DNA from: Enterobacteria phage P922 | Sequence record: OR999189.1 | Length of the DNA: 64,000 nucleotides | Direction: 5' to 3' (one strand) | Shown here: piece after piece, positions 1 through 64,000 of the stretch | Position numbering within the stretch: position 1 is the first letter of the stretch | Layout of the letters: every line of letters begins with the position of its first letter | Program-made: the position numbers and the translations under genes | Notes under the pieces: generated by a model | Databases searched by the model: none | What the model was told of the DNA's origin: nothing | Seen by the model: the letters and a program-made list of their open reading frames with translations, nothing else

Positions 1-2178
1 ATGATTATCACCACTGAAAAAGAAACAATTCTTGGCAATGGTTCTAAATCAAAAGCATTTAGCATCACAGCATCTCCTAAAGTATTTAAAATTCTGTCAT
101 CTGATTTGTATACAAACAAGATTCGTGCAGTAGTCCGTGAATTAATTACTAATATGATTGATGCCCATGCACTTAATGGAAATCCTGAAAAATTTATCAT
201 ACAAGTTCCAGGACGATTAGATCCGCGATTTGTTTGTCGAGATTTTGGTCCGGGTATGAGTGATTTTGATATTCAGGGTGATGATAATTCTCCTGGGTTA
301 TATAATTCATACTTCAGTTCATCTAAGGCTGAATCTAATGACTTTATTGGCGGGTTTGGTTTAGGTTCTAAATCTCCGTTTAGTTATACTGATACATTTA
401 GTATTACTTCGTATCATAAAGGTGAAATTCGTGGTTATGTAGCTTACATGGATGGTGATGGTCCACAGATTAAACCTACATTCGTAAAAGAAATGGGTCC
501 AGATGATAAAACTGGTATTGAAATCGTAGTTCCAGTTGAAGAAAAAGACTTTAGAAACTTTGCTTATGAAGTTTCTTATATCATGCGACCATTCAAAGAT
601 TTGGCTATCATTAATGGTCTTGACCGCGAAATTGATTATTTTCCGGATTTTGATGACTATTACGGTGTAAATCCAGAAAGATACTGGCCTGATCGTGGTG
701 GATTATATGCTATCTATGGCGGTATTGTTTATCCTATCGATGGTGTTATTAGAGACCGTAACTGGCTAAGCATTCGCAATGAAGTGAATTACATTAAGTT
801 TCCAATGGGTTCACTTGATATTGCTCCATCTCGCGAGGCTCTTTCACTGGATGATCGTACTCGTAAAAATATTATTGAACGAGTTAAAGAACTCAGTGAG
901 AAAGCATTTAATGAAGATGTAAAACGATTTAAAGAATCCACATCTCCCCGTCATACATATCGTGAATTGATGAAGATGGGGTATTCTGCTCGAGATTATA
1001 TGATTAGTAATTCAGTCAAATTTACGACTAAAAATCTGTCATATAAGAAGATGCAAAGCATGTTTGAACCTGATAGTAAGTTATGCAATGCAGGAGTTGT
1101 GTATGAAGTAAATCTTGACCCTCGACTGAAGCGCATTAAGCAAAGTCATGAAACTTCAGCCGTTGCATCAAGTTATCGTCTGTTTGGTATTAATGCAACA
1201 AAAATTAATATCGTTATTGATAATATTAAAAATCGTGTTAATATTGTCCGTGGATTAGCACATGCGTTAGATGATAGTGAATTTAATAACACTTTGAATA
1301 TTCATCACAACGAACGCCTTCTGTTTATTAATCCAGAAGTAGAATCGCAGATTGATTTGCTTCCTGATATTATGGCGATGTTTGAAAGTGATGAAGTTAA
1401 CATTCATTATTTGTCAGAAATTGAGGCTTTAGTTAAAAGTTATATTCCAAAGGCAGTAAAAAGTACAGCTCCTCGTCCTAAAACTGCTACTGCATTTAAG
1501 TTTGAAATTAAAGACGGGCGCTGGGAAAAAGAGGAACTGTTTACGCTCACATCAGAAGCAGATGAAATTACTGGTTATGTAGCATACATGCATCGTTCTG
1601 ATATTTTCTCTATGGATGGTACTACATCGCTTTGTCATCCATCTACGAATATTTTGATTCGTATAGCTAATCTTATTGGCATTAATGAATTTTATGTTAT
1701 TCGTCCGCTTTTACAGAAAAAGGTAAAAGAACTTGGTCAGTGCCAATGTATTTTTGAAACTCTGCGTGATTTATATGTAGATGCTTTTGATGATGTAGAT
1801 TATGATAAGTATGTAGGTTATTCAAGTTCAGCTAAACGATATATTGATAAAATTATCAAGTATCCTGAACTAGATTTTATGATGAAGTACTTCAGTGTAG
1901 ATGAAGTTTCTGAAGAATATACACGACTCGCTAATATGGTTAGTTCATTACAGGGTGTATATTTCAACGGTGGAAAAGATACCATCGGTCATGACATCTG
2001 GACAGTAACTAATCTTTTTGATGTATTATCAAATAATGCTTCAAAAAACAGTGATAAAATGGTTGCTGAGTTTACCAAGAAATTCCGTATTGTTTCCGAC
2101 TTCATCGGTTATCGCAACTCTTTAAGTGATGATGAAGTTTCTCAAATCGCTAAAACTATGAAGGCCCTTGCGGCCTAA
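1..2178 (+). CDS. rIIA: rIIA protein (lysis inhibition / exclusion, membrane-associated)
   Basis: 725 aa ORF, same length as T4 rIIA; immediately upstream of an ORF beginning MYNIKCLTKNEQAEIVK (rIIB). Confidence 0.9.
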
Positions 2179-2189
2179 TAAGGAAAATT

Positions 2190-3128
2190 ATGTACAATAT
2201 TAAATGCCTGACCAAAAACGAACAAGCTGAAATTGTTAAGCTGTATTCAAGTGGTAATTACACCCAACAGGAATTGGCTGATTGGCAAGGTGTATCGGTT
2301 GACACAATCCGTCGTGTTTTGAAAAATGCTGAAGAAGCTAAACGCTCTAAAGTTACTATTAGCGGTGATATTACAGTTAAAGTTAATAGCGATGTAGTTA
2401 TTGCTCCAGTTGCTAAATCTGACATTATTTGGAATGCATCTAAAAAATTCATTTCAATTACTGTTGACGGTGTAACTTATAACGCAACTCCTAATACTCA
2501 TTCAAACTTCCAGGAAATTCTTAATCTGCTTGTAGCGGATAAGTTGGAAGAAGCGGCACAAAAAATTAATGTTCGTCGCGCTGTTGAAAAATATATTTCC
2601 GGCGATGTTCGAATTGAAGGTGGAAGCTTGTTCTATCAAAATATTGAATTGCGATCTGGTTTGGTTGATCGTATTCTTGACTCGATGGAAAAAGGCGAAA
2701 ACTTTGAATTCTATTTTCCATTCTTGGAAAATCTGTTGGAAAACCCAAGCCAAAAAGCGGTATCTCGACTCTTTGATTTCTTGGTAGCAAACGATATTGA
2801 AATTACAGAAGATGGTTACTTCTATGCTTGGAAAGTAGTTCGCAGTAATTACTTTGACTGTCATTCAAATACTTTTGATAACAGTCCTGGTAAAGTAGTT
2901 AAAATGCCACGTACTCGTGTAAATGACGATGATACACAAACTTGTTCTCGTGGTCTGCATGTGTGTTCTAAATCTTATATTCGTCACTTTGGTAGTTCAA
3001 CCAGTCGAGTTGTAAAAGTTAAAGTGCATCCGCGTGATGTAGTATCAATTCCGATTGATTACAACGACGCTAAAATGCGTACCTGCCAATACGAAGTAGT
3101 TGAAGACGTTACTGAACAATTTAAATAA
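2190..3128 (+). CDS. rIIB: rIIB protein
   Basis: 312 aa; N-terminus MYNIKCLTKNEQAEIVKLYSSGNY matches T4 rIIB as recalled; classic AAGGAAAATTATG start context. Confidence 0.9.
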   Translation: MYNIKCLTKNEQAEIVKLYSSGNYTQQELADWQGVSVDTIRRVLKNAEEAKRSKVTISGDITVKVNSDVVIAPVAKSDIIWNASKKFISITVDGVTYNATPNTHSNFQEILNLLVADKLEEAAQKINVRRAVEKYISGDVRIEGGSLFYQNIELRSGLVDRILDSMEKGENFEFYFPFLENLLENPSQKAVSRLFDFLVANDIEITEDGYFYAWKVVRSNYFDCHSNTFDNSPGKVVKMPRTRVNDDDTQTCSRGLHVCSKSYIRHFGSSTSRVVKVKVHPRDVVSIPIDYNDAKMRTCQYEVVEDVTEQFK

Positions 3129-3140
3129 GGGCTTCGGCCC
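3129..3140 (+). promoter_or_regulatory. intercistronic stem-loop GGGC-TTCG-GCCC followed by GAGG Shine-Dalgarno, no U-run
   Basis: perfect 4 bp stem with UUCG tetraloop 1 nt after rIIB stop; same cassette recurs near 41879 and 58896. Confidence 0.5.
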
Positions 3141-3156
3141 TTAACTGAGGAAAATT

Positions 3157-3351
3157 ATGTTAGGTTATCAAGCACGAGTAAAAGAAGAATACGATCAATT
3201 AATGCTCAAAATTAATGCACTGAGCAAATTTTTAGAAAGCGCAAAGTTTCTAACAGTTAATGCAGTTGAGCAAGAACTGTTACTTTCGCAGTTTATCTCA
3301 ATGAAATCTTATGCTGAATGTCTAGAGAAAAGAATTGCACAATTCAAATAA
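3157..3351 (+). CDS. hypothetical small protein (64 aa)
   Basis: ATG preceded by GAGGAAAAT; ORF followed by terminator hairpin. Confidence 0.5.
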   Translation: MLGYQARVKEEYDQLMLKINALSKFLESAKFLTVNAVEQELLLSQFISMKSYAECLEKRIAQFK

Positions 3352-3354
3352 AAT

Positions 3355-3377
3355 AAGGGCTTCGGCCCTTTTGTTTT
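3355..3377 (+). terminator. rho-independent terminator (GGGCTTCGGCCC plus T-run)
   Basis: GC stem with UUCG loop followed by TTTTGTTTT. Confidence 0.6.
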
Positions 3378-3437
3378 AAGAGAAATTATGATTTATTATA
3401 TGAATACCAGTGATTCAGACATAAAAGGAAAGTTTAA

Positions 3438-3995
3438 ATGCAGAAAACGAATCCGGGGTTACAGAGACTATTTCAGATTCCGACATTTACCCTATCGAAC
3501 AGTGACTTGACTAGTGAAATGAAGGTCAAAATTGTTGATACTGCAAGATACTCTTTAAAACAAAACCCAAATCAGGATAAGGCAGAAGTTATCGAAAGAT
3601 GCCGTATCGCTGTGTACGCAGAGTTTTTTGTAGCAGATTGGCTGAGCGGGTATGTTAACAAAGGTCAAGAAGATGTCGATGATCCGTACACATATGCATG
3701 GGATGTATTGGCGCATCCAAGATACTGCGGGCTTCGTGTAGAAGTTAAGACACATCAAACTGACTCACGTTGGATTTCGGTGACAACAGGATGCAGCGGA
3801 GAGTATCCATATGGTTCTGGAATAAATCTAGGGCCCATTCTAAATCATCAAGTCGCTGACTGTATAATTATATTCAACACTAAAGAAATTCATCCAGGTG
3901 TCATCCAATACACTCCGAAGTTCATCGGTGATAGAGAAGACCTTCGTAAGGTTGTAAGAAAAAGCAACTACAGCGGATGGTATCTTTCCATTTAA
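3438..3995 (+). CDS. denB: endonuclease IV (dC-specific ssDNA endonuclease)
   Basis: 185 aa, same length and genomic position as T4 DenB (between rIIB and ndd). Confidence 0.8.
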   Translation: MQKTNPGLQRLFQIPTFTLSNSDLTSEMKVKIVDTARYSLKQNPNQDKAEVIERCRIAVYAEFFVADWLSGYVNKGQEDVDDPYTYAWDVLAHPRYCGLRVEVKTHQTDSRWISVTTGCSGEYPYGSGINLGPILNHQVADCIIIFNTKEIHPGVIQYTPKFIGDREDLRKVVRKSNYSGWYLSI

Positions 3996-4055
3996 AAAAT
4001 TTCACAAAATGGTTTACATACCACAAGGACCGTGGTACTATACAACTATCAACTG
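3995..4055 (+). promoter_or_regulatory. T4-type early promoter (GTTTAC -35, TGGTACTATAC -10 region)
   Basis: AAAAAATTTCACAAAATGGTTTACA...GTGGTACTATACAACTATCAACT; near-identical copies at approx 7660 and 24570. Confidence 0.55.
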
Positions 4056-4075
4056 ATACGGATTTGGAGAGTAAA

Positions 4076-4339
4076 ATGAAATTTAAATTTTATTACGCTA
4101 AACATAAAATAACTGATGAGTTTGTGTCAGTTGAATATTCTAGCGATGATGAAGGCATGATTTATACTCGCTTAGGATTATCGCATTGGGAGTCTGATAC
4201 GCCTTATTTTTCAACTCCCGAAGAAATTACACGCTTAGTTAATGGTCATATGAATGACCACTGGAATGTAATTCTTTCGGATAGTCTTAAAAATGCTATT
4301 AACAATAATGAAATGAAAATCGCTGAGATTGAACTATGA
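4076..4339 (+). CDS. hypothetical protein (87 aa)
   Basis: internal ATG with GGAGAGTAAA SD; the longer track ORF (3977) would include the promoter and overlap denB. Confidence 0.45.
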   Translation: MKFKFYYAKHKITDEFVSVEYSSDDEGMIYTRLGLSHWESDTPYFSTPEEITRLVNGHMNDHWNVILSDSLKNAINNNEMKIAEIEL

Positions 4340-4422
4340 GTTCATTATGGTGGTGTTTTGTTTGGTTAATTAGTATTCCATTAATTTGTTTAACATTTAC
4401 TTTTGTAATGAGGTTATTATGA
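4336..4422 (+). CDS. tiny hydrophobic peptide (28 aa)
   Basis: ATGA overlap with upstream ORF; W/C/F-rich; hand-translated, not in ORF track. Confidence 0.25.
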   Translation: MSSLWWCFVWLISIPLICLTFTFVMRLL

Positions 4423-4517
4423 AAATTTTGAATTCTGTACTTATTGCTTGTGCGTGGTGGGTTGCACAGGTTTCAGCGGTAGTAGTTGGTATTCACATTT
4501 ATTACGAATATTTTTAA
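4419..4517 (+). CDS. tiny hydrophobic peptide (32 aa)
   Basis: GAGG SD, start overlaps previous stop; single predicted TM segment. Confidence 0.3.
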   Translation: MKILNSVLIACAWWVAQVSAVVVGIHIYYEYF

Positions 4518-4519
4518 AA

Positions 4520-4560
4520 AAAGTTGTTTACAAGACTGTTCTTCCGTGGTACTATTACCC
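4520..4560 (+). promoter_or_regulatory. T4-type early promoter
   Basis: AAAAAAAGTTGTTTACAAG...GTGGTACTATTACCCTATCAACT. Confidence 0.5.
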
Positions 4561-4583
4561 TATCAACTACGGAGGAACAGAAA

Positions 4584-4697
4584 ATGAAAAAGATTGTTAA
4601 AGCTATATGGAATGTAGTTATAATACTAGTAGTTTTGAGTATATTCCTAATCGTTTTAATGATTGATGTATTAAACGCTTACTTTGGATTTATGTGA
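4584..4697 (+). CDS. small membrane peptide (37 aa)
   Basis: GGAGGAACAGAAAATG start; hydrophobic core. Confidence 0.35.
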   Translation: MKKIVKAIWNVVIILVVLSIFLIVLMIDVLNAYFGFM

Positions 4698-4704
4698 GGA
4701 AAAT

Positions 4705-4902
4705 ATGAAGCGTAAACGCAGTGCTTTTACATTTATTGAATGGTTTTTCGATAATATTTTTCCAGCTTTATTCATTTTCATGTTGATTTTCGCCTTGGGT
4801 TCAGTTGTAGTTGGAATTTATTTGATGGCAGTTGTCGGAATGGACATTCATCAAAATGGCTTAAAATCTGTGGTTGAAACAATTTGGAATGGTGTAAAAT
4901 GA
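4705..4902 (+). CDS. small membrane protein (65 aa)
   Basis: GAGGAAAATATG start; two hydrophobic segments. Confidence 0.4.
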   Translation: MKRKRSAFTFIEWFFDNIFPALFIFMLIFALGSVVVGIYLMAVVGMDIHQNGLKSVVETIWNGVK

Positions 4903-5009
4903 TGAATTTGCTGAGTGGTTGGTTTTATATTCTTATGTTTTACATTGGTGCAAATTTCCCATACTGGATGGGATGGTCAACAACTGCGTTTGGATTTTAT
5001 ACTCCTTGA
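4899..5009 (+). CDS. tiny hydrophobic peptide (36 aa)
   Basis: ATGA overlap with previous ORF; hand-translated. Confidence 0.3.
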   Translation: MMNLLSGWFYILMFYIGANFPYWMGWSTTAFGFYTP

Positions 5010-5017
5010 GGTGAATT

Positions 5018-5233
5018 ATGAAAAGTTTTAAAGATGTAAAAGTTGGTGAAATTTTTTGTTTAGATAACGGTGATCAGTTAATTCGTATTTCACCTCTTAA
5101 GAGCACTAGCGAAAAAATGACAGTTAATGCTACTTTAGCAAATAACAGTAATGAACGTTTCTGTATTGAAAATGATACTGAAACTTATACCGTAGAAGAG
5201 TTTTGGGAATTGAGCGTCGACTGCGACGATTAA
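5018..5233 (+). CDS. hypothetical protein (71 aa)
   Basis: GAGGTGAATTATG start; followed by a GC-rich hairpin. Confidence 0.45.
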   Translation: MKSFKDVKVGEIFCLDNGDQLIRISPLKSTSEKMTVNATLANNSNERFCIENDTETYTVEEFWELSVDCDD

Positions 5234-5295
5234 TTTAATGGCCGCGTGTATTCTCATGCGGCCTTGGAGTAGAAAATAATTTAGAGGAAATTAAT

Positions 5296-5754
5296 ATGAA
5301 ATACATGACTGTTACTGATCTGAATAATGCAGGCGCTACTGTTATTGGTACAATCAAGGGTGGTGAGTGGTTTTTGGGAACTCCGCATAAAGATATTTTA
5401 TCTAAACCTGGATTTTATTTTTTAGTAAGTAAATTAGATGGTCGTCCATTTAGTAATCCATGTGTGTCTGCACGATTTTATGTAGGTAATCAGCGTTCTA
5501 AGCAAGGATTCAGTGCAGTTCTAAGTCATATTCGTCAACGTCGGTCTCAGCTTGCACGTACTATTGCAAATAACAATATGGTATACACAGTATTTTATCT
5601 GCCTGCTTCTAAGATGAAACCTCTGACGACGGGATTTGGAAAAGGACAGTTAGCTTTAGCGTTTACTCGTAATCATCATTCTGAGTATCAAACACTTGAA
5701 GAAATGAACCGTATGTTGGCTGATAATTTTAAATTCGTTTTGCAGGCATATTAA
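5296..5754 (+). CDS. ndd: nucleoid disruption protein
   Basis: 152 aa; size and position (upstream of stp/ac/52) as in T4. Confidence 0.8.
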
Positions 5755-5834
5755 TGAGTAATTTCCACAACGAACACGTGATGCAGTTCTATCGTAATAA
5801 TCTTAAAACTAAAGGCGTCTTCGGACGCCAGTGA
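5754..5834 (+). CDS. stp: Stp peptide (26 aa; restriction inhibitor / PrrC anticodon nuclease activator)
   Basis: hand translation [26 protein letters not shown] matches T4 Stp as recalled; TAATG overlap with ndd. Confidence 0.8.
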
Positions 5835-5841
5835 GGAAAAT

Positions 5842-6000
5842 ATGAATATCGCAAAATTATTAGGAGTTATTTCATTTATTTGTTGGATAGTAGCATGTGT
5901 TTTAACTATCTGTATTGATGCCAGCAGTGTGTTTTCGCAAGCTTTAGCTCAGGGTATGTGTGCATATTTAACATTTGTGTTGTTATCTACTAATGATTAA
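5842..6000 (+). CDS. ac: acridine-resistance membrane protein
   Basis: 52 aa hydrophobic ORF directly after stp with GAGGAAAATATG start; T4 ac is about 51 aa at this position. Confidence 0.6.
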   Translation: MNIAKLLGVISFICWIVACVLTICIDASSVFSQALAQGMCAYLTFVLLSTND

Positions 6001-6133
6001 GAAAATCTTGGGCTATTCATTAGCCCTTGCTATTTTATTGATAGCATTATATTACGGAATAATGTTCGGATTAATTCAAGTCGTGCTTTTCATTTCTGAT
6101 GTTATTATGGCACTACATTCACTAGTATGGTAA
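5993..6133 (+). CDS. small membrane peptide (46 aa)
   Basis: overlaps ac stop; hydrophobic; ends 4 nt before gene 52. Confidence 0.35.
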   Translation: MIKKILGYSLALAILLIALYYGIMFGLIQVVLFISDVIMALHSLVW

Positions 6134-6137
6134 ATTT

Positions 6138-7466
6138 ATGCAACTGAATAATCGCGATTTAAAAAGTATCATTGATAATGAAGCATTGGCTTATGCTATG
6201 TACACGGTTGAAAATCGTGCCATTCCAAATATGATTGACGGATTTAAGCCAGTTCAACGATTTGTTATTGCTCGAGCTCTTGATTTGGCACGAGGAAATA
6301 AAGATAAGTTTCACAAACTCGCTTCTATCGCAGGCGGTGTAGCGGACCTTGGATATCATCATGGTGAAAACTCTGCGCAAGACGCAGGTGCTTTGATGGC
6401 TAACACTTGGAATAATAACTTTCCTCTGTTAGACGGTCAAGGAAACTTTGGTTCTCGTACTGTTCAAAAAGCAGCGGCAAGTCGTTATATTTTTGCTCGT
6501 GTAAGTAAAAATTTCTATAACGTATATAAAGATACTGAATATGCTCCGGTACATCAAGATAAAGAACACATTCCTCCTGCTTTCTATTTGCCTATTATTC
6601 CTACTGTTCTTCTTAATGGTGTTTCCGGTATTGCAACTGGTTATGCAACTTACATTCTTCCTCATAGTGTTTCTTCTGTCAAGAAAGCTGTACTACAAGC
6701 TCTTCAAGGAAAGAAAGTAACTAAACCGAAGGTAGAATTCCCAGAATTTCGTGGTGAAGTCGTTGAAATTGATGGCCAATATGAAATTCGTGGAACGTAC
6801 AAGTTTACTTCACGAACCCAAATGCATATCACTGAGATTCCATATAAGTATGATCGTGAAACTTATGTGAGTAAAATCTTAGACCCGCTTGAAGATAAAG
6901 GCTTCATTACATGGGATGATGCTTGTGGTGAGCATGGCTTTGGCTTTAAAGTTAAATTCCGCAAAGAATACTCTTTGAGCGATAACGAAGAAGAACGTCA
7001 CGCGAAAATTATGAAAGACTTCGGGTTGATTGAGCGTCGTTCCCAGAATATTACCGTTATTAATGAGAAAGGAAAGCTGCAAGTTTACGACAACGTAGTT
7101 GATTTAATCAAAGACTTCGTTGAAGTTCGTAAAACTTATGTCCAAAAACGAATTGATAACAAAATCAAAGAAACTGAATCAGCATTTCGTCTAGCCTTTG
7201 CCAAGGCACATTTCATTAAGAAAGTAATTTCAGGTGAAATTGTGGTGCAGGGTAAAACTCGCAAAGAACTGACCGAAGAACTTTCTAAAATTGATATGTA
7301 TTCTTCTTATGTCGATAAACTAGTCGGAATGAATATTTTTCATATGACTTCTGATGAAGCAAAGAAACTTGCTGAAGAAGCTAAAGCTAAGAAAGAAGAA
7401 AACGAATATTGGAAAACTACTGATGTAGTTACAGAATACACCAAAGATTTAGAGGAAATCAAATGA
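6138..7466 (+). CDS. 52: DNA topoisomerase II medium subunit
   Basis: 442 aa; type II topoisomerase breakage-reunion motifs (PNMIDGFKPVQRF...); same length as T4 gp52. Confidence 0.9.
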   Translation: MQLNNRDLKSIIDNEALAYAMYTVENRAIPNMIDGFKPVQRFVIARALDLARGNKDKFHKLASIAGGVADLGYHHGENSAQDAGALMANTWNNNFPLLDGQGNFGSRTVQKAAASRYIFARVSKNFYNVYKDTEYAPVHQDKEHIPPAFYLPIIPTVLLNGVSGIATGYATYILPHSVSSVKKAVLQALQGKKVTKPKVEFPEFRGEVVEIDGQYEIRGTYKFTSRTQMHITEIPYKYDRETYVSKILDPLEDKGFITWDDACGEHGFGFKVKFRKEYSLSDNEEERHAKIMKDFGLIERRSQNITVINEKGKLQVYDNVVDLIKDFVEVRKTYVQKRIDNKIKETESAFRLAFAKAHFIKKVISGEIVVQGKTRKELTEELSKIDMYSSYVDKLVGMNIFHMTSDEAKKLAEEAKAKKEENEYWKTTDVVTEYTKDLEEIK

Positions 7467-7609
7467 GTCCATTCATAGGTATTACAAGCGCGGCATTAGT
7501 ATCTGGCGGCATTTTACTAGCGGGGGTAGGTGTTGTTCCTGCCGTAGCAGGAGGTCTTCTTGCGTTCGGAATTCAACGTGTTATCATGACAGTTATCACA
7601 GTCATGTAG
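7463..7609 (+). CDS. small Gly/Val-rich membrane peptide (48 aa)
   Basis: ATGA overlap with gene 52 stop; followed by terminator. Confidence 0.4.
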   Translation: MSPFIGITSAALVSGGILLAGVGVVPAVAGGLLAFGIQRVIMTVITVM

Positions 7610-7617
7610 TAATTTTA

Positions 7618-7644
7618 GGGAGAGCCTCGGCTCTCCCTTTTTTA
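7618..7644 (+). terminator. rho-independent terminator
   Basis: GGGAGAGCC-TCGG-CTCTCCC followed by TTTTTT. Confidence 0.65.
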
Positions 7645-7659
7645 TTTCAAAATTTTTTT

Positions 7660-7705
7660 CACAAAACGGTTTACAACCAAAGCATACTGTGGTACTATAC
7701 AACTA
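7660..7705 (+). promoter_or_regulatory. T4-type early promoter upstream of motA
   Basis: CACAAAACGGTTTACAACC...GTGGTACTATACAACTATCAACT. Confidence 0.55.
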
Positions 7706-7739
7706 TCAACTACTGATACAGAATTACGGAGATTAGAAA

Positions 7740-8375
7740 ATGTCTAAAGTAACTTACATCATCAAAGCTTCTAACGATGTTCTGAATGAAAAAACTGCTG
7801 CGATTTTAATTACCATTGCTAAGAAAGATTTCATTGCAGCTGCAGAAGTTCGTGAGGTGCATCCAGATTTAGGTAATGCAGTAGTTAATAGTAATATTGG
7901 GGTATTGATTAAAAAAGGCCTAGTAGAGAAATCTGGTGATGGATTAATCATTACTGGTGAAGCTCAGGATATTATTTCAAATGCAGCAACTTTATACGCA
8001 CAGGAAAACGCTCCTGAACTGCTGAAAAAACGAGCAACTCGTAAAGCTCGCGAGATTACTTCTGATATGGAAGAAGATAAAGACTTTATGTTAAAACTTT
8101 TAGATGAAAATGGATTTGTTCTTAAAAAGGTTGAAACTTATCGTAGTAACTATCTCGCTATTTTAGAAAAACGCACTCACGGAATTCGTAATTTTGAAAT
8201 TAACAACAATGGAAATATGCGAATTTTTGGATACAAAATGATGGAACATCATATTCAGAAATTTATTGATATCGGAATGTCATGTAAAATCGCTAAAAAC
8301 GGTAATGTGTATCTTGACATTAAACGCTCAGCAGAAAACATTGAAGCTGTAATCACCGTAGCATCTGAACTATGA
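7740..8375 (+). CDS. motA: middle-promoter transcription activator MotA
   Basis: 211 aa, same as T4 MotA; position between 52 and asiA. Confidence 0.9.
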   Translation: MSKVTYIIKASNDVLNEKTAAILITIAKKDFIAAAEVREVHPDLGNAVVNSNIGVLIKKGLVEKSGDGLIITGEAQDIISNAATLYAQENAPELLKKRATRKAREITSDMEEDKDFMLKLLDENGFVLKKVETYRSNYLAILEKRTHGIRNFEINNNGNMRIFGYKMMEHHIQKFIDIGMSCKIAKNGNVYLDIKRSAENIEAVITVASEL

Positions 8376-8385
8376 GGAATAAATA

Positions 8386-8715
8386 ATGAACAAGTTAGAA
8401 ATTATCAATGAACTTCGTCGTTGTGCAGAACCTACTCAAGAGGGTTGGGATATTTGGTACCATGGAGCTTATCTTGGAACTATTGTAAAGATTAAGACTG
8501 GTAAATACATGATTATTCGTGAAAGTAAAGATGCTCCAGTAGGTATTCGCAATAATTTTATGGCAGCAATAAGTTCATTTACAGATGCAGCTTACGAAAT
8601 TTACCTTGCTGATTATAAAGAATTCCAGGAATCTCAACCAGTTATTCGCTCAATTGGTGTTAACAAAGCTCAGCAGAAAACTTTGTGGCAGCGTATTAAA
8701 GGATGGTTTAAATGA
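8386..8715 (+). CDS. hypothetical protein (109 aa)
   Basis: ORF with SD; in the motA-arn accessory cluster. Confidence 0.5.
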
Positions 8716-9173
8716 ATCCATTTATTAATCGTTTAAAAATGTTGAATGTTCCTTTATCTCGTGAAACTCCAGAAAGTCTTGTTGAAAAATTTAAAGCACA
8801 TGGTTATAAATGCACAGAAGAAGATATTCTAAAAGAAGTTCCTGAAATCTGTTGGCAGACCGCATATTGGGACGAAAACCAAAAGTATCAACGACGAATT
8901 GTTTGCGCAGCCAACCGTTTTAAATTAAAAGATGGACGAACTCTTATTATTCCGGGTGCTCGTCATTATTCTAAAGATATGGCAGAAGTTTTAGATGTAG
9001 TTAAACCTCAATTAGTTACTCAGCAAGTTTGTGATGATGATCAAGGGTTTATTGACCAATATAGCAATTACTGGACACGTGAAGAAGCAATGATTATTGC
9101 AACTTACGCTGGACAAGTGCGTATTGAACGTGGTGGTAGTGAAAAAGAACTTTACTCTGAGGACCTTTACTAA
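8712..9173 (+). CDS. hypothetical protein (153 aa)
   Basis: ATGA-coupled to upstream ORF. Confidence 0.5.
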
Positions 9174-9469
9174 TGAATATTAAAAAGTTTCAAATTGATG
9201 GAATTACTAATCAAATCCAGGCGTTGGAATATGCCAATAAAATGATGTCAACCAATTGGGGAATTTATGCTAATGAACCTGCATTTCAGTTTTGTGATAT
9301 GGAATTCACTAAAAAGCTCGTAGGAAAAGATTATGTATGCCCATTTAGTTATCCAGTAAATGGAATGCTAAAACTTGCTTTACGCGATCTTTATATTGCG
9401 ATGAACGAAGAGATGATAAAAGAGCTAAAACGCCAACTGAAGGTGATTCAATTTGGCCAGGGAAATTAA
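9173..9469 (+). CDS. hypothetical protein (98 aa)
   Basis: TAATG-coupled to upstream ORF. Confidence 0.5.
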   Translation: MNIKKFQIDGITNQIQALEYANKMMSTNWGIYANEPAFQFCDMEFTKKLVGKDYVCPFSYPVNGMLKLALRDLYIAMNEEMIKELKRQLKVIQFGQGN

Positions 9470-9671
9470 TTCAAAATCCGATTATTTTAATTCTCTCAAC
9501 GATAAAGATAAAAATCTAATACGGCATTTTATTGTTGAGATGGGATATACCGATACACGCGATTTAAGAGAACATATATTTGAATGTGGTGTAGCTAAAA
9601 AGTTTTCATTCACATGCAAATGTTTAAGAGAGGTAATTCAGCACTATGAACAATTTAGTCGCAAAGCATAA
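9453..9671 (+). CDS. hypothetical protein (72 aa from TTG; 43 aa if first ATG is used)
   Basis: track start is TTG; first in-frame ATG is 87 nt downstream; start uncertain. Confidence 0.3.
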   Translation: MAREINSKSDYFNSLNDKDKNLIRHFIVEMGYTDTRDLREHIFECGVAKKFSFTCKCLREVIQHYEQFSRKA

Positions 9672-9754
9672 TTTTAATAAAGCTTCTGTTCATAAGGATA
9701 AGAAGAAAGCGTTTAAAGAATCTAATCGCAAACAGAAACATAAGGGGAAGGTCT

Positions 9755-10033
9755 ATGATTATTGATTCTCAGTCCGTGGTTCAATACACAATCAAAATTG
9801 ATATTCTAGAAAAGCTATATAAGTTTCTACCAAACCTATACCATTCAATTGTCAATGAATTAGTTGAAGAGTTACATCTTGAGAATAATGATTTCTTGAT
9901 TGGAACTTATAAAGACCTCTCAAAAGCAGGATATTTTTACGTAATTCCAGCTCCAGGAAAAAGTATTGATGATGTATTAGAAACTATAATGATTTATGTC
10001 CATGATTACGAAATTGAAGATTATTTCGAATGA
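9755..10033 (+). CDS. arn: anti-restriction nuclease (McrBC inhibitor)
   Basis: 92 aa acidic protein immediately upstream of asiA, as T4 Arn. Confidence 0.7.
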   Translation: MIIDSQSVVQYTIKIDILEKLYKFLPNLYHSIVNELVEELHLENNDFLIGTYKDLSKAGYFYVIPAPGKSIDDVLETIMIYVHDYEIEDYFE

Positions 10034-10182
10034 GTCATAATCTTGAAAAGGTAATCGAGCATAATGTAGCTCAGGAACGCGAGTCGTTCAAGGAATTCGT
10101 AGAAAAAATTTTTGAAGAAAATAACACAGACCAGTTTACAAATCAAGCGTCTGATGATATTATAACAAAGTCAACTAATTGA
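10030..10182 (+). CDS. small acidic protein (50 aa)
   Basis: ATGA overlap with arn stop; hand-translated; below track size cutoff. Confidence 0.3.
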   Translation: MSHNLEKVIEHNVAQERESFKEFVEKIFEENNTDQFTNQASDDIITKSTN

Positions 10183-10194
10183 GTGGTATAGTTA

Positions 10195-10467
10195 ATGAAT
10201 AAAAACATTGATACAGTTCGTGAAATTATTACTGTTGCATCTATTTTGATTAAATTTTCCAGAGAAGATATTGTTGAGAATCGTGCTAATTTTATTGCAT
10301 TTCTTAATGAGATTGAAGTAACGCATGAAGGTAGAAAGTTAAATCAGAATTCATTTCGTAAAATTGTTTCTGAATTAACTCAAGAAGATAAGAAAACCCT
10401 CATCGATGAATTCAACGAGGGTTTTGAGGGTGTATATCGATATCTAGAAATGTATACGAACAAATAA
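10195..10467 (+). CDS. asiA: anti-sigma-70 factor AsiA
   Basis: 90 aa; begins MNKNIDTVREIITVASILIKF; same length as T4 AsiA. Confidence 0.9.
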   Translation: MNKNIDTVREIITVASILIKFSREDIVENRANFIAFLNEIEVTHEGRKLNQNSFRKIVSELTQEDKKTLIDEFNEGFEGVYRYLEMYTNK

Positions 10468-11124
10468 TTATTTAGCCCTTCCTAATATTCTGGCCGCCTG
10501 AGCACATATTGATTCAAGGCGGTCATTACTTATATGATCATTTCTATACCAGTACATGGTTATCGTTCCAGCATAGATATTATCCAAATTAAAATATGGA
10601 CAACTGTACATGTAGTTTATTTCGGGAGTAGGCTTTTTAGTTGGTAAAAAAGCAAATTTTGAGTCGGAATAATAATGACGTCCATTTAAATGAACTGTAT
10701 ATTCATCCATAGTTTTATCAACAGGATATCCTCCAAGTGATTTTTCACTTATTGTTGAAGGTAATTTTCCTTCATATGCTATAATATCAACAAAATAGTT
10801 TAAGTTTTTAGGGCGGAAAGAATACACCGCACTAAAGTCTGCCTCAGATGATATATGAACTATCTGGAGTTGTTCCAGGGCGACAGATTCAAAGCGTGCA
10901 TTTCTTTCCTTTTCAATAATTTCACTGTATGTTTCATACTTTGATTGCTTATAGTACTCAAAGAAACTATCTCCCCTATACCAAACAATCGCCATCATAA
11001 ATAAAAGAATTACGACAGCTACTCGGGAAGCAAGAACCTTCCCGGTAGCGTTATCTTTGAACAAGCGATCTAGAACACCAAACAGAATATCAGAGGGCGA
11101 AAATGATATTCTAGGTGCTGCCAT
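10468..11124 (-). CDS. t: holin / lysis inhibition protein T
   Basis: 218 aa with one N-terminal TM segment and large periplasmic domain; same length as T4 holin T. Confidence 0.9.
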   Translation of the reverse strand: MAAPRISFSPSDILFGVLDRLFKDNATGKVLASRVAVVILLFMMAIVWYRGDSFFEYYKQSKYETYSEIIEKERNARFESVALEQLQIVHISSEADFSAVYSFRPKNLNYFVDIIAYEGKLPSTISEKSLGGYPVDKTMDEYTVHLNGRHYYSDSKFAFLPTKKPTPEINYMYSCPYFNLDNIYAGTITMYWYRNDHISNDRLESICAQAARILGRAK

Positions 11125-11142
11125 AGACCCTCCTTTTAAGGG

Positions 11143-11150
11143 TATTTATT
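11143..11150 (-). promoter_or_regulatory. possible late promoter (AATAAATA variant) for gene t
   Basis: reverse complement GAATAAATACC located 18 nt upstream of t start, followed by AAGGAGGG SD. Confidence 0.3.
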
Positions 11151-11154
11151 CACA

Positions 11155-11937
11155 TTATACTCTTGGACCATATATTGCTCCAACATTTTGCCACGTTGGA
11201 GCAGACCCTATGACAGCATAACCAGCAGCGCCGCCATTATATTCAGATCCTTGACCGCGAATATTGCATCTACCTCCCGCGGAACCTACTTCACCACCGT
11301 TTCCACCATTATAGATACCATTCACGGATCCTGAGCCAGGTGCAGAAATAGTACCAGCAGTTGCGCCTGATTGCATATCAATAGATCCGCCAGGTGCACC
11401 AAACGGACGCCCACCACCACCGCCAAAGGTTAATCTCATTTGTGAAAAAGGAGAATAATATCCGCCGCCACCGCCACCGCCACCGCCAGCAATAGCTCCA
11501 CCATTATTAATTCTTAGTCTCCCACCAATATCGTTTTGAATACAATGACCTCCAGCTGAGCCAGGACTATTGCTACCACCATTACCGCCACGTCCATACA
11601 TCGTTACGCCATGTATATTTAACTGAACATATTCATTTGGTGTATCTCCGTACATGAAGAATAAAGGAACATCTTTAGAATATGATACTAAATCACCTGT
11701 AATATTAAACACTATAGGTGCACTACCTGCCTCAAAACATCTATCTCGGAACCATTGACCATTGAAGTTATGGTCTGCTCCAAGCGTGTGAATAATTTCT
11801 CGTGAGCGACCTGCAAATTGACTCATCCAGCAAGGAACACCCAATCTTAATTGACCAGCCGCTTGACTCATCCAGCGCTGTCCCGTTTCATTTACGGCTG
11901 AACTTCCAATCCAGCCAGGAACTCCAACTACTGCCAT
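11155..11937 (-). CDS. 38: gp38, T2/T6-type long tail fiber tip adhesin with glycine-rich motifs
   Basis: 260 aa; several poly-Gly blocks ([25 protein letters not shown]) separated by variable segments; T4-type gp38 would be about 183 aa without these. Confidence 0.8.
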
Positions 11938-11951
11938 AATTTATACTCCAA

Positions 11952-11967
11952 AGGGGGAAATTTCCCC
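11952..11967 (-). promoter_or_regulatory. perfect 16 bp palindrome GGGGGAAATTTCCCCC between genes 37 and 38
   Basis: lies between gene 37 stop and the gene 38 SD (GGAG). Confidence 0.5.
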
Positions 11968-11974
11968 CTTGCTG

Positions 11975-14923
11975 TTAGAATTTAAAATATTTACTAATTT
12001 TGCGAGCAATTTTAGTAAAGAGAGGCGTTTTCAATTCTTTAATTTCTTCATTCATTTCCTGAATAGCCTTAATTAAAAGAGCATTCACAGCAGAGTTAGA
12101 AATTGTCAGAACATCAGATCCATCAACTTCAACTTTAGATACAGCTTCCGGTAATTCCTTTTCAAGGTCCTGAGCAATAATACCAACTTCACGTTTAATA
12201 ACACTACGGTCTTTAATAGACTTAACTTTATCGTAAATATAAACTTTCAGTCGGCAAACTTTTTCGACCGCTCCATATTCTAATTCTTCTTTATTAATCT
12301 TGAGACGGGAGTCAGAACGAATATACACATCGCTAAAGCTACCATTTCCTGGTGTATAAAAGAATCCATCATGATGGAATTCAAACACAGCTTGTGGGTG
12401 TCCAGCATCAGGAGAAGCCTCCGTGGATCCGACACGAATGATTGCTTGCCCCCACTGTGATGGAATACGACGCATACCAAAGTCAACGGCGGTGCTATAT
12501 CCTTGATTGGTTATAACGCTTCTTGCTTTAAGAATAGGATAATAACTATCTTGACCAACATAACCATGATCAACGAATAATGGAGCTTCTACTCGCCATT
12601 GGTTGCCCCAATCACCCGGTTGTCTAGCAATCCATCCAGAACCGTTAATGTGTACACGGTCGCGGTTAACGTTAACCATTGCGGTATTTTGCGGGTTTAA
12701 CGCAATCTCACCATTGTTTGTGATATGTACTGCCGCCTGAGAAGCATAGCTATAAAATGCTAGCGAATTATCAGCACCACCCTTGCCAATATACCAGTTA
12801 CCAGTCCCGTCTATGTCACCGCGAATATGCAAAGAATTACTAGCAGTTGTTGATAATACAATAGAATCATTAGGTGCATTGATTGTTAACCGACCTGTCA
12901 TCGTATCACCGCTTTTACCTACGCGAGTATTCAAAGCAGCGTCTAAGTTGGTTGCATTGTTGTATTTCTTCCAGATTGAACCAGCAATGTTACCATCAGT
13001 GTTCAAGAATGCTGCGCCAGCATAAACTCGACTTTGTGACATGAATCGGCCAGACGGCAAGAAACGCCATGTAGCTAATTCATTAGCTGTAGTTCCAGTA
13101 GCGGATAAATCACCTTGAGCAATGATACGATATTCTGAACTAGCAATATCCATACCAGAAGCCATAGTAATATTTGTTACAGTGTTTTTCTGTTTTACAA
13201 TAGGAGCAAACTGGTTTTTATTTGAATCGTCAATGGCCTGATATAATGGTGCAATGGTAGTATTCTGATTCGCGTAAGTATTAGAACCAGAACCGCTAGC
13301 AGGGGCTTGAATATATGCTCCTGGAGCAAGTGAAATTTTCTGATTAGCACCAAGATTAACAGCAGCAGTGATATTCAACAATCCCCTAAAGTTTTGTTGA
13401 GCAGTCCAAGTATGTGATCCGTCTTCAAGAACAACACGGCGACAAGTGTTAGTCCTGTTTCCTGGATTTCCAGCTATACGCACAACAAAATAACGGTAGT
13501 TTGTCTGGGATACAGTACCACGCCAAACCTGAACAGTACGTCCTGTGCCAGTATGTTCGCTAGGACCAACAGAAAACATAATTAAGTTTCCGTCAATCGT
13601 ACCCCAATCCATATTAGCTGGCATGTTCTTTATTTTGTTCAAAGGAACGCTAAACATACTACCAGGAACAAAATCAAAGGTTTGCCAATCTAACTCCGCT
13701 AATTGAGCTTTAATACCACCCATACCCAAAGTAATTGGCAGAGAATAAGATGTATATACTTCGTTCCATGCACCCCACGCACCACCAGTATATGCACGCT
13801 CAAAAATACGATCGCGAGTAGTTGCACCCGTTCCTGCGGTAGTGAAACGTTGGAAAATAGCACCGCCAGAAGCACGCTGTTTAACTTCCAGCAAACCAAC
13901 AATAACAGTCGGCAAACCTTCACCTGTAGGACAGTTAATAACGGCATCAGTGCCTAAAATATTATATAACCCGGGAGTTTTAAAATCATTCAGATCTCCA
14001 TCATAGAAAGTCGCTGGTGTGCCATGACCAACCTGCTTCCATTCCTCCCACTTAGGTGCACTAGCATCCCATGCAGCAGCGAGACAACGAGTATAAACCA
14101 TACCCATGCGGGTAGTATAACGCTGAGTTCTCGTGTATAAACCACCTTCAAATATTTCTAAAAATCCTTGTGCGGCTGATCCTTCTTCTGGATAATGGCG
14201 ATCAAATGATGCGATTGCGCTTGAACTGTTTCGCCATAAGCCACAATGTTCTAATTCTCCCAAGCTATCAAGGTCAATCGTTTGTGAAAGTGGACGAGTT
14301 GACGCTTGAACATTACGCCACACACCCCATGGACCATCGACGCCATTCCATTTAGCAGATAAGGAACGAATATAGACGTTACCAGATCTTACAGTATAAC
14401 GCTGAGTGCCAGCAAATTGGCCGGCCACAAACACTTCTAGTACACCTACGGCATTTTCTTCTGGGAATTTATTTGCTGGTTGCGCATTTGTTGAAGTAGA
14501 TTTCGACCAAACACCAAGATATTCTTCAATGGGCCCATACGTATCTAAATTAGCATCAGTAGGTAATTCGCCATTATTTTTTATAAATGTTGTGCTATTG
14601 ACATTTATGTCAGATGGAGTTAAGGTAATGTCCTTTGACCCATCAAAAGATATACCATTAATTTTCCTAGGTGTTTGCAATTTAGTAGCTGTGCTAGAAT
14701 TTCCAATTAAAGTTCCAGTTATATTTTCTGTAACCTCTAAAGACCCATTTATAGTTCCTCCATATTTTAAACCTAATTCTATAACACTACCTGAGTCATC
14801 TTTTGTGAAAATTGTTTTATCTTTTAAGTTTATAGCCAATTCACCTTCGGCTAATACTGAAGCAGCAGGACGTTGACCTGCAGTTTTGCTTCTTTTAAAT
14901 TGTATTTGTTTTAAAGTAGCCAT
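11975..14923 (-). CDS. 37: gp37 long tail fiber distal subunit
   Basis: 982 aa; N-terminus [13 protein letters not shown]... matches T4 gp37; C-terminal region diverges and ends in a chaperone-like domain (...[25 protein letters not shown]). Confidence 0.85.
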
Positions 14924-14931
14924 AAGTCCTC

Positions 14932-15582
14932 TTAATAATAGCCGAAATCTTGAACAGAATCCTTAATTACGATTTGGTCAAATCGTGGAACGTGTGAAGG
15001 TTGAGATGCAGGATTCTGTGAAAAAAGGTTTGGCGCAGTTAAATTTCCTGTCATAGTGTCTCCAGAGCGTAATACCCTAGAGTTTGCATTTGCTGTAACA
15101 GTATTTATTGCTCCATCAACATAATCTTTGCGAGTAACATCAGATGCTGCGGAAGGAGTAGATGTAACAGTTACCGATGGAGCCGTTACAGCCCTGGTAA
15201 ATGTTGTCAAACCTTCTGGCGTAATAGTAATTTGTCCAGTAGTGATTTCACTACCTGCTGGTCTAAAACTAATACCGCCAGAAGAGCCACCAACTACAAG
15301 AGTATTACCAGTGCCGCCACCAGAACGAATTCGGATAGGGGTTTCATTATTACTTAATTGAAGATAACTATTTACCCCGTAATTAATAGTAATTGGACCG
15401 GCGTAAGTACCACCATTAGCTTTAGAAACGAAATCGTTATCAGCTGCCTGCGGTTTATTATATTCTGAATATATTTTAAATGATTTGTAGAGTACATCGT
15501 CACCGGCTGAATTCAATGGAAAATTTCCTTGATGCCAAATGACAGATCCACCCACAGTTGAACCTACTTTTAAATCAGCCAT
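14932..15582 (-). CDS. 36: gp36 long tail fiber hinge connector
   Basis: 216 aa; position between 35 and 37. Confidence 0.8.
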
Positions 15583-15605
15583 TATATGCCCCTTTATTTT
15601 AATAT

Positions 15606-15613
15606 TATTTATA
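15606..15613 (-). promoter_or_regulatory. late promoter TATAAATA upstream of gene 36
   Basis: reverse complement reads TATAAATA 24 nt upstream of gene 36 start. Confidence 0.55.
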
Positions 15614-15620
15614 AAGAAAA

Positions 15621-15640
15621 AGGGAACCCGAAGGCTCCCT
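15621..15640 (-). terminator. terminator hairpin downstream of gene 35
   Basis: minus-strand GGGAGCC-UUCG-GGUUCCC followed by U-run. Confidence 0.55.
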
Positions 15641-15644
15641 CAGT

Positions 15645-16760
15645 TTAAACTTCTCTAAATTCCTGTCCAAACACTTTGCCAGTTTTAGAAGAGGCTTGTG
15701 TAGGAAGTACCATTATATCTGGAGGTGAAGCCGATTCACAGACATAATTAACGCGAATACCGTTGACGCCAAATTCGGCAGGTTTTGAAATGCCGCCATT
15801 TCTTGATACTTCAGAAAAACTTAAATTTCTCATGCCGCCTTGACCTGCTTGAGCAGTTCTTTGTGCATATATCGTAAATCCTACGGCGTTTTCTGGAACA
15901 ACTACATAGTCTTCTTTTAATTCCCAAGACCCAGCTTGCCCAGTAAACTCAGCTTGGGTCGAGGAAATATATCCATTTGATGCATCATAAAAACGAATAG
16001 ATATATTTGTAGTTCCAAGATCAAGTAAATCAGCATCAGCATATAGTTGTGCTTTAAGATAAAGAACATCACCAGGAATTAAATTGTAGTCAGAAAGTTT
16101 ACTTATAGCAGCTGAAGTTGGCAATCGCGCAATTTCATTATTAGTTCCTCCAACCGCAGACATAAATTGCTCAACGCTTTCGTATGTTCTTTTAGGAAAT
16201 CCTGTAGCTCCGACGTCTTCTAAACTATCAAATACAACATCTAAAATAGTTTGATAATCATCTGTGCTTTTTCTATTACTTAGTTTAACATGCTCTAATG
16301 CAATAGCTCTTTTAGAAGAAGTATAAAAAGCAGCATATGATACGTCAAATCTTGACAATACTGAATCTGATGGAAAAACTGAAGTTCCTGCTCCCCTTAA
16401 CCAAGATACCACTTCAGGAGGAAAATTAACCTTTCCGCTAGTTAATATAGCAACAAGTCTATTGTTTGACAAAGAATTCATGAAACTGACAAAAGCGGCA
16501 GATGTTGTATTGTTTGAAGCAGAAAAAGCATATGACTTGCTATCAACTAATGCTCCCGTAGAAGGGTCAAAAACTCTTAAATGAAGACCTGCACTAAATG
16601 TTTGATTTCCAACGGGATTATCCTGAAATTTAACATATGGCCCCGCAGTAGAAAGCGGGCAAGAACCCGCTATGCTTATTTTATATCTTACTGAATTGCT
16701 TTCCGATAAAAATGGCGTTTGGACATATCCTTGTCCAAACTCTGCCATAAATTTTTCCAT
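15645..16760 (-). CDS. 35: gp35 long tail fiber hinge
   Basis: 371 aa (T4 gp35 is 372 aa); position. Confidence 0.8.
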   Translation of the reverse strand: MEKFMAEFGQGYVQTPFLSESNSVRYKISIAGSCPLSTAGPYVKFQDNPVGNQTFSAGLHLRVFDPSTGALVDSKSYAFSASNNTTSAAFVSFMNSLSNNRLVAILTSGKVNFPPEVVSWLRGAGTSVFPSDSVLSRFDVSYAAFYTSSKRAIALEHVKLSNRKSTDDYQTILDVVFDSLEDVGATGFPKRTYESVEQFMSAVGGTNNEIARLPTSAAISKLSDYNLIPGDVLYLKAQLYADADLLDLGTTNISIRFYDASNGYISSTQAEFTGQAGSWELKEDYVVVPENAVGFTIYAQRTAQAGQGGMRNLSFSEVSRNGGISKPAEFGVNGIRVNYVCESASPPDIMVLPTQASSKTGKVFGQEFREV

Positions 16761-16768
16761 AATACCTC

Positions 16769-19700
16769 TTATTCAACCCATTCAAATTTAACAGTTTTAT
16801 TCACTGGGTCAGGAATAATGCGAACATTACCAATTCGTAAGAAATCGCGAATAGTAAGATTACCTATTATTCCATTATCAGATGGGATCGCTCCTATATC
16901 TGAAGGTTGAGGAGGGTTACCTCCGTCAAATACCTGAACAAAACTTGACCAAGAGTTTTTGGTTTTCTGCCATGTACGTGTCCAGCGAGTGGTACGTGCT
17001 TCTGGGGTCGTTGGATAAGTAATCCAATCTTGGTAAAGTGAATCAAGTGTGTTACCAAACTGAGTCAATGTACCAGGAGATTTAACTTCTTCACCACGTT
17101 CTAAGTATGGAAGTCCAGTAACTTCATTAGTTTTTTCAACCATTTTAAAATAACCCGGGAACTGGTTATAAGTGGCTGAATCATTAATATCGATTGACCA
17201 GAATCCTACAGTATCAGATGTCGGCGCACGGGTATATAAATCAGATGTTTTAACACCTTGAGAACGAATTCTCGAGTTAACAGTTAAACCACCTGAATTT
17301 ATAGTAGCACCTTTAGCAATGATCAAGCTTTCACCAATTGTGACCTGCCCAGATTGATTATTAATGGACAATGGACGTAATCCATTAAATCCACCAGTTT
17401 GATTGCCTGATGCAGTAAGCATAAAATTCGTTACTGACCCGTCATTACGAATAATGAAACCATAATTTCCATTAATAGCACGGAAAGCATTTGCGCTTCG
17501 AGAAATAATTTCACCAGTTGCAGTGACTGAATTACCAAATGTAGCAACGCCATTCGCATTCAATGTTCCTGAAGCATTAACATTTATCGGTGTTACTGTA
17601 CCGTTGATATTAAATGTTATATTTCCAGCTTTATTACGCTGAGAATAAAAATGACTAGACGTTTCATCACTAACTTCAAATACGGTAGAACGTGTTGTGT
17701 CTGATTCCCCACTAAATTGATTTCCCCACACTCTGACTGTCATCGTTTGAGCCGGGTTTGTTCCAGTTTGAGGTCCTTTCTCAAAAATCAGACGAGTTGC
17801 CGTTCCAGTATTAGAAATAGTTAATGTACTATTTGCTGAAACTGATCCACCGAATGTAGCAGTACTAGATGATACAAGAGGGGCACCCAGATTCGTTTGT
17901 TGGGTTAAGGTTAGTGAACCATTAACTGTTTGTGCAATGTCCCTACGAATGAACTGGAGCGAATCTAGACCATCTAATAAATTACTATCTACGGCTTTTG
18001 CTTTTAATGGCAAATAATTTGCTAATACGCGATTTAATTCATATGGTGATACTGCATAACCATTTTTCTCATATGATTCTAATGGCTGTGTTGAACCAGC
18101 TGTATCATTACCAACGAATGTAATTGAGCCAGACGAAGTTTTAACAAAACCTCTTATCGCAGTAGTCGCTGCCCAAGTAGGTTCACTCTGCACAATCCAT
18201 TTTAAATTTTTTGGAGATACAGCAGTATTTGCTGACGTTCCAGCTACAGTTTCAGACCGAGTTGCAACTTTAATAACGCCTTCCTGTGCTTCAGTAGATT
18301 TAGTACCTAAAAGCTTTTTAGGAGTTATTAGAACATTATCCAATGTTCCTGCAGCAGCTTCAACTTGTGTAGCTACACGAAGTGTACCACGCTGTGTCTC
18401 ATTTGCTTCAAGAATATTAAGGGTATAATGGTCCCAGAGAGTTCCTGATTCAACTAATCCAGATAGAGCAACAACAGAAGTACGATCAGTACTATTAAAT
18501 CTGGTTTTAATTTTTAATGGTGTAGAGATACGAGTATCGTCGACGCCTGCGTCGAATTCAACTTGCGTAGCAATTTCAGCTATACCACTTAAACTTTCAG
18601 TTGCTCTACGGTCATTTAAAGTTTTAGGAGTGACTGCGCGAGTATAATCAGTTCCTGTATTAACTTCGCTTTGCGTAGCAATTTCAATTAAACCAATTCT
18701 TCCATCAGTTGATGTCTTTTTATGTAACGTTTCTGGTGTTACAACCGCATTTGCCCATCCTTCTTGGCTTTGTCCAGCAATTACTTCACTTTCAACTGCT
18801 AAAATTACTGCGCCTTGTTGCGTTGGAGTAGCTTTATACTGATCCAAAGCTTTAGGTGAAACAACTAAATTATTAGTGTTTTTATTATAAACATTTGTAC
18901 CATTTAATTCACGACTAGAAGCTGGAGTAGCTCCTGCAGTAGATACAAAAGTTACAATACCCGATAATGTTTCAGAACCTTGACGAGCTTGAAGCTTTTT
19001 AGGAGTGATGATTGTAGTATCATCGATACCTGTATTAGTTTCCTGCTGCGTAGCAATTTCAGCAACACCTCTGCGAGTTTCTGTAGCAGTTCTTTCATTC
19101 AGCTTTTTAGGAGTGATGATAAGGTCATCTGCAAAAGAGAATGTAGTGTTCTGATTTACTTGAGCAGTAGTTGCTATTCTTGCAATACCTCTGCGAGTTT
19201 CAGTAGCAGTACGATTAGCTAACGTTTCTGGAGTAATTGCTAATTCTTTTTGTGGAGAATTTTCTAAATCAGCATTTGCTTGAGCTTGTGTAGCTAAAGC
19301 AATTACGCCTAATCTTGCTCTAGTAGAATTATTTAAAGAATCGACTCTTTCAACTGTTGGAACGTTTTGCTGTACAACCCAGTATTTTCCATCAGAATCT
19401 TCTATATAAGCAAGTTGCAAAACTGGTACATAATTAGTTTCACCATTAAAAACTAATTCTTGAACTGTTACCCATTCAGCTTCAGGTGGATATTCTGAAC
19501 GTTTTGGGAATTGCAGCAATTGAACTGAAGAAGCAATTTTATCTTCACCAGCAGCTTTGATTTTAACTGTTTGTCCTTTTCTCATGTAATTCATGGAAAT
19601 TTTAACAGTATCACCAATGGAAATATCGGTTGGAAGTTGAAGTTCAATTGTTTGGGCTGTTCCGTTATTCGCACCAAATACCATAACTTCTTCATTTGGA

Positions 19701-20638
19701 CGAATATTAAAATTAGTTGTTATAATGCGTAAACGTGCTTTACTATCCCCGTCAAACAATCTCCATAATTTTTCATTATCGTCAAACATCAAGAAACCGT
19801 CAATCGATGTACGGCCTTCAATAGAATGAGTTCCAACTTCTTGTACTGAAGTTGTTTCATCATATGTCGTGACAATTGTATGATAAAGTGGATTTAATTT
19901 ATCTAAATCAACGAAATTAATAATATCGCCATGATTAGCAAATCTCGGAAGTTTAATATTAATCGGCGCAGCGGAAGTAAATCTACGCACGATAAAATCA
20001 TTAGATTGTGCTTGATATGCAGTCGATGGAGTAACAATCGCAGCTTCTCTGCTATAATCAGCAACATACATTTGCCACAAACGATTATTAAAAATGAATA
20101 TCATCTGTGACTTTGGATGAGTCATTAGAACTGAACGTACTTGTTCACCTCTAAAATTAACAATACTCTGATTTGAAGAATTTATTTTAACCTGATTTAT
20201 ACCAGGTTTTCCACCAATATCTTGAATTATTACGGTTTCTCCATCAAGCGGAGAAGGCGGTAAATTAAACTCAATGTCATTACCAACTGATGTATCTACT
20301 GAAATTGCTTCTCCGGATTTTAATTGATATGGTCCAGATGATACGGTTGTATATACGGCATCAGTACGTAATGCTTTCCAACGAATTCTATTAAAACTTC
20401 CAGCAGGTTTTGGAATATTATCCGTTGCTGCCCAAAAACGATTATTATAAATGATTACAAAATCTTTTAAATATCCACGAGTTGGATCATATTGTTGAAC
20501 TGTGTTTTCTTGAATTAAGTAATCAACGTTAACACCGTCAGTTCCTACGGTACGATCAGCTAAAGCTACGTTGATTATTTTATCGCCACCTGCGTCCAGA
20601 CCGTCTTCTGCTCTGAACTTTCTTTTAATCTCGGCCAT
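16769..20638 (-). CDS. 34: gp34 long tail fiber proximal subunit
   Basis: 1289 aa, identical in length to T4 gp34; internal approx 40 aa repeats (TPKKL...ATE..RGI..IAT). Confidence 0.9.
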   Translation of the reverse strand: MAEIKRKFRAEDGLDAGGDKIINVALADRTVGTDGVNVDYLIQENTVQQYDPTRGYLKDFVIIYNNRFWAATDNIPKPAGSFNRIRWKALRTDAVYTTVSSGPYQLKSGEAISVDTSVGNDIEFNLPPSPLDGETVIIQDIGGKPGINQVKINSSNQSIVNFRGEQVRSVLMTHPKSQMIFIFNNRLWQMYVADYSREAAIVTPSTAYQAQSNDFIVRRFTSAAPINIKLPRFANHGDIINFVDLDKLNPLYHTIVTTYDETTSVQEVGTHSIEGRTSIDGFLMFDDNEKLWRLFDGDSKARLRIITTNFNIRPNEEVMVFGANNGTAQTIELQLPTDISIGDTVKISMNYMRKGQTVKIKAAGEDKIASSVQLLQFPKRSEYPPEAEWVTVQELVFNGETNYVPVLQLAYIEDSDGKYWVVQQNVPTVERVDSLNNSTRARLGVIALATQAQANADLENSPQKELAITPETLANRTATETRRGIARIATTAQVNQNTTFSFADDLIITPKKLNERTATETRRGVAEIATQQETNTGIDDTTIITPKKLQARQGSETLSGIVTFVSTAGATPASSRELNGTNVYNKNTNNLVVSPKALDQYKATPTQQGAVILAVESEVIAGQSQEGWANAVVTPETLHKKTSTDGRIGLIEIATQSEVNTGTDYTRAVTPKTLNDRRATESLSGIAEIATQVEFDAGVDDTRISTPLKIKTRFNSTDRTSVVALSGLVESGTLWDHYTLNILEANETQRGTLRVATQVEAAAGTLDNVLITPKKLLGTKSTEAQEGVIKVATRSETVAGTSANTAVSPKNLKWIVQSEPTWAATTAIRGFVKTSSGSITFVGNDTAGSTQPLESYEKNGYAVSPYELNRVLANYLPLKAKAVDSNLLDGLDSLQFIRRDIAQTVNGSLTLTQQTNLGAPLVSSSTATFGGSVSANSTLTISNTGTATRLIFEKGPQTGTNPAQTMTVRVWGNQFSGESDTTRSTVFEVSDETSSHFYSQRNKAGNITFNINGTVTPINVNASGTLNANGVATFGNSVTATGEIISRSANAFRAINGNYGFIIRNDGSVTNFMLTASGNQTGGFNGLRPLSINNQSGQVTIGESLIIAKGATINSGGLTVNSRIRSQGVKTSDLYTRAPTSDTVGFWSIDINDSATYNQFPGYFKMVEKTNEVTGLPYLERGEEVKSPGTLTQFGNTLDSLYQDWITYPTTPEARTTRWTRTWQKTKNSWSSFVQVFDGGNPPQPSDIGAIPSDNGIIGNLTIRDFLRIGNVRIIPDPVNKTVKFEWVE

Positions 20639-20672
20639 TCTCCCGGGCTCCTATTGTGTTTTCAATAATAAG

Positions 20673-20680
20673 TATTTATA
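20673..20680 (-). promoter_or_regulatory. late promoter TATAAATA upstream of gene 34
   Basis: reverse complement TATAAATA approx 35 nt upstream of gene 34 ATG. Confidence 0.55.
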
Positions 20681-20742
20681 CTTGTTTACTTTAAGATTTG
20701 GATAGTATATAATAGAAATCTCACTAATTGAACGAGGTTCAT

Positions 20743-21660
20743 ATGGATTTAGAAATGATGCTGGATGAAGATTACAAAGAAGGAATCTGCTTAATTGACT
20801 TTAGTCAAATTGCGCTTTCAACTGCTTTGGTAAACTTCCCAGATAAAGAAAAAATTAATTTATCAATGGTTCGTCATTTGATATTGAACTCAATTAAGTT
20901 TAATGTCAAAAAAGCGAAAACTCTTGGATACACTAAAATTGTATTGTGTATTGATAACGCGAAATCTGGATACTGGCGTCGTGATTTCGCTTATTATTAT
21001 AAGAAAAACCGTGGAAAAGCACGAGAAGAATCTACTTGGGACTGGGAAGGTTATTTTGAATCCAGTCATAAAGTTATAGATGAATTGAAAGCTTATATGC
21101 CATACATCGTTATGGATATTGATAAGTATGAAGCAGATGATCATATCGCTGTTCTTGTTAAAAAGTTCTCTTTAGAAGGACACAAGATTTTAATCATTTC
21201 ATCGGATGGTGACTTTACTCAACTTCACAAATACCCAAATGTTAAGCAGTGGTCACCGATGCACAAGAAATGGGTTAAAATTAAAAGCGGTTCTGCTGAA
21301 ATTGACTGTATGACTAAAATCCTTAAAGGTGATAAAAAGGATAACGTTGCTTCAGTTAAAGTACGATCTGACTTTTGGTTTACCAGAGTTGAAGGTGAAC
21401 GAACTCCTTCAATGAAAACATCTGTTGTTGAAGCTATTGCTAATGACCGTGAGCAAGCTAAGGTGCTTCTCACTGAATCTGAATATAATCGATATAAAGA
21501 AAATTTAGTTCTAATTGATTTTGATTATATTCCTGATAATATTGCTTCAAACATTGTGAATTACTATAATTCATATAAATTACCACCGCGTGGCAAAATT
21601 TATTCATATTTTGTAAAAGCGGGTCTTTCTAAATTAACTAATAGCATTAATGAATTTTGA
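20743..21660 (+). CDS. rnh: RNase H (5'-3' exonuclease / flap endonuclease)
   Basis: 305 aa from ATG (track start is TTG); MDLEMMLDEDYKEGICLIDFSQIA matches T4 RNase H. Confidence 0.9.
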   Translation: MDLEMMLDEDYKEGICLIDFSQIALSTALVNFPDKEKINLSMVRHLILNSIKFNVKKAKTLGYTKIVLCIDNAKSGYWRRDFAYYYKKNRGKAREESTWDWEGYFESSHKVIDELKAYMPYIVMDIDKYEADDHIAVLVKKFSLEGHKILIISSDGDFTQLHKYPNVKQWSPMHKKWVKIKSGSAEIDCMTKILKGDKKDNVASVKVRSDFWFTRVEGERTPSMKTSVVEAIANDREQAKVLLTESEYNRYKENLVLIDFDYIPDNIASNIVNYYNSYKLPPRGKIYSYFVKAGLSKLTNSINEF

Positions 21661-21668
21661 GGTGAATA

Positions 21669-21938
21669 ATGGCTAAAAAAGAAATGGTTGAATTTGATGA
21701 AGCTATCCATGGCGAAGACTTGGCCAAATTTATCAAAGAAGCATCTGATCATAAACTGAAAATTTCTGGTTATAATGAATTGATTAAAGATATTCGAATT
21801 CGTGCTAAAGATGAACTTGGCGTTGATGGAAAGATGTTTAATCGTCTGTTAGCTTTGTATCATAAAGATAACCGTGATGTGTTTGAAGCTGAAACCGAAG
21901 AGGTAGTTGAACTTTATGACACAGTTTTCTCTAAATGA
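21669..21938 (+). CDS. dsbA: dsDNA-binding protein DsbA (late transcription)
   Basis: 89 aa; position between rnh and 33. Confidence 0.8.
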   Translation: MAKKEMVEFDEAIHGEDLAKFIKEASDHKLKISGYNELIKDIRIRAKDELGVDGKMFNRLLALYHKDNRDVFEAETEEVVELYDTVFSK

Positions 21939-22254
21939 TATTCGTCCGGTCGATGAGACCGGTCTTTCAGAAAAAGAACTTTCAATTAAGAAAGAAAAGG
22001 ATGAAATAGCAAAGCTTCTTGACCGCCAAGAAAATGGATTTATTATCGAAAAAATGGTAGAAGAGTTTGGAATGAGTTATCTTGAAGCTACAACAGCATT
22101 CTTGGAAGAAAATTCTATTCCTGAAACTCAATTTGCTAAATTTATTCCTTCGGGTATAATTGAAAAAATTCAGTCAGAAGCTATTGACGAAAATCTTTTA
22201 CGTCCTTCTGTTGTTCGTTGTGAAAAAACTAATACATTAGATTTTCTATTATGA
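21916..22254 (+). CDS. 33: gp33 late transcription co-activator
   Basis: 112 aa from ATG (MTQFSLNDIRPVDE...), matches T4 gp33. Confidence 0.85.
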   Translation: MTQFSLNDIRPVDETGLSEKELSIKKEKDEIAKLLDRQENGFIIEKMVEEFGMSYLEATTAFLEENSIPETQFAKFIPSGIIEKIQSEAIDENLLRPSVVRCEKTNTLDFLL

Positions 22255-22904
22255 TTAAACTCCGCATGCCTGCTGGTGGTGAAAGATATATTGATGGTAA
22301 ATCAGTTTATAAATTATACTTAATGATAAAACAACATATGAATGGAAAGTATGATGTAATTAAGTATAATTGGTGCATGCGGGTGTCTGATGCCGCTTAT
22401 CAAAAGCGAAGGGATAAGTATTTTTTCCAGAAGTTATCAGAAAAATATAAATTAAAGGAACTTGCTTTAATCTTTATAAGCAATCTTGTTGCTAACCAGG
22501 ATGCTTGGATTGGTGACATCTCTGACGCTGATGCACTTGTGTTTTATCGTGAATATATCGGACGCTTAAAGCAAATTAAATTTAAGTTTGAAGAAGATAT
22601 TCGCAATATTTACTATTTTAGTAAAAAAGTTGAAGTTTCTGCTTTTAAAGAAATCTTTGAATATAATCCAAAAGTTCAATCAAGTTATATTTTTAAACTA
22701 CTTCAATCGAATATAATTTCGTTTGAAACGTTTATCTTGCTTGATTCGTTTTTAAATATAATTGATAAACATGATGAACAGACTGATAATTTAGTCTGGA
22801 ATAATTATTCTATAAAGTTAAAGGCTTATAGAAAAATTTTAAATATTGATTCACAGAAAGCTAAAAGTGTTTTCATTGAAACTGTGAAATCTTGTAAGTA
22901 TTAA
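22251..22904 (+). CDS. 59: gp59 helicase loader
   Basis: 217 aa; MIKLRMPAGGERYIDGKSVYKLYLMIKQH matches T4 gp59. Confidence 0.9.
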   Translation: MIKLRMPAGGERYIDGKSVYKLYLMIKQHMNGKYDVIKYNWCMRVSDAAYQKRRDKYFFQKLSEKYKLKELALIFISNLVANQDAWIGDISDADALVFYREYIGRLKQIKFKFEEDIRNIYYFSKKVEVSAFKEIFEYNPKVQSSYIFKLLQSNIISFETFILLDSFLNIIDKHDEQTDNLVWNNYSIKLKAYRKILNIDSQKAKSVFIETVKSCKY

Positions 22905-22905
22905 T

Positions 22906-23538
22906 ATGAATATAGTATATTGGTTTACATTTGAAGACCGTGTCAAAAATAAGACTCCGCCGTACTACTATATCGGCAGTAAATTAAATTGCTCATTTGA
23001 GAATGGAATAATATATGACTCTTCCGGAAAGGAATACTGGAGTTCGTGTAAACAAAAAAGATTTTTAAATGCGGTAATGCTTCAAAAACCGAGCGTTAAA
23101 ATAATTCAAATTGATGATGATTTGGATGTTATTGAAGCAGAGCGAAAATACCAACTTGAAGTAAATGCCAGAGATAATCCAGACTATTTTAATCTGGTAT
23201 ATGCCGGTGGCGGATTTGGTGTGAGTGGTGAAACTCATCCAGCCAAAGACCCGGAAGTTAGAGAGCATATGAGATTGGCTAATTATATGAACCGTGACGA
23301 TTTTAGACCTTGGAAAACATCACGAGCTAATATAGAGTCTTGGAAATTATCTCATATTGCTTACGAGAATTATGTGTTATTATTATCCTCTAATCTGTAC
23401 GGTAAAACTCCTGGATGGCGAAGAGTTAAAGGTAATATAAATATAACTGATACAACTGCTAAATCGATGGTAAAGTATTTCAACTCAGGTTGGATACCTC
23501 TCGAAGACCCAGAGTATTGCGAATTATGCCAGCTATGA
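22906..23538 (+). CDS. segG: GIY-YIG homing endonuclease SegG
   Basis: 210 aa; GIY-YIG-like motif (VYWFTF...YYYIGSK); located between 59 and 32 as T4 segG. Confidence 0.75.
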   Translation: MNIVYWFTFEDRVKNKTPPYYYIGSKLNCSFENGIIYDSSGKEYWSSCKQKRFLNAVMLQKPSVKIIQIDDDLDVIEAERKYQLEVNARDNPDYFNLVYAGGGFGVSGETHPAKDPEVREHMRLANYMNRDDFRPWKTSRANIESWKLSHIAYENYVLLLSSNLYGKTPGWRRVKGNINITDTTAKSMVKYFNSGWIPLEDPEYCELCQL

Positions 23539-23593
23539 GGTAAAGTGTCATAGCACCAACTGTTAATTAAATTAAATTAAAAAGGAAATAAAA
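23539..23593 (+). promoter_or_regulatory. gene 32 translational operator (autoregulatory leader with pseudoknot region and A/U-rich tract)
   Basis: UGAGGUAAAGUGUCAUAGCACC followed by UUAAAUUAAAUUAAAAAGGAAAUAAAAAUG, as in the T4 gene 32 leader. Confidence 0.75.
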
Positions 23594-24502
23594 ATGTTTA
23601 AACGTAAATCTACTGCTGAACTCGCTGCACAAATGGCTAAACTGGCTGGAAATAAAGGTGGTTTTTCTTCTGAAGATAAAGGCGAGTGGAAACTGAAACT
23701 CGACAATGCGGGTAACGGTCAAGCAGTAATTCGTTTTCTTCCGTCTAAAAATGATGAACAAGCACCATTTGCACTTCTTGTAAATCACGGTTTCAAGAAA
23801 AATGGTAAATGGTATATCGAAACATGCTCATCTACCTACGGTGATTACGATTCTTGTCCAGTATGTCAGTACATCAGTAAAAATGATTTGTACAATACTG
23901 ACAATAAAGAGTATGGTCTTGTTAAACGTAAAACTTCTTACTGGGCTAACATTCTTGTAGTAAAAGACCCAGCTGCTCCAGAAAATGAAGGTAAAGTATT
24001 TAAATACCGTTTCGGTAAGAAAATCTGGGATAAAATCAATGCAATGATTGCAGTTGATGTTGAAATGGGTGAAACTCCGGTTGATGTAACTTGTCCGTGG
24101 GAAGGTGCTAACTTTGTACTGAAAGTTAAACAAGTTTCTGGTTTTAGTAACTACGACGAATCTAAATTCCTGAATCAATCTGCGATTCCAAACATTGATG
24201 ATGAATCTTTCCAGAAAGAACTGTTCGAACAAATGGTTGACCTTTCTGAAATGACTTCTAAAGATAAATTCAAATCGTTTGAAGAACTGAGCACTAAGTT
24301 CAGTCAAGTTATGGGAACTGCTGCTATGGGTGGTGCCGCAGCAACTGCCGCTAAGAAAGCTGATAAAGTTGCTGATGATTTGGATGCATTCAATGTTGAT
24401 GACTTCAAAACAAAAACTGAAGATGATTTTATGAGCTCAAGCTCTGGCAGTTCATCTAGTGCTGATGACACGGACCTGGATGACCTTTTGAATGACCTTT
24501 AA
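23594..24502 (+). CDS. 32: gp32 single-stranded DNA-binding protein
   Basis: 302 aa; [17 protein letters not shown]..., acidic Ser/Asp-rich C-terminus. Confidence 0.95.
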
Positions 24503-24524
24503 TAGATTATATTACTAATTAATT

Positions 24525-24550
24525 GGGGACCCTAGAGGTCCCCTTTTTTA
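24525..24550 (+). terminator. rho-independent terminator after gene 32
   Basis: GGGGACC-CTAGA-GGTCCCC followed by TTTTTT. Confidence 0.65.
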
Positions 24551-24569
24551 TTTCAAAAATTTTTCACAA

Positions 24570-24610
24570 AACTGTTTACATCTCTGTTCTTCTATGGTAC
24601 TATACAACTA
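24570..24610 (+). promoter_or_regulatory. T4-type early promoter
   Basis: TTTTTCACAAAACTGTTTACA...ATGGTACTATACAACTATC. Confidence 0.55.
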
Positions 24611-24646
24611 TCGGCAATACTGCTGACGGTTAAAGAGGAAAACAAT

Positions 24647-24874
24647 ATGGCTAAAGTTGATATTGACATCGTTGATTTTGAATATATTGAAGAAATTATT
24701 CGTAATCGTTATCCTGAACTTAGTATCACAAGCGTACAAGATTCTAAGTTTTGGAGTATTCAAATCGTTATTGAAGGTCCTTTAGAAGTTCTTGAGCGAT
24801 TTATGGCTAATGAATATTGTGATGGCATGGATGCTGAAGACGCAGAATTTTACATGGGACTGATTGAACAATAA
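24647..24874 (+). CDS. hypothetical acidic protein (75 aa)
   Basis: AGAGGAAAACAATATG start. Confidence 0.5.
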
Positions 24875-24919
24875 CTATCAAGGGGCTGTCAGGCCCTTAT
24901 TAAAATGAGGAAAATCAAA

Positions 24920-25306
24920 ATGGAAATCGGCAAAAAATATGAGTTAAATCCACATCGTATTAAATCTTTCATTGATATTAGTTCATCAAATGCTAATATG
25001 GTCGGTATCATTCAAGAAAATGGTGGTTGGTTTGAAGTTAAATCAATATCAAGTTTAGATGGCTTTGATTATGTAACCGAAATCATTTGTGCTAATGGCG
25101 AAATCTATTATAATGATGGCATAGGTGATGATTATTTTGAACTTAGTGAAGAAGAGTTTTATTGTTTCCGCGAGTATAAAGAACCGACTTCTGAAGAAGA
25201 TGAAGTCGAAGACAAGATTTCTGGCGTAACAAAAATTCACTGCATTGTAGACGAAAACAATGTAGATGAAATCATTGAACTTTTGCGAAAAACTTTCAAA
25301 AAGTAG
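24920..25306 (+). CDS. hypothetical protein (128 aa)
   Basis: second ATG preferred: TGAGGAAAATCAAAATG. Confidence 0.45.
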   Translation: MEIGKKYELNPHRIKSFIDISSSNANMVGIIQENGGWFEVKSISSLDGFDYVTEIICANGEIYYNDGIGDDYFELSEEEFYCFREYKEPTSEEDEVEDKISGVTKIHCIVDENNVDEIIELLRKTFKK

Positions 25307-25311
25307 TTTAC

Positions 25312-25350
25312 AGTAGGGTAGTAGTGTGATACTATTACCCTATCAACTAA
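25312..25350 (+). promoter_or_regulatory. T4-type early promoter
   Basis: GTAGTTTACAGTAGGGTAGTAGTGTGATACTATTACCCTATC; -10 region flanked by inverted repeat GGGTA/TACCC. Confidence 0.5.
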
Positions 25351-25360
25351 GGAGAATAAA

Positions 25361-25603
25361 ATGAGATTACAACGTCAGAGCATTAAAGATTCAGAAGTTA
25401 GGGGTAAATGGTATTTTAATATCATCGGTAAAGATTCTGAACTCGTTGAAAAAGCTGAACATCTTTTACGTGATATGGGATGGGAAGATGAATGTGATGG
25501 ATGCCCTCTTTATGAGGATGGAGAAAGCGCAGGGTTCTGGATTTATCATTCTGACGTCGATCAGTTTAAAGCTGATTGGAAAATTGTGAAAAAGTCTGTT
25601 TGA
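25361..25603 (+). CDS. hypothetical protein (80 aa)
   Basis: AAGGAGAATAAAATG start. Confidence 0.5.
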   Translation: MRLQRQSIKDSEVRGKWYFNIIGKDSELVEKAEHLLRDMGWEDECDGCPLYEDGESAGFWIYHSDVDQFKADWKIVKKSV

Positions 25604-25613
25604 GGAAAATATT

Positions 25614-25949
25614 ATGTCTGACATTCACGTAACTGGAATTGCCCAAGTAAACATCCGTTGCCAATTTAAAACTGTACCTGGGGTGACTCATATTACTTTA
25701 TCACACGACCCATATTCTCGTGGAAGACAGTTGACTGGTGCAATTAAGTTTTTTGGTGGAATTGGCGGAAACGAATTTACTATAGGCGATGACGAAATTG
25801 TTGGTTGTAAATTAAAAGTTCAGAAGGGAGTGTTAGAACTTTTTAGTGATGAAATTTTTAATGAAATCTCACAAGCAGTTAATAAAGGACTGCTAACGTT
25901 AATTAAAATGATTAAAGCCAGTGGATATGTTCCCGATCCTTTATATTAG
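25614..25949 (+). CDS. hypothetical protein (111 aa)
   Basis: GAGGAAAATATTATG start. Confidence 0.5.
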   Translation: MSDIHVTGIAQVNIRCQFKTVPGVTHITLSHDPYSRGRQLTGAIKFFGGIGGNEFTIGDDEIVGCKLKVQKGVLELFSDEIFNEISQAVNKGLLTLIKMIKASGYVPDPLY

Positions 25950-25957
25950 GAGATAAT

Positions 25958-26986
<1,029 letters not shown>

Positions 26987-26987
<1 letters not shown>

Positions 26988-27847
26988 TGAAACAATACCA
27001 ATTTTTAATTAAAGATATCCTGGAAAATGGTTACGAAACCGATGACCGAACAGGCACAGGAACAATTGCTTTGTTTGGTACTAAATTACGCTGGGATTTA
27101 ACTAAAGGTTTTCCTGCGGTAACAACTAAAAAATTAGCATGGAAAGCCTGTATTGCTGAGCTAATATGGTTTTTATCGGGAAGCACAAATGTCAATGATT
27201 TGCGATTAATTCAACATGATTCATTAATTCAAGGCAAAACAGTCTGGGATGAAAATTACGAAAATCAAGCAAAAGATTTAGGATATCATAGTGGTGAACT
27301 TGGTCCAATTTATGGAAAACAATGGCGTGATTTTGGCGGTGTAGACCAAATTATAGAAGTTGTTGATCGTATTAAAAAACTACCAAATGATAGGCGTCAA
27401 ATTGTTTCTGCATGGAATCCAGCTGAACTTAAATATATGGCATTACCGCCTTGTCATATGTTCTATCAGTTTAATGTGCGTAATGGCTATTTGGATTTGC
27501 AGTGGTATCAACGTTCGGTAGATGTTTTCCTCGGTCTTCCATTTAATATTGCATCATATGCTGCATTAGTTCATATTGTAGCTAAGATGTGTAATCTTAT
27601 TCCAGGAGATTTGATATTTTCTGGCGGTAATACTCATATCTATATGAATCACGTAGAACAATGTAAAGAAATTTTGCGTCGTGAACCTAAAGAGCTTTGT
27701 GAACTGGTAATAGGCGGATTGCCTTATAAATTCCGCTATCTTTCTACTAAAGAACAATTGGAATATGTTCTTAAACTCAGGCCTAAAGATTTCGTTCTCA
27801 AAGATTATCAGTCCCATGGTGTCTTGAAAGGAAAAATGGCGGTGTAA
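26987..27847 (+). CDS. td: thymidylate synthase, uninterrupted (no group I intron)
   Basis: 286 aa continuous ORF from ATG (track start is TTG); MKQYQ...; full ThyA fold including the catalytic PPCH motif. Confidence 0.9.
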
Positions 27848-27870
27848 TTAATTATTAATTGTGAGGATAT

Positions 27871-28134
27871 ATGATTTTACGATTTAAAGATACTTCTGGT
27901 GTAGTTCTTTTTACACTTCCTAACCCAAGCGAGTTAGAAGTTCCAGGACCAAATCAGCCTATTGTCATTTATGGCAAAAAATATTATACTCATAAAATGA
28001 CTCGTGAGTATTTTGATAATAAAATTTCCACAGTTAAAACTTCTTCAGATTGTTACTATGATATTACTGTTTTAACGGAAAAACAATATGACGAATTATC
28101 ACCGCGCGGGCCGTCTATGCCAGGTAGTGAATAA
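27871..28134 (+). CDS. hypothetical protein (87 aa)
   Basis: ORF between td and nrdA. Confidence 0.5.
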
Positions 28135-28414
28135 ATATAAATCCGACTTTGATGTTAATATTCACCGTGGTACATTTTGGGGAAATTACGTCGGTAAAGA
28201 TGCTGGCAGCCGGGAGGCTGCCATTGAATTATTCAAAAAAGATTTTATACGTCGAATTAAATCCGGAGAAATAACTAAAGCACATTTAGAGCCTTTACGT
28301 GGAATGAGGCTAGGATGCACATGTAAACCAAAGCCGTGTCATGGTGATATAATAGCTCATATAGTTAACCGATTGTTTAAAGACGATTTTCAAGTTGAGG
28401 ACTTATGCAATTAA
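28088..28414 (+). CDS. hypothetical protein (108 aa; start uncertain)
   Basis: ORF between td and nrdA overlapping the nrdA start. Confidence 0.45.
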
Positions 28415-30669
28415 TTAATGTTATCAAAAGTAGTGGTGTTTCTCAAAGCTTTGACCCGCAAAAAATTATTAAAGTTTTATCTTGGGCAGCTGAAGGAACA
28501 TCTGTAGATCCTTATGAATTATATGAAAATATTAAATCATATCTCCGTGATGGAATGACCACTGATGACATTCAAACCATTGTAATTAAGGCTGCTGCGA
28601 ATTCTATTTCAGTTGAAGAGCCTGATTATCAATATGTAGCTGCACGCTGTTTAATGTTTGCTCTTCGTAAGCATGTTTACGGACAGTATGAGCCCCGTTC
28701 ATTTATTGACCATATTTCTTACTGTGTAAATGAAGGTAAATACGACCCTGAATTGTTGTCAAAATATTCAGCAGAAGAAATTACATTTTTAGAATCAAAA
28801 ATTAAGCATGAGCGGGATATGGAATTTACTTATTCCGGGGCGATGCAATTAAAAGAAAAATATCTCGTTAAAGATAAAACCACTGGTCAAATTTATGAAA
28901 CTCCCCAGTTTGCATTTATGACTATTGGAATGGCATTACATCAAGATGAACCTGTTGATAGATTAAAACATGTTATTCGTTTTTATGAAGCAGTATCTAC
29001 TCGACAGATTTCACTGCCTACTCCTATTATGGCTGGATGTCGTACTCCGACTCGGCAATTTAGTTCATGCGTTGTTATTGAGGCAGGCGATTCGCTGAAG
29101 TCTATCAATAAGGCTTCTGCTTCAATTGTTGAGTATATTTCAAAACGAGCTGGAATCGGTATTAACGTTGGTATGATTCGTGCCGAAGGTTCTAAGATTG
29201 GCACAGGTGAAGTACGCCATACTGGTGTTATTCCTTTTTGGAAACATTTTCAGACTGCTGTTAAATCATGTTCACAGGGCGGAATTCGTGGCGGCGCTGC
29301 TACTGCTTATTATCCTATTTGGCATTTGGAAGTTGAAAATCTTCTCGTTTTGAAAAATAACAAAGGTGTAGAAGAAAACCGTATCCGTCATATGGATTAT
29401 GGCGTCCAGTTGAATGATTTGATGATGGAACGTTTTGGAAAGAACGATTACATTACTTTGTTCAGTCCGCATGAAATGGGTGGTGAGCTTTATTATTCTT
29501 ATTTTAAAGACCAAGACCGTTTCTGCGAATTATACGAAGCAGCAGAAAAAGACCCTAATATTCGCAAAAAGCGTATTAAAGCCCGTGAACTATTTGAATT
29601 ACTCATGACTGAACGATCAGGAACAGCAAGGATTTATGTGCAGTTCATTGATAATACGAATAACTATACTCCGTTTATTCGTGAAAAGGCGCCTATTCGC
29701 CAGAGTAACTTGTGTTGTGAAATTGCTATTCCAACAAATGATGTGAATAGTCCTGATGCTGAAATTGGATTGTGCACGTTATCTGCATTTGTGTTGGATA
29801 ACTTCGATTGGCAAGACCAAGATAAAATTAATGAATTAGCAGAAGTTCAAGTACGTGCACTTGATAACCTGTTAGACTATCAAGATTATCCGGTTCCAGA
29901 AGCTTTAAAAGCTAAAAAGCGTCGTAATCTCGGTGTTGGTGTTACGAACTATGCAGCTTGGCTGGCAAGTAACTTTGCTTCTTATGAAGATGCTAACGAT
30001 TTAACACATGAACTATTTGAGAGATTACAGTATGGGCTCATTAAAGCATCCATTAAGCTCGCCAAAGAAAAAGGACCTTGCGAATATTATTCAGACACTC
30101 GTTGGTCTCGAGGCGAATTACCTATCGACTGGTACAATAAAAAGATTGACCAAATCGCAGCTCCAAAATACGTTTGTGACTGGTCGTCGCTGCGGGAAGA
30201 CCTTAAGCTCTTTGGCATCCGTAATAGCACATTATCAGCACTTATGCCATGTGAGTCATCTTCCCAAGTTTCTAACAGTACAAACGGTATCGAGCCTCCA
30301 CGTGGACCAGTCTCTGTTAAAGAATCAAAAGAGGGTTCCTTTAATCAAGTCGTGCCCAATATTGAGCATAACATAGACCTCTATGATTATACGTGGAAAT
30401 TAGCTAAGAAAGGCAATAAACCTTATCTTACGCAGGTAGCTATTATGCTGAAATGGGTATGTCAATCAGCTTCAGCGAATACATATTATGACCCGCAGAT
30501 TTTTCCAAAAGGAAAGGTTCCAATGTCTGTAATGATTGATGACATGCTATACGGATGGTATTATGGCATTAAAAACTTCTATTATCATAATACTCGTGAT
30601 GGTTCCGGTACTGATGATTACGAAATAGAAACTCCAAAAGCCGATGATTGCGCAGCGTGTAAATTGTAA
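28405..30669 (+). CDS. nrdA: aerobic ribonucleotide reductase large subunit
   Basis: 754 aa, same length as T4 NrdA; class Ia RNR motifs. Confidence 0.95.
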   Translation: MQLINVIKSSGVSQSFDPQKIIKVLSWAAEGTSVDPYELYENIKSYLRDGMTTDDIQTIVIKAAANSISVEEPDYQYVAARCLMFALRKHVYGQYEPRSFIDHISYCVNEGKYDPELLSKYSAEEITFLESKIKHERDMEFTYSGAMQLKEKYLVKDKTTGQIYETPQFAFMTIGMALHQDEPVDRLKHVIRFYEAVSTRQISLPTPIMAGCRTPTRQFSSCVVIEAGDSLKSINKASASIVEYISKRAGIGINVGMIRAEGSKIGTGEVRHTGVIPFWKHFQTAVKSCSQGGIRGGAATAYYPIWHLEVENLLVLKNNKGVEENRIRHMDYGVQLNDLMMERFGKNDYITLFSPHEMGGELYYSYFKDQDRFCELYEAAEKDPNIRKKRIKARELFELLMTERSGTARIYVQFIDNTNNYTPFIREKAPIRQSNLCCEIAIPTNDVNSPDAEIGLCTLSAFVLDNFDWQDQDKINELAEVQVRALDNLLDYQDYPVPEALKAKKRRNLGVGVTNYAAWLASNFASYEDANDLTHELFERLQYGLIKASIKLAKEKGPCEYYSDTRWSRGELPIDWYNKKIDQIAAPKYVCDWSSLREDLKLFGIRNSTLSALMPCESSSQVSNSTNGIEPPRGPVSVKESKEGSFNQVVPNIEHNIDLYDYTWKLAKKGNKPYLTQVAIMLKWVCQSASANTYYDPQIFPKGKVPMSVMIDDMLYGWYYGIKNFYYHNTRDGSGTDDYEIETPKADDCAACKL

Positions 30670-31400
30670 TGAATTATCAAAAAATCTATAATGACCTAAT
30701 TTCCCGAGCTCAGGCTCGGGAATCTTTATCAGAATATAAAGAGACACATCATATAATCCCTAGATGTATGGGAGGTTCTGATGATAAGGAAAATTTAGTT
30801 GAATTAACAGCCAGAGAACATTTTATAGCTCATTTACTACTATGTAAGATAAATGAAGGCCATTTTGGGCTTGCCTCTGCGTTAACGTTAATGGCAACAG
30901 ATAAAGCTGGCAATAGAATTAATAACAGATTGTACAGCTTACACAGAAAATTATTTGCTAAAGCTAATTCTGAGTTCTTTAAGAAATATTGGAAAAATAA
31001 TCCTCATCCTAAAGGAATGTTAGGCAAGCACCATAAAAGCGAAACTAAACAGCATGTATCAAACGTGAATAGATATGCATGCCCATCTATAGAAATACAT
31101 AAATTCTCATTAGATGGGGATTTCATAGAAACCTTTCACTCTATTGCGGCAGCGTCCCGGTCAGTTAATGGAAACGGGTCAAATATCAAATATTGTGCCG
31201 AGGGTAAATTTCAATATGCTTATGGATTTAGATGGTCATATCAACTTGATGCAAAGTTTGACAAAATAAAACCAAGAGATTATAAAGGAATCCGCGGTAA
31301 GAAATGGATTAATAATGGAAGTGAATGCACGCTTATAGGTAAAGATGATATTATACCGCCAGGTTGGAAACACGGCAGAATTTTAAAGAGGAAAAATTAA
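30669..31400 (+). CDS. mobE: HNH homing endonuclease (MobE-like) between nrdA and nrdB
   Basis: 243 aa; HNH motif HHIIPRCMGGSDDKENLVELTAREHFIAH; position between nrdA and nrdB where T4 carries mobE. Confidence 0.7.
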   Translation: MNYQKIYNDLISRAQARESLSEYKETHHIIPRCMGGSDDKENLVELTAREHFIAHLLLCKINEGHFGLASALTLMATDKAGNRINNRLYSLHRKLFAKANSEFFKKYWKNNPHPKGMLGKHHKSETKQHVSNVNRYACPSIEIHKFSLDGDFIETFHSIAAASRSVNGNGSNIKYCAEGKFQYAYGFRWSYQLDAKFDKIKPRDYKGIRGKKWINNGSECTLIGKDDIIPPGWKHGRILKRKN

Positions 31401-32578
31401 TGTCTACAGTTTTTAATACAAACCCAGTTGATGTTTTAAAAGAACCTATGTTCTTCGGTTCAGGTCTTGGTATTGCGCGTTATGATATTCAACGTCATAA
31501 AGTTTTTGAAGATTTAACCGAAAAGCAGTTGTCATTTTTCTGGCGTCCTGAAGAAGTAAACTTAATGATGGATGCTGCACAATTTAACAAGCTTCCTCAG
31601 TATCAGCAAGATATTTTTACTAACAACCTGAAGTATCAATCACTTCTAGATAGCATTCAGGGTCGTGCACCGTCTGCAGTACTTATGTCATTAATTTCAG
31701 ACCCAAGTCTTGATACATGGGTTGCTACATGGACTTTTAGTGAAACTATTCATAGCCGTTCATATACCCATATCATGCGAAATCTTTATACTGATCCATC
31801 GAAGGTATTTGATGAGATTGTACTAGATGAAGCTATCATGAAACGTGCTGAATCTATCGGTCGCTATTATGATGATGTTCTGACTAAAACCCGTGAATGG
31901 GAAAATGCTAAAGAATTTACAGAACTAGCTAAAGAATCTCCTGATGCTGTTTTTCGTTTAAATCGAGCTATTAAACAAGAAGCCGAAGCTAAACGAGCAC
32001 TAATGAAATCTCTTTACCTCTGTTTGCACGTTATTAATGCCTTAGAAGCTATTCGTTTTTATGTATCTTTTGCATGTACCTTTAACTTCCATAAGAACAT
32101 GGAAATCATGGAAGGTAATGCCAAGATTATGAAGTTCATTGCACGTGATGAGCAGCTTCACCTTAAAGGCACCCAATATATTATTCGTCAACTTCAATCC
32201 GGTACTGATGGCGGCGAATGGGTTAAAATTGCTCAAGAGTGTGAACAAGAAGCAGTTGATATTTTCATGGAAGTTAACCGCCAAGAAAAAGATTGGGCAG
32301 TTCATTTATTTAAAGATGGCGATGTTCCTGGATTAAATACAAATAGCATGTGGAGCTTTATTGATTACTTAACTGTATCTCGTATGAAACAGTGCGGTCT
32401 TCCATGCCCAATTACCGATGCTCCGGTTAAACATCCATATCCTTGGATTCGTGAATACCTTAATTCTGATAATGTTCAATCCGCGCCACAAGAAGTAGAA
32501 CTGTCATCTTACCTTGTTGCACAGATTGATAATGATGTTGATGATAAAGTTATGATGAGTTTTAAAAAATACTTTTAA
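31400..32578 (+). CDS. nrdB: aerobic ribonucleotide reductase small subunit, uninterrupted
   Basis: 392 aa continuous from ATG (track start is TTG); di-iron/tyrosyl radical family. Confidence 0.9.
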   Translation: MSTVFNTNPVDVLKEPMFFGSGLGIARYDIQRHKVFEDLTEKQLSFFWRPEEVNLMMDAAQFNKLPQYQQDIFTNNLKYQSLLDSIQGRAPSAVLMSLISDPSLDTWVATWTFSETIHSRSYTHIMRNLYTDPSKVFDEIVLDEAIMKRAESIGRYYDDVLTKTREWENAKEFTELAKESPDAVFRLNRAIKQEAEAKRALMKSLYLCLHVINALEAIRFYVSFACTFNFHKNMEIMEGNAKIMKFIARDEQLHLKGTQYIIRQLQSGTDGGEWVKIAQECEQEAVDIFMEVNRQEKDWAVHLFKDGDVPGLNTNSMWSFIDYLTVSRMKQCGLPCPITDAPVKHPYPWIREYLNSDNVQSAPQEVELSSYLVAQIDNDVDDKVMMSFKKYF

Positions 32579-32583
32579 GGAGT

Positions 32584-32597
32584 GGGCCGCAAGGCCC
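32584..32597 (+). promoter_or_regulatory. stem-loop GGGCC-GCAA-GGCCC between the AAGGAG SD and the denA start codon
   Basis: hairpin sits between SD (AAGGAG) and the first ATG of the denA reading frame. Confidence 0.45.
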
Positions 32598-32605
32598 ATT
32601 TTATT

Positions 32606-34191
<1,586 letters not shown>

Positions 34192-34193
<2 letters not shown>

Positions 34194-34250
34194 CTGTTTA
34201 CAAGTCCCTCGTGTTGTGTTATAGTAGACTTACTGACATAACATGAGGGC
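34192..34250 (+). promoter_or_regulatory. T4-type early promoter plus structured leader (duplicate of cassette at 50004)
   Basis: GTTTACAAGTCCCTCGTGTTGTGTTATA...ACATAACATGAGGG; 28 nt identical to 50005 region. Confidence 0.55.
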
Positions 34251-34253
34251 TTT

Positions 34254-34760
34254 ATGATGGATTTACAGCTTATTACTACTGAAATGGTCGTTGAAGCATA
34301 TGGTGATACTACAGATGGGATTTCTGTATTTAAAGGAAATCGTCGAGTTGGATATATCACCGATCTTAAGAAAGATTTAGCTAAGCAAGTCAAGCGGAAA
34401 ACGACCATTAAAGAATATCGAAATCGTCGTCTTGAGCAAGCCCGTGATATGCTTCCTGATGCGGTTGAGGAGATGAAAGTCTTTTTAGAAAATCAGCTTG
34501 CGAAATATGATTGCGAAGTATTCATTAATCAGACTCAACCTAATGTTCACATTAATAGCTGTAAATGCTACATCATCGTTAATCCTTTGACGGGAAAACA
34601 TCGTCTTGGAATTAGCAATCCAAATCGTAGTGCATCAGATATGGCAGAAGATGTTGAGGCATGCTTTAAAATTTCTAAATCTCCAGCTGAACATCATATT
34701 TTAATTAACGGTCTTTCTCAAGACGATATTGTAGAGGTTATTAAAACTTTATGCATGTAA
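34254..34760 (+). CDS. alc: Alc (blocks host transcription elongation on dC-DNA)
   Basis: 168 aa; size and position between rnlA and pseT cluster as T4 alc. Confidence 0.65.
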   Translation: MMDLQLITTEMVVEAYGDTTDGISVFKGNRRVGYITDLKKDLAKQVKRKTTIKEYRNRRLEQARDMLPDAVEEMKVFLENQLAKYDCEVFINQTQPNVHINSCKCYIIVNPLTGKHRLGISNPNRSASDMAEDVEACFKISKSPAEHHILINGLSQDDIVEVIKTLCM

Positions 34761-35104
34761 GTAATTTTACAGCTGGATTGCTATTACTTGTAATAGCATT
34801 TGGCGGAACTTCTTTAATTTTAAAAAGTAAAATTGAAAGATTAGAAACGTCTGTTGTAGAAATTACAAAAACGGCCAATGAAAACGCTTTAGCATTAAAT
34901 AATTTGCGAATTCAGTATAATTATATTGATGCGATGAATAATAAAAATCGTGAGGCAATTGCTGCTATTGAGCGTGAAAATGAAAAACTGCGCAAAGATG
35001 CAAAGAAGGCGGATGTGGTGGCTAATAAGCCAGGATTGGTTGAAAAACAAATCAACAACTCCTTCAACAAGTTCGCAGAAGACATCCAGGACCTTTCTAA
35101 ATGA
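34751..35104 (+). CDS. membrane-anchored coiled-coil protein (117 aa)
   Basis: N-terminal TM segment (GLLLLVIAFGGTSLIL). Confidence 0.5.
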   Translation: MHVSNFTAGLLLLVIAFGGTSLILKSKIERLETSVVEITKTANENALALNNLRIQYNYIDAMNNKNREAIAAIERENEKLRKDAKKADVVANKPGLVEKQINNSFNKFAEDIQDLSK

Positions 35105-35400
35105 TTAAACTATCAGCAGTAATATTATCTATTGGTCTTCTAGTTGGTTGTTCGACAAAGCCTCTAGAAGTAAAGAAAGAAACAGTTCATCCTAATTGGC
35201 CTGTGCAAATAAAGTCATATGACGAAGCTAAACTATCTTGGCAAGTTAAAGTTATTGATGGTAAAGCTTGGGTCGGTATGCCATTCGAAGATTCTCAGGA
35301 ATTTCGTATTTGGCTTAATGATGTAAAACGATATGTACATGACCAAAAAACTATGATATGTTATTATCGTCAAGAGCTAAAAGAGGATAAATGTAAATGA
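35101..35400 (+). CDS. predicted lipoprotein (99 aa)
   Basis: signal peptide with lipobox LLVGC. Confidence 0.5.
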   Translation: MIKLSAVILSIGLLVGCSTKPLEVKKETVHPNWPVQIKSYDEAKLSWQVKVIDGKAWVGMPFEDSQEFRIWLNDVKRYVHDQKTMICYYRQELKEDKCK

Positions 35401-35623
35401 TTTCATGGCATCAATTTGAACATCTCAAAGGATTGATTTATGAATCTGAGATGGCTGCAATGATTTATGGACGCCAGATTCAACGATTAGAATCTTTACC
35501 TCCAACTAATGATGTTTTATTAGCTCAATCACGTGCTAATCTCAAAAATGAATATCAAAATAAGTGGGGCAAAGCATCTAAAGACCTGCATGATTATATT
35601 CAATCATTGGTTGAGAAAAATAA

Positions 35624-35627
<4 letters not shown>
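35397..35627 (+). CDS. hypothetical protein (76 aa)
   Basis: ATGA-coupled ORF. Confidence 0.45.
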
Positions 35628-36845
<1,218 letters not shown>

Positions 36846-36846
<1 letters not shown>

Positions 36847-37043
36847 TGGCTTGGCATCATGAAACTTGGTCTATTGTTATTGTAAATAGCGGTTTAGTTG
36901 GTACTAGTAATGGGCAATTTTGTGTTTTCACTAGTGAAAACAGAGCTTGGGAGGAATGTCTTAAATTAAGAGAAAAGAATCCTGATGTTGAACTAACAGT
37001 AAAGAAAACTAAACTGCCTTTACCATGGAAAACTTATGAATAA
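36846..37043 (+). CDS. hypothetical protein (65 aa)
   Basis: TAATG-coupled to pseT. Confidence 0.4.
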
Positions 37044-37236
37044 TCTAGAAAAGATTTATCGACTTTGTGATAAAATTGAAAAAGAAAAGAAATATCTATT
37101 TTGTTTATGGCCTATTGTAGATGGAAGAGTAGGCTTAGATGTTCTTGATTATGAAACAGAAGACAAAGTAGATGGTTCAATTTTTGATAACGCTTTGGAT
37201 GTTATTGATTGGCTTGAAGAAAATTATGTGAGGTAA
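37036..37236 (+). CDS. hypothetical acidic protein (66 aa)
   Basis: coupled ORF. Confidence 0.4.
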   Translation: MNNLEKIYRLCDKIEKEKKYLFCLWPIVDGRVGLDVLDYETEDKVDGSIFDNALDVIDWLEENYVR

Positions 37237-37238
37237 AT

Positions 37239-37514
37239 ATGTTTCCGACTTACTCTAAAATCGTAGAAGTAGTGTTTAGCCAAATTATCGCTAATAACAT
37301 GTTTGAAAAGCTTGATAACGCAGCTGAGCTTCGAATTCATGCTCAAGTGACTCATGTATTGAACGCTTTGCTTCCAGACCAAGTGGATTCTATTGCAATT
37401 ACGCTGTATCCAGGTTCCGCGCATATCATTGTCGTATTCGGTCTTGATGCTGAGCTAGTCATCAAAGGCGATATTCGTTTTGAATCGCAGACAGCAGAAT
37501 TCAAAGCAATTTAA
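37239..37514 (+). CDS. hypothetical protein (91 aa)
   Basis: ORF with SD. Confidence 0.4.
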   Translation: MFPTYSKIVEVVFSQIIANNMFEKLDNAAELRIHAQVTHVLNALLPDQVDSIAITLYPGSAHIIVVFGLDAELVIKGDIRFESQTAEFKAI

Positions 37515-37550
37515 CAGTTTACTTTAAGGTAGAGTTGTGATATTATAGCT
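37515..37550 (+). promoter_or_regulatory. T4-type early promoter with -10 flanked by inverted repeat
   Basis: GTTTACTTTAAGGTAGAGTTGTGATATTATAGCTCTACC. Confidence 0.5.
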
Positions 37551-37576
37551 CTACCAAAACAAATGAGGAAATTGAA

Positions 37577-38104
37577 ATGAGCGAATGGTTTGAAGAAGAT
37601 AAGGTTTATCGCTTTAAAGCTGGATATAAAGATATTTTTAATGAAACTTGTGGGGCTAATAAACGAATTGCCCAGTTTATTGGGGAAAATTCATTTAAAG
37701 TAAAAATAGATCCTGCGAAAAATGTTATTAGTATTAAACGCGAAATTGACGATTGCTGGTATAAAGCTGTTGATGTAATGGGCGAATCTTATAAAGATAG
37801 CCCGCTATTTTCAATTACTTATATGTCAGAATATTATTTTTTCGAAGAAGTTCAAAAAGATGACTCTATCAGTAAATTTGAAATTAAAACTGATAAAGAA
37901 ATTAAGTGGAAAGTAGTAGGTATTACTGGTTGTATGTTTTATATCTATGCTCAAACTGATACGAAGGAAGAAGCTAAAAAGAAAGCTCTAGAATATCTTG
38001 AAGAGTATGAAGAAGGCCCGGTAATGATTACCCAAGATGCCGAATTAGTTTCTGTCAAATTAGTTAAAAACGTTGAAAGTAAGGAGCTAGGATCAACATG
38101 CTAA
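37577..38104 (+). CDS. hypothetical protein (175 aa)
   Basis: GAGGAAATTGAAATG start. Confidence 0.5.
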   Translation: MSEWFEEDKVYRFKAGYKDIFNETCGANKRIAQFIGENSFKVKIDPAKNVISIKREIDDCWYKAVDVMGESYKDSPLFSITYMSEYYFFEEVQKDDSISKFEIKTDKEIKWKVVGITGCMFYIYAQTDTKEEAKKKALEYLEEYEEGPVMITQDAELVSVKLVKNVESKELGSTC

Positions 38105-38334
38105 GCGAAAAACCAATTACTGTTAAAGAATTCCAAGAAAAAGTTAAACTATTTGCTCAGGAATTGGTAAATAAGGTTTCTGAACGATTTCCTGAAACAT
38201 CGGTTCGTGTTATTACCGAAACTCCTCGTTCAGTATTAGTAATTGTGAATCCAGGCGATGGTGACCAAATAACACATCTTAAACTGGATTTTGATGGATT
38301 AGTTGAAGCACAAAGGGTGTATGGCGTACTATGA
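38098..38334 (+). CDS. hypothetical protein (78 aa)
   Basis: coupled ORF. Confidence 0.45.
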   Translation: MLSEKPITVKEFQEKVKLFAQELVNKVSERFPETSVRVITETPRSVLVIVNPGDGDQITHLKLDFDGLVEAQRVYGVL

Positions 38335-38669
38335 TGAATTTAACTGATATAATTGATAATTGTCTTGAAAATGATACTGGCGATCATAGAGCGCTTGATT
38401 CTGAAACAGCACAGTTCATTAGAATAACTTTAATGAATGATACTCTAGTGAATAGTATTCATCCTTCTGTGTATGATGCTATTATTGTGACGAAGTATCC
38501 AGTTGAGCTTCACAAAAAGATGGCTGGTGCAATTTTTATTGATAAGAAAAACCGCTTTAAAGATGGGCAGAATATAATTAGTTCTGTTATTAAAAGTATA
38601 ACTAAACTTCGCCACGAAATTTATCGTGTTGAAACTGCTAAATCTGCTTATCTGGTGATTATGAAATGA
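38331..38669 (+). CDS. hypothetical protein (112 aa)
   Basis: coupled ORF. Confidence 0.45.
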   Translation: MMNLTDIIDNCLENDTGDHRALDSETAQFIRITLMNDTLVNSIHPSVYDAIIVTKYPVELHKKMAGAIFIDKKNRFKDGQNIISSVIKSITKLRHEIYRVETAKSAYLVIMK

Positions 38670-39247
38670 AAGCGAGTACAGTACTTCAAATTGCATATTT
38701 AGTATCACAAGAATCAAAATGTTGCTCCTGGAAGGTAGGAGCAGTAATTGAAAAGAATGGACGTATTATTTCTACCGGATATAATGGTTCACCTGCAGGT
38801 GGTGTGAACTGTTGTGATTATGCTGCTGAGCAAGGTTGGTTGCTGAATAAACCTAAACATACTATCATTCAAGGTCATAAGCCCGAATGTGTATCATTTG
38901 GTTCAACGGATCGTTTTGTCTTAGCGAAAGAACACCGTAGTGCTCACTCTGAATGGTCGTCTAAAAATGAAATTCATGCTGAACTAAATGCGATTTTGTT
39001 TGCTGCACGAAACGGTTCTTCAATTGAAGGTGCTACTATGTATGTAACACTTTCTCCTTGCCCAGATTGTGCAAAAGCGATAGCTCAATCTGGTATTAAA
39101 AAGCTGGTTTATTGCGAAACATACGATAAAAATAAACCTGGCTGGGATGATATTCTGCGAAATGCGGGTATTGAAGTGTTTAATGTTCCTAAGAAAAACT
39201 TAAATAAGTTAAATTGGGAAAATATCAACGAATTCTGTGGTGAATAA
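38666..39247 (+). CDS. cd: dCMP deaminase
   Basis: 193 aa; zinc-binding HAE...PCxxC deaminase motifs (HAELNAI, SPCPDCAK). Confidence 0.9.
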   Translation: MKASTVLQIAYLVSQESKCCSWKVGAVIEKNGRIISTGYNGSPAGGVNCCDYAAEQGWLLNKPKHTIIQGHKPECVSFGSTDRFVLAKEHRSAHSEWSSKNEIHAELNAILFAARNGSSIEGATMYVTLSPCPDCAKAIAQSGIKKLVYCETYDKNKPGWDDILRNAGIEVFNVPKKNLNKLNWENINEFCGE

Positions 39248-39483
39248 TGAAATTTCGTTTGGTACAGCTCACAGCAATTAGTTCTTATTCTAACGAGAAC
39301 ATTTCATTTGCTGTAGAGTATAAGAAATATTTTTTCTCTAAATGGAAGCAGTATTATAAGTCAGAATGGGTTTGTATTGATAGACCGTATAGTTGGAAAT
39401 CTGATTTAGAAAAATGCCAAAAATTGCTTTCCACTCTTAAAGAACGTGGAACAACTCATATTAAAACTGTAATAGGTAAATAA
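39247..39483 (+). CDS. hypothetical protein (78 aa)
   Basis: TAATG-coupled to cd. Confidence 0.45.
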   Translation: MKFRLVQLTAISSYSNENISFAVEYKKYFFSKWKQYYKSEWVCIDRPYSWKSDLEKCQKLLSTLKERGTTHIKTVIGK

Positions 39484-39792
39484 ATGAAACTGACAACTGA
39501 ACAGAAAGTAGCAATTCGTGAAATTTTGAAAACTAAATTGTCCATGGGTATTTCAAACGTGGTTTTTGAAAAGTCTGATGGTACTATTCGTACTATGAAA
39601 GGCACTCGTGATGCTGACTTTATGCCAACTATGCAAACCGGTAAATTGACTGAATCTACTCGGAAAGAATCTACTGATATGATTCCGGTATTTGATGTTG
39701 AGCTCGGTGCATGGCGAGGTTTTTCTATTGACAAATTGATTTCCGTTAATGGTATGAAAGTTGAGCATTTGCTTCAATTTATTGGTAAATAA
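39484..39792 (+). CDS. hypothetical protein (102 aa)
   Basis: ORF directly after previous stop. Confidence 0.45.
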   Translation: MKLTTEQKVAIREILKTKLSMGISNVVFEKSDGTIRTMKGTRDADFMPTMQTGKLTESTRKESTDMIPVFDVELGAWRGFSIDKLISVNGMKVEHLLQFIGK

Positions 39793-39848
39793 ATGCTTTA
39801 AGAATTATTTGTTATTATTAATTCATCTGTTAACAAAAAGGAAAAACG

Positions 39849-40184
39849 ATGTCTGAAGTACAACAGCTACCAATTCGTGCTGTCGGTGAATATGTTATTT
39901 TAGTTTCTGAACCTGCGCAAGCCGGTGATGAAGAAGTTACAGAATCAGGACTTATTATCGGTAAACGTGTTCAAGGTGAAGTTCCTGAACTGTGTGTAGT
40001 TCACTCCGTTGGTCCTGATGTTCCTGAAGGTTTCTGCGAAGTTGGTGATTTGACTTCTCTTCCAGTTGGTCAAATTCGAAACGTTCCGCATCCTTTTGTA
40101 GCTCTGGGACTTAAGCAGCCAAAAGAAATTAAACAAAAATTCGTTACCTGTCACTATAAAGCTATTCCGTGTCTTTATAAGTGA
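39849..40184 (+). CDS. 31: gp31 co-chaperonin (GroES homologue)
   Basis: 111 aa; same length and position as T4 gp31. Confidence 0.85.
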
Positions 40185-40331
40185 TATAAATAATAATATG
40201 AATTGGGTGTCGGAATAATAAGTTAACCGAACAATTCTACGTGGTAGTCTACAACTGAGAGATCTGTCGAAAGAAGATGAAATTCAGAAGAACGTGACTA
40301 CCGAGTTTTAATCTCTAACGAGAATTTTTAA

Positions 40332-40580
40332 ATGATTAAACAATTACAACACGCTCTTGAACTGCAACGAAACGCATGGAATAATGGTCACGAAAACTAT
40401 GGCGCATCTATTGATGTTGAAGCCGAAGCTCTTGAAATCCTGCGTTATTTCAAACATCTGAATCCTGCTCAAACTGCATTAGCTGCTGAGCTTCAGGAAA
40501 AAGATGAACTTAAATATGCTAAGCCTTTGGCTTCTGCCGCACGAAAAGCAGTTCGTCACTTTGTGGTAACACTGAAGTAA
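40332..40580 (+). CDS. rIII: rIII lysis inhibition accessory protein
   Basis: 82 aa, same as T4 RIII; position next to 31. Confidence 0.8.
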   Translation: MIKQLQHALELQRNAWNNGHENYGASIDVEAEALEILRYFKHLNPAQTALAAELQEKDELKYAKPLASAARKAVRHFVVTLK

Positions 40581-40818
40581 TTTATTGGAGATTCACTGCC
40601 TTAGTGTGAGCTAAAATCGAGGAGCCGTCGAACTGTCTGATTAATGATTTGCGAATCATTATAGTTTTAAGACCCCGACAGTTTTACGGTGTACCTCTTG
40701 AATGTTGACGAGGTTTATGGTTATCCTGTCGGTAAATATTCAAAACCTAAGTACCCCTTGAGGGCTTTCGCAGGCAATGCCAATAAGTCCTGCATTTTCA
40801 TTTAAAAGAGAATTTATA

Positions 40819-40995
40819 ATGGCAAAACAAGCTAAAGCAAAGAAAGCAGTTGAAAAGAAAGTTGGTGATTCTAAACGCGCTGGCTACAAGCGTGGGTCGA
40901 ACTCTCGTATCAATCAAACTGTTGAGAAGATCATGCGCCGAGCACGTGCGGTTCTTCGAGATGATGCTTCTCGTTTTGGTAAGCAGAAAGCATAA
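40819..40995 (+). CDS. small basic protein (58 aa)
   Basis: AAAAGAGAATTTATAATG start; Lys/Arg-rich. Confidence 0.4.
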   Translation: MAKQAKAKKAVEKKVGDSKRAGYKRGSNSRINQTVEKIMRRARAVLRDDASRFGKQKA

Positions 40996-40998
40996 GTT

Positions 40999-41029
40999 GA
41001 GGACTCCTTCGGGAGTCCTTTTTTATTTT
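40999..41029 (+). terminator. rho-independent terminator
   Basis: GGACTCC-TTCG-GGAGTCC followed by TTTTTTATTTT. Confidence 0.65.
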
Positions 41030-41044
41030 CCAAAGATTGCACAA

Positions 41045-41085
41045 AGTTGTTTACAGTATGGTTCCTTTGTGATAGTATTATCTTA
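41045..41085 (+). promoter_or_regulatory. T4-type early promoter
   Basis: GTTGTTTACAGTATGGTTCCTTTGTGATAGTATTATCTTACA. Confidence 0.5.
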
Positions 41086-41105
41086 CACAAACAAAGGAGA
41101 ATAAA

Positions 41106-41429
41106 ATGAAAACGATTAATCTGAACGCTACAGTTAAAACTAAATGCTTCAATGGTAAATATGATGAAACTATGTGGTTCTTAATGGCAGTTGAAGGTGA
41201 TATTATTGAAGTAGAAACAACAGAAGGTATGGGAACAGATTTCACCTTTACAATTCAAGTTCATAATTTCTTTACTGGTTGGATTTATGAATTGAATACA
41301 GTAATCGTTGGAAAAATTGAACAAAATGAATTAGGTGAATGGTATTATGTTACAGCGCGCCAACGTGCCGAACGCTTAATTGAGAAGATGAAAAAGTTGG
41401 TAAACTTGACATGCAGCACTGGAAAGTAG
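41106..41429 (+). CDS. hypothetical protein (107 aa)
   Basis: AAGGAGAATAAAATG start. Confidence 0.45.
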   Translation: MKTINLNATVKTKCFNGKYDETMWFLMAVEGDIIEVETTEGMGTDFTFTIQVHNFFTGWIYELNTVIVGKIEQNELGEWYYVTARQRAERLIEKMKKLVNLTCSTGK

Positions 41430-41437
41430 TAAAATAA

Positions 41438-41478
41438 TTGTTTACTTTGGTACAGGATATGATATTATATACCTGTAC
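41438..41478 (+). promoter_or_regulatory. T4-type early promoter; -10 enclosed by perfect 8 bp inverted repeat GGTACAGG/CCTGTACC
   Basis: TTGTTTACTTTGGTACAGGATATGATATTATATACCTGTACC. Confidence 0.5.
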
Positions 41479-41504
41479 CGCAATTAAACATCTCGGAGAA
41501 TAAA

Positions 41505-41870
41505 ATGAACTACATCAACTTTGAACGTAAATATGTTTCTAACGGTATTGCAGGTTCTATTGATACTATCTGCCTTTGGAAACATCAAAATGGATCAGTA
41601 TGCGAAATTGAACAGTATATGACTCCTAATTACGTTTATATGCGATTTGAAAATGGCATCACGGTTTCAATCACGAAAGAAGGTTCTTCTTTTAAAATCG
41701 CATTAGATGATGATTTTCGTCAACGTGATTTAGGTACCCATCCTTGCTGGAACGGCGTTAATCGTAAGCTTCTGGTTAAAACTTGGATTCGTCATATTCT
41801 GAGTAACAGAGCTAAACCTGAGCATCTTGAAGCAATCTTTGATGTAGTTCTTAACGAATTTGATATTTAA
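41505..41870 (+). CDS. hypothetical protein (121 aa)
   Basis: GGAGAATAAAATG start. Confidence 0.45.
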   Translation: MNYINFERKYVSNGIAGSIDTICLWKHQNGSVCEIEQYMTPNYVYMRFENGITVSITKEGSSFKIALDDDFRQRDLGTHPCWNGVNRKLLVKTWIRHILSNRAKPEHLEAIFDVVLNEFDI

Positions 41871-41878
41871 AATAAAAC

Positions 41879-41897
41879 AGGGGCTTCGGCCCCTTAC
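41879..41897 (+). promoter_or_regulatory. intercistronic stem-loop GGGGC-TTCG-GCCCC followed by GAGG SD
   Basis: same cassette as at 3129. Confidence 0.5.
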
Positions 41898-41910
41898 TGA
41901 GGAAAATACT

Positions 41911-42198
41911 ATGTTTATGACTACTTATTTTGATACCCGCAAAAATTTCTGTGAAGTAGTTTTCTCTAAGGCGCCTAAAGACCTTCCTGCTCATTTGCAG
42001 CCTACCAGTGAATCGATTAAAAACTACGTTAATGTAGTCTGCCCTTTAGAGTTCCGTACTGTAAATGGGCGTGATACTCTAGCTATCACTAAACTCAATC
42101 GTGAAATTGACATTGACCCTTCAATTGCGCATGAAATTAATATTTCTGACATTGGTGGTGGTAATGTTAAATCGCACGGATTTCAGATGAGGTTCTAA
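41911..42198 (+). CDS. hypothetical protein (95 aa)
   Basis: ATG after hairpin and GAGGAAAATACT; the longer track ORF would read through the hairpin. Confidence 0.4.
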   Translation: MFMTTYFDTRKNFCEVVFSKAPKDLPAHLQPTSESIKNYVNVVCPLEFRTVNGRDTLAITKLNREIDIDPSIAHEINISDIGGGNVKSHGFQMRF

Positions 42199-42395
42199 TG
42201 AAATTCTTTTTGGGTCAAACTGTTGAATTAAAGGGAGTCGGTATACCTGGATTAATTTCTAAGGTTTTGCCTGCATTTAAATGGAGAGACGTTCAAATAA
42301 AAGAAGCTTATATTGTTTCTTGGGTAGATGGAAATGAAGACCTTCGTATGGGCGATGAATTATCTCCTATCTATGGATTAAAGGAATTAGTATGA
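42198..42395 (+). CDS. hypothetical protein (65 aa)
   Basis: TAATG-coupled. Confidence 0.4.
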   Translation: MKFFLGQTVELKGVGIPGLISKVLPAFKWRDVQIKEAYIVSWVDGNEDLRMGDELSPIYGLKELV

Positions 42396-42598
42396 ATATA
42401 ATTAATAAGATTTTTGGAATTCAGTACATTAAGGTCACATATAAAGTAACATATAAAGGTCCGTATACCGATGAACATGAAGAACCACAAGTTAAGTCTA
42501 TTATATTAGAAAAGGACCCTAACTGGCCAGTTGAATTTCGTCTTCCTTGCTATGGTCATTGGGCTGATGTTGAAATTATAAGTATTGAAAATGTCTGA
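42392..42598 (+). CDS. hypothetical protein (68 aa)
   Basis: ATGA-coupled. Confidence 0.4.
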   Translation: MNIINKIFGIQYIKVTYKVTYKGPYTDEHEEPQVKSIILEKDPNWPVEFRLPCYGHWADVEIISIENV

Positions 42599-43049
42599 GC
42601 TAGAGATAAGAAGCAATTTTAGATGGCCATCATGTGCATTAAGCAATTTCGCTCAATGGCCTTTCGTTATGGATGGTATCCAATTTGGAGGTCTCGAAGG
42701 ATTCCTCCAAGGATGTAAGGTGAAAAATGTTGAGCAGCAAAGACGTATATTTGGGATGTCCGGGCTTGCCGCCCAACAAGCTGGAAGGTCTTATGCTAGA
42801 GCTCAGGACCGTGGGACCCTCTTTTGGCTTGGAGTTCCATTTTCAAGATACTCTCCAGCATGGAAAGAATTATACACAAATGCATATTTTGAAGCAGCAA
42901 TCCAAAACAGGGGCTTTCGTGATGCATTACAAGCCTCAAAAGGAAAAGTTTTGAAGCACAGCATGGCTAGTGGTCTAACAAAAGATGATACAATACTAAC
43001 CGAAGCTGAATTTATTGATGTGTTAAACCTATTAAGAGACTCTCTATGA
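42585..43049 (+). CDS. NADAR / YbiA-like (DUF1768) domain protein
   Basis: 154 aa; SNFAQWPF...GIQFGGLEGFLQGCK resembles the YbiA/NADAR N-glycosidase family; call from pattern memory, not searched. Confidence 0.55.
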   Translation: MKMSELEIRSNFRWPSCALSNFAQWPFVMDGIQFGGLEGFLQGCKVKNVEQQRRIFGMSGLAAQQAGRSYARAQDRGTLFWLGVPFSRYSPAWKELYTNAYFEAAIQNRGFRDALQASKGKVLKHSMASGLTKDDTILTEAEFIDVLNLLRDSL

Positions 43050-43885
43050 AGCCAACTATTTTAACTGATATTGATGGAGTATGTTTAAGCTGGCAATCAG
43101 GCCTTCCTTATTTTGCTCAGAAATATAATCTTCCATTAGAACATATTTTAAAAATGATCCAAGATGAGAAATTTATTTCTCCGGGTAAACTCTTTAATTG
43201 TGACGAAGAACTTGGCGTCAAGTTAATTGAAAAATACAATCGTTCAGATTTTATTCGTTACTTGTCTCCGTATAAAGATGCCCTGTGTGTAATTAACAAA
43301 TTAAAAGAAGATTATAATTTTGTAGCTGTTACAGCATTGGGTGATTCTATTGACGCTCTGTTGAATCGTCAATTTAATTTGAATGCTCTTTTTCCTGGTG
43401 CTTTCTCGGAAGTAATGATGTGTGGTCATGATTCTTCAAAAGAAGAGCTGTTCAAAAAGGCAAAAGAGAAATATAACGTAATTTGTTATATTGACGATCT
43501 CGCTCATCACTGCGATCATGCGAGTGAAATATTAAATGTTCCAGTTTATTGGATGGCTCGAGGAGAGCGTGACAATATTCCAAAAACTGCGCAGCGAGTT
43601 TATACATGGAATGATGTAGAAAATAAGCTTTTTTCACCAAAGGAAAATAAAGAAAGTTTTGATAGTGAAAAAGCTATAAAAGATTTAATTGAGAAGATGG
43701 TTAAAAACGATTCTTTTCCTTGGAACACTACCTGGAGAACGCCTGGATTAAATCCTTATAATCATCTATATCATCCATATCAGACACATCCGTTTCAGAC
43801 ATGGAACTATATTAAACCTGGTGGCATAGAGTATTTGTATAATAGACCTACTAGTGGTGATAATATTTTTCAAGGAGCATTCTAA
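43046..43885 (+). CDS. HAD-superfamily phosphatase-like protein
   Basis: 279 aa; N-terminal LTDIDGV motif typical of HAD hydrolases/nucleotidases. Confidence 0.5.
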   Translation: MKPTILTDIDGVCLSWQSGLPYFAQKYNLPLEHILKMIQDEKFISPGKLFNCDEELGVKLIEKYNRSDFIRYLSPYKDALCVINKLKEDYNFVAVTALGDSIDALLNRQFNLNALFPGAFSEVMMCGHDSSKEELFKKAKEKYNVICYIDDLAHHCDHASEILNVPVYWMARGERDNIPKTAQRVYTWNDVENKLFSPKENKESFDSEKAIKDLIEKMVKNDSFPWNTTWRTPGLNPYNHLYHPYQTHPFQTWNYIKPGGIEYLYNRPTSGDNIFQGAF

Positions 43886-44154
43886 TGTTTGTTGTTCATA
43901 CTATTTATGAAAATGAAGGTAATACTACACGTGATTACGGCCACGTAAATCAATTTTTTAGATGCAATCCAGAATTCCGAGCTCAAAAAGACGAACGAAT
44001 TTTTAAAAAATGTGTAGAACAAGGTTTCATTTACGTCAAGCACTGGATGCAAGGAAATAAAGTTAGAACTACATATCATAAGTCTTTGCCTGAGCTTAAT
44101 GATGAATTGATTTATAATAGAGCTGTAAACCAAACCCTGAAGGATGAGCAATGA
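43885..44154 (+). CDS. hypothetical protein (89 aa)
   Basis: coupled ORF upstream of ligase. Confidence 0.45.
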   Translation: MFVVHTIYENEGNTTRDYGHVNQFFRCNPEFRAQKDERIFKKCVEQGFIYVKHWMQGNKVRTTYHKSLPELNDELIYNRAVNQTLKDEQ

Positions 44155-45611
44155 TTCTTAAAATTCTGAATGAAATAGCATCTATTGGATCAACTAAACA
44201 GAAGCAAGCAATTCTTGAAAAGAATAAAGATAATGAATTGCTTAAACGAGTATATCGTCTGACTTATTCTCGTGGGTTACAGTATTATATCAAGAAATGG
44301 CCTAAACCTGGTATTGCTACCCAGAGTTTTGGAATGCTGACTATTACTGATATGCTTGACTTCATTGAATTCACGTTAGCTACTCGGAAATTAACTGGCA
44401 ATGCAGCAATTGAGGAATTAACTGGATATATCACCGATGGTAAAAAGGATGATGTTGAAGTTTTGCGTCGAGTTATGATGCGAGACCTTGAATGTGGTGC
44501 TTCAGTATCTATTGCAAACAAAGTTTGGCCAGGTTTAATTCCTGAACAACCTCAAATGCTGGCAAGTTCTTATGATGAAAAAGGCATTAGTAAGAATATC
44601 AAGTTTCCAGCCTTTGCGCAGTTAAAAGCAGACGGAGCTCGGTGTTTTGCTGAAGTCCGAGGCGATGAATTAGATGATGTTCGTCTTTTATCACGAGCTG
44701 GTAATGAATATCTAGGATTAGATCTTCTTAAGGAAGAGTTAATCAAAATGACTGCTGAAGCCCGCCAGATTCATCCAGAAGGTGTGTTAATTGATGGCGA
44801 ATTGGTATACCATGAGCAAGTTGAAAAGGAACCAGAAGGCCTAGATTTTCTTTTTGATGCTACTGAAATCAGTAAAGCTAAAGACTTCACAGAAGTAGCT
44901 GAATCTCGTACTGCTTCTAATGGAATCGCTAATAAATCTTTAAAGGGAACCATTTCTGAAAAAGAAGCCAAATGCATGAAGTTTCAGGTCTGGGATTATG
45001 TCCCGTTGGTAGAAATATACGGTCTTCCGGCGTTTCGTTTAAAATATGATGTACGTTTTTCTAAACTAGAACAAATGACATCAGGATATGATAAAGTAAT
45101 TTTAATTGAAAACCAGGTAGTAAATAACCTAGATGAAGCTAAGGTAATTTATAAAAAATATATTGACCGAGGTCTTGAAGGTATTATTCTCAAAAATACC
45201 GATGGATTGTGGGAAAATGCTCGTTCAAAAAATCTCTATAAATTTAAAGAAGTAATTGATGTTGATTTAAAAATTGTAGGAATTTATCCTCACCGTAAAG
45301 ACCCTACTAAAGCAGGTGGATTTATTCTTGAATCAGAATGCGGAAAAATTAAAGTAAACGCTGGTTCAGGTTTAAAAGATAAAGCTGGTGTAAAATCACA
45401 TGAACTTGACCGTACTCGCATTATGGAAAACCAAAATTATTATATTGGAAAAATTCTAGAGTGCGAATGCAATGGTTGGTTAAAATCTGATGGCCGCACT
45501 GATTACGTTAAATTATTTCTTCCAATTGCGATTCGTTTACGTGAAGATAAAACTAAAGCTAATACATTCGAGGATGTATTTGGTGATTTTCATGAGGTAA
45601 CTGGTCTATGA
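44151..45611 (+). CDS. 30: ATP-dependent DNA ligase
   Basis: 486 aa; MILKILNEIASIGSTKQKQAILEK...; adenylation lysine motif KADGAR. Confidence 0.9.
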   Translation: MILKILNEIASIGSTKQKQAILEKNKDNELLKRVYRLTYSRGLQYYIKKWPKPGIATQSFGMLTITDMLDFIEFTLATRKLTGNAAIEELTGYITDGKKDDVEVLRRVMMRDLECGASVSIANKVWPGLIPEQPQMLASSYDEKGISKNIKFPAFAQLKADGARCFAEVRGDELDDVRLLSRAGNEYLGLDLLKEELIKMTAEARQIHPEGVLIDGELVYHEQVEKEPEGLDFLFDATEISKAKDFTEVAESRTASNGIANKSLKGTISEKEAKCMKFQVWDYVPLVEIYGLPAFRLKYDVRFSKLEQMTSGYDKVILIENQVVNNLDEAKVIYKKYIDRGLEGIILKNTDGLWENARSKNLYKFKEVIDVDLKIVGIYPHRKDPTKAGGFILESECGKIKVNAGSGLKDKAGVKSHELDRTRIMENQNYYIGKILECECNGWLKSDGRTDYVKLFLPIAIRLREDKTKANTFEDVFGDFHEVTGL

Positions 45612-45796
45612 AAGCTTACTTAGAAACAATTGTCGTTGCTCAAAAAGAAGGTGGAGATGTTTCTACTTCTGTATCACAAATCGTTCTTGAATTTGTAGAT
45701 GCATATGCTTATAATAAATTTACAGAAACATTTGATGCCTATGAAAAAGGTCCGAAGTTTGAAATATACCGTACTCTCTTACCACTAGATTATTAA
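45608..45796 (+). CDS. hypothetical protein (62 aa)
   Basis: ATGA-coupled to ligase; followed by hairpin. Confidence 0.4.
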   Translation: MKAYLETIVVAQKEGGDVSTSVSQIVLEFVDAYAYNKFTETFDAYEKGPKFEIYRTLLPLDY

Positions 45797-45812
45797 AGGC
45801 CTTCGGGCCTTT
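45796..45812 (+). terminator. stem-loop AAAGGCC-TTCG-GGCCTTT (weak terminator or RNA stability element)
   Basis: perfect 7 bp stem with UUCG loop; A/T-rich after. Confidence 0.45.
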
Positions 45813-45848
45813 AATTTTATAAATAGAATAAACACTAGAGAGGATATG

Positions 45849-47942
45849 ATGGAACTCATTACAGAATTATTTGACGAAGATACTACTCTTCCGATTACAA
45901 ACTTAAATCCAAAGAAGAAAATACCGCAAATTTTTTCAGTTCATGTTGATGACGCAATTGAACAACCAGGCTTTCGTTTATGTACCTATACATCTGGAGG
46001 TGATACTAATCGCGATTTAAAAATGGGCGATAAAATGATGCATATTGTTCCTTTTACATTAACTGCTAAAGGTTCAATTGCTAAATTAAAAGGTCTCGGT
46101 CCAAGCCCAATTAATTATATCAATTCAGTTTTTACTGTTGCAATGCAGACGATGCGTCAGTATAAAATTGATGCCTGTATGCTCCGTATTCTTAAGTCTA
46201 AAACTGCTGGTCAAGCTCGACAAATTCAAGTTATTGCTGATAGACTTATCCGTAGTCGTTCAGGTGGCAGATACGTCCTTCTTAAGGAACTCTGGGATTA
46301 CGATAAAAAGTATGCATATATTCTTATACATCGCAAAAATGTATCACTAGAAGACATTCCAGGAGTTCCGGAAATTAGTACCGAGCTCTTTACTAAAGTT
46401 GAATCGAAAGTCGGCGATGTTTATATCAATAAAGATACTGGTGCTCAAGTAACTAAAAATGAGGCAATTGCAGCATCTATTGCGCAAGAAAATGATAAAC
46501 GCTCTGACCAAGCTGTAATCGTTAAAGTTAAAATTTCCCGTAGAGCAATTGCGCAAAGTCAATCATTAGAATCTTCTAGATTTGAAAGCGAATTATTCCA
46601 GAAGTATGAATCTACTGCAGCTAATTTCAATAAACCTGCTACTGCTCCTTTAATTCCAGAAGCAGAAGAAATGAAGCTTGGAATTAATTCATTAGCTTCT
46701 AAAACTAAGGCAGCAAAAATTATTGCTGAAGGAACTGCAGATGAACTTCACTATGACTATAAATTCTTTTCAAAAAGTGAGGTTAATGAAGTTTCTGAAA
46801 AAATTAAAGATGTAATTCTTAATGCGATTAAAAATGAACCAACTACTTCAATAAAATGTTTAGAGAAATACGCAGCAGCTGTTAATAAATTCTTTGAAGA
46901 ATACAAAGATAAATGGCTTGATAAACATAATAAAACCCGTAAAGGACAGCCAGATGAAGTCTGGGAAGAAATAACTAAAAATTCCTGGAACGCAGCAAAA
47001 ACTAAATTCCTCAAACGAATGATTTATAGTTTTTCTGGAATTGGTGCAGGTCCAATGATTGATATTACCATTGCACGCGATGGTTCTAAATATACTCCAT
47101 CGCAAAAGCGCGGCATTAGAGAGTATTGTGGATCAGGATATACTGACATCAATAATCTTCTTTTAGGCCGCTACAATCCAGAACGATATGATGTAATGAG
47201 TGAAAAAGAAATTGAATCTGCTATAAATAACTTAGATTCAGCTTTTGAAAATGGTGACCGTATACCAGAAGGCATTACAGTTTATCGTGCTCAAAGTATG
47301 ACTGCTCCTATATACGAAGCACTAGTTAAAAATAAAGTGTTCTATTTCAGAAATTTTGTATCTACTTCTTTAACTCCTATCATTTTTGGACGTTTTGGAA
47401 TTACACATGCTGGTATTGGTCTTTTAGAACCAGAAGCTCGTAATGAATTGACAGTTGATAAAAATGAAGAAGGAATAACTATTAATCCAAACGAAATAAG
47501 AGCGTATAAAGAAAATCCTGAATACGTTAAAGTTCAAATAGGATGGGCAATTGATGGAGCTCATAAAGTTAATGTTGTATATCCAGGAAGTCTCGGAATA
47601 GCAACAGAAGCTGAAGTTATTCTACCGCGCGGATTGATGGTCAAAGTTAATAAAATAACTGATGCTTCTAATAATGACGGAACAACATCTAATAATACAA
47701 AACTCATTCAAGCTGAAGTTATGACTACAGAAGAACTCACCGAATCAGTAATTTATGATGGAGACCATTTAATGGAAACTGGTGAAGTAGTTGCAATGAC
47801 AGGTGATATTGAAATAGAAGACAGAGTTGACTTTGCATCATTTGTTTCATCAAACGTTAAACAGAAAGTAGAATCATCTCTTGGAATTATTGCGTCTTGC
47901 ATAGATATTACAAACATGCCTTACAAGTTCGTTCAAGGATAA
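45849..47942 (+). CDS. alt: Alt ADP-ribosyltransferase (packaged, modifies host RNA polymerase)
   Basis: 697 aa from second ATG; MELITELFDEDTTLPITNL... matches T4 Alt; C-terminal R / STS / EAE ART signature. Confidence 0.85.
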   Translation: MELITELFDEDTTLPITNLNPKKKIPQIFSVHVDDAIEQPGFRLCTYTSGGDTNRDLKMGDKMMHIVPFTLTAKGSIAKLKGLGPSPINYINSVFTVAMQTMRQYKIDACMLRILKSKTAGQARQIQVIADRLIRSRSGGRYVLLKELWDYDKKYAYILIHRKNVSLEDIPGVPEISTELFTKVESKVGDVYINKDTGAQVTKNEAIAASIAQENDKRSDQAVIVKVKISRRAIAQSQSLESSRFESELFQKYESTAANFNKPATAPLIPEAEEMKLGINSLASKTKAAKIIAEGTADELHYDYKFFSKSEVNEVSEKIKDVILNAIKNEPTTSIKCLEKYAAAVNKFFEEYKDKWLDKHNKTRKGQPDEVWEEITKNSWNAAKTKFLKRMIYSFSGIGAGPMIDITIARDGSKYTPSQKRGIREYCGSGYTDINNLLLGRYNPERYDVMSEKEIESAINNLDSAFENGDRIPEGITVYRAQSMTAPIYEALVKNKVFYFRNFVSTSLTPIIFGRFGITHAGIGLLEPEARNELTVDKNEEGITINPNEIRAYKENPEYVKVQIGWAIDGAHKVNVVYPGSLGIATEAEVILPRGLMVKVNKITDASNNDGTTSNNTKLIQAEVMTTEELTESVIYDGDHLMETGEVVAMTGDIEIEDRVDFASFVSSNVKQKVESSLGIIASCIDITNMPYKFVQG

Positions 47943-47945
47943 ATC

Positions 47946-50003
47946 ATGGAACTTATTACAGAATTATTTGACGGCGCTTCGGCGCCGGTTGTTAACTTAA
48001 ACCCGAAGCATAAAATACCTCAAATTTTTGCTATTCAAGCAGGTGAAGAAAGCGTGCTTCCTGGATTTAGATTTTGTACATACACCTCTGGCGGTGATAC
48101 AAATAAAAACGTTAAGCCAGGCGATAAAATGATGCATATCGTAATGATAGGTGTCAATGAAAAGCTATCATTAGTTAAACTTAAAAACTTAGGTGGAAAT
48201 CCAATTGGTGTCATTAATGCGGTTTTTGATACTGCTCTTCAAACAATGAAACAGTATAAAATTGATGCATGCTTATTCCGCGTACTAAAGAGCAAAACAA
48301 ATGGAGCTGCTCGTCAAATGCAAGTTATTGCCGACCGTTTAGTACGTACTAAAGGAGCAGGTCGATATGTTCTTTTAAAGGAAATCTGGGACTATGATAA
48401 GAAATATGCATATATTATGGTTTACCGCAAAAATGCCAATTTAGAAGACATTCCAGGTGTACCTCCTATTTCAACTGAGTTATTCACAAAGGTTGAATCA
48501 AAGGTTGGTGATGTTTATGTAGATGTTAAAACAGGTAATGCTGTTCCTAAAGCTGTTGCTGTTGCTGCTTCTATTGCTTTAGAAAATGATAAGCGCACAG
48601 ATCAAGCTGTAATTCAGAAAACTAAAATTAGTCGTCGATTAGCAGCACAAGCTCAATACTCTACTGTCGATGCTTCACTTCAGGGTGATAGCTTCGCCGC
48701 TAAGAAATATCAAGAGTTTGAATCTAAAGTTCCGGTATATAAAGCAGAAGGACCAATGAACTCCGGCGTTATTCAGGTTGGTTCAAACTTCAGCAAAGGA
48801 GCTATCGGTGGTATGAGGAGTGCTTCTCGTTTTAAATCTAGTGATTATGAACTAGAAAGCTTCCGAAATCATATTGCATTGGCCCATGCGCGTTTACGTG
48901 ATCCATCTATTAAATTACAGAGCGATATAACATATCAAGGTTCTCAAGAATATTTAAAGAATAAAGAATTTTTTGATTATAAAACTGATAAAATTTTAAG
49001 CGATCTTGCTGACATTAATATTTCTAATAGCTTTGATGTTATTAAGAAAATTGTCAATGATTTAGTTAAAGGTTCTAAAGCCACGCCAGACGAAAAGGTA
49101 GCTATTGTTCAATTTGTCATGAATGGCATTTATAAATTGATTAATGAGTCTGCTTCTCAAGCGTATGAATATGCAAGTACTGAAGTACCCCCAAAAGGAT
49201 TAACTCAGGCTGAGTCTGATGTAATTGAAGATTATTGCGCGGATTCATATGTTGAAATGAACTCGTTCCTTTTAGGTAAACCGGATTCTACTCGTGAAGA
49301 ATACATGGAACGAGCTATTAAACACATCGAGACAATGGATTCTGCCTTTGCCAAAGGATCAGTTCTTCCTCCAGGAACTACGCTTTATCGTGGACAAGAA
49401 GTTACCTTTAAAACTTTACGTCATAATATTGAAAATAAAATGTTCTATTTTAAGAACTTCGTATCCACATCGCTTAAACCAAATATCTTCGGTGAGTATG
49501 GTAAAAACTATATGGCTCTAGATGATTCCAGTACAGTATTTTCTGGTGAAGGAGAAGGTTCAGTTGACGCAGAAGATTTGATGCATATGGGCAGTCATTC
49601 TTCTTATGCGAATGAAGATGCTGAAACTAGCGTGGGTATGGTAATTAAAGGAGCTGAGCGAATCAAAGTTATCGTTCCGGGTCATTTATCAGGATTTCCA
49701 TCAGAAGCTGAAGTTATTTTACCACGTGGAATTTTGCTGAAGATTAATAAAGTGAGTACGTACATGATGAAAGAAACTGCTTATAACAAGTATTTAATCG
49801 AAGGCACAATCGTTCCTCCTTCTGAACAATTAGAAGAATCGGTATATGATGGCGATCATCTGATGGAAACTGGTGAAGTTCGTCCAATGGCTGGGTTTAA
49901 TCAATTCCTTGTAGAAGAATCAAAAGAAGAGGAAAACGAAGTTTCTCAAATCTTAGCTTCTTTGGTTAACATCAACGGAATGTCTAAAAAGTTCAAGATG
50001 TAG
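47946..50003 (+). CDS. Alt-like ADP-ribosyltransferase paralogue
   Basis: 685 aa; N-terminus MELITELFDGASAPVVNLNPKHKIPQIF parallels Alt; conserved FVSTSL and SEAEVILPRG motifs; middle region divergent. Confidence 0.75.
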   Translation: MELITELFDGASAPVVNLNPKHKIPQIFAIQAGEESVLPGFRFCTYTSGGDTNKNVKPGDKMMHIVMIGVNEKLSLVKLKNLGGNPIGVINAVFDTALQTMKQYKIDACLFRVLKSKTNGAARQMQVIADRLVRTKGAGRYVLLKEIWDYDKKYAYIMVYRKNANLEDIPGVPPISTELFTKVESKVGDVYVDVKTGNAVPKAVAVAASIALENDKRTDQAVIQKTKISRRLAAQAQYSTVDASLQGDSFAAKKYQEFESKVPVYKAEGPMNSGVIQVGSNFSKGAIGGMRSASRFKSSDYELESFRNHIALAHARLRDPSIKLQSDITYQGSQEYLKNKEFFDYKTDKILSDLADINISNSFDVIKKIVNDLVKGSKATPDEKVAIVQFVMNGIYKLINESASQAYEYASTEVPPKGLTQAESDVIEDYCADSYVEMNSFLLGKPDSTREEYMERAIKHIETMDSAFAKGSVLPPGTTLYRGQEVTFKTLRHNIENKMFYFKNFVSTSLKPNIFGEYGKNYMALDDSSTVFSGEGEGSVDAEDLMHMGSHSSYANEDAETSVGMVIKGAERIKVIVPGHLSGFPSEAEVILPRGILLKINKVSTYMMKETAYNKYLIEGTIVPPSEQLEESVYDGDHLMETGEVRPMAGFNQFLVEESKEEENEVSQILASLVNINGMSKKFKM

Positions 50004-50062
50004 TTTACAAGTCCCTCGTGTTGTGTTATAATAATTTTACTTACATAACATGAGGAACACAA
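50004..50062 (+). promoter_or_regulatory. T4-type early promoter plus structured leader (duplicate of cassette at 34192)
   Basis: GTTTACAAGTCCCTCGTGTTGTGTTATAATAATTTTACTTACATAACATGAGG. Confidence 0.55.
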
Positions 50063-50063
50063 A

Positions 50064-50354
50064 ATGAAATCTTCTTTACGCTTTTTAGGTCAAGAGCTTG
50101 TAGTTGAAGGCGTTATTCCTGCTGATAACGCTTTTAATGAAGCAGTTTACGATGAATTTATCAAAATTTTTGGAACAGATAAAAAGTTCGGAATTTTTCC
50201 TTCTGAAAATTTCTCAAAGCCAGAACAGACTGAAAGCATTTTCCAGGGTGTAGTAACAGGTAAATTTGAGTCAGAAGCTCCGGTAAAAATTGAAGTTTAT
50301 ATTGAAGACAGTTTAGTTGCTTCAGTTGCTGCTTTTATTTCATTCCGTAAATAA
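50064..50354 (+). CDS. hypothetical protein (96 aa)
   Basis: GAGGAACACAAAATG start. Confidence 0.45.
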   Translation: MKSSLRFLGQELVVEGVIPADNAFNEAVYDEFIKIFGTDKKFGIFPSENFSKPEQTESIFQGVVTGKFESEAPVKIEVYIEDSLVASVAAFISFRK

Positions 50355-50358
50355 AAAT

Positions 50359-50380
50359 ATGGGGACCGAAAGGTCCCCAT
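50359..50380. terminator. bidirectional terminator between convergent + and - transcription units
   Basis: ATGGGGACC-GAAA-GGTCCCCAT with A-run on one side and T-rich on the other. Confidence 0.6.
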
Positions 50381-50382
50381 TG

Positions 50383-51348
50383 TTATATTGCTCCTAATAT
50401 TTTACTTTGCGAATTGACAATTCCTGTCATAGTATTAATGTTTGAAATGCTTCCCGCAGTTCCTCCTAATCTACTAAGTCGTGAAAGCGAATTAGATAGT
50501 CCAGTAACACCTCCACTATTTCCGAGAACGCTTTGAATGCCATTTATAGCAGCAGATTCAAGCCACTCAAGCGCAGCTTGTCTATCAACCGACCCAGCCT
50601 GCATGACTCTATACGCAAAAGTAACATCAAATGTAGTTATTTGGTTATCTCCATCATATGATAACTCAGGAGCACTCACTGACACTGGAATGCATCCGGT
50701 GAACATCACAGCAGTATGAGGTAATCCATTACGAGCATGAAGATTAACCTGAATGTCTGCCTCGACATCTTGCGGCAAAGCACGCAGTCCAGTTACTGGG
50801 TCTTGAACAGCATTAACCCAGTCTTGCATTGCACGATAGTTACAAGCTTCTGAATCCATCCTAAATGAAATAACCAAAGGGTCTAATTCTCTCCCAGTTA
50901 TACGAATATTAGGAGAATTATAGTTCCAGTCAGTTTCATAGGATAATCTATTCTCTGGCATTTTTACGGAATATATCATCAATCCAGATGAGTTATATGC
51001 CATGTTAAAGAAGTCAATTAAATATGTACCAACTGTAAATGAGCCCAATAAACTTTGAACTGTACGTTGACTCATGGCACCAATAAGATATTTACTAACC
51101 CCTGATTTTCTTATCAGTTTTTGTGTGCCAGCGGTAATTAGCGTGGTAATTCCCTGATTAATATCGCCTTGAGTCAATCCTAACCAATCTGAATTTAGAC
51201 CCAAGTTATTATAAGAAAAGTTGCTAATTGAACTTATCAACGAAGAGCTTTTAGTTGATGGAGCTGTCGCAAAAACGCAGCTAAACATATTATTACGCTG
51301 GAAATCTGCGTTTATTGCTTGATTATTAAATTCCTCTAAAGAATACAT
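50383..51348 (-). CDS. 54: gp54 baseplate tail tube initiator
   Basis: 321 aa; size and position as T4 gp54. Confidence 0.85.
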   Translation of the reverse strand: MYSLEEFNNQAINADFQRNNMFSCVFATAPSTKSSSLISSISNFSYNNLGLNSDWLGLTQGDINQGITTLITAGTQKLIRKSGVSKYLIGAMSQRTVQSLLGSFTVGTYLIDFFNMAYNSSGLMIYSVKMPENRLSYETDWNYNSPNIRITGRELDPLVISFRMDSEACNYRAMQDWVNAVQDPVTGLRALPQDVEADIQVNLHARNGLPHTAVMFTGCIPVSVSAPELSYDGDNQITTFDVTFAYRVMQAGSVDRQAALEWLESAAINGIQSVLGNSGGVTGLSNSLSRLSRLGGTAGSISNINTMTGIVNSQSKILGAI

Positions 51349-52442
51349 TAAAAAGTCCCCGCATATAAAGAAGCACGGTTTAACGTGATAATTTCTCTCA
51401 TAGTAATCTCGAGAGTAAATGTACTAGGGAGGTTTGGAGCAATAGCTAATCCGTTAAAGTTACCATTAGGTGTTTTATCAAATCTGATGCTTTGTATTTG
51501 GCATGGGCCAAATATTTCTGTTTTTCCATCAAACTTAGATGTTGCACCAAAGTTTTTCACCATCCAAATTGTCGGGTTTGAAACTACTAGAACGTTAGTT
51601 AAACTCGATGTCATTTTCTCAAATAGTGTTTTATTTTTAGCTGCGTCTTCCGGAGATAAAGGTTCAATTAACGTAGAACGATACCAATCATCTAAATACC
51701 CCTTTATTTCAGCAGCATATTGAGATTTGCCAGTTTCACCATAAGAAAAATAGTTAAAATATTGATAGATATTAATAATAGCCATTAAATCTTCTGTGGA
51801 ACGTGGAGTCAAATCCCATGTAAACACTTTAGTTCTATTTTCAGCGCCACCATACATACTTCTGGCTGTCGTATAAATCTGTTCATTATTATCAGCCATT
51901 ATACCTTGTGTTATACTTTCCAGTGCCCCAAATACTGCAGTTGAAGCAATATTACTTAGCACACCAGTAGCAGTACCTCCGCCTCTGCTGATAAGACTTT
52001 CTTGAACATCATTAAATCTATGTGACGACGTATCAACGTCAGATTTAGATCTCGGTAAAAGAATGTTTGCGACAGGAGCTTTACTTATTGTTCCTGAATT
52101 ATTATCTGATATTAATCCATTTGACAGTTTTGATACTGTATTACTGATAGTGTTTCTGGCTGTACGTAAAATACTCGAAGATGAAGAAGAGTAGTTAGAT
52201 CTCATCGATCTAAGACTTCCAGAATCCCTAGATGACATATTGTATGCAGTAAATAATAATCCATTCTTATATAGATCTGTTACCTGGAAGTCTCCTGTAG
52301 TGTCATTACCACTAGCACGCCCAGTTGGAAACTGGGCAGTGTATGTTTTAGTTGCTACTTCTGATTTAGTACTCTGTCCGGCTGAAATTTTCTCACCGGA
52401 CTTTTTAATTAAATCAGCAGTTATTTCTTTAACAATTGCCAT
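51348..52442 (-). CDS. 48: gp48 baseplate tail tube cap
   Basis: 364 aa, same as T4 gp48. Confidence 0.85.
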   Translation of the reverse strand: MAIVKEITADLIKKSGEKISAGQSTKSEVATKTYTAQFPTGRASGNDTTGDFQVTDLYKNGLLFTAYNMSSRDSGSLRSMRSNYSSSSSSILRTARNTISNTVSKLSNGLISDNNSGTISKAPVANILLPRSKSDVDTSSHRFNDVQESLISRGGGTATGVLSNIASTAVFGALESITQGIMADNNEQIYTTARSMYGGAENRTKVFTWDLTPRSTEDLMAIINIYQYFNYFSYGETGKSQYAAEIKGYLDDWYRSTLIEPLSPEDAAKNKTLFEKMTSSLTNVLVVSNPTIWMVKNFGATSKFDGKTEIFGPCQIQSIRFDKTPNGNFNGLAIAPNLPSTFTLEITMREIITLNRASLYAGTF

Positions 52443-52450
52443 ATTATTCC

Positions 52451-54223
52451 TTAATTAACTCCAGTCGCATCAAATACACCGGGAGCAGTCGTGCTCGTTA
52501 CGGGTGTCATATTATGAACGACAGTATTTTTCTTAATAACATTATTAGTATTATTGATCGAAGGAGATGCTTGTTGAGCAGGAGCTTGCTGTGCTTTGTT
52601 CTTTTCTATTACCTGGACTTGTTTTGCTTCTGGCGATTTAGCAGAAGTTTCAGGTTTGGCATTAGGCTGATTTTTCTTGAGCTCTTGATAAGTAGCGTCA
52701 ATTTTAGAAAATCTAGCAGCAAGTTCTTTTTTAACTGCCGGTGAATTATTTAAATCCGGGTCATCCATCCGTTTTTTAAGGTCTTCATAGGCAGCTTCAA
52801 CTGATTTAACTGTTGAGTCTTTACTCATATCAGCTGAATCAGCATATTTTTCAAAGCGAATCATTGCGGCACGGGCTTCATTAGCCTTCATTAAAGCATT
52901 TTTTCTTTCTTCAGGTGAAAGTTGCTTTAATTTTTCTTCTTCTGCTGCACGTTCTTCGTCAGTAGTTAGTGCTTCTTTATTATCAACCCCACGAATCCAG
53001 TTAGATGCACGAGTTTTCCAATTAGCAATTTTGTCTAGTCCTTCTGCTATCGGACCAAGGTCTCCATTCATTCGTTTATCTTGATAATTCGCAACTTTTT
53101 CCTGGTCTTCTTTATTGAGAGATGCTCCAGTAGAATTTTGGAAATTTTCTAGTGCTCTTCCTTCTACTTCATCAGCAGTATCCTTCATACCAGGAATAAC
53201 TCGAAGAATTGCAGCAGATAATTTAGCCATTCCAAGCTGAATAAGTTCTCCTAAATTATAAAGAACTTTTCCAAGCCCTTCTACAATAGCTACCGTCAAA
53301 CCGCCCCAATCTCCCGCTTCCCAGAATTTTTTAATTTCATCAATAGAACTAAAGATGCTCTGTAATAAAGGACCCCATGTTCCGGTTTCGCTAGAGAATT
53401 TAGTAAAGTCTGCACTAAACAAATCCCAAGCCTGCGAAAATTTATCTGACCAATATTTAAAGTGAACCATCAGCAGATCTATTCCAACAACAACAGCCAA
53501 TATCATTGCAGTCATTTTAGCGGCTTCAATAGCAGCACTGACAGTATACTTAAATAACATGCTTGATATTTTATCAGTAATTGAAATAGATTTCTTAAAT
53601 CCAAAATCAACAGTCTTCGTTAATTTATCTAAAGCTTGAGATAATTTTAAGTTAAATGCGTCTTTTTTCTGTTTTTCTTCTGGCGATTCTTGTTTAGGTT
53701 CAACTGGCTGAGGGGTAGGGAAAAAATCAGCATCAGGATCATTATTAACTGCTTCAGGAGCTGGTAATAAAGGACCAACAGATTCAGCTGTATCATCCTC
53801 AACGACTTTAACAGGAATAGCGCTTTCAACAGTGGCTAAACTGGTTCCTGTTTGTTGAATTCCAGCTGTCTGAATTTTTTGCTCTAATAAACTCGTTAAT
53901 TTATCTAATTTACTCCCGAGCGATTCACCGATTTCTTTATTAATATTGTTGCCAATTTCGACAGTTTCAGCAATTAACTCAGAACCAGCAGTATTATCAC
54001 TCACTGCGTTTTCGACGTTGTCAATTGCTCCAATTATTTCATTCGATTTTTCTTCGACAGTTTGAGCAATTAATTCAGAAGCAGCTTGAGCATCATCCAA
54101 TTTCGTAGATATATCGTTAAGTCCAGATAAAGTATTGGAAGCGGATTTAGCCGCTTCCTGTGTTGGTTTATTATCTGAAATAACTTTTCTACGCATCGTT
54201 TGCATTTCTTGTGGCTTTTTCAT
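52451..54223 (-). CDS. 29: gp29 tail tape measure / baseplate hub protein
   Basis: 590 aa, same as T4 gp29. Confidence 0.85.
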   Translation of the reverse strand: MKKPQEMQTMRRKVISDNKPTQEAAKSASNTLSGLNDISTKLDDAQAASELIAQTVEEKSNEIIGAIDNVENAVSDNTAGSELIAETVEIGNNINKEIGESLGSKLDKLTSLLEQKIQTAGIQQTGTSLATVESAIPVKVVEDDTAESVGPLLPAPEAVNNDPDADFFPTPQPVEPKQESPEEKQKKDAFNLKLSQALDKLTKTVDFGFKKSISITDKISSMLFKYTVSAAIEAAKMTAMILAVVVGIDLLMVHFKYWSDKFSQAWDLFSADFTKFSSETGTWGPLLQSIFSSIDEIKKFWEAGDWGGLTVAIVEGLGKVLYNLGELIQLGMAKLSAAILRVIPGMKDTADEVEGRALENFQNSTGASLNKEDQEKVANYQDKRMNGDLGPIAEGLDKIANWKTRASNWIRGVDNKEALTTDEERAAEEEKLKQLSPEERKNALMKANEARAAMIRFEKYADSADMSKDSTVKSVEAAYEDLKKRMDDPDLNNSPAVKKELAARFSKIDATYQELKKNQPNAKPETSAKSPEAKQVQVIEKNKAQQAPAQQASPSINNTNNVIKKNTVVHNMTPVTSTTAPGVFDATGVN

Positions 54224-54753
54224 TCAAATAATCCAATAATATTGCCAATTCCGGTTATTGGACCATTAGGGCCAGGAATTGCTAAAGTTGTAAAAATGTC
54301 ATTTGCCCATTTTAAAACGAATGCTGGCATCTCAAGAAAATTAATTTCTTTAACTTCATCATTGATCTTAAGCAAGCATTTGGATAACATATCGCTCACA
54401 GTTAAAAATTGTTCAAATTTTCCAGGAGGTCTAAAATAAAATGTATTTCCTTGGTATTGAAATTCCAATCTTTGACATACATAAACATCATTAATGTCAT
54501 AAGTATAACCATCTATTTCTTTACGAGATTTAATTTTTCCATTAAATTCCAATAAATGAATAGAAACGAAATCAACTTCTGCCGGTGATAAATTCGGACA
54601 AATAGAATCAATAAGAAGTTTTAAATTTTCATCAGGACCTTTAACATCTTTTAAAATGTTATAATGTTTAAGACCCATTTTAGGAATAGAAACTTCTTTA
54701 TTGCTTATTGGAAGAACTACTTTCTTCAGTGGTAGTATCAGATTTAAATTCAT
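54220..54753 (-). CDS. 28: gp28 baseplate hub distal subunit
   Basis: 177 aa, same as T4 gp28; overlaps gene 27 3' end. Confidence 0.8.
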
Positions 54754-55873
54754 TTTTAACCTTAACTGGGTCTATTGTTTCCAGTTTCGTTGCATTAGTG
54801 AACATATATAGATGAGTTACTGAATTATTATTGGATAATTCATGGATGACTTCATCAACGTAAAATTCTGTTTTAAATTGGTTTTTACTATCATTAAAAA
54901 TAATTTTAACGCCAGGAGTTAAGTTAAAATTACCGACAGTAGAACATTTAGCATAGCCATCGTATTGCGCCATAGTTTGAAGACGAATAGCTTCTTCATA
55001 TCCATTCCTATAAGTCATTTCAGAATAAGCACCTGACCTTGACACTACAATAGAGTTTTCGCCCTTTCCTGTAGTAATCATTGGCAATGAAGAATCTAAA
55101 AATGAATGCGCATAGATAGTAGCGTTTTTCATTGGGTCACGTTTGTGAGGATTCGATTTAGTCAACCAAACGAAATCATATGCTAATGGATATTTTAATT
55201 CTTGGATGAATTGACCTATTAAAGATGGCTCACCGACAATCATTGGATATGGTTCTTGATTTATCATCATATCATAGTCCATCATGTTAACTCCCATGAT
55301 GTCTTGCCACACAAATACAAATTTGTCACTTCCTACAGCTAGAGCAACTTCTCTGACATATGACAAATAGTTTTCAAATGTACTAGTCCATGGAATATCA
55401 GGAACATAAGCATTTATAGCATTTATCGCTGGAGTTAATAATGTGCGATCTTGATAGATGACGCCAAGCATTTCCTTTATAGATTCACCTGCATCAGGGA
55501 AAAACGGTCTGCCAAATTTAAGATTTTCTATAGAATGAATAGTTCCCAATTCAATAGCAATGATGTTATCACCCTTTGAATCTACTGACACGGAAAAATG
55601 CTTACATCCATAAATTCGTGTTTTAACATTATTAATATCGTTTGCATTAGCTACAGAAATCTGAATTATTTCATTTCCATCCATTTTTGTATGGATGTTT
55701 TTAGAATCATAAAACTGCAGCATTCCTTCATTTCGGCCATAAAGAGAATCCCGCATAGTTAATGTGGTAATAGTAGCAGCTAATTCAACAAATCTATTAT
55801 TACTCCAAGCGTCGTAGCTATCAAATAATTTAACGCTGAGATTTGGATATCCTGGGCGTTGCAACATACTCAT
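54698..55873 (-). CDS. 27: gp27 baseplate hub subunit
   Basis: 391 aa, same as T4 gp27. Confidence 0.85.
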
Positions 55874-56622
55874 TATTGTTTATCCTTCTCAATCAGTTTT
55901 AATACGAATCCGCGCTCGGCAGGAATCATTTTCATTATTGAATTTAAGCTATAATTACTTTTTACAAGTGTGTGATTAATTTGATAAAAAGTAAATATCT
56001 CATCTGGGTTAACTAATAGCTTAAACACATCTACTATATCAGTGTATTTTTTTACATACTTGTCGCAGCAGGACATATGTAGCGTTAAATTAATAGGATT
56101 CATTGCATCAAGAATTTTTTCTAATGTTTCTATCTCGATGGCATCAACAAGTTCTATTTGACTTGATTCGCTAATTTCCTTCCAATCATACCATGTTTCA
56201 TCTACTTGAACAGAATGAATATTTTCAGTAATCATCTTTGCTTTATTTTCATAAAACTCAGAAGGAAACTTTAATTTAATTTTAACATTAGCTACATCAA
56301 AAACAGGTTCCTTTAATTCTTTTTGATATATTTCAAATGGAACTGTCTTTTCTTTTTTACATTTTGGACATACAAATGTGACCGGTACTTTAGTTTTACC
56401 TATTGACCCTACAAATACCTGCAAAAATATAAATGGTTGCCAAGTCTTCGGATAGTCTCCAAAATAATCAGCAATTAAATCAGCAATTATTTCTTTTTGT
56501 TCTTGTGGTGACCGATGTTCTATATCGTTTCGAACTAACAAAAAATCTCGATAATCTTCTACCGTAAATGGTTTAAAACGATGAACACCATCTGGTAATT
56601 TACAACGAATAATGTTTGCCAT
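55873..56622 (-). CDS. 51: gp51 baseplate hub assembly catalyst
   Basis: 249 aa, same as T4 gp51. Confidence 0.8.
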
Positions 56623-56639
56623 AGATGCTCCTTTTATTC

Positions 56640-56651
56640 TATTTATAAATA
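56640..56651. promoter_or_regulatory. overlapping divergent late promoters (palindromic TATTTATAAATA) for genes 51 and 26
   Basis: TATAAATA readable on both strands, each followed by AAGGAG and an ATG at suitable spacing. Confidence 0.55.
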
Positions 56652-56672
56652 TGATAAATAAAGGAGCTAAAT

Positions 56673-57299
56673 ATGTATGAATACAAATTTGATGTGAGAG
56701 TTGGTTCTAAAATAATCAACTGTCGCGCATTTACTCTTAAAGAATATCTAGAACTTATTACTGCTAAAAAGAACGGTTCAGTCGAAGAGATCGTTAAAAA
56801 GCTAATCAAAGACTGTACAAATGCAAAAGATTTAAACCGCCAAGAATCAGAACTACTATTGATTCATTTATGGGCGCATTCTCTTGGAGAAGTTAATCAC
56901 GAAAACTCCTGGAAGTGCACCTGTGGAACTGAAATACCAACCCATATAAATCTATTACATACGCAAATAGATGCACCAGAAGACCTCTGGTATACACTGG
57001 GTGACATTAAAATTAAGTTCCATTACCCTAAAATTTTTGATGATAAAAATATAGCCCACATGATAGTATCGTGTATAGAAACGATTCATGCTAACGGGGA
57101 AAGCATTCCAATTGAAGACTTAAATGAAAAAGAGTTGGAAGATTTATATTCTATCATCACAGAGTCAGATATTGTAGCTATAAAAGATATGCTTTTAAAG
57201 CCTACTGTTTATTTGGCTGTTCCAATTAAGTGTCCAGAGTGTGGAAAAACTCACGCTCATGTAATAAGAGGACTCAAAGAATTCTTTGAGCTATTGTAA
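56673..57299 (+). CDS. 26: gp26 baseplate hub subunit
   Basis: 208 aa, same as T4 gp26. Confidence 0.8.
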
Positions 57300-57697
57300 T
57301 GGCAAATATTAATAAGCTTTATTCTGACATTGACCCAGAAATGAAAATGGATTGGGACAAAGACGTTTCCAGATCTCTTGGATTAAGGTCAATTAAAAAT
57401 AGTCTTTTAGGAATTATTACAACCAGGAAAGGGTCAAGGCCATTTGACCCAGAATTTGGATGCGATTTATCTGATCAGCTTTTTGAGAATATGACTCCTC
57501 TTACTGCTGATACAGTTGAGCGTAACATTGAAAGCGCAGTAAGAAACTATGAGCCACGTATTGATAAATTAGCAGTTAATGTAATACCAGTTTATGATGA
57601 TTATACTCTTATAGTAGAAATACGCTTTTCGGTCATCGATAACCCTGATGATATTGAGCAGATAAAACTGCAACTGGCTTCTAGTAATAGAGTATAA
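57299..57697 (+). CDS. 25: gp25 baseplate wedge subunit
   Basis: 132 aa; [22 protein letters not shown] matches T4 gp25. Confidence 0.85.
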   Translation: MANINKLYSDIDPEMKMDWDKDVSRSLGLRSIKNSLLGIITTRKGSRPFDPEFGCDLSDQLFENMTPLTADTVERNIESAVRNYEPRIDKLAVNVIPVYDDYTLIVEIRFSVIDNPDDIEQIKLQLASSNRV

Positions 57698-57725
57698 TGC
57701 TTCACGTGTAAACGTGGTATAATGA
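57695..57725 (+). promoter_or_regulatory. middle promoter for uvsY (MotA box ATGCTTCA plus TATAAT)
   Basis: TAATGCTTCACGTGTAAACGTGGTATAATG, 13 nt between MotA box and -10. Confidence 0.7.
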
Positions 57726-57763
57726 ATCTAAGTCCATCCAATAACAATTGAATAGAGAACAAT

Positions 57764-58177
57764 ATGAAATTAGAAGATCTTCAAGAAGAATTGAAGAAAG
57801 ATGTGTTTATAGATTCGACTAAATTACAGTATGAAGCAGCTAATAATGTGATGTTATATAGTAAATGGCTTAATAAGCATTCAAGTATTAAAAAGGAAAT
57901 GCTTAGAATTGAAGCACAGAAAAAAGTTGCTCTTAAAGCTAAATTAGACTACTACTCGGGACGAGGAGATGGTGATGAATTTAGTATGGATCGTTATGAA
58001 AAATCAGAAATGAAGACAGTTCTATCAGCTGATAAGGACGTTTTAAAAGTTGATACTTCATTGCAATATTGGGGAATTTTATTAGATTTCTGTAGCGGAG
58101 CTCTTGATGCTATTAAATCACGTGGATTTGCTATTAAGCATATTCAAGACATGCGAGCATTTGAGGCTGGAAAATAA
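57764..58177 (+). CDS. uvsY: UvsY recombination mediator
   Basis: 137 aa; matches T4 UvsY as recalled. Confidence 0.9.
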   Translation: MKLEDLQEELKKDVFIDSTKLQYEAANNVMLYSKWLNKHSSIKKEMLRIEAQKKVALKAKLDYYSGRGDGDEFSMDRYEKSEMKTVLSADKDVLKVDTSLQYWGILLDFCSGALDAIKSRGFAIKHIQDMRAFEAGK

Positions 58178-58401
58178 TGAAATATAGCATTGATGATGCT
58201 TTTAATTATGAAGAAGAATTCGAAACGGAAATTCAATTCTTAATGAAAAAGTATAATCTCAAGCGTCAGGATATTCGTATCCTGGCTGACCACCCATGCG
58301 GTGAAGATGTACTTTACATTAAAGGAAAATTTGCCGGATATCTTGATGAATATTTTTATTCTAAAGATATGGGCATTGATATGCATATGAGAGTTATATA
58401 A
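58177..58401 (+). CDS. hypothetical protein (74 aa)
   Basis: TAATG-coupled to uvsY. Confidence 0.45.
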   Translation: MKYSIDDAFNYEEEFETEIQFLMKKYNLKRQDIRILADHPCGEDVLYIKGKFAGYLDEYFYSKDMGIDMHMRVI

Positions 58402-58429
58402 ATAGATATATAATTTAGAGGAGACAATC

Positions 58430-58597
58430 ATGTCAGATAAGATTTGTGTTGTCTGTAAAACTCCAATCGATTCTGCATTGGTTGTTGAAACAGACAAAGG
58501 TCCTGTACATCCTGGGCCTTGCTATAATTACATTAAAGAACTACCAGTTTCAGAAAGTTCGGAAGAACAATTAAATGAAACACAACTTTTGCTATAG
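58430..58597 (+). CDS. small Cys-containing protein (55 aa), possible zinc ribbon
   Basis: GAGGAGACAATCATG start; CVVC...PGPC; hand-translated. Confidence 0.35.
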   Translation: MSDKICVVCKTPIDSALVVETDKGPVHPGPCYNYIKELPVSESSEEQLNETQLLL

Positions 58598-58616
58598 TGT
58601 GACCTTTAGTCTATAG

Positions 58617-58650
58617 TTTTGGCCCTTCCTTTTTGGTTGGGCCTTTTTTT
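58617..58650. terminator. bidirectional terminator region
   Basis: GGCCC...GGGCC stem followed by TTTTTTT; lies between convergent ORFs. Confidence 0.5.
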
Positions 58651-58653
58651 AAT

Positions 58654-58896
58654 TTAAAAGCTTTCTTCTACTTCATCGTCTGAATCTTCTAATTCAGCTC
58701 TTTTTCCTGCCAAAGCATCTCTAACTGAGATGTCATCAGTATCTTTTAATTCAGTTTCTTTAACTCTTTTCTTATAATAAGCTTCAAGTTCTTCTAAACC
58801 TTCTAATGTTTGGCATGATGCAATTTTACCCATAAATTCATCAATAGAAGCTTCATAAAGAAATTGTTTAAATTCTAGTAACATCTTTTTCTCCAA
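58654..58896 (-). CDS. UvsW.1-like acidic protein
   Basis: 80 aa directly downstream of uvsW on the minus strand. Confidence 0.6.
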   Translation of the reverse strand: MEKKMLLEFKQFLYEASIDEFMGKIASCQTLEGLEELEAYYKKRVKETELKDTDDISVRDALAGKRAELEDSDDEVEESF

Positions 58897-58911
58897 AGGG
58901 CCGAAGCCCTT
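58896..58911 (-). promoter_or_regulatory. intercistronic stem-loop (GGGCUUCGGCCC) between uvsW and downstream ORF
   Basis: overlaps uvsW stop; followed on minus strand by GGAG SD. Confidence 0.45.
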
Positions 58912-60418
58912 ATAAATTAACTGTTTTCATTACGTAATTAAATTTTTCATCTGCGTAGCGCTGAATACGATCAATGCCGTGTTTTAAAAGATAGTTCAAA
59001 TGAACATATTTCTTTTTCGTATTAGCAGATTTTGGCTTAACACCGCAATCATCAATGAGGTCCCAGACCGTTGCGATTGTTTTAGAACCATGCTTACGTA
59101 ATACACGACCTATTGTTTGCAATACAATAATTTTAGATTTAACGCCGTGCGCTAAAACAACGTGATGCAGATTTTTAACTGAAATACCAGTAGAAAATAC
59201 ACCATAACTAGCTACTATAATTATTCCTTTACCGTTTTCAGCTAAGGTTTTCATTACATTGCGTGTTTCAGTATCAACTTCCCCTGATACGTAATAAACT
59301 TTATCGTATTCATTTTTAATTAAATCGAAAATAGCTTTACCATGTGATACATGTTTAAACATGACAAAAGCGTTTTCATCTTTTTGCGCAAGTTTAATAG
59401 CTAATTTAGCGATCCATTTATTTCTTTTACTGAGCCCAGTAATAATTTTTATTTCTTCTTGGTAAGTTTTTCCCTTTAATTTAGTAGTGAACTCATCGGG
59501 ATAACGAAGAAAAATACTATTAATTTTTAACTCAGTTACTTGTCCATCTTCCATTAATTTAGAAGTCGTTACTGGCTTAAATATTTCACCAAACATTCCA
59601 ACATACTGCATGATATTGGCTTTGCCATCACGTAATGAACCAGACAAACCGAATTTGAACATGCAGTTATTTAAACCTGATATGATAGATGAAATACTTT
59701 TTCCTGTAGCAAGATGGCATTCATCATTCATCATCATTCCAAACTGTGAGAACCATTCTTTTGGTTGTTTTACTACAGTTTGCCATGTACCAACAATTAC
59801 CGGTGCATCATTTTTATATTTATCATCTTTTGATGCTCCGCCGCCAATTTTCTTTATCATTGCATGACTGAATAAACGATAATCAACAAAGTCATCAGCC
59901 ATCTGAGTTGTCAGAGCAGTTGTTGGAACAATGATAAGAATTTTACCTTCATAATTTTCCAAATAATAACGTGCAAGCAAAGCTTGAATTAAAGATTTAC
60001 CTGCGGATGTTGGAAGATTAAGAATTCTACGACGATTAACTAATCCTTCGAACACTGCATCTTTTTGATACCAGTGTGGTTCAATTCTTTTATTTCCTGA
60101 ATAGATTTCTAATTTAGAAAGCCATTCATCAAAATCTTTTCTTGATAATTCTTCTTTTTCGTTAATCTGTGGGTCAATCCAAGCTTTATAGCCAAAGTTA
60201 TCACAGAACTTTTTAATTTGCCCGACTAAGCCGAATGGAAGAAGGCGATTATAATCTAAAAGACGGATTCGTCCATCCCAGTTGCCATATCTGAAGCGAG
60301 GATTAAACCTATATCCATCGGCCTCAAACGAAAAGAAATCTCTTAATTCGTGGAACGTGCTCTCTTCACAATCGATGCGTACATGACTGAAGTCGTGAAA
60401 ATGTACTTTAATATCCAT
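58910..60418 (-). CDS. uvsW: UvsW DNA/RNA helicase
   Basis: 502 aa; SF2 helicase motifs (PTSAGKS, DECH). Confidence 0.9.
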   Translation of the reverse strand: MDIKVHFHDFSHVRIDCEESTFHELRDFFSFEADGYRFNPRFRYGNWDGRIRLLDYNRLLPFGLVGQIKKFCDNFGYKAWIDPQINEKEELSRKDFDEWLSKLEIYSGNKRIEPHWYQKDAVFEGLVNRRRILNLPTSAGKSLIQALLARYYLENYEGKILIIVPTTALTTQMADDFVDYRLFSHAMIKKIGGGASKDDKYKNDAPVIVGTWQTVVKQPKEWFSQFGMMMNDECHLATGKSISSIISGLNNCMFKFGLSGSLRDGKANIMQYVGMFGEIFKPVTTSKLMEDGQVTELKINSIFLRYPDEFTTKLKGKTYQEEIKIITGLSKRNKWIAKLAIKLAQKDENAFVMFKHVSHGKAIFDLIKNEYDKVYYVSGEVDTETRNVMKTLAENGKGIIIVASYGVFSTGISVKNLHHVVLAHGVKSKIIVLQTIGRVLRKHGSKTIATVWDLIDDCGVKPKSANTKKKYVHLNYLLKHGIDRIQRYADEKFNYVMKTVNL

Positions 60419-60420
60419 AA

Positions 60421-61038
60421 TTATGCCTTACTAAATTTGCCTTTAGAATCTCTTTTCATGAGACGACCTTTAATAAATCCGTCGGGAATAATACCGTCTG
60501 GTTGTATTAATTTATTTATTGCGCCATTATTGACCCAAAAAGTTCCTGTTGTAGTCGGTTTGACTTTACATCCTTTTCTGGACTTTCTATTAGGATGAAC
60601 CATCCCTTTTACAAATCCTTCTGGAACAAGTTCTCCAGGCTTAATAAAAATATTTTTAGTTCCATTAGTGTAACAAGTTGTACCTAATACCGTGCCCGGT
60701 GAGTTTTCAAATCTCTTAGCGGAAGATTCTTTCATCTTTGCTATAACCTCTGTAGTCATAACAATTCCACCAATTCCACCAGGTTTCATATTATAATAAT
60801 TTTTGCTTTTTATTAGTTCAGGAGTTATAATTTCTTCTTCATACATGTACGCTTCTTCGGAAGTTTTAAACTCTTTTAGTATTTTTCTAGAGAAATTGTT
60901 TTCACCATATTTCTTTATAGCCTGCTGAATTGCCTTACCGGAACCAATGTAGCCATCATTCAGGTCGTCAGTAGAGTGCTTTCCTATATACTTTTTACCA
61001 TTTATTAGATTTGTTGTTTCATATACAAAGTGGTACAT
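60421..61038 (-). CDS. segF: GIY-YIG homing endonuclease (SegF-like)
   Basis: 205 aa; GIY-YIG motif HFVYETTNLINGKKYIGKHS; position between uvsW and inh as T4 segF. Confidence 0.7.
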   Translation of the reverse strand: MYHFVYETTNLINGKKYIGKHSTDDLNDGYIGSGKAIQQAIKKYGENNFSRKILKEFKTSEEAYMYEEEIITPELIKSKNYYNMKPGGIGGIVMTTEVIAKMKESSAKRFENSPGTVLGTTCYTNGTKNIFIKPGELVPEGFVKGMVHPNRKSRKGCKVKPTTTGTFWVNNGAINKLIQPDGIIPDGFIKGRLMKRDSKGKFSKA

Positions 61039-61066
61039 ACTATTTTCCGAGTAATAAATATATCTA

Positions 61067-61074
61067 TATTTATA
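61067..61074 (-). promoter_or_regulatory. candidate late promoter TATAAATA upstream of segF
   Basis: reverse complement TATAAATA 28 nt upstream of segF ATG. Confidence 0.35.
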
Positions 61075-61087
61075 CTGAGGAAATATT

Positions 61088-61768
61088 ATGATAGATAAAG
61101 ATTATATTGCAGAGCTGAAGGCTCTTGATGATAATAAAGAAGCTAAGGCTAAATTAGCTGAATATGCTGAACAGTTTGGTATAAAGGTCAAAAAGAATAA
61201 ATCTTTTGATAATATTGTTATTGATATTGAAGAAGCCCTCCAGAAGCTCGCTAGTGAACCTATGCCAGAGACTGATGGGTTATCTATTAAAGACTTAATT
61301 GATGCTGCTGATGCTGCAGAGGGATTAAAATATGACGATGAAGAGGTCAATCCAGAAGCAGCACTTCTGATTGATTCTCCGGTTAAATCTGATATTAAAA
61401 TTGAAGTAGTCGAAACGGATAAAATTCCTGAAAATACCGATGTTTTGATTGAAGATACTCCTTTTGTTGAAGAAAAATTTGAGCAGGCTGTAGCTGAGAT
61501 TATTGAATCTGAAAAGCCGTCTGTATTTACTCTTCCGGAAAACTTTAGTCCGAATCTTCAGCTGATTGGAAAAAATCCAGGATTCTACACTGTTCCTTGG
61601 TGGATTTACCAGTGGATTGCTGAAACTCCGGATTGGAAATCTCACCCAACTAGTTTTGAACACGCGTCAGCACACCAAACTTTATTTAGCTTAATTTACT
61701 ACATTAACCGTGACGGATCAGTTTTAATTCGTGAAACACGCAACTCTTCTTTCGTAACATTAAAATAA
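61088..61768 (+). CDS. inh: Inh, inhibitor of prohead protease gp21
   Basis: 226 aa acidic protein immediately upstream of hoc; size and position as T4 inh. Confidence 0.65.
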   Translation: MIDKDYIAELKALDDNKEAKAKLAEYAEQFGIKVKKNKSFDNIVIDIEEALQKLASEPMPETDGLSIKDLIDAADAAEGLKYDDEEVNPEAALLIDSPVKSDIKIEVVETDKIPENTDVLIEDTPFVEEKFEQAVAEIIESEKPSVFTLPENFSPNLQLIGKNPGFYTVPWWIYQWIAETPDWKSHPTSFEHASAHQTLFSLIYYINRDGSVLIRETRNSSFVTLK

Positions 61769-61777
61769 GGATAACTT

Positions 61778-62908
61778 ATGGCTTTTACAGTTGATATAAC
61801 TCCTAAAACACCAACAGGGGTTATTGATGAAACCAAGCAGTTTACTGCTACACCCAGTGGTGAAACTGGAGGTGGAACTATTACCTATGCTTGGAGCGTA
61901 GATAATGCTCCCCAAGAAGGATCAGCAGCAACTTTTGATTATGTATTAAAAGGACCTGCTGGTCAAAAGACTATTAAGGTAGTTGCAACAAATACTATTC
62001 CTGATTCTGAAGCTGAAACAGCTGAAATTAGTACAACTATCACAGTTCAAAATAAGACACAGACAACTACCTTAGCTGTAACTCCTAATAGTCCTCCAGA
62101 AGGAGTAATCGGAACAGCCGTTGAATTTACTGCTGCCTTAGCTTCACAGCCATCGGGCGCATCCGCTACGTATCAATGGTACGTTGACGGTTCTCCTGTG
62201 GGCGAAGCAACTTCTGCTGCATTCAATTATACTCCTACTACAAGCGGAGTTAAAAAAATTAAATGCGTAGCCCAAGTAACTGCAGAAAATTATAATGAAA
62301 AGGAAGTTACTTCCAATGAAGTATCATTGACAGTTAATAAGAAGACAATGAATCCACAGGTTACATTGACTCCTCCTTCTATTAATGTTCAGCAAGATGC
62401 TTCGGCTACATTTACTGCTAATGTTACTGGCGCACCTGAAGCAGCACAAATTACTTACTCATGGAAGAAAGATTCTTCTCCTGTAGAAGGGTCAACTAAT
62501 GTATACACCGTTGATACATCATCTATTGGAAGTCAAACTATTGAAGTTACTGCAACTGTTACTGCCACTGATTATGATAGCAAAACTATTACAGCAGAAG
62601 GTCAAGTTCAGGTAACTGATAAAGTTGCTCCGGAACCAGAAGGTGAATTGCCTTATGTTCATCCTCTTCCACATCGTACTTCAGCTTATATCTGGTGCGG
62701 TTGGTGGGTTATGGATGAAATCCAAAAAATGACTGAAGAAGGTAAAGATTGGAAAACTGACGACCCAGATAGTAAGTACTACTTGCATCGTTACACTCTT
62801 CAAAAGATGATGAAAGACTATCCAGAAGTTGATGTTCAAGAATCGCGCAATGGATACATCATTCATAAAACTGCTTTAGAAACTGGTATCATCTATACCT
62901 ATCCATAA
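61778..62908 (+). CDS. hoc: Hoc, highly immunogenic outer capsid protein
   Basis: 376 aa; three Ig-like repeats and C-terminal capsid-binding domain; same length as T4 Hoc. Confidence 0.85.
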   Translation: MAFTVDITPKTPTGVIDETKQFTATPSGETGGGTITYAWSVDNAPQEGSAATFDYVLKGPAGQKTIKVVATNTIPDSEAETAEISTTITVQNKTQTTTLAVTPNSPPEGVIGTAVEFTAALASQPSGASATYQWYVDGSPVGEATSAAFNYTPTTSGVKKIKCVAQVTAENYNEKEVTSNEVSLTVNKKTMNPQVTLTPPSINVQQDASATFTANVTGAPEAAQITYSWKKDSSPVEGSTNVYTVDTSSIGSQTIEVTATVTATDYDSKTITAEGQVQVTDKVAPEPEGELPYVHPLPHRTSAYIWCGWWVMDEIQKMTEEGKDWKTDDPDSKYYLHRYTLQKMMKDYPEVDVQESRNGYIIHKTALETGIIYTYP

Positions 62909-62912
62909 TCAT

Positions 62913-62938
62913 AAGGGGCTTCGGCCCCTTTCTTCATT
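62913..62938 (+). terminator. rho-independent terminator after hoc
   Basis: AAGGGGC-TTCG-GCCCCTT followed by T-rich tract. Confidence 0.6.
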
Positions 62939-62997
62939 TTGAAAGCACACAAAACACAATCAGAAAACGATGTATATAATGGCACCAACTCGATAAC

Positions 62998-63213
62998 ATG
63001 AGATTGATTATGAGAACTGAGGTTGTGGTGTTTACACTCCATGAGTCTGGAAAGTCATTCATTGAAATTGCTCGTGAATTGAACTTACAGGCAAAAGAAG
63101 TGGCTGTATTATGGGCTCGAGCTATGACTGCTAAGAATAAATTTGAGACTCGAGAAAAAGTTGTCTATAGAAAAAGACATATTAATAAAAAGGTGAAAAA
63201 TGGAACAGTATGA
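62998..63213 (+). CDS. hypothetical protein (71 aa)
   Basis: ORF between hoc and rnlB. Confidence 0.4.
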   Translation: MRLIMRTEVVVFTLHESGKSFIEIARELNLQAKEVAVLWARAMTAKNKFETREKVVYRKRHINKKVKNGTV

Positions 63214-63478
63214 TCTTTATGAAAATGAATCTTTTGCTAATCAATTACGTGAAAAAGCACTTAAAAGTAAACAGTTTAAACTAGAGTGTTTTATTAAAGA
63301 TTTTTCGGAACTTGCTAATAAAGCAGCTGAACAAGGTAAAACATATTTTAGTTATTATTGCACTGCTCGTGATAAATTGATTACTGAAGAAATTGGTGAT
63401 TGGCTGAGAAAAGAAGGATTTAGCTTTAAAGTCAATAGTGATCAGCGTGATGGTGATTGGTTAGAAATTACATTTTGA
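63200..63478 (+). CDS. hypothetical protein (92 aa)
   Basis: ORF between hoc and rnlB. Confidence 0.45.
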   Translation: MEQYDLYENESFANQLREKALKSKQFKLECFIKDFSELANKAAEQGKTYFSYYCTARDKLITEEIGDWLRKEGFSFKVNSDQRDGDWLEITF

Positions 63479-63487
63479 GGATTAATT

Positions 63488-64000
63488 ATGTTTAAAAAGT
63501 ATAGCAGTCTTGAAAATCATTACAATTCTAAATTCATTGAAAAACTTTACAGTTTAGGATTGACTGGCGGCGAATGGGTAGCTCGTGAAAAGATTCATGG
63601 CACAAATTTCTCACTGATTATTGAACGCGATAAAGCAACTTGTGCTAAACGTACTGGACCGATTCTTCCTGCTGAAGATTTCTTTGGGTATGAAATTATT
63701 CTAAAGAATTACGCTGATTCCATTAAAGCAGTACAAGATATTATGGAAACTTCGGCAATTGTATCTTATCAAGTCTTCGGCGAATTCGCTGGACCTGGCA
63801 TTCAGAAGAATGTCGATTATGGCGATAAAGATTTTTATGTATTTGACATTATTGTTACTACCGAAAGTGGTGATGTGACTTATGTCGATGATTATATGAT
63901 GGAATCATTCTGTAATACATTTAAATTTAAAATGGCTCCACTTTTGGGTCGTGGTAAATTTGAAGAACTTATTAAATTGCCAAATGATTTAGATTCTGTC
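63488..64000 (+). CDS. rnlB: RNA ligase 2, 5' portion (runs off the window end)
   Basis: hand translation [43 protein letters not shown] matches T4 Rnl2 N-terminus; no stop within window. Confidence 0.85.

What the first reader, a model, noticed from the sequence alone, without database searches (positions are those of the whole stretch)
42585..43885. NADAR-like and HAD-like gene pair as a candidate anti-defence module
The 154 aa ORF looks like a YbiA/NADAR-family domain and the following 279 aa ORF has an N-terminal DxDG HAD motif. NADAR enzymes have been reported to reverse guanine ADP-ribosylation of DNA, so a phage-encoded copy could counter DarT-type DNA ADP-ribosylating defence toxins. 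The function of this phage gene is untested as far as I know.
Basis: inference. Interest (0 to 1): 0.5.

Follow-up and report, generated by a model that had tools for sequence, protein, structure and literature searches.

The report
Known anti-DarT gene adfN plus phosphatase
The first gene is the T4 gene 30.3 (adfN), already shown by experiment to strip ADP-ribose off phage DNA and defeat the bacterial DarTG1 defence. The gene next to it encodes an uncharacterised HAD-type phosphatase that published data show is not needed for that job.

Summary
The window is a T4-like (Tequatrovirus) genome. Both ORFs are real.

**Gene 30.3 (ORF 42585-43049; true start most likely ATG 42591, 152 aa)**
- It is 98% identical to T4 gp30.3.
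- It matches Pfam PF08010 (E 4e-70).
- Its model matches only the three solved NADAR structures.
- It keeps catalytic E36 and K43, the phage-NADAR histidine H123, and the C-terminal helix.
- The proposed function is already published. T4 gp30.3 is AdfN, a guanine-ADP-ribose DNA glycohydrolase that is necessary and sufficient against DarTG1 (Nat Commun 2025; Toxins 2024; HIDEN-SEQ 2025).

**Gene 30.2 (43046-43885, 279 aa)**
- It is 97% identical to T4 gp30.2.
- It most resembles 5'(3')-deoxyribonucleotidases and carries a disordered C-terminal tail.
- Its function is unknown.

**The "module" idea is not supported**
- AdfN alone suffices.
- T4 transposon insertions in 30.2 cost nothing on DarTG1 hosts (log2FC -0.12, against -7.25 for 30.3).
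- The two genes lie 54-69 kb apart in seven T4-like contigs of 162-176 kb.
- gp30.2 tracks DNA ligase (72 of 77 loci), not the NADAR gene.

Verdict: already known, low interest.

The parts
42591..43049 (+). adfN (T4 gene 30.3): 152-aa phage-type NADAR, a DNA guanine-ADP-ribose glycohydrolase. The mechanical ORF starts at TTG 42585; the real start is most likely ATG 42591.
   Evidence: ORF. (PF08010, E 3.9e-70). (149/152 identical to T4 gp30.3). (AF2 pLDDT 93; only NADAR structures match). (published function).
42696..42719 (+). Catalytic segment E36-G-F-L-Q-G-C-K43. E36 is GAA 42696-42698 and K43 is AAG 42717-42719.
   Evidence: Sequence read. E36 is invariant and K43 at least 90% conserved in 42 homologues. 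The segment aligns to the SEHYFQAQK motif of YbiA. E36A and K43A abolish AdfN function.
42957..42959 (+). H123 (CAC), the histidine that defines the phage NADAR subfamily. It takes the place of Glu in YbiA-type and Asp in DarT1-linked NADARs.
   Evidence: Invariant in alignment A2. The subfamily definition is quoted from PMC11543638 and PMC11125620.
43002..43043 (+). C-terminal alpha-helix of AdfN (residues 138-151). It is intact here; RB69 loses it through a frameshift and becomes DarTG1-sensitive.
   Evidence: AF2 helix H138-151. Full-length alignment to T4. RB69 truncation of 15 residues described.
42727..42954 (+). 75-aa ORF in another frame inside adfN. It corresponds to T4 gene 30.3' as annotated. 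No evidence was obtained here that it is expressed.
   Evidence: ORF 42727-42954. (T4 30.3' annotated as internal translation in a different frame, 228 nt).
43046..43885 (+). T4 gene 30.2 homologue, 279 aa: a HAD-superfamily phosphatase-like domain plus a disordered tail. Its start overlaps the adfN stop (ATGA).
   Evidence: (270/279 identical to T4 gp30.2). (phrog_420, unknown function).
43046..43630 (+). HAD domain with a C1 cap (residues 1-195). Motif I is D8-I-D10-G11 (43067-43078), motif II is T96 (43331-43333), motif III is K132 (43439-43441), and motif IV is D150-D151 (43493-43498). The helical cap (about residues 16-86) sits between motifs I and II.
43631..43882 (+). C-terminal extension of gp30.2 (residues 196-279). 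It has one helix (207-220) followed by a Pro/Trp/Asn-rich tail predicted to be disordered. The tail carries the short motif G-I-E-Y-L-Y-N-R-P-T (about 43823-43852).
   Evidence: pLDDT <50 for 224-231, 239-261 and 267-279. (many homologues of about 200-220 aa lack the tail). (motif present in 15 of 57 long homologues).
43885..45611 (+). Context: gene 30.1 (DUF3045, 43885-44154) and DNA ligase gene 30 (44151-45611). These are the conserved downstream neighbours of 30.2.
   Evidence: (ligase directly downstream of the 30.2 homologue in 72 of 77 viral loci).
41406..41435 (+). Best sigma-70-like promoter match (TTGACA-18-TAAAAT, 11/12) upstream of 30.7. It may be the start of the 30.7 to 30 transcription unit that includes adfN and 30.2. 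It is a consensus match only.
   Evidence: the number of sites in the region is not above the shuffled expectation. Insertions in T4 30.4, just upstream, partly sensitise to DarTG1, which is consistent with co-transcription.

Best explanation
These are two adjacent, co-oriented early genes of a T4-like phage. They are neighbours by inherited gene order and do not work as a two-part machine.

**Gene 1 is adfN (T4 30.3).**
- It is a small single-domain NADAR enzyme.
- When a host DarT1 toxin ADP-ribosylates guanines in replicating phage DNA, AdfN hydrolyses the guanine-ADP-ribose bond. This uses the conserved Glu36/Lys43 pair and the subfamily-specific His123.
- That restores a replicable template, so the phage escapes DarTG1.
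- It does not bind the toxin and does not act on thymine-ADP-ribose (DarTG2).
- This mechanism is shown experimentally for the T4 protein. It is inferred for the window protein from 98% identity with every functional residue and the C-terminal helix intact.

**Gene 2 is 30.2.**
- It is a Mg2+-dependent HAD phosphomonoesterase with a helical C1 cap.
- The fold and catalytic motifs are shown here. The substrate is inferred.
- My best guess is a (deoxy)nucleotide or another small phosphorylated metabolite of DNA/nucleotide metabolism. The reasons are that its closest relatives are 5'(3')-deoxyribonucleotidases and that it is almost always encoded immediately upstream of DNA ligase.
- It is dispensable in the laboratory and is not required for AdfN's anti-DarTG1 function.
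For: **AdfN identity**
- PF08010, E 3.9e-70.
- 149/152 identical to T4 gp30.3, with three conservative changes.
- E36, H123 invariant and K43 at least 90% conserved.
- 17/42 relatives cross-hit PF08719 NADAR.
- The profile finds YbiA.
- The Foldseek top three hits are exactly the solved NADARs 2b3w, 8bau and 8bat; the fourth and later hits have E >= 1.5 and probability <= 0.07.

**AdfN function (literature)**
- T4/T2 adfN deletions lose about 4 logs on DarTG1 hosts.
- AdfN supplied in trans fully rescues RB69.
- E36A and K43A mutants are dead.
- The purified protein removes ADP-ribose from DNA.
- There is no two-hybrid interaction with DarT1 and no effect on DarTG2.
- Independent in vitro activity is reported.
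- Transposon sequencing gives log2FC -7.25 on DarTG1.

**gp30.2 is a HAD protein**
- D8, D10, G11 and K132 are invariant; T96 and D150-D151 are at least 90% conserved.
- AF2 pLDDT is >90 for residues 1-195.
- Foldseek gives 109 hits at E<=1e-3; the 50 listed are all HAD-fold.

**gp30.2 leans towards nucleotidases**
- The only sequence-profile PDB hit below E = 1 is mouse cdN 2jao (E 0.04). It aligns DGVLxxWxSGL with DGVLADFESGL.
- 5/34 relatives hit PF06941 NT5C (best E 1.2e-4).
- 3bwv, cdN and mdN have the best target-normalised TM-scores (0.63-0.71).

**The two genes are separable**
- T4 30.2 insertions give log2FC -0.12, p 0.61, adjusted p 1.0 on DarTG1.
- 72/72 TA sites in 30.2 are hit, so the gene is non-essential.
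- Only 19 of 80 NADAR loci have a 30.2 homologue within 6 kb.
- 36 of 77 30.2 loci have the NADAR gene nearby, whereas 72 of 77 have ligase directly downstream.
- In seven T4-like contigs of 162-176 kb the two genes are 54-69 kb apart (contig coordinates).
Against: - No experiment was done on this particular phage. The function of its AdfN rests on identity to T4.
- The window gp30.2 itself hits no curated HAD model. The nucleotidase assignment rests on weak sequence signals (E 0.04 and 1e-4).
- The two genes overlap by ATGA and stay adjacent or within about 1.5 kb in roughly half of the sampled gp30.2 loci, including the most diverged relatives sampled (39-51% identity) on contigs of 160-233 kb. 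A conditional cooperation under untested conditions is therefore not excluded.
- The HIDEN-SEQ result is one competitive assay, on one DarTG1 system, from a preprint.
Confidence: 0.85

Rival explanations
1. Two-step anti-DarT module. AdfN releases ADP-ribose from DNA. gp30.2 then processes the product or a remnant, for example by dephosphorylating an ADP-ribose-derived phosphosugar or nucleotide, or it extends protection to other DarT variants.
For: - The two genes overlap by ATGA and share a strand.
- A NADAR gene lies within 1.5 kb upstream of the 30.2 homologue in 36 of 77 viral loci, including the most diverged relatives sampled (39-51% identity) on contigs of 160-233 kb.
- Both genes are present in about 1,450-1,500 GenBank phage records from overlapping host genera.
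Against: - AdfN alone, expressed from a plasmid, fully rescues RB69.
- The T4 transposon screen on DarTG1 has only two significant genes, 30.3 and upstream 30.4. Gene 30.2 is neutral (log2FC -0.12, adjusted p 1.0).
- 61 of 80 NADAR loci lack a nearby 30.2 homologue.
- The two genes are 54-69 kb apart in seven T4-like contigs of 162-176 kb.
- All genes in this cluster overlap in the same compact way, so the ATGA overlap carries no information.
Confidence: 0.06
2. gp30.2 is a DNA-end 3'-phosphatase or nick-cleaning enzyme that prepares ends for the adjacent DNA ligase. Its C-terminal tail may tether it to the replisome.
For: - DNA ligase lies directly downstream of the 30.2 homologue in 72 of 77 loci.
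- There is a weak hit to phrog_415, polynucleotide kinase (E 0.002).
- The tail motif G-I-E-Y-L resembles the C-terminal S/T-L-D-F-L of gp43, gp55 and gp33. That these termini bind the gp45 clamp is from my own knowledge of the T4 literature.
Against: - gp30.2 has a roughly 75-residue helical C1 cap. In established HAD classification (my own knowledge) such caps go with small-molecule substrates, whereas DNA- or protein-directed HADs such as Pnkp lack a cap.
- T4 already encodes a 3'-phosphatase, PseT.
- Many homologues lack the tail altogether.
- The tail motif is found in only 15 of 57 long homologues and is not at the extreme C-terminus.
Confidence: 0.12
3. The 30.3 protein is a YbiA-like metabolic N-glycosidase that detoxifies riboflavin intermediates, not a DNA repair or anti-defence enzyme.
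For: YbiA is the top sequence and structure hit in the PDB. The riboflavin role of YbiA is cited.
Against: - The protein carries the phage-specific His123 instead of the YbiA-type Glu.
- There is direct genetic and biochemical evidence that T4 gp30.3 acts on ADP-ribosylated DNA.
Confidence: 0.02

Closest known systems
T4 AdfN (gp30.3), anti-DarT factor NADAR (Johannesman et al., Nat Commun 2025; PMC11825919)
   Same: 149 of 152 residues are identical. The length is the same, and so are E36, K43, H123 and the C-terminal helix. The genomic position is the same, between 30.4 and 30.2.
   Different: There are three conservative substitutions (L56M, K107R, I125M). They have not been tested in this phage.
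DarG1 / DarT1-associated NADAR antitoxins (BC4488 subfamily; Geobacter lovleyi 8bat, E. coli C7 NADAR; Schuller et al. 2023)
   Same: The fold is the same. The Glu/Lys catalytic pair and the chemistry, hydrolysis of guanine-N2-ADP-ribose on DNA, are the same.
   Different: - The third catalytic position is His rather than Asp.
- The gene is an orphan with no adjacent DarT.
- T4 AdfN does not rescue uninfected E. coli from DarT1 and seems adapted to hydroxymethylcytosine DNA.
- Sequence similarity is detectable only through profiles.
E. coli YbiA (2b3w), founding NADAR/DUF1768 member
   Same: It is the best PDB match by profile (E 0.003) and by fold (E 1.4e-4, TM 0.66). It shares the xSNF...E-x-F-x-Q-x-x-K motif.
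   Different: YbiA has Glu at the subfamily position. It is linked to riboflavin-intermediate hydrolysis and does not protect against DarT1 in vivo.
5'(3')-deoxyribonucleotidases cdN/mdN and the bacterial deoxyribonucleotidase-like protein 3bwv (Pfam NT5C, HAD subfamily with C1 cap): closest relatives of gp30.2
   Different: - Identity is only 15-21%.
- The window protein does not reach any Pfam threshold.
- gp30.2 has an extra tail of about 85 residues that is disordered and lineage-variable.
- Substrate and activity are untested.
T4 polynucleotide kinase/3'-phosphatase (PseT) HAD domain

Membership tests
Phage NADAR / gp30.3 (AdfN) family | Significant match to the family model PF08010 Phage_30_3 | tested here: met
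   E 3.9e-70, 234.5 bits against a cut-off of 36, covering profile positions 1-138 of 138.
Phage NADAR / gp30.3 (AdfN) family | Catalytic Glu and Lys (E36 and K43 in T4 numbering) | tested here: met
   GAA at 42696 and AAG at 42717. E36 is invariant and K43 at least 90% conserved in 42 homologues.
Phage NADAR / gp30.3 (AdfN) family | Histidine at the subfamily-defining position in the last strand (Glu in YbiA, Asp in DarT1-linked NADARs) | tested here: met
   H123 is invariant in A2 and lies in strand E120-123 of the model. The definition is quoted.
Phage NADAR / gp30.3 (AdfN) family | Intact C-terminal helix (its loss in RB69 abolishes function) | tested here: met
   The alignment to T4 is full-length, 152/152 positions. 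The helix spans residues 138-151.
Phage NADAR / gp30.3 (AdfN) family | De-ADP-ribosylation of guanine in DNA, and DarTG1 counter-defence, by this phage's own protein | not testable with these tools
   Shown only for the 98%-identical T4 protein.
NADAR superfamily (Pfam PF08719 / YbiA / DUF1768) | Direct match of the window protein to PF08719 | tested here: not met
   No PF08719 hit at E<=1 for the window protein. This concerns the Pfam model only and does not affect homology.
NADAR superfamily (Pfam PF08719 / YbiA / DUF1768) | Homology shown through intermediates or a profile | tested here: met
   17 of 42 family members hit PF08719 (best E 1.5e-7). The family profile finds YbiA 2b3w at E 0.003 over the catalytic motif.
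NADAR superfamily (Pfam PF08719 / YbiA / DUF1768) | NADAR fold | tested here: met
   The Foldseek top three hits are 2b3w (E 1.4e-4, TMq 0.66), 8bau and 8bat. The fourth and later hits have E >= 1.5 and probability <= 0.07.
HAD (haloacid dehalogenase-like) phosphatase superfamily: gp30.2 | Motif I, hhhDxDG[TV], with the nucleophile Asp and the Asp+2 | tested here: met
   I-L-T-D8-I-D10-G11-V. D8, D10 and G11 are invariant in 34 homologues.
HAD (haloacid dehalogenase-like) phosphatase superfamily: gp30.2 | Motif II (Ser/Thr), motif III (Lys) and motif IV (acidic pair) | tested here: met
   T96 is at least 90% conserved (Ser in some homologues), K132 is invariant, and D150-D151 are at least 90% conserved. 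Each lies at the end of a predicted beta-strand (E91-96, E145-150) or after E120-125.
HAD (haloacid dehalogenase-like) phosphatase superfamily: gp30.2 | Rossmann-like HAD core fold | tested here: met
HAD (haloacid dehalogenase-like) phosphatase superfamily: gp30.2 | Match of the window protein to a curated HAD model | tested here: not met
   No Pfam or NCBIfam family for the window protein. 9 of 34 relatives hit PF00702 (best E 3.5e-4).
5'(3')-deoxyribonucleotidase family (Pfam NT5C, PF06941): gp30.2 | Significant sequence match to the family | tested here: inconclusive
   5 of 34 relatives hit PF06941 (best E 1.2e-4). The profile against PDB gives 2jao at E 0.04. The window protein alone gives no hit.
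5'(3')-deoxyribonucleotidase family (Pfam NT5C, PF06941): gp30.2 | dNMP phosphatase activity | not testable with these tools
   No biochemical data were found. A literature search for gp30.2 returned nothing.
   This was tested against published data, not by my own experiment. T4 30.2 insertions are neutral on DarTG1 (log2FC -0.12, adjusted p 1.0) while 30.3 gives -7.25. AdfN alone is sufficient in trans.
   19 of 80 NADAR loci have a 30.2 homologue within 6 kb. 36 of 77 30.2 loci have the NADAR gene nearby, against 72 of 77 with ligase. The genes are 54-69 kb apart in seven T4-like contigs of 162-176 kb.

The most novel reading that the evidence does not exclude
gp30.2 is not a free nucleotidase. 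It is a replisome- or clamp-tethered HAD phosphatase that works with the adjacent DNA ligase, for example by cleaning 3'-phosphate or other blocked ends, or by locally editing the nucleotide pool at the fork. Recruitment would be through the short G-I-E-Y-L-type motif in its disordered C-terminal tail, which resembles the S/T-L-D-F-L termini of gp43, gp55 and gp33. A weaker variant: it backs up AdfN against DarT homologues or conditions that have not yet been tested.
Probability: 0.1. Interest if true: 0.5.

Novelty: already known. Interest (0 to 1): 0.15.

Why it matters
The field reached and proved the same conclusion in 2024-2025, so there is nothing new to claim for this gene.

Three practical points remain:
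- All 40 GenBank records listed out of the 1,510 that carry this gene, and RefSeq T4 itself, still label it 'hypothetical protein'. It can now be annotated as adfN.
- This phage should be DarTG1-resistant, because its allele is full length with all catalytic residues.
- The neighbouring gene 30.2 remains a genuinely uncharacterised and very widespread HAD phosphatase (1,438 records). It is tightly linked to DNA ligase in T4-like phages, which makes it a modest but tractable open question in T4 nucleotide and DNA metabolism.

Tried and rejected
- Direct Pfam and NCBIfam scans of the window proteins for NADAR or HAD models gave nothing beyond PF08010. Single-sequence phmmer against PDB gave only non-significant hits (YbiA at E 1.5; nothing for gp30.2). 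Profiles and structure models were needed.
- I looked for literature on gp30.2. 'gp30.2' returned no papers. '30.2' with '30.3' and 'phage T4' returned one irrelevant paper.
- I tested whether the gene pair is a conserved module by scanning IMG/VR from both sides. I rejected the idea because the strong linkage is between 30.2 and ligase, not between 30.2 and the NADAR gene.
- I checked whether the displaced NADAR gene in Cronobacter phage Pet-CM3-4 (L063) sits next to any informative gene such as a HAD or macrodomain. Its neighbours are small ORFs with no hits, apart from DUF7338.
- I tried to read the gp30.2 value in the DarTG2 sheet of the HIDEN-SEQ table, but the part I fetched did not contain that row. 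I rely instead on the paper's statement that tk.4 was the single significant DarTG2 hit.
- The promoter and terminator scan found no more sites than shuffled sequence does, so the transcription-unit statement is weak.
- I considered that the TTG at 42585 is the true start. I rejected it in favour of ATG 42591 because of the T4 annotation and the published residue numbering.
Full report
**What the window is.** The region around the finding has the gene order of bacteriophage T4, in reverse orientation relative to the T4 record. In window order it runs gp31, rIII, 30.9, 30.8, 30.7, 30.6, 30.5, 30.4, 30.3, 30.2, 30.1, DNA ligase (gene 30), alt.1 and alt (compared with the T4 annotation). A megablast of 42000-44200 finds 693 phage records. 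The best are Escherichia phage DCP2 (99.2%) and Shigella phage CT01 (99.0%), and almost all hits are Tequatrovirus-like phages.

**Checking the observation.**
- Both ORFs are present: 42585-43049 (154 aa from a TTG) and 43046-43885 (279 aa).
- The first gene most likely starts at ATG 42591, giving 152 aa. T4 gene 30.3 is annotated as 459 nt. The 152-aa translation aligns end to end with T4 gp30.3 at 149/152 identities. With that start, the published catalytic residues E36 and K43 fall on GAA 42696 and AAG 42717.
- The second protein is 270/279 identical to T4 gp30.2.
- The stop of 30.3 and the start of 30.2 overlap as ATGA. Every gene in this cluster is packed in the same way.

**Is the first protein a NADAR?** Yes, but a direct Pfam NADAR hit does not show it.
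- The window protein hits PF08010 'Bacteriophage protein GP30.3' at E 3.9e-70 and nothing else of note.
- A database search returned 95 relatives, all PF08010. Several were labelled by JGI as 'YbiA (DUF1768 family)'.
- In a 42-sequence alignment, E36, H123 and the SNF motif are invariant, and K43 is at least 90% conserved.
- 17 of those 42 proteins also hit PF08719 NADAR (best E 1.5e-7).
- A profile of the alignment finds E. coli YbiA (2b3w) as the best PDB sequence (E 0.003), aligned over the catalytic motif.
- An AlphaFold2 model (pLDDT 93, pTM 0.89) matches exactly three PDB entries with probability at least 0.97: YbiA, the Phytophthora NADAR-ADP-ribose complex 8bau, and the Geobacter lovleyi DarT1-associated NADAR 8bat. 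Every other hit has E >= 1.5 and probability <= 0.07.
- The literature defines phage NADARs ('gp30.3 proteins') as the subfamily with His in place of the Glu of YbiA-type or the Asp of DarT1-linked enzymes. That residue is H123 here.

Johannesman et al. (bioRxiv 2024, PMC11257639; Nat Commun 2025, PMC11825919) mapped DarTG1 resistance of T-even phages to gene 30.3 by phage crosses and renamed it adfN. They showed the following.
- Deleting adfN makes T4 and T2 about 4 logs sensitive to DarTG1.
- Plasmid-borne AdfN fully rescues RB69, whose own allele is frameshifted and lacks the last 15 residues.
- E36A and K43A mutants are inactive.
- The purified protein removes ADP-ribose from DNA.
- AdfN does not bind DarT1, does not counter DarTG2, and does not detoxify DarT1 in uninfected cells. 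The last point is probably because it is adapted to hydroxymethylcytosine DNA.

Two further studies agree with this.
- Toxins 2024 (PMC11125620) had shown in vitro guanine de-ADP-ribosylation by the T4 phage NADAR.
- A T4 transposon-sequencing study (HIDEN-SEQ) reproduced the phenotype.

The window allele differs from T4 by three conservative substitutions and keeps all functional residues and the C-terminal helix. I therefore assign it the same function with high confidence.

**The second protein is a HAD enzyme of unknown substrate.**
- It hits no Pfam or NCBIfam model and falls in a PHROG of unknown function.
- One hundred relatives were found, nearly all from T4-like phages. Many are only about 200-220 aa long and cover just the N-terminal two-thirds.
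- In a 34-sequence alignment, D8, D10, G11 and K132 are invariant. T96 and D150-D151 are at least 90% conserved. These are the four HAD motifs.
- The AlphaFold2 model has pLDDT >90 over residues 1-195. It shows an alternating strand-helix core and a helical insertion (about residues 16-86) between motifs I and II, which is a C1 cap. Residues 224-279 are predicted to be disordered.

On the subfamily, four signals point to 5'(3')-deoxyribonucleotidases.
- The only profile-to-sequence PDB hit below E = 1 is mouse cytosolic 5'(3')-deoxyribonucleotidase (2jao, E 0.04), with DGVLxxWxSGL aligned to DGVLADFESGL.
- 5 of 34 relatives hit Pfam NT5C and 9 of 34 hit PF00702.
- Deoxyribonucleotidases give the best target-normalised TM-scores.

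**Is the pair a module?** Three lines of evidence say no.

First, AdfN alone is sufficient.

Second, published transposon data address 30.2 directly. Extended Data Table 6 of the HIDEN-SEQ preprint has a sheet 'resampling_Control_vs_DarTG1' (header, rows). Exactly two genes are significant in it.

| T4 gene | log2FC on DarTG1 | Adjusted p |
|---|---|---|
| 30.3 | -7.25 | 0 |
| 30.4 (upstream neighbour; the depletion may be a polar effect of the transposon on 30.3) | -1.79 | 0.014 |
| 30.2 (71 sites) | -0.12 (p 0.61) | 1.0 |

Gene 30.2 is also non-essential on K-12, with 72 of 72 TA sites hit.

Third, the synteny does not support a module.
- Of 80 IMG/VR loci holding a gp30.3 relative, only 19 have a gp30.2 relative within 6 kb.
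- Of 77 loci holding a gp30.2 relative, 36 have the NADAR gene within about 1.5 kb upstream. In contrast, 72 have DNA ligase directly downstream, with or without 30.1 between them.
- In seven T4-like contigs of 162-176 kb that contain both genes, they are 54-69 kb apart. One example is the 171,975-bp contig identical in length to Cronobacter phage Pet-CM3-4 (contig coordinates).
- In such a genome the NADAR gene sits among small unannotated ORFs.
- Both genes are common across T4-like phages: 1,510 and 1,438 GenBank records respectively.

The adjacency seen here is best read as inherited gene order in one part of the family.

**Mechanism I commit to.** AdfN is a guanine-ADP-ribose DNA glycohydrolase that erases DarT1 marks from replicating phage DNA. 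This is shown for T4 and inferred here. gp30.2 is a Mg2+-dependent HAD phosphomonoesterase. The fold and motifs are shown. Its substrate is most likely a small phosphorylated nucleotide-type metabolite; this rests on its nearest relatives, its capped architecture and its linkage to ligase. It acts independently of AdfN, as published T4 data indicate for DarTG1.

**A loose end.**
- The gp30.2 tail carries G-I-E-Y-L-Y-N-R-P-T. Variants of the form [ILVM]-E-Y-[LWY]-x(1-4)-[QR]-P-T recur in 15 of 57 long homologues. Other lineages end in L-[RK]-A-[YF]-[YF]-type motifs.
- The pattern resembles the C-termini of T4 gp43 (SLDFLFG), gp55 (SLDFLY) and gp33 (TLDFLL). From my own knowledge of the T4 literature, those termini bind the gp45 sliding clamp.
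- This similarity is only suggestive.

**Verdict.** Novelty is 'already known' and interest is low.

Noticed in passing
window 43046-45611; loci L082-L158: The gp30.2 HAD gene is almost always immediately upstream of DNA ligase gene 30 in T4-like phages, with or without 30.1 between them. This holds in 72 of 77 IMG/VR loci and is a far tighter linkage than with the NADAR gene (36 of 77).
   Followed up: partly
window 43823-43852 (gp30.2 residues 260-269): The disordered C-terminal tail carries G-I-E-Y-L-Y-N-R-P-T. A similar motif recurs in 15 of 57 long homologues, and other lineages end in L-[RK]-A-[YF]-[YF]. The pattern resembles the S/T-L-D-F-L C-termini of T4 gp43, gp55 and gp33, which suggests a docking motif. 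This is untested.
   Followed up: partly
window 42392-42598 (gene 30.4): In the published T4 transposon screen on DarTG1, insertions in 30.4 are the only other significant hit (log2FC -1.79, adjusted p 0.014). The end of 30.4 overlaps the adfN start (ATG 42591, stop at 42596-42598). Transposon polarity on adfN is the simplest reading, but a real contribution of gp30.4 is not excluded.
   Followed up: no
window 42727-42954: A 75-aa ORF in a different frame lies inside adfN. It corresponds to T4 gene 30.3', annotated as 'internal translation in a different reading frame'. It is conserved in length here, but that could simply follow from 98% protein identity of the overlapping gene.
   Followed up: no
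proteins P0104-P0107, P0113-P0118, P0120, P0135, P0187: Many protein clusters in the homology search, some named as T4-like Escherichia phages, hold truncated or fused gp30.3 fragments of 83-126 aa; some are fused to pieces of 30.7, 30.8 or other families. This suggests adfN is often disrupted in nature, as in RB69, although some fragments may be contig-end or gene-calling artefacts.
   Followed up: no
GenBank phage records listed: In all 40 GenBank records listed from the protein search, and in RefSeq T4 (NC_000866), this gene is still labelled 'hypothetical protein' or has no annotation, even though it has been characterised experimentally since 2024. A few records.2 'phosphatase' or 'HAD protein'.
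   Followed up: no
window 45846-47942: The Alt ADP-ribosyltransferase homologue is 698 aa here, against 682 aa in T4 (2049-nt CDS). I did not examine the difference.
   Followed up: no
window 40999-41020 and 41406-41435: A strong terminator-like hairpin (9-bp stem followed by a T-run) follows the 40777-40995 ORF. The best promoter-like site (TTGACA-18-TAAAAT) lies just upstream of 30.7. Together they would frame a 30.7 to 30 transcription unit. Site counts in the region do not exceed shuffled expectation.
   Followed up: no

Follow-up and report, generated by a model that had tools for sequence, protein, structure and literature searches.

The alt locus of phage P922

The window analysed here, a stretch of 64,000 nt from Enterobacteria phage P922, is Tequatrovirus DNA with 98.8% identity to phage EcNP1, and the locus described below is the Tequatrovirus alt locus in its usual two-gene state. 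A preliminary description made from the letters alone had placed two adjacent open reading frames here, ORF A (697 aa) and ORF B (685 aa), and the ORF listing reproduced both their coordinates and their lengths. Both genes lie between gene 30/alt.1 and alt.-3/gene 54, the position of alt in T-even phages. The locus contains the following features.

45608..45796, plus strand: alt.1, 62 aa, Pfam PF24647 Phage_blade, the kept upstream neighbour
45795..45812, plus strand: GC-rich hairpin AAAGGCC-TTCG-GGCCTTT just after the alt.1 stop codon, read from the sequence
45818..45825, plus strand: T4 late-promoter consensus TATAAATA, 23 nt 5' of the ORF A start codon
45849..47942, plus strand: ORF A, the alt gene, T2/T6 allele type, 697 aa
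47946..50003, plus strand: ORF B, second full-length Alt paralogue, 685 aa
47946..48650, plus strand: ORF B N-terminal alpha/beta domain, aa 1-235
48290..49988, plus strand: segment absent from T4, 1,699 bp, with CTAAA at 48285-48289 and 49984-49988
48651..49175, plus strand: ORF B all-helical middle domain, aa 236-410, the part most diverged from ORF A
49176..49838, plus strand: ORF B ADP-ribosyltransferase (ART) catalytic domain, aa 411-631, ending at a predicted gp21 cleavage site
49839..50000, plus strand: predicted C-terminal propeptide of ORF B, 54 aa
50004..50032, plus strand: early-type sigma-70 promoter for alt.-3 (TTTACA, 17 nt spacer, TATAAT; 11/12 matches; TG extended)
50064..50354, plus strand: alt.-3, 96 aa, DUF5498, the kept neighbour downstream of the alt array
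50359..50380, no strand assigned: bidirectional terminator hairpin in the interval between alt.-3 and the converging gene 54

The start of alt.1 overlaps the 3' end of the DNA ligase gene 30 (44151-45611). Read from the ATG at 45846, ORF A (45846..47942) would be 698 aa long, while the second ATG, at 45849, corresponds to the T4 Alt start MELITELFD.

Two diverged paralogues of the Alt family

ORF A and ORF B align end to end in BLASTP with 41% identity (E 2e-161), a likeness that is not due to chance and that bears out the earlier view of ORF B as a diverged full-length Alt paralogue. The first 200 or so residues had been described as shared, and the N-terminal 235 aa are indeed 68% identical; the quoted motifs YR(A/G)Q, FVSTSL and EAEVILPRG are found in both proteins. 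Divergence had been assigned to the middle third. That region is strongly diverged (aa 236-410, 20-21% identity), but divergence is not limited to it, as the ART domains (aa 411-631) share just 34-36%. The C-terminal tails share 44-46%, and the loop leading to E-x-E reads PGHLSGFPSEAE in ORF B and PGSLGIATEAE in ORF A. Synonymous sites between the two genes are saturated, with a dS of 1.6 in the N-terminal part; therefore the 68% identity of the N-termini reflects constraint, not recent copying, and recent gene conversion is ruled out as its source. An older homogenisation of the N-terminal domains within a genome may have occurred, since these domains cluster by genome (see below).

Both proteins exceed the curated cut-off of 23.4 bits for Pfam PF03496 (ADPrib_exo_Tox), ORF A with 129 bits and ORF B with 73 bits, and both match PHROG 802 across the whole profile (E 4e-273 and 5e-255, respectively); assignment to PF26846 (Tevenvirinae_ADPRT) was precomputed on homologues. 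The preliminary description had named loss of the catalytic residues from ORF B as grounds for abandoning its reading. These residues are kept: R, S-T-S and E-x-E are all present, and the motifs are in register between the two proteins (S505-T-S507 and E587-A-E589 in ORF A; S507-T-S509 and E587-A-E589 in ORF B). The catalytic residues of ORF A are R480 (47286-47288), S505 (47361-47363), E587 (47607-47609) and E589 (47613-47615), and those of ORF B are R482 (49389-49391), S507 (49464-49466), E587 (49704-49706) and E589 (49710-49712). In 54 diverse homologues R482, S507, E587 and E589 of ORF B are invariant and S509 nearly so. A T4 Alt mutant reported as E577A is inactive (PMC11404850); we infer that this residue is E576 of the 682-aa T4 Alt, numbered with a one-residue offset, and E576 aligns with E589 of both ORFs.

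The ART fold of the R-S-E mono-ADP-ribosyltransferases was found, and the folds closest to ORF B belong to ARTs that act on arginine or protein (Vis, C3, iota-like). Sequence searches against the PDB gave no match for ORF B and just weak matches to CdtA and iota Ia for ORF A, and neither protein was matched in PADLOC and NCBIfam scans. The R-S-E mono-ART toxins (Vis, C3 exoenzymes, iota Ia/CdtA/CPILE-a, VIP2, Certhrax) are secreted bacterial proteins with other delivery domains, whereas in ORF A and ORF B the ART domain is preceded by a helical domain and, before that, by an N-terminal domain specific to phages. T4 Alt (gpAlt, 682 aa), a head-packaged and injected NAD:arginine ADP-ribosyltransferase encoded at the same locus, has the same three-part build as ORF A and ORF B, with R / S-T-S / E-x-E and gp21 motifs at both ends. 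Based on these comparisons, we infer that ORF A and ORF B are paralogues of long standing, and that both would be functional Alt-family mono-ADP-ribosyltransferases specific for arginine.

Purifying selection on ORF B is strong. The dN/dS of this gene against T2, T6 and RB68 is 0.04-0.05, equal to that of ORF A, at dS values of up to 0.29; by part, the ratio is 0.02 in the N-terminal domain and 0.05 in the ART domain. We propose that aa 1-235 form a module for head-core targeting and delivery and that aa 236-410 form a target-selection module. Between S-T-S and E-x-E, ORF B carries an acidic insert of low confidence (aa 518-538), and its propeptide holds YDGDxLxETGE, a motif found family-wide.

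The T4 remnant and a proposed exchange of cassettes

ORF A had been called essentially T4 Alt, a statement that applies to its ends and not to its centre. The N-terminal 235 aa are 100% identical and the tail 95%, whereas identity falls to 33% in the middle and to 66% in the ART domain, giving 70% overall. Judged by these values, the centre of ORF A is a different allele from that of T4 Alt; the T4 type of middle segment occurs in 174 records and the ORF A type in 317. Against T4 Alt, ORF B shows 42% identity over the whole protein, with values of 11% for the middle domain and 34% for the ART domain.

Whether T4 itself carries a full-length Alt paralogue beside alt had been left uncertain, and comparison with ORF B shows that it keeps just a remnant. 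The hypothetical proteins alt.-1 and alt.-2 of T4 (61 and 67 aa) are positioned after alt as ORF B is; alt.-1 matches residues 1-56 of ORF B at 95% identity, and alt.-2 matches residues 62-116 at 98%. Near 48105 an A-run is one A shorter in T4, and this one-letter difference divides the remnant into alt.-1 and alt.-2. The comparison shows the two reading frames to be the leftover of a full-length gene, reduced by a 1-nt frameshift and by a 1,699-bp deletion between CTAAA repeats. The T4 record explains alt.-1 and alt.-2 by an old duplication that took in the beginning of T4 alt. That origin is ruled out, because the two are 95-98% identical to ORF B and 58-62% to ORF A, the first 235 residues of which are virtually those of T4 Alt, and because the junction left by the deletion could be mapped. 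As far as ORF B is concerned, T4 is a natural knock-out. The same junction is present in 91 records (T4 and 90 others), and since these phages lack ORF B, the gene is dispensable, at least on laboratory hosts.

The tandem alt pair is already known, and the hoped-for novelty of the arrangement did not hold up. The ORF B middle segment is present at at least 90% identity in 401 phage records, T2 and T6 among them. Most relatives, including these two phages, have the same two-gene layout, already annotated, and in RefSeq both genes bear the name 'Alt-like RNA polymerase ADP-ribosyltransferase'. A 2026 paper also remarks on the pair, with the same speculation (PMC13600099), and a duplicate in Aeromonas phage 44RR was noted by Nolan et al. 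2006 (PMC1524935). In Dhakavirus WG01 this locus holds a tandem array of full-length Alt paralogues (ORF201/200/199), so that the copy number is three in WG01, two in P922 and one plus a remnant in T4. By position and best match, ORF199 pairs with ORF B and ORF200 with ORF A.

Comparison of the WG01 array with ORF A and ORF B separates the N-terminal domains from the rest of the proteins. The N-terminal domains have diverged by genus and cluster by genome (68% identity within a genome versus 43-47% between Tequatrovirus and Dhakavirus), whereas the middle and ART domains cluster by type (82% for ORF A and ORF200, 52% for ORF B and ORF199, 29% for ORF A and ORF B), and the ART domain of ORF A is 94% identical across genera. 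At the nucleotide level, 46529-47785 is 80% identical to WG01 while neighbouring genes are 66-70% identical. Additionally, a single A/B fusion gene replaces ORF B in some contigs. The T4 internal proteins IPI-III, which are cleaved by gp21, and polymorphic toxin systems similarly combine a constant delivery part with a variable effector part that is swapped between genomes. The likeness does not go beyond logic: in ORF A and ORF B the delivery part, whose role is proposed, is a folded domain of 235 aa and not a peptide of 10-19 aa like the capsid targeting sequences of IPI-III.

Expression, delivery and the role of ORF B

The hairpin at 45795..45812, for which a simple terminator scan made no call, probably insulates the alt late unit from early and middle transcription upstream. 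The TATAAATA motif occurs 11 times within the 64-kb window against 9.3 expected, no higher than chance, so the case for the late promoter rests on position, not enrichment. A gap of 3 nt separates the stop codon of ORF A from the start of ORF B, which has a GGA Shine-Dalgarno sequence within the 3' end of ORF A and lacks a promoter to itself. A distinct early promoter is seen only downstream of ORF B (50004..50032) and would delimit the proposed alt late unit. A single late transcript from the promoter at 45818 would therefore cover both genes, and translation of ORF B would be coupled to that of ORF A.

The mature T4 head contains about 40 copies of Alt, which are delivered into the cell together with the DNA. 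Cleavage of T4 Alt takes place at ITE-6 and LTE-619 (PMC5694885). The predicted gp21 sites of ORF A (ITE-6 and LTE-632) and ORF B (ITE-6 and LEE-631) align with these, and the Glu of both motifs is invariant in an alignment of 16 sequences. In the mechanism that we propose, the shared N-terminal module would carry both proteins into the prohead core, the gp21 head protease would trim them after Glu6 and after Glu631/632, and both would then be injected with the phage DNA, probably to ADP-ribosylate host proteins. The helical middle, the ART domain and the loop before E-x-E would together form an effector cassette, and because this cassette differs between ORF A and ORF B, the host proteins modified would be expected to differ between the two enzymes. 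Recombination would move the cassette between phages, while the delivery module would stay matched to the phage's own head. On the sequence comparisons above, we regard this explanation as a whole, from late synthesis to different targets, as likely to be correct. For ORF B, the literature yielded annotation-level remarks; no proteomic, biochemical or functional study of it was found, nor any virion proteome covering it.

The alternative that comes closest is redundancy: ORF B would enter heads and host cells as Alt does and act on the same targets (RNA polymerase alpha Arg265 and other Alt substrates), a second dose that adds quantity or robustness and no new specificity. ORF A and ORF B are alike in architecture, catalytic residues and processing motifs, T4 Alt has a broad substrate range, and T4 has lost ORF B without a known defect. 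ADP-ribosylation of Arg265 is, to our knowledge, known for T4 Alt only. ORF B, however, differs from ORF A in the middle (20% identity), in the ART domain (34-36%) and in the loop before E-x-E. The B type is also distinct across genera (52% to Dhakavirus ORF199 versus 29% to ORF A) and under strong purifying selection; two types kept for so long are not expected of pure redundancy, which we consider unlikely. Still less support can be given to the view of ORF B as a decaying duplicate, dispensable cargo heading for loss. Its deletion in the T4 lineage (91 records) and the A/B fusion genes that replace it in some contigs fit decay, but the gene is intact in 401 records at at least 90% identity, has a dN/dS of 0.04-0.05 at a dS of up to 0.29 and has a positional orthologue kept in another genus, and we find this the least credible of the explanations weighed here.

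ORF B might instead be mainly a head-core or structural protein with vestigial enzyme activity. Alt has been described as a prohead core component (PMC9026906), and the N-terminal domain is the best-conserved part of ORF B (dN/dS 0.02). Yet the catalytic R, S and E-x-E of ORF B are invariant, the ART domain is itself constrained (dN/dS 0.05), head assembly does not require Alt and T4 makes heads without ORF B, all of which leaves a mainly structural role very improbable. An acceptor or donor chemistry unlike that of Alt, such as attachment of NAD-capped RNA or modification of nucleic acid, is brought to mind by T4 ModB, an ART of the same R-S-E clade that RNAylates proteins, and by the acidic low-confidence insert at aa 518-538. 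ORF B has E-x-E and not Q-x-E, its closest folds are the arginine or protein ARTs named above, and its sequence offers no specific pointer to RNA or DNA substrates; we hold such a chemistry to be equally hard to credit.

We thus favor the explanation in which both proteins are injected and differ in their targets, with the proviso that the two target sets could overlap heavily, because T4 Alt is itself promiscuous. A wider reading, which we offer tentatively and at somewhat less than even confidence, is that T-even phages inject an arsenal of ARTs (two in T2, T6 and P922, three in Dhakavirus), each with its own target set, determined by an exchangeable cassette of helical and ART domains that sits on a head-delivery domain matched to the phage. 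If so, ORF B would have a distinct job, for example disabling a host defence or translation factor at DNA entry, and T4, the model for all Alt biology, would be the natural knock-out of that function.

Nearly all knowledge of injected phage ARTs comes from T4, which is atypical twice: it has lost the second enzyme, and the central cassette of its remaining Alt is unlike that of T2, T6 and most relatives. Therefore findings on Alt targets are not simply transferable to other T-even phages, therapeutic isolates among them. T2 and T6 provide a ready genetic system for the role of the second injected ART. Finally, the split between delivery module and effector cassette suggests a route by which other payloads may be loaded into T-even heads.

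The tandem alt pair and its locus

Two adjacent Alt-type ADP-ribosyltransferase genes had been claimed for this region, and the ORF listing bears out their positions.

45846/45849..47942, + strand: ORF A, alt proper; 698 aa, or 697 aa if the second ATG is used
47946..50003, + strand: ORF B, the second Alt paralogue; 685 aa
ORF B N-terminal 235 aa: 68% identity to ORF A
ORF B middle, aa 236-410: 20-21% identity to ORF A
ORF B ADP-ribosyltransferase (ART) domain, aa 411-631: 34-36% identity to ORF A
ORF B C-terminal tail: 44-46% identity to ORF A
44151-45611: DNA ligase gene 30, flanking the pair
45795-45812: hairpin 5' of ORF A
45818-25: late-promoter consensus TATAAATA, 5' of ORF A

BLASTP aligned the two proteins over their full length (41% identity, E 2e-161), demonstrating end-to-end paralogy. 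The proposed divergence through the middle was evident, but the catalytic domain is likewise well diverged. Nor is ORF A essentially T4 Alt, as the preliminary description had it: identity is 70% overall, and the termini alone are T4-like (100% in the N-terminal 235 aa and 95% in the tail, versus 33% in the middle and 66% in the ART domain). ORF A begins with two adjacent ATGs (45846-45851), and translation can begin as MMELITE (698 aa) or as MELITE (697 aa), an ambiguity that may account for the 6- or 7-residue propeptide, and for catalytic Glu 577 rather than 576, given in the literature for T4 Alt.

The pair is flanked by DNA ligase gene 30, alt.1 and alt.-3, with genes 54 and 48 on the opposite strand, and the locus is that of T4 alt. 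Over the surrounding 4.8 kb, identity to phages EcNP1 and Nami is 98.8%, and this segment matched 541 phage records, 365 of them with at least 80% query coverage. In RefSeq both genes bear the name 'Alt-like RNA polymerase ADP-ribosyltransferase'. The alt.1 gene (45608-45796, 62 aa) overlaps the ligase gene end by 4 nt and matches Pfam PF24647 'Phage blade protein' (E 1e-29), although some records oddly label it 'siderophore-interacting protein'.

Both proteins exceed the Pfam PF03496 cut-off of 23.4 bits (ORF A 129, ORF B 73) and match PHROG 802 end to end. The ART catalytic residues of ORF B are conserved: R482, S507, E587 and E589 are among the invariant columns of an alignment of 54 diverse homologues, and align with R480, S505, E587 and E589 of ORF A and R478, S503, E574 and E576 of T4 Alt. 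Catalysis by T4 Alt is abolished in the 'E577A' mutant (PMC11404850); we infer that 'E577' denotes the second glutamate of the E-x-E motif, its number being shifted by one residue. Relative to T2, T6 and RB68, dN/dS is 0.04-0.05 for ORF B (dS up to 0.29) and 0.03-0.08 for ORF A, and ORF B appears to be a maintained, functional gene.

The second gene in T4 and other relatives

ORF B had been open to the objection that it might be a well-characterised, universal T4 gene; T4 holds only a remnant of it. In that phage two short genes, alt.-1 (61 aa) and alt.-2 (67 aa), come after alt; the T4 record attributes them to an old duplication of the beginning of alt. They correspond to ORF B residues 1-56 (95% identity) and 62-116 (98%), with only 58-62% identity to ORF A. 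Similarly, phrog_23015 and phrog_15247 (61 and 67 positions), most likely built from alt.-1 and alt.-2, give far higher scores with ORF B than with ORF A. In nucleotide alignment with the window, T4 has lost 1 nt in an A-run near 48105 and carries a 1,699-bp deletion (48290-49988) between two CTAAA pentamers. A 100-nt probe spanning this T4 junction was matched without interruption by 91 records, T4 stocks, RB55, RB59 and ACG-C40 among them.

For the ORF B middle segment, 401 phage records (T2, T6, RB68 and AR1 among them) carry a match of at least 90% identity. Another 44 records match at about 45%, and those sampled from this group lie outside Tequatrovirus: Dhakavirus phages (WG01, CLBP2) and others such as vB_EcoM_005. 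T2, T6 and RB68 share an identical layout of alt (697 aa), paralogue (685 aa) and alt.-3. In Dhakavirus WG01 this locus contains a tandem array of three Alt-like genes, ORF201, ORF200 and ORF199 (1-5910 of the WG01 sequence examined), with ORF199 the closest counterpart of ORF B (48%) and ORF200 that of ORF A (66%). Because a positional orthologue exists in another genus, full-length ORF B is the ancestral state and T4 a deletion derivative. The first WG01 copy shares only about 33% identity with each of the window paralogues and thus would represent a third effector type.

Within Tequatrovirus, alt proper is itself dimorphic, with a T4-type middle in 174 records and the window type in 317. 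In AR1, an intact ORF B accompanies an alt of the T4 type, and the two positions therefore assort independently.

Modular divergence and recombination

N-terminal domains group by genome, with 68% identity between paralogues (in the window and in WG01) versus 43-47% across genera; that of ORF A is only 46% identical to WG01. The middle and ART regions group by type (A-ORF200 82%, B-ORF199 52%, A-B 29%), reaching 94% for the ART of ORF A and ORF200 alone. At the nucleotide level, the ORF A middle and ART (46529-47785) are 80.4% identical to WG01, against 66-70% for neighbouring genes, including 54 and 48, a pattern that points to transfer of the effector cassette across genera. Recent copying as the source of the common N-terminus is ruled out by saturated synonymous sites between A and B (dS 1.6, N-terminal part), and the likeness instead reflects constraint or old homogenisation.

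Chimeric proteins also occur. The homologue P0006 joins an N-terminal ~195 aa of ORF A type to an ORF B-type remainder and is the sole alt gene, between alt.1 and alt.-3, on a Logan SRR24155011 contig (4001-6055); P0004 is similar, with ~105 aa of ORF A type. Such genes look as if tandem copies had recombined unequally within their conserved 5' thirds.

Expression, proposed delivery and significance

A GGA Shine-Dalgarno precedes ORF B, which starts 3 nt past the ORF A stop. The next promoter-like site, a strong early-type promoter (11/12 matches, extended -10), lies directly 3' of the ORF B stop and serves alt.-3 (DUF5498, 96 aa; 50004-50354 including the promoter region), which, having its own early-type promoter, is probably expressed with different timing from the alt genes despite the common name. 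In T4, the frameshifted alt.-2 reading frame traverses this promoter. Within ORF A, some 720 nt before the start of ORF B, a second TATAAATA (47222-47229) might act as a late promoter for ORF B, although across the window the motif is no more frequent than chance predicts.

In T4, about 40 copies of Alt belong to the prohead core; gp21 cleaves the protein at ITE-6 and LTE-619, and it is ejected along with the DNA (PMC5694885; PMC9026906). The cleavage motifs are kept in ORF A (ITE-6, LTE-632) and ORF B (ITE-6, LEE-631), predicting mature proteins of 70.2 and 69.2 kDa, and AF2 models of both have a common build of alpha/beta N-domain, all-helical middle, ART domain and tail; the loop before E-x-E differs. 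Together with the promoter layout, these features lead us to propose that both would be arginine ARTs made late, packaged in the head, trimmed and injected, the N-domain serving delivery and the middle-ART cassette, with its differing loop, directing target choice.

The tandem pair is already known as a genomic feature, since hundreds of records annotate it, duplications of alt, both partial and full, were reported in 2006 (PMC1524935), and a 2026 paper described 'two paralogous Alt-like proteins' in a Tequatrovirus (43% identity) and suggested functional divergence (PMC13600099). Functional work on the second paralogue was not found in the literature searched; nor did we find stated there the T4 remnant mapping, the dimorphism of alt proper, or the division between a delivery module and an effector cassette. 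These three additions are of moderate specialist interest.

Follow-up and report, generated by a model that had tools for sequence, protein, structure and literature searches.

The window analysed here is the whole stretch of 64,000 nucleotides from Enterobacteria phage P922 (OR999189.1), and the locus under study is the short region between the divergent genes 51 and 26. The phage is a Tequatrovirus: the 1.3 kb around the site are 95–99% identical to about 500 T4-like records (best match 99.2%), the identity to the best database matches is about 98–99%, and gp26 is 98.1% identical to the T4 protein. Each of the two divergent genes leads a pair of baseplate genes, in the order that is also found in T4 (27 after 51, 25 after 26), and within each pair the coding sequences overlap by one base: the start of gene 27 overlaps the end of gene 51 at 55873, and the start of gene 25 overlaps the end of gene 26 at 57299. 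Concerning the protein domains, both gp51 and gp26 match PF12322, gp25 matches PF04965, and gp27 matches PF09097 and PF09096; gp26 and gp51 are listed in the literature as hub assembly chaperones (PMC3004832). The sequence-only reading had named the flanking genes as 51 (minus strand) and 26 (plus strand), and the annotation and the Pfam matches bear this out. The window also encodes the late-transcription co-activator gp33, whose match to the PDB chains listed in Table 1 has an E-value of about 3e-68. An 89-aa ORF (21669-21938, plus strand) overlaps the start of gene 33 and is a candidate dsbA by its arrangement; the overlap of dsbA with gene 33 has been described as a conserved arrangement (PMC2988020).

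Read directly from the window, positions 56640-56651 are tatttataaata. This 12-mer is a perfect palindrome and contains the late-promoter box TATAAATA once on each strand, as had been claimed from the sequence alone; the two boxes have four base pairs in common (TATA, 56644-56647). The reverse complement of TATAAATA is TATTTATA, so a single box has no self-complementarity and the palindrome needs four extra specific bases. The surrounding sequence (56620-56675) reads ...CAT AGATG CTCCTT TTATTC TATTTATAAATA TGATAAATA AAGGAG CTAAAT ATG.... Downstream of the plus-strand box come 9 nt, AAGGAG, 6 nt and the ATG at 56673; downstream of the minus-strand box come 6 nt, AAGGAG, 5 nt and the ATG at 56622. 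The distance from box to gene is 21 nt for gene 26 and 17 nt for gene 51, and the earlier statement that AAGGAG and an ATG follow each box at suitable spacing was confirmed on both sides. The hexamer directly 3' of the box is TGATAA on the plus strand and GAATAA on the minus strand, with A or T in five of the six positions in each case. Both strands have a perfect 8-bp box, no conserved −35 element, an A/T-rich 3' segment and a late gene downstream. A sigma-70-like −35/−10 pair, as expected of an early or middle promoter, was looked for at the site and none was detected. The start sites predicted from the position of the boxes are 23 bp apart (56634 to 56657).

Table 1. Features of the 51/26 locus, gene 33 and variant palindromes. 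Positions refer to the window unless a phage is named; start sites are predicted from the position of the boxes.
Feature	Position	Strand	Remarks
Gene 33, trans-acting late-transcription co-activator	21916..22254	+	full-length match to PDB 3TBI and 7D7D chains named Gp33
Gene 27 (391 aa), baseplate hub subunit	54698..55873	-	presumed co-transcribed from P51
Gene 51 (249 aa), baseplate hub assembly catalyst/chaperone	55873..56622	-	leads leftward late unit
Imperfect 48-bp palindrome	56622..56669	.	24-nt arms, 71% complementary, no spacer
Shine–Dalgarno AAGGAG of gene 51	56628..56633 (56633->56628)	-	5 nt 5' of ATG
Predicted P51 +1 (an A)	56634	-	12-nt leader; T4 116467, plus strand of the record
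Palindromic 12-mer TATTTATAAATA	56640..56651	.	two late-promoter boxes, dyad axis between 56645/56646
Late-promoter box TATAAATA of gene 51 (P51)	56640..56647	-	taken as −13 to −6
Late-promoter box TATAAATA of gene 26 (P26)	56644..56651	+	taken as −13 to −6
Unshared half of P51 box	56640-56643	-	
Unshared half of P26 box	56648-56651	+	
Predicted P26 +1 (an A)	56657	+	16-nt leader; T4 116444, minus strand of the record
Shine–Dalgarno AAGGAG of gene 26	56661..56666	+	6 nt 5' of ATG
Gene 26 (208 aa), baseplate hub protein/chaperone, gp51 paralog (from profile similarity)	56673..57299	+	leads rightward late unit
Gene 25 (132 aa), baseplate wedge subunit	57299..57697	+	presumed co-transcribed from P26
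14-mer TATAAATATTTATA	Gualtarvirus L014 (1165-1178), L033, L059		plus-strand box 10 bp further upstream
13-mer TATTTATAAAATA	RB49-like Krischvirus L013, L064-L066		minus-strand box intact
10-mer TATTTAAATA	Aeromonas phage AS-gz group L015, L067-L069		TTTAAATA on each strand

The exact 12-mer is found once in the window, compared with 0.04 copies expected, and at least one copy appeared in 4 of 100 shuffles. By itself the box TATAAATA shows no enrichment in this AT-rich window, where 11 copies compare with an expectation of 9.3. Long ORFs start 17–34 nt downstream of 7 of the 11 boxes. The palindrome is the sole box site at a head-to-head late-gene pair, and TATT, which completes the palindrome, precedes just one of the 11. 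A chance origin is very unlikely, because the palindrome is conserved across genera.

Homologous loci were collected from 13 GenBank phages whose gp26 is between 100% and 28% identical to that of the window, and a scan of IMG/VR, anchored on the gp25 alignment and with 2-kb flanks, added 51 loci with both genes. Genes 51 and 26 are arranged head to head with a spacer of 45–70 bp in all sampled loci carrying both genes. The 12-mer occurs unchanged in 27 of the 35 distinct 51/26 spacers and spans at least ten T4-like genera; it is found in Tequatrovirus, Karamvirus, an RB69-like phage, Jiaodavirus, Marfavirus, Dhakavirus, Kanagawavirus, Lazarusvirus, Muldoon and Lasallevirus, and among the phages that contain it the identity of gp26 drops to 37% (Lasallevirus). 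In the 27 homologous sequences the A/T-rich and Shine–Dalgarno stretches reach at most about 1.5 bits. Between the 12-mer and the ATG there are 15–24 nt in the case of gene 51 and mostly 16–33 nt in that of gene 26, for which the lone value of 5 nt reflects an approximate gp26 start. The fixed feature is the 12-mer, not its distances to the genes. Judging from the same comparison, selection must act on both boxes, since the 12-mer is invariant in these 27 spacers while the bases directly outside it carry about 0.1–0.5 bits. The conservation could also be the outcome of purifying selection on two separate boxes, without any selection for their overlap, because any base change in the 12-mer breaks at least one box.

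The remaining 8 of the 35 distinct spacers contain variant palindromes (Table 1), and overlapping or abutting boxes are kept in every variant lineage. The boxes of the TATAAATATTTATA variant overlap by 2 bp and their predicted 5' ends cross by about 14 nt; one of its members, L033 (TATAAATATTTATAAATG), resembles an intermediate with three boxes. RB49-like phages have a disrupted plus-strand box (TATAAAATA), and a possible plus-strand box, ACTAAATA, lies just downstream. Distant T4-like phages that lack the divergent 51/26 pair are uninformative on the palindrome: no such pair is present in the annotation of the cyanophage S-SCSM1 and Chrysonvirus loci, and tblastn found neither gp26 nor gp51 near gp25 in L071-L097. 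In phage IME08 (L008, HM071924) genes 51 and 26 are annotated with extended starts, so that their coding sequences run across the promoter and share 22 bp (1174-1195 of the locus); these starts are probably wrong, since the sequence has the standard layout of box, Shine–Dalgarno sequence and ATG.

The 12-mer lies within a larger, imperfect palindrome of 48 bp, which also includes the perfectly complementary stretches GCTCCTTT and AAAGGAGC around the two Shine–Dalgarno sites. The two genes that face each other across the dyad axis are related as well. Both proteins match PF12322 over its full length, and although their pairwise identity is 19% (BLASTP, E-value 0.001), profiles built from 12 sequences each align over 192 collinear columns with an hhalign probability of 99.3% and an E-value of 7e-21. 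On this profile similarity, gp51 and gp26 are paralogs placed head to head around the dyad axis; the locus therefore looks like an inverted duplication, and an ancient inverted duplication of gene plus promoter may have been the origin of the palindromic promoter. The symmetry outside the 12-mer is explained by the A/T-rich leader and the Shine–Dalgarno sequence that both arms need. Concerted evolution or gene conversion of the arms was considered and rejected: the mean similarity score of a right arm to the left arm of its own lineage is 4.46, compared with 4.59 to left arms of other lineages (permutation p = 0.67). As single-stranded DNA the 51/26 spacer folds at −8.3 kcal/mol (z −3.3). A cruciform or hairpin is nevertheless unlikely as a functional entity, the stem consisting mostly of the Shine–Dalgarno arms, to which the A/T-only 12-mer adds little; the two arms are not present together in either predicted transcript. 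In two IMG/VR phages (L053 and L054) the entire 45-nt spacer is an almost perfect palindrome, AGTGTCTCCTCTTATT TATTTATAAATA CATAAAAAGGAGACACT, but the lineages taken together give no general indication that the arms are being homogenised.

A late promoter is simply an 8-bp box placed roughly one turn of the helix upstream of the start; an A/T-rich segment follows downstream, and there is no −35 element (PMC2988020). The numbering of the box as −13 to −6 follows from the phrase 'A(-13) in place of T' in the same source (PMC2988020). In the cryo-EM structure of the late open complex, the DNA is unwound from −12 to +2, and pockets of gp55 take up the flipped non-template adenines A-12, A-9 and A-8 (PMC7892883). 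The gp45 sliding clamp lies at the complex's upstream end and adds 13 bp to the footprint, the cross-links of gp33 map to −39 and −36/−35, activation requires a nick or 3' end in the non-transcribed strand, and the clamp retains the orientation given by the strand on which it was loaded (PMC2988020).

Our explanation of the locus, to which we assign a probability of about 0.85, is that the palindrome comprises two complete back-to-back gp55-dependent late promoters, which serve two divergent units, exclude each other on the DNA and are subject to the polarity of the clamp. The overlap of two late promoters back to back had been proposed in the sequence-only reading, and the consensus boxes, the identity of the spacer to that of T4 and the conservation all agree with it. 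The short predicted leader of P51, in which the Shine–Dalgarno sequence begins at +2, counts against this explanation. The minus-strand box would drive the leftward unit (gene 51 and presumably then gene 27) and the plus-strand box the rightward unit (gene 26 and presumably then gene 25). The late RNA polymerase, an E. coli core that carries gp55 and gp33 and is tethered to gp45, would recognise the box alone. The −12 adenines of the two promoters would belong to neighbouring base pairs (plus-strand 56645 and minus-strand 56646), so melting of both promoters is expected to nucleate at one central TA step, from which it would spread to the right for P26 and to the left for P51. The bubbles would then extend over 56645-56658 for P26 and 56646->56633 for P51, with the central TA step common to both. 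The region of each complex occupied by gp33 and the clamp (−35 to −45) would correspond to +13 to +23 of the other promoter, and each complex would cover the box and the start site of the other along with its first ~20 transcribed bases. Because of the shared bubble and the placement of gp33 and the clamp on the other promoter's early transcribed region, we infer that simultaneous occupancy of one DNA copy is physically implausible. Also, a polymerase that has just moved past one promoter would still block the docking of the clamp for the other. Given the polarity of the clamp, any one clamp would activate only one of P51 and P26; the two directions would therefore compete for occupancy of the DNA and not for the same clamps.

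A serious alternative concerns the significance of the overlap rather than the identity of the element, and we rate its chances somewhat below even: both promoters would work, but their overlap would be a passive result of compaction and head-to-head duplication, with an occupancy too low for interference. An inverted duplication of gene and promoter, for which gp51 and gp26 as head-to-head paralogs would be the remnants, would by itself yield a dyad, and in a spacer of 45–70 bp two promoters with short leaders must nearly touch or overlap. The register can also shift in evolution, as seen in the 14-mer, the 10-mer and the 13-mer of the RB49-like phages. Five E. coli bidirectional promoters that were tested show no competition at basal activity, and in that species competition comes into play only under strong activation of one direction (PMC12825309). 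Strong activation is, however, what the clamp confers on late promoters, which places them under the condition of competition in E. coli. Moreover, the 4-bp register is fixed while the distances to both ATGs drift by up to about 10–17 nt, which is at least compatible with selection on the overlap.

A more far-reaching version of the exclusion explanation is that the double promoter reads the orientation of the clamp and in this way balances the two paralogous hub-chaperone operons; we consider this improbable. The leading and lagging daughter duplexes behind one fork would activate opposite members of the P51/P26 pair, and steric exclusion would commit each DNA copy to one baseplate operon at a time. 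If this were true, the 4-bp register found across at least ten genera would have been selected for balance and would not be a by-product of compaction. In the literature searched, which did not extend to the primary T4 papers on the locus, we found no report of such a clamp-orientation device.

Two other readings can be given very little weight. According to one of them, only one box works, and TATAAATA on the other strand is accidental, that gene being transcribed from elsewhere; the box is indeed common in this AT-rich genome, 4 of its 11 copies have no ORF start within 34 nt downstream, and the RB49-like phages have an intact minus-strand box and a disrupted plus-strand one, but the palindrome demands four extra specific bases, all 12 of its bases are invariant over at least ten genera next to bases that are not conserved, the 50-bp spacer offers no other consensus box to either late baseplate gene, the region upstream of each gene is the antisense strand of the other gene, and both boxes are annotated in one GenBank record (OL960581). 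According to the other, which we regard as just as improbable, the dyad is the site of a dimeric DNA-binding regulator (candidate: DsbA), beside or instead of a double promoter. The perfect 12-bp palindrome within the 48-bp imperfect one and the candidate dsbA ORF at gene 33 would suit such a site, and DsbA binds A/T-rich sites that overlap two late promoters, if only with micromolar affinity (PMC2988020). Against it, the conserved block equals two consensus late boxes and nothing more, the variant lineages keep two late-type boxes in another register and not a fixed operator, the outer symmetry is explained by the two Shine–Dalgarno sites, and dsbA is described as non-essential (PMC2988020).

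Returning to the back-to-back late promoters, the palindrome would work like a prokaryotic bidirectional promoter, but it is not a sigma-70 one. In the sigma-70 class (Warman et al. 2021, Nat Microbiol, via PMC12825309; Warman et al. 2026, NAR) the two strands share a pseudo-symmetric −10-type element, and the divergent start sites flank it. The likeness lies in the opposite-strand elements, which overlap by symmetry in both systems, as the palindrome demonstrates here. The common start-site separations of E. coli bidirectional promoters are 18, 10 and 23 bp (PMC12825309), and the separation of 23 bp predicted here from the position of the boxes coincides with one of these. The differences are several. 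The motif at our locus is a gp55 box and not the −10 hexamer of the housekeeping sigma-70; recognition is by the phage gp55, through an 8-bp box and with no −35 element; the two boxes overlap by 4 bp, whereas in the sigma-70 class one hexamer is common to both directions; and the sliding clamp's orientation would pre-select the direction, a layer that sigma-70 promoters do not have. Which way transcription goes would depend on the strand whose adenines gp55 captures and, under activation, on how the clamp is oriented. Each half of the element resembles ordinary T4 late promoters such as P23: it has the same TATAAATA, A/T-rich downstream segment, short leader and strong Shine–Dalgarno sequence, and likewise no −35 element. 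Ordinary late promoters are read on one strand only, unlike the palindrome.

The locus is a natural test case, in which one 12-bp element contains two consensus promoters of equal core sequence. It could serve as a template for asking if competition between promoters and the polarity of the clamp determine the ratio at which divergent operons are expressed, and for studying the behaviour of a bidirectional promoter under a minimal sigma factor.

T4 has exactly the same 50-bp sequence between genes 51 and 26 (116429-116478), its 12-mer lying at T4 116450-116461; the element itself does not differ between P51/P26 of T4 and the window, and the flanking genes are the same. Overlapping T4 promoters for the divergent transcription of a base plate gene cluster were reportedly described by Scarlato, Storlazzi, Gargano and Cascino in 1989 (Virology 171:475), and P26 and P51 are said to be among the roughly 50 T4 late promoters compiled by Miller and colleagues in 2003 (MMBR 67:86). 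The 1989 work is not cited in the T4 reviews consulted or in a review of tail morphogenesis. The GenBank record OL960581, from a close relative, annotates both overlapping boxes as 'T4-late promoter' and cites Miller et al. 2003. Going by these reported descriptions and the one GenBank annotation, the overlapping arrangement of the 51/26 promoters is already known for T4, and as an item of a genome scan the site is ordinary. Added here are the paralogy of gp51 and gp26, with the look of an inverted duplication, and the clamp polarity, which implies one promoter per clamp. Deep conservation and paralogy add an evolutionary angle (inverted duplication) and leave the basic picture unchanged.

Other boxes of the window can be described briefly. 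After those at 23436, 33650, 40185 and 47222, no ORF begins in the next 34 nt downstream; for two of the four there is none within 200 nt, and for the other two there is one at 139–150 nt. Either these boxes arose by chance in A/T-rich DNA, or they are late promoters in an internal or antisense position. The sequence TATTTATAAAGA, found at 15606-15617 and at 33650-33661, agrees with the palindrome at 11 of the 12 bases and consists of a consensus minus-strand box and a degenerate plus-strand box. The first copy is located 23 nt upstream of an ORF on the minus strand (14932-15582), and the second has no ORF start nearby. Also, a consensus late box on the plus strand (58397-58404) overlaps the 3' end of the uvsY.-1 ORF (58177-58401) and is located 25 nt upstream of a uvsY.-2-like ORF (58430-58597). 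In OL960581 the homologous box carries a late-promoter annotation; the same record places a middle promoter between gene 25 and uvsY and lists bidirectional terminators that follow uvsY.-2.
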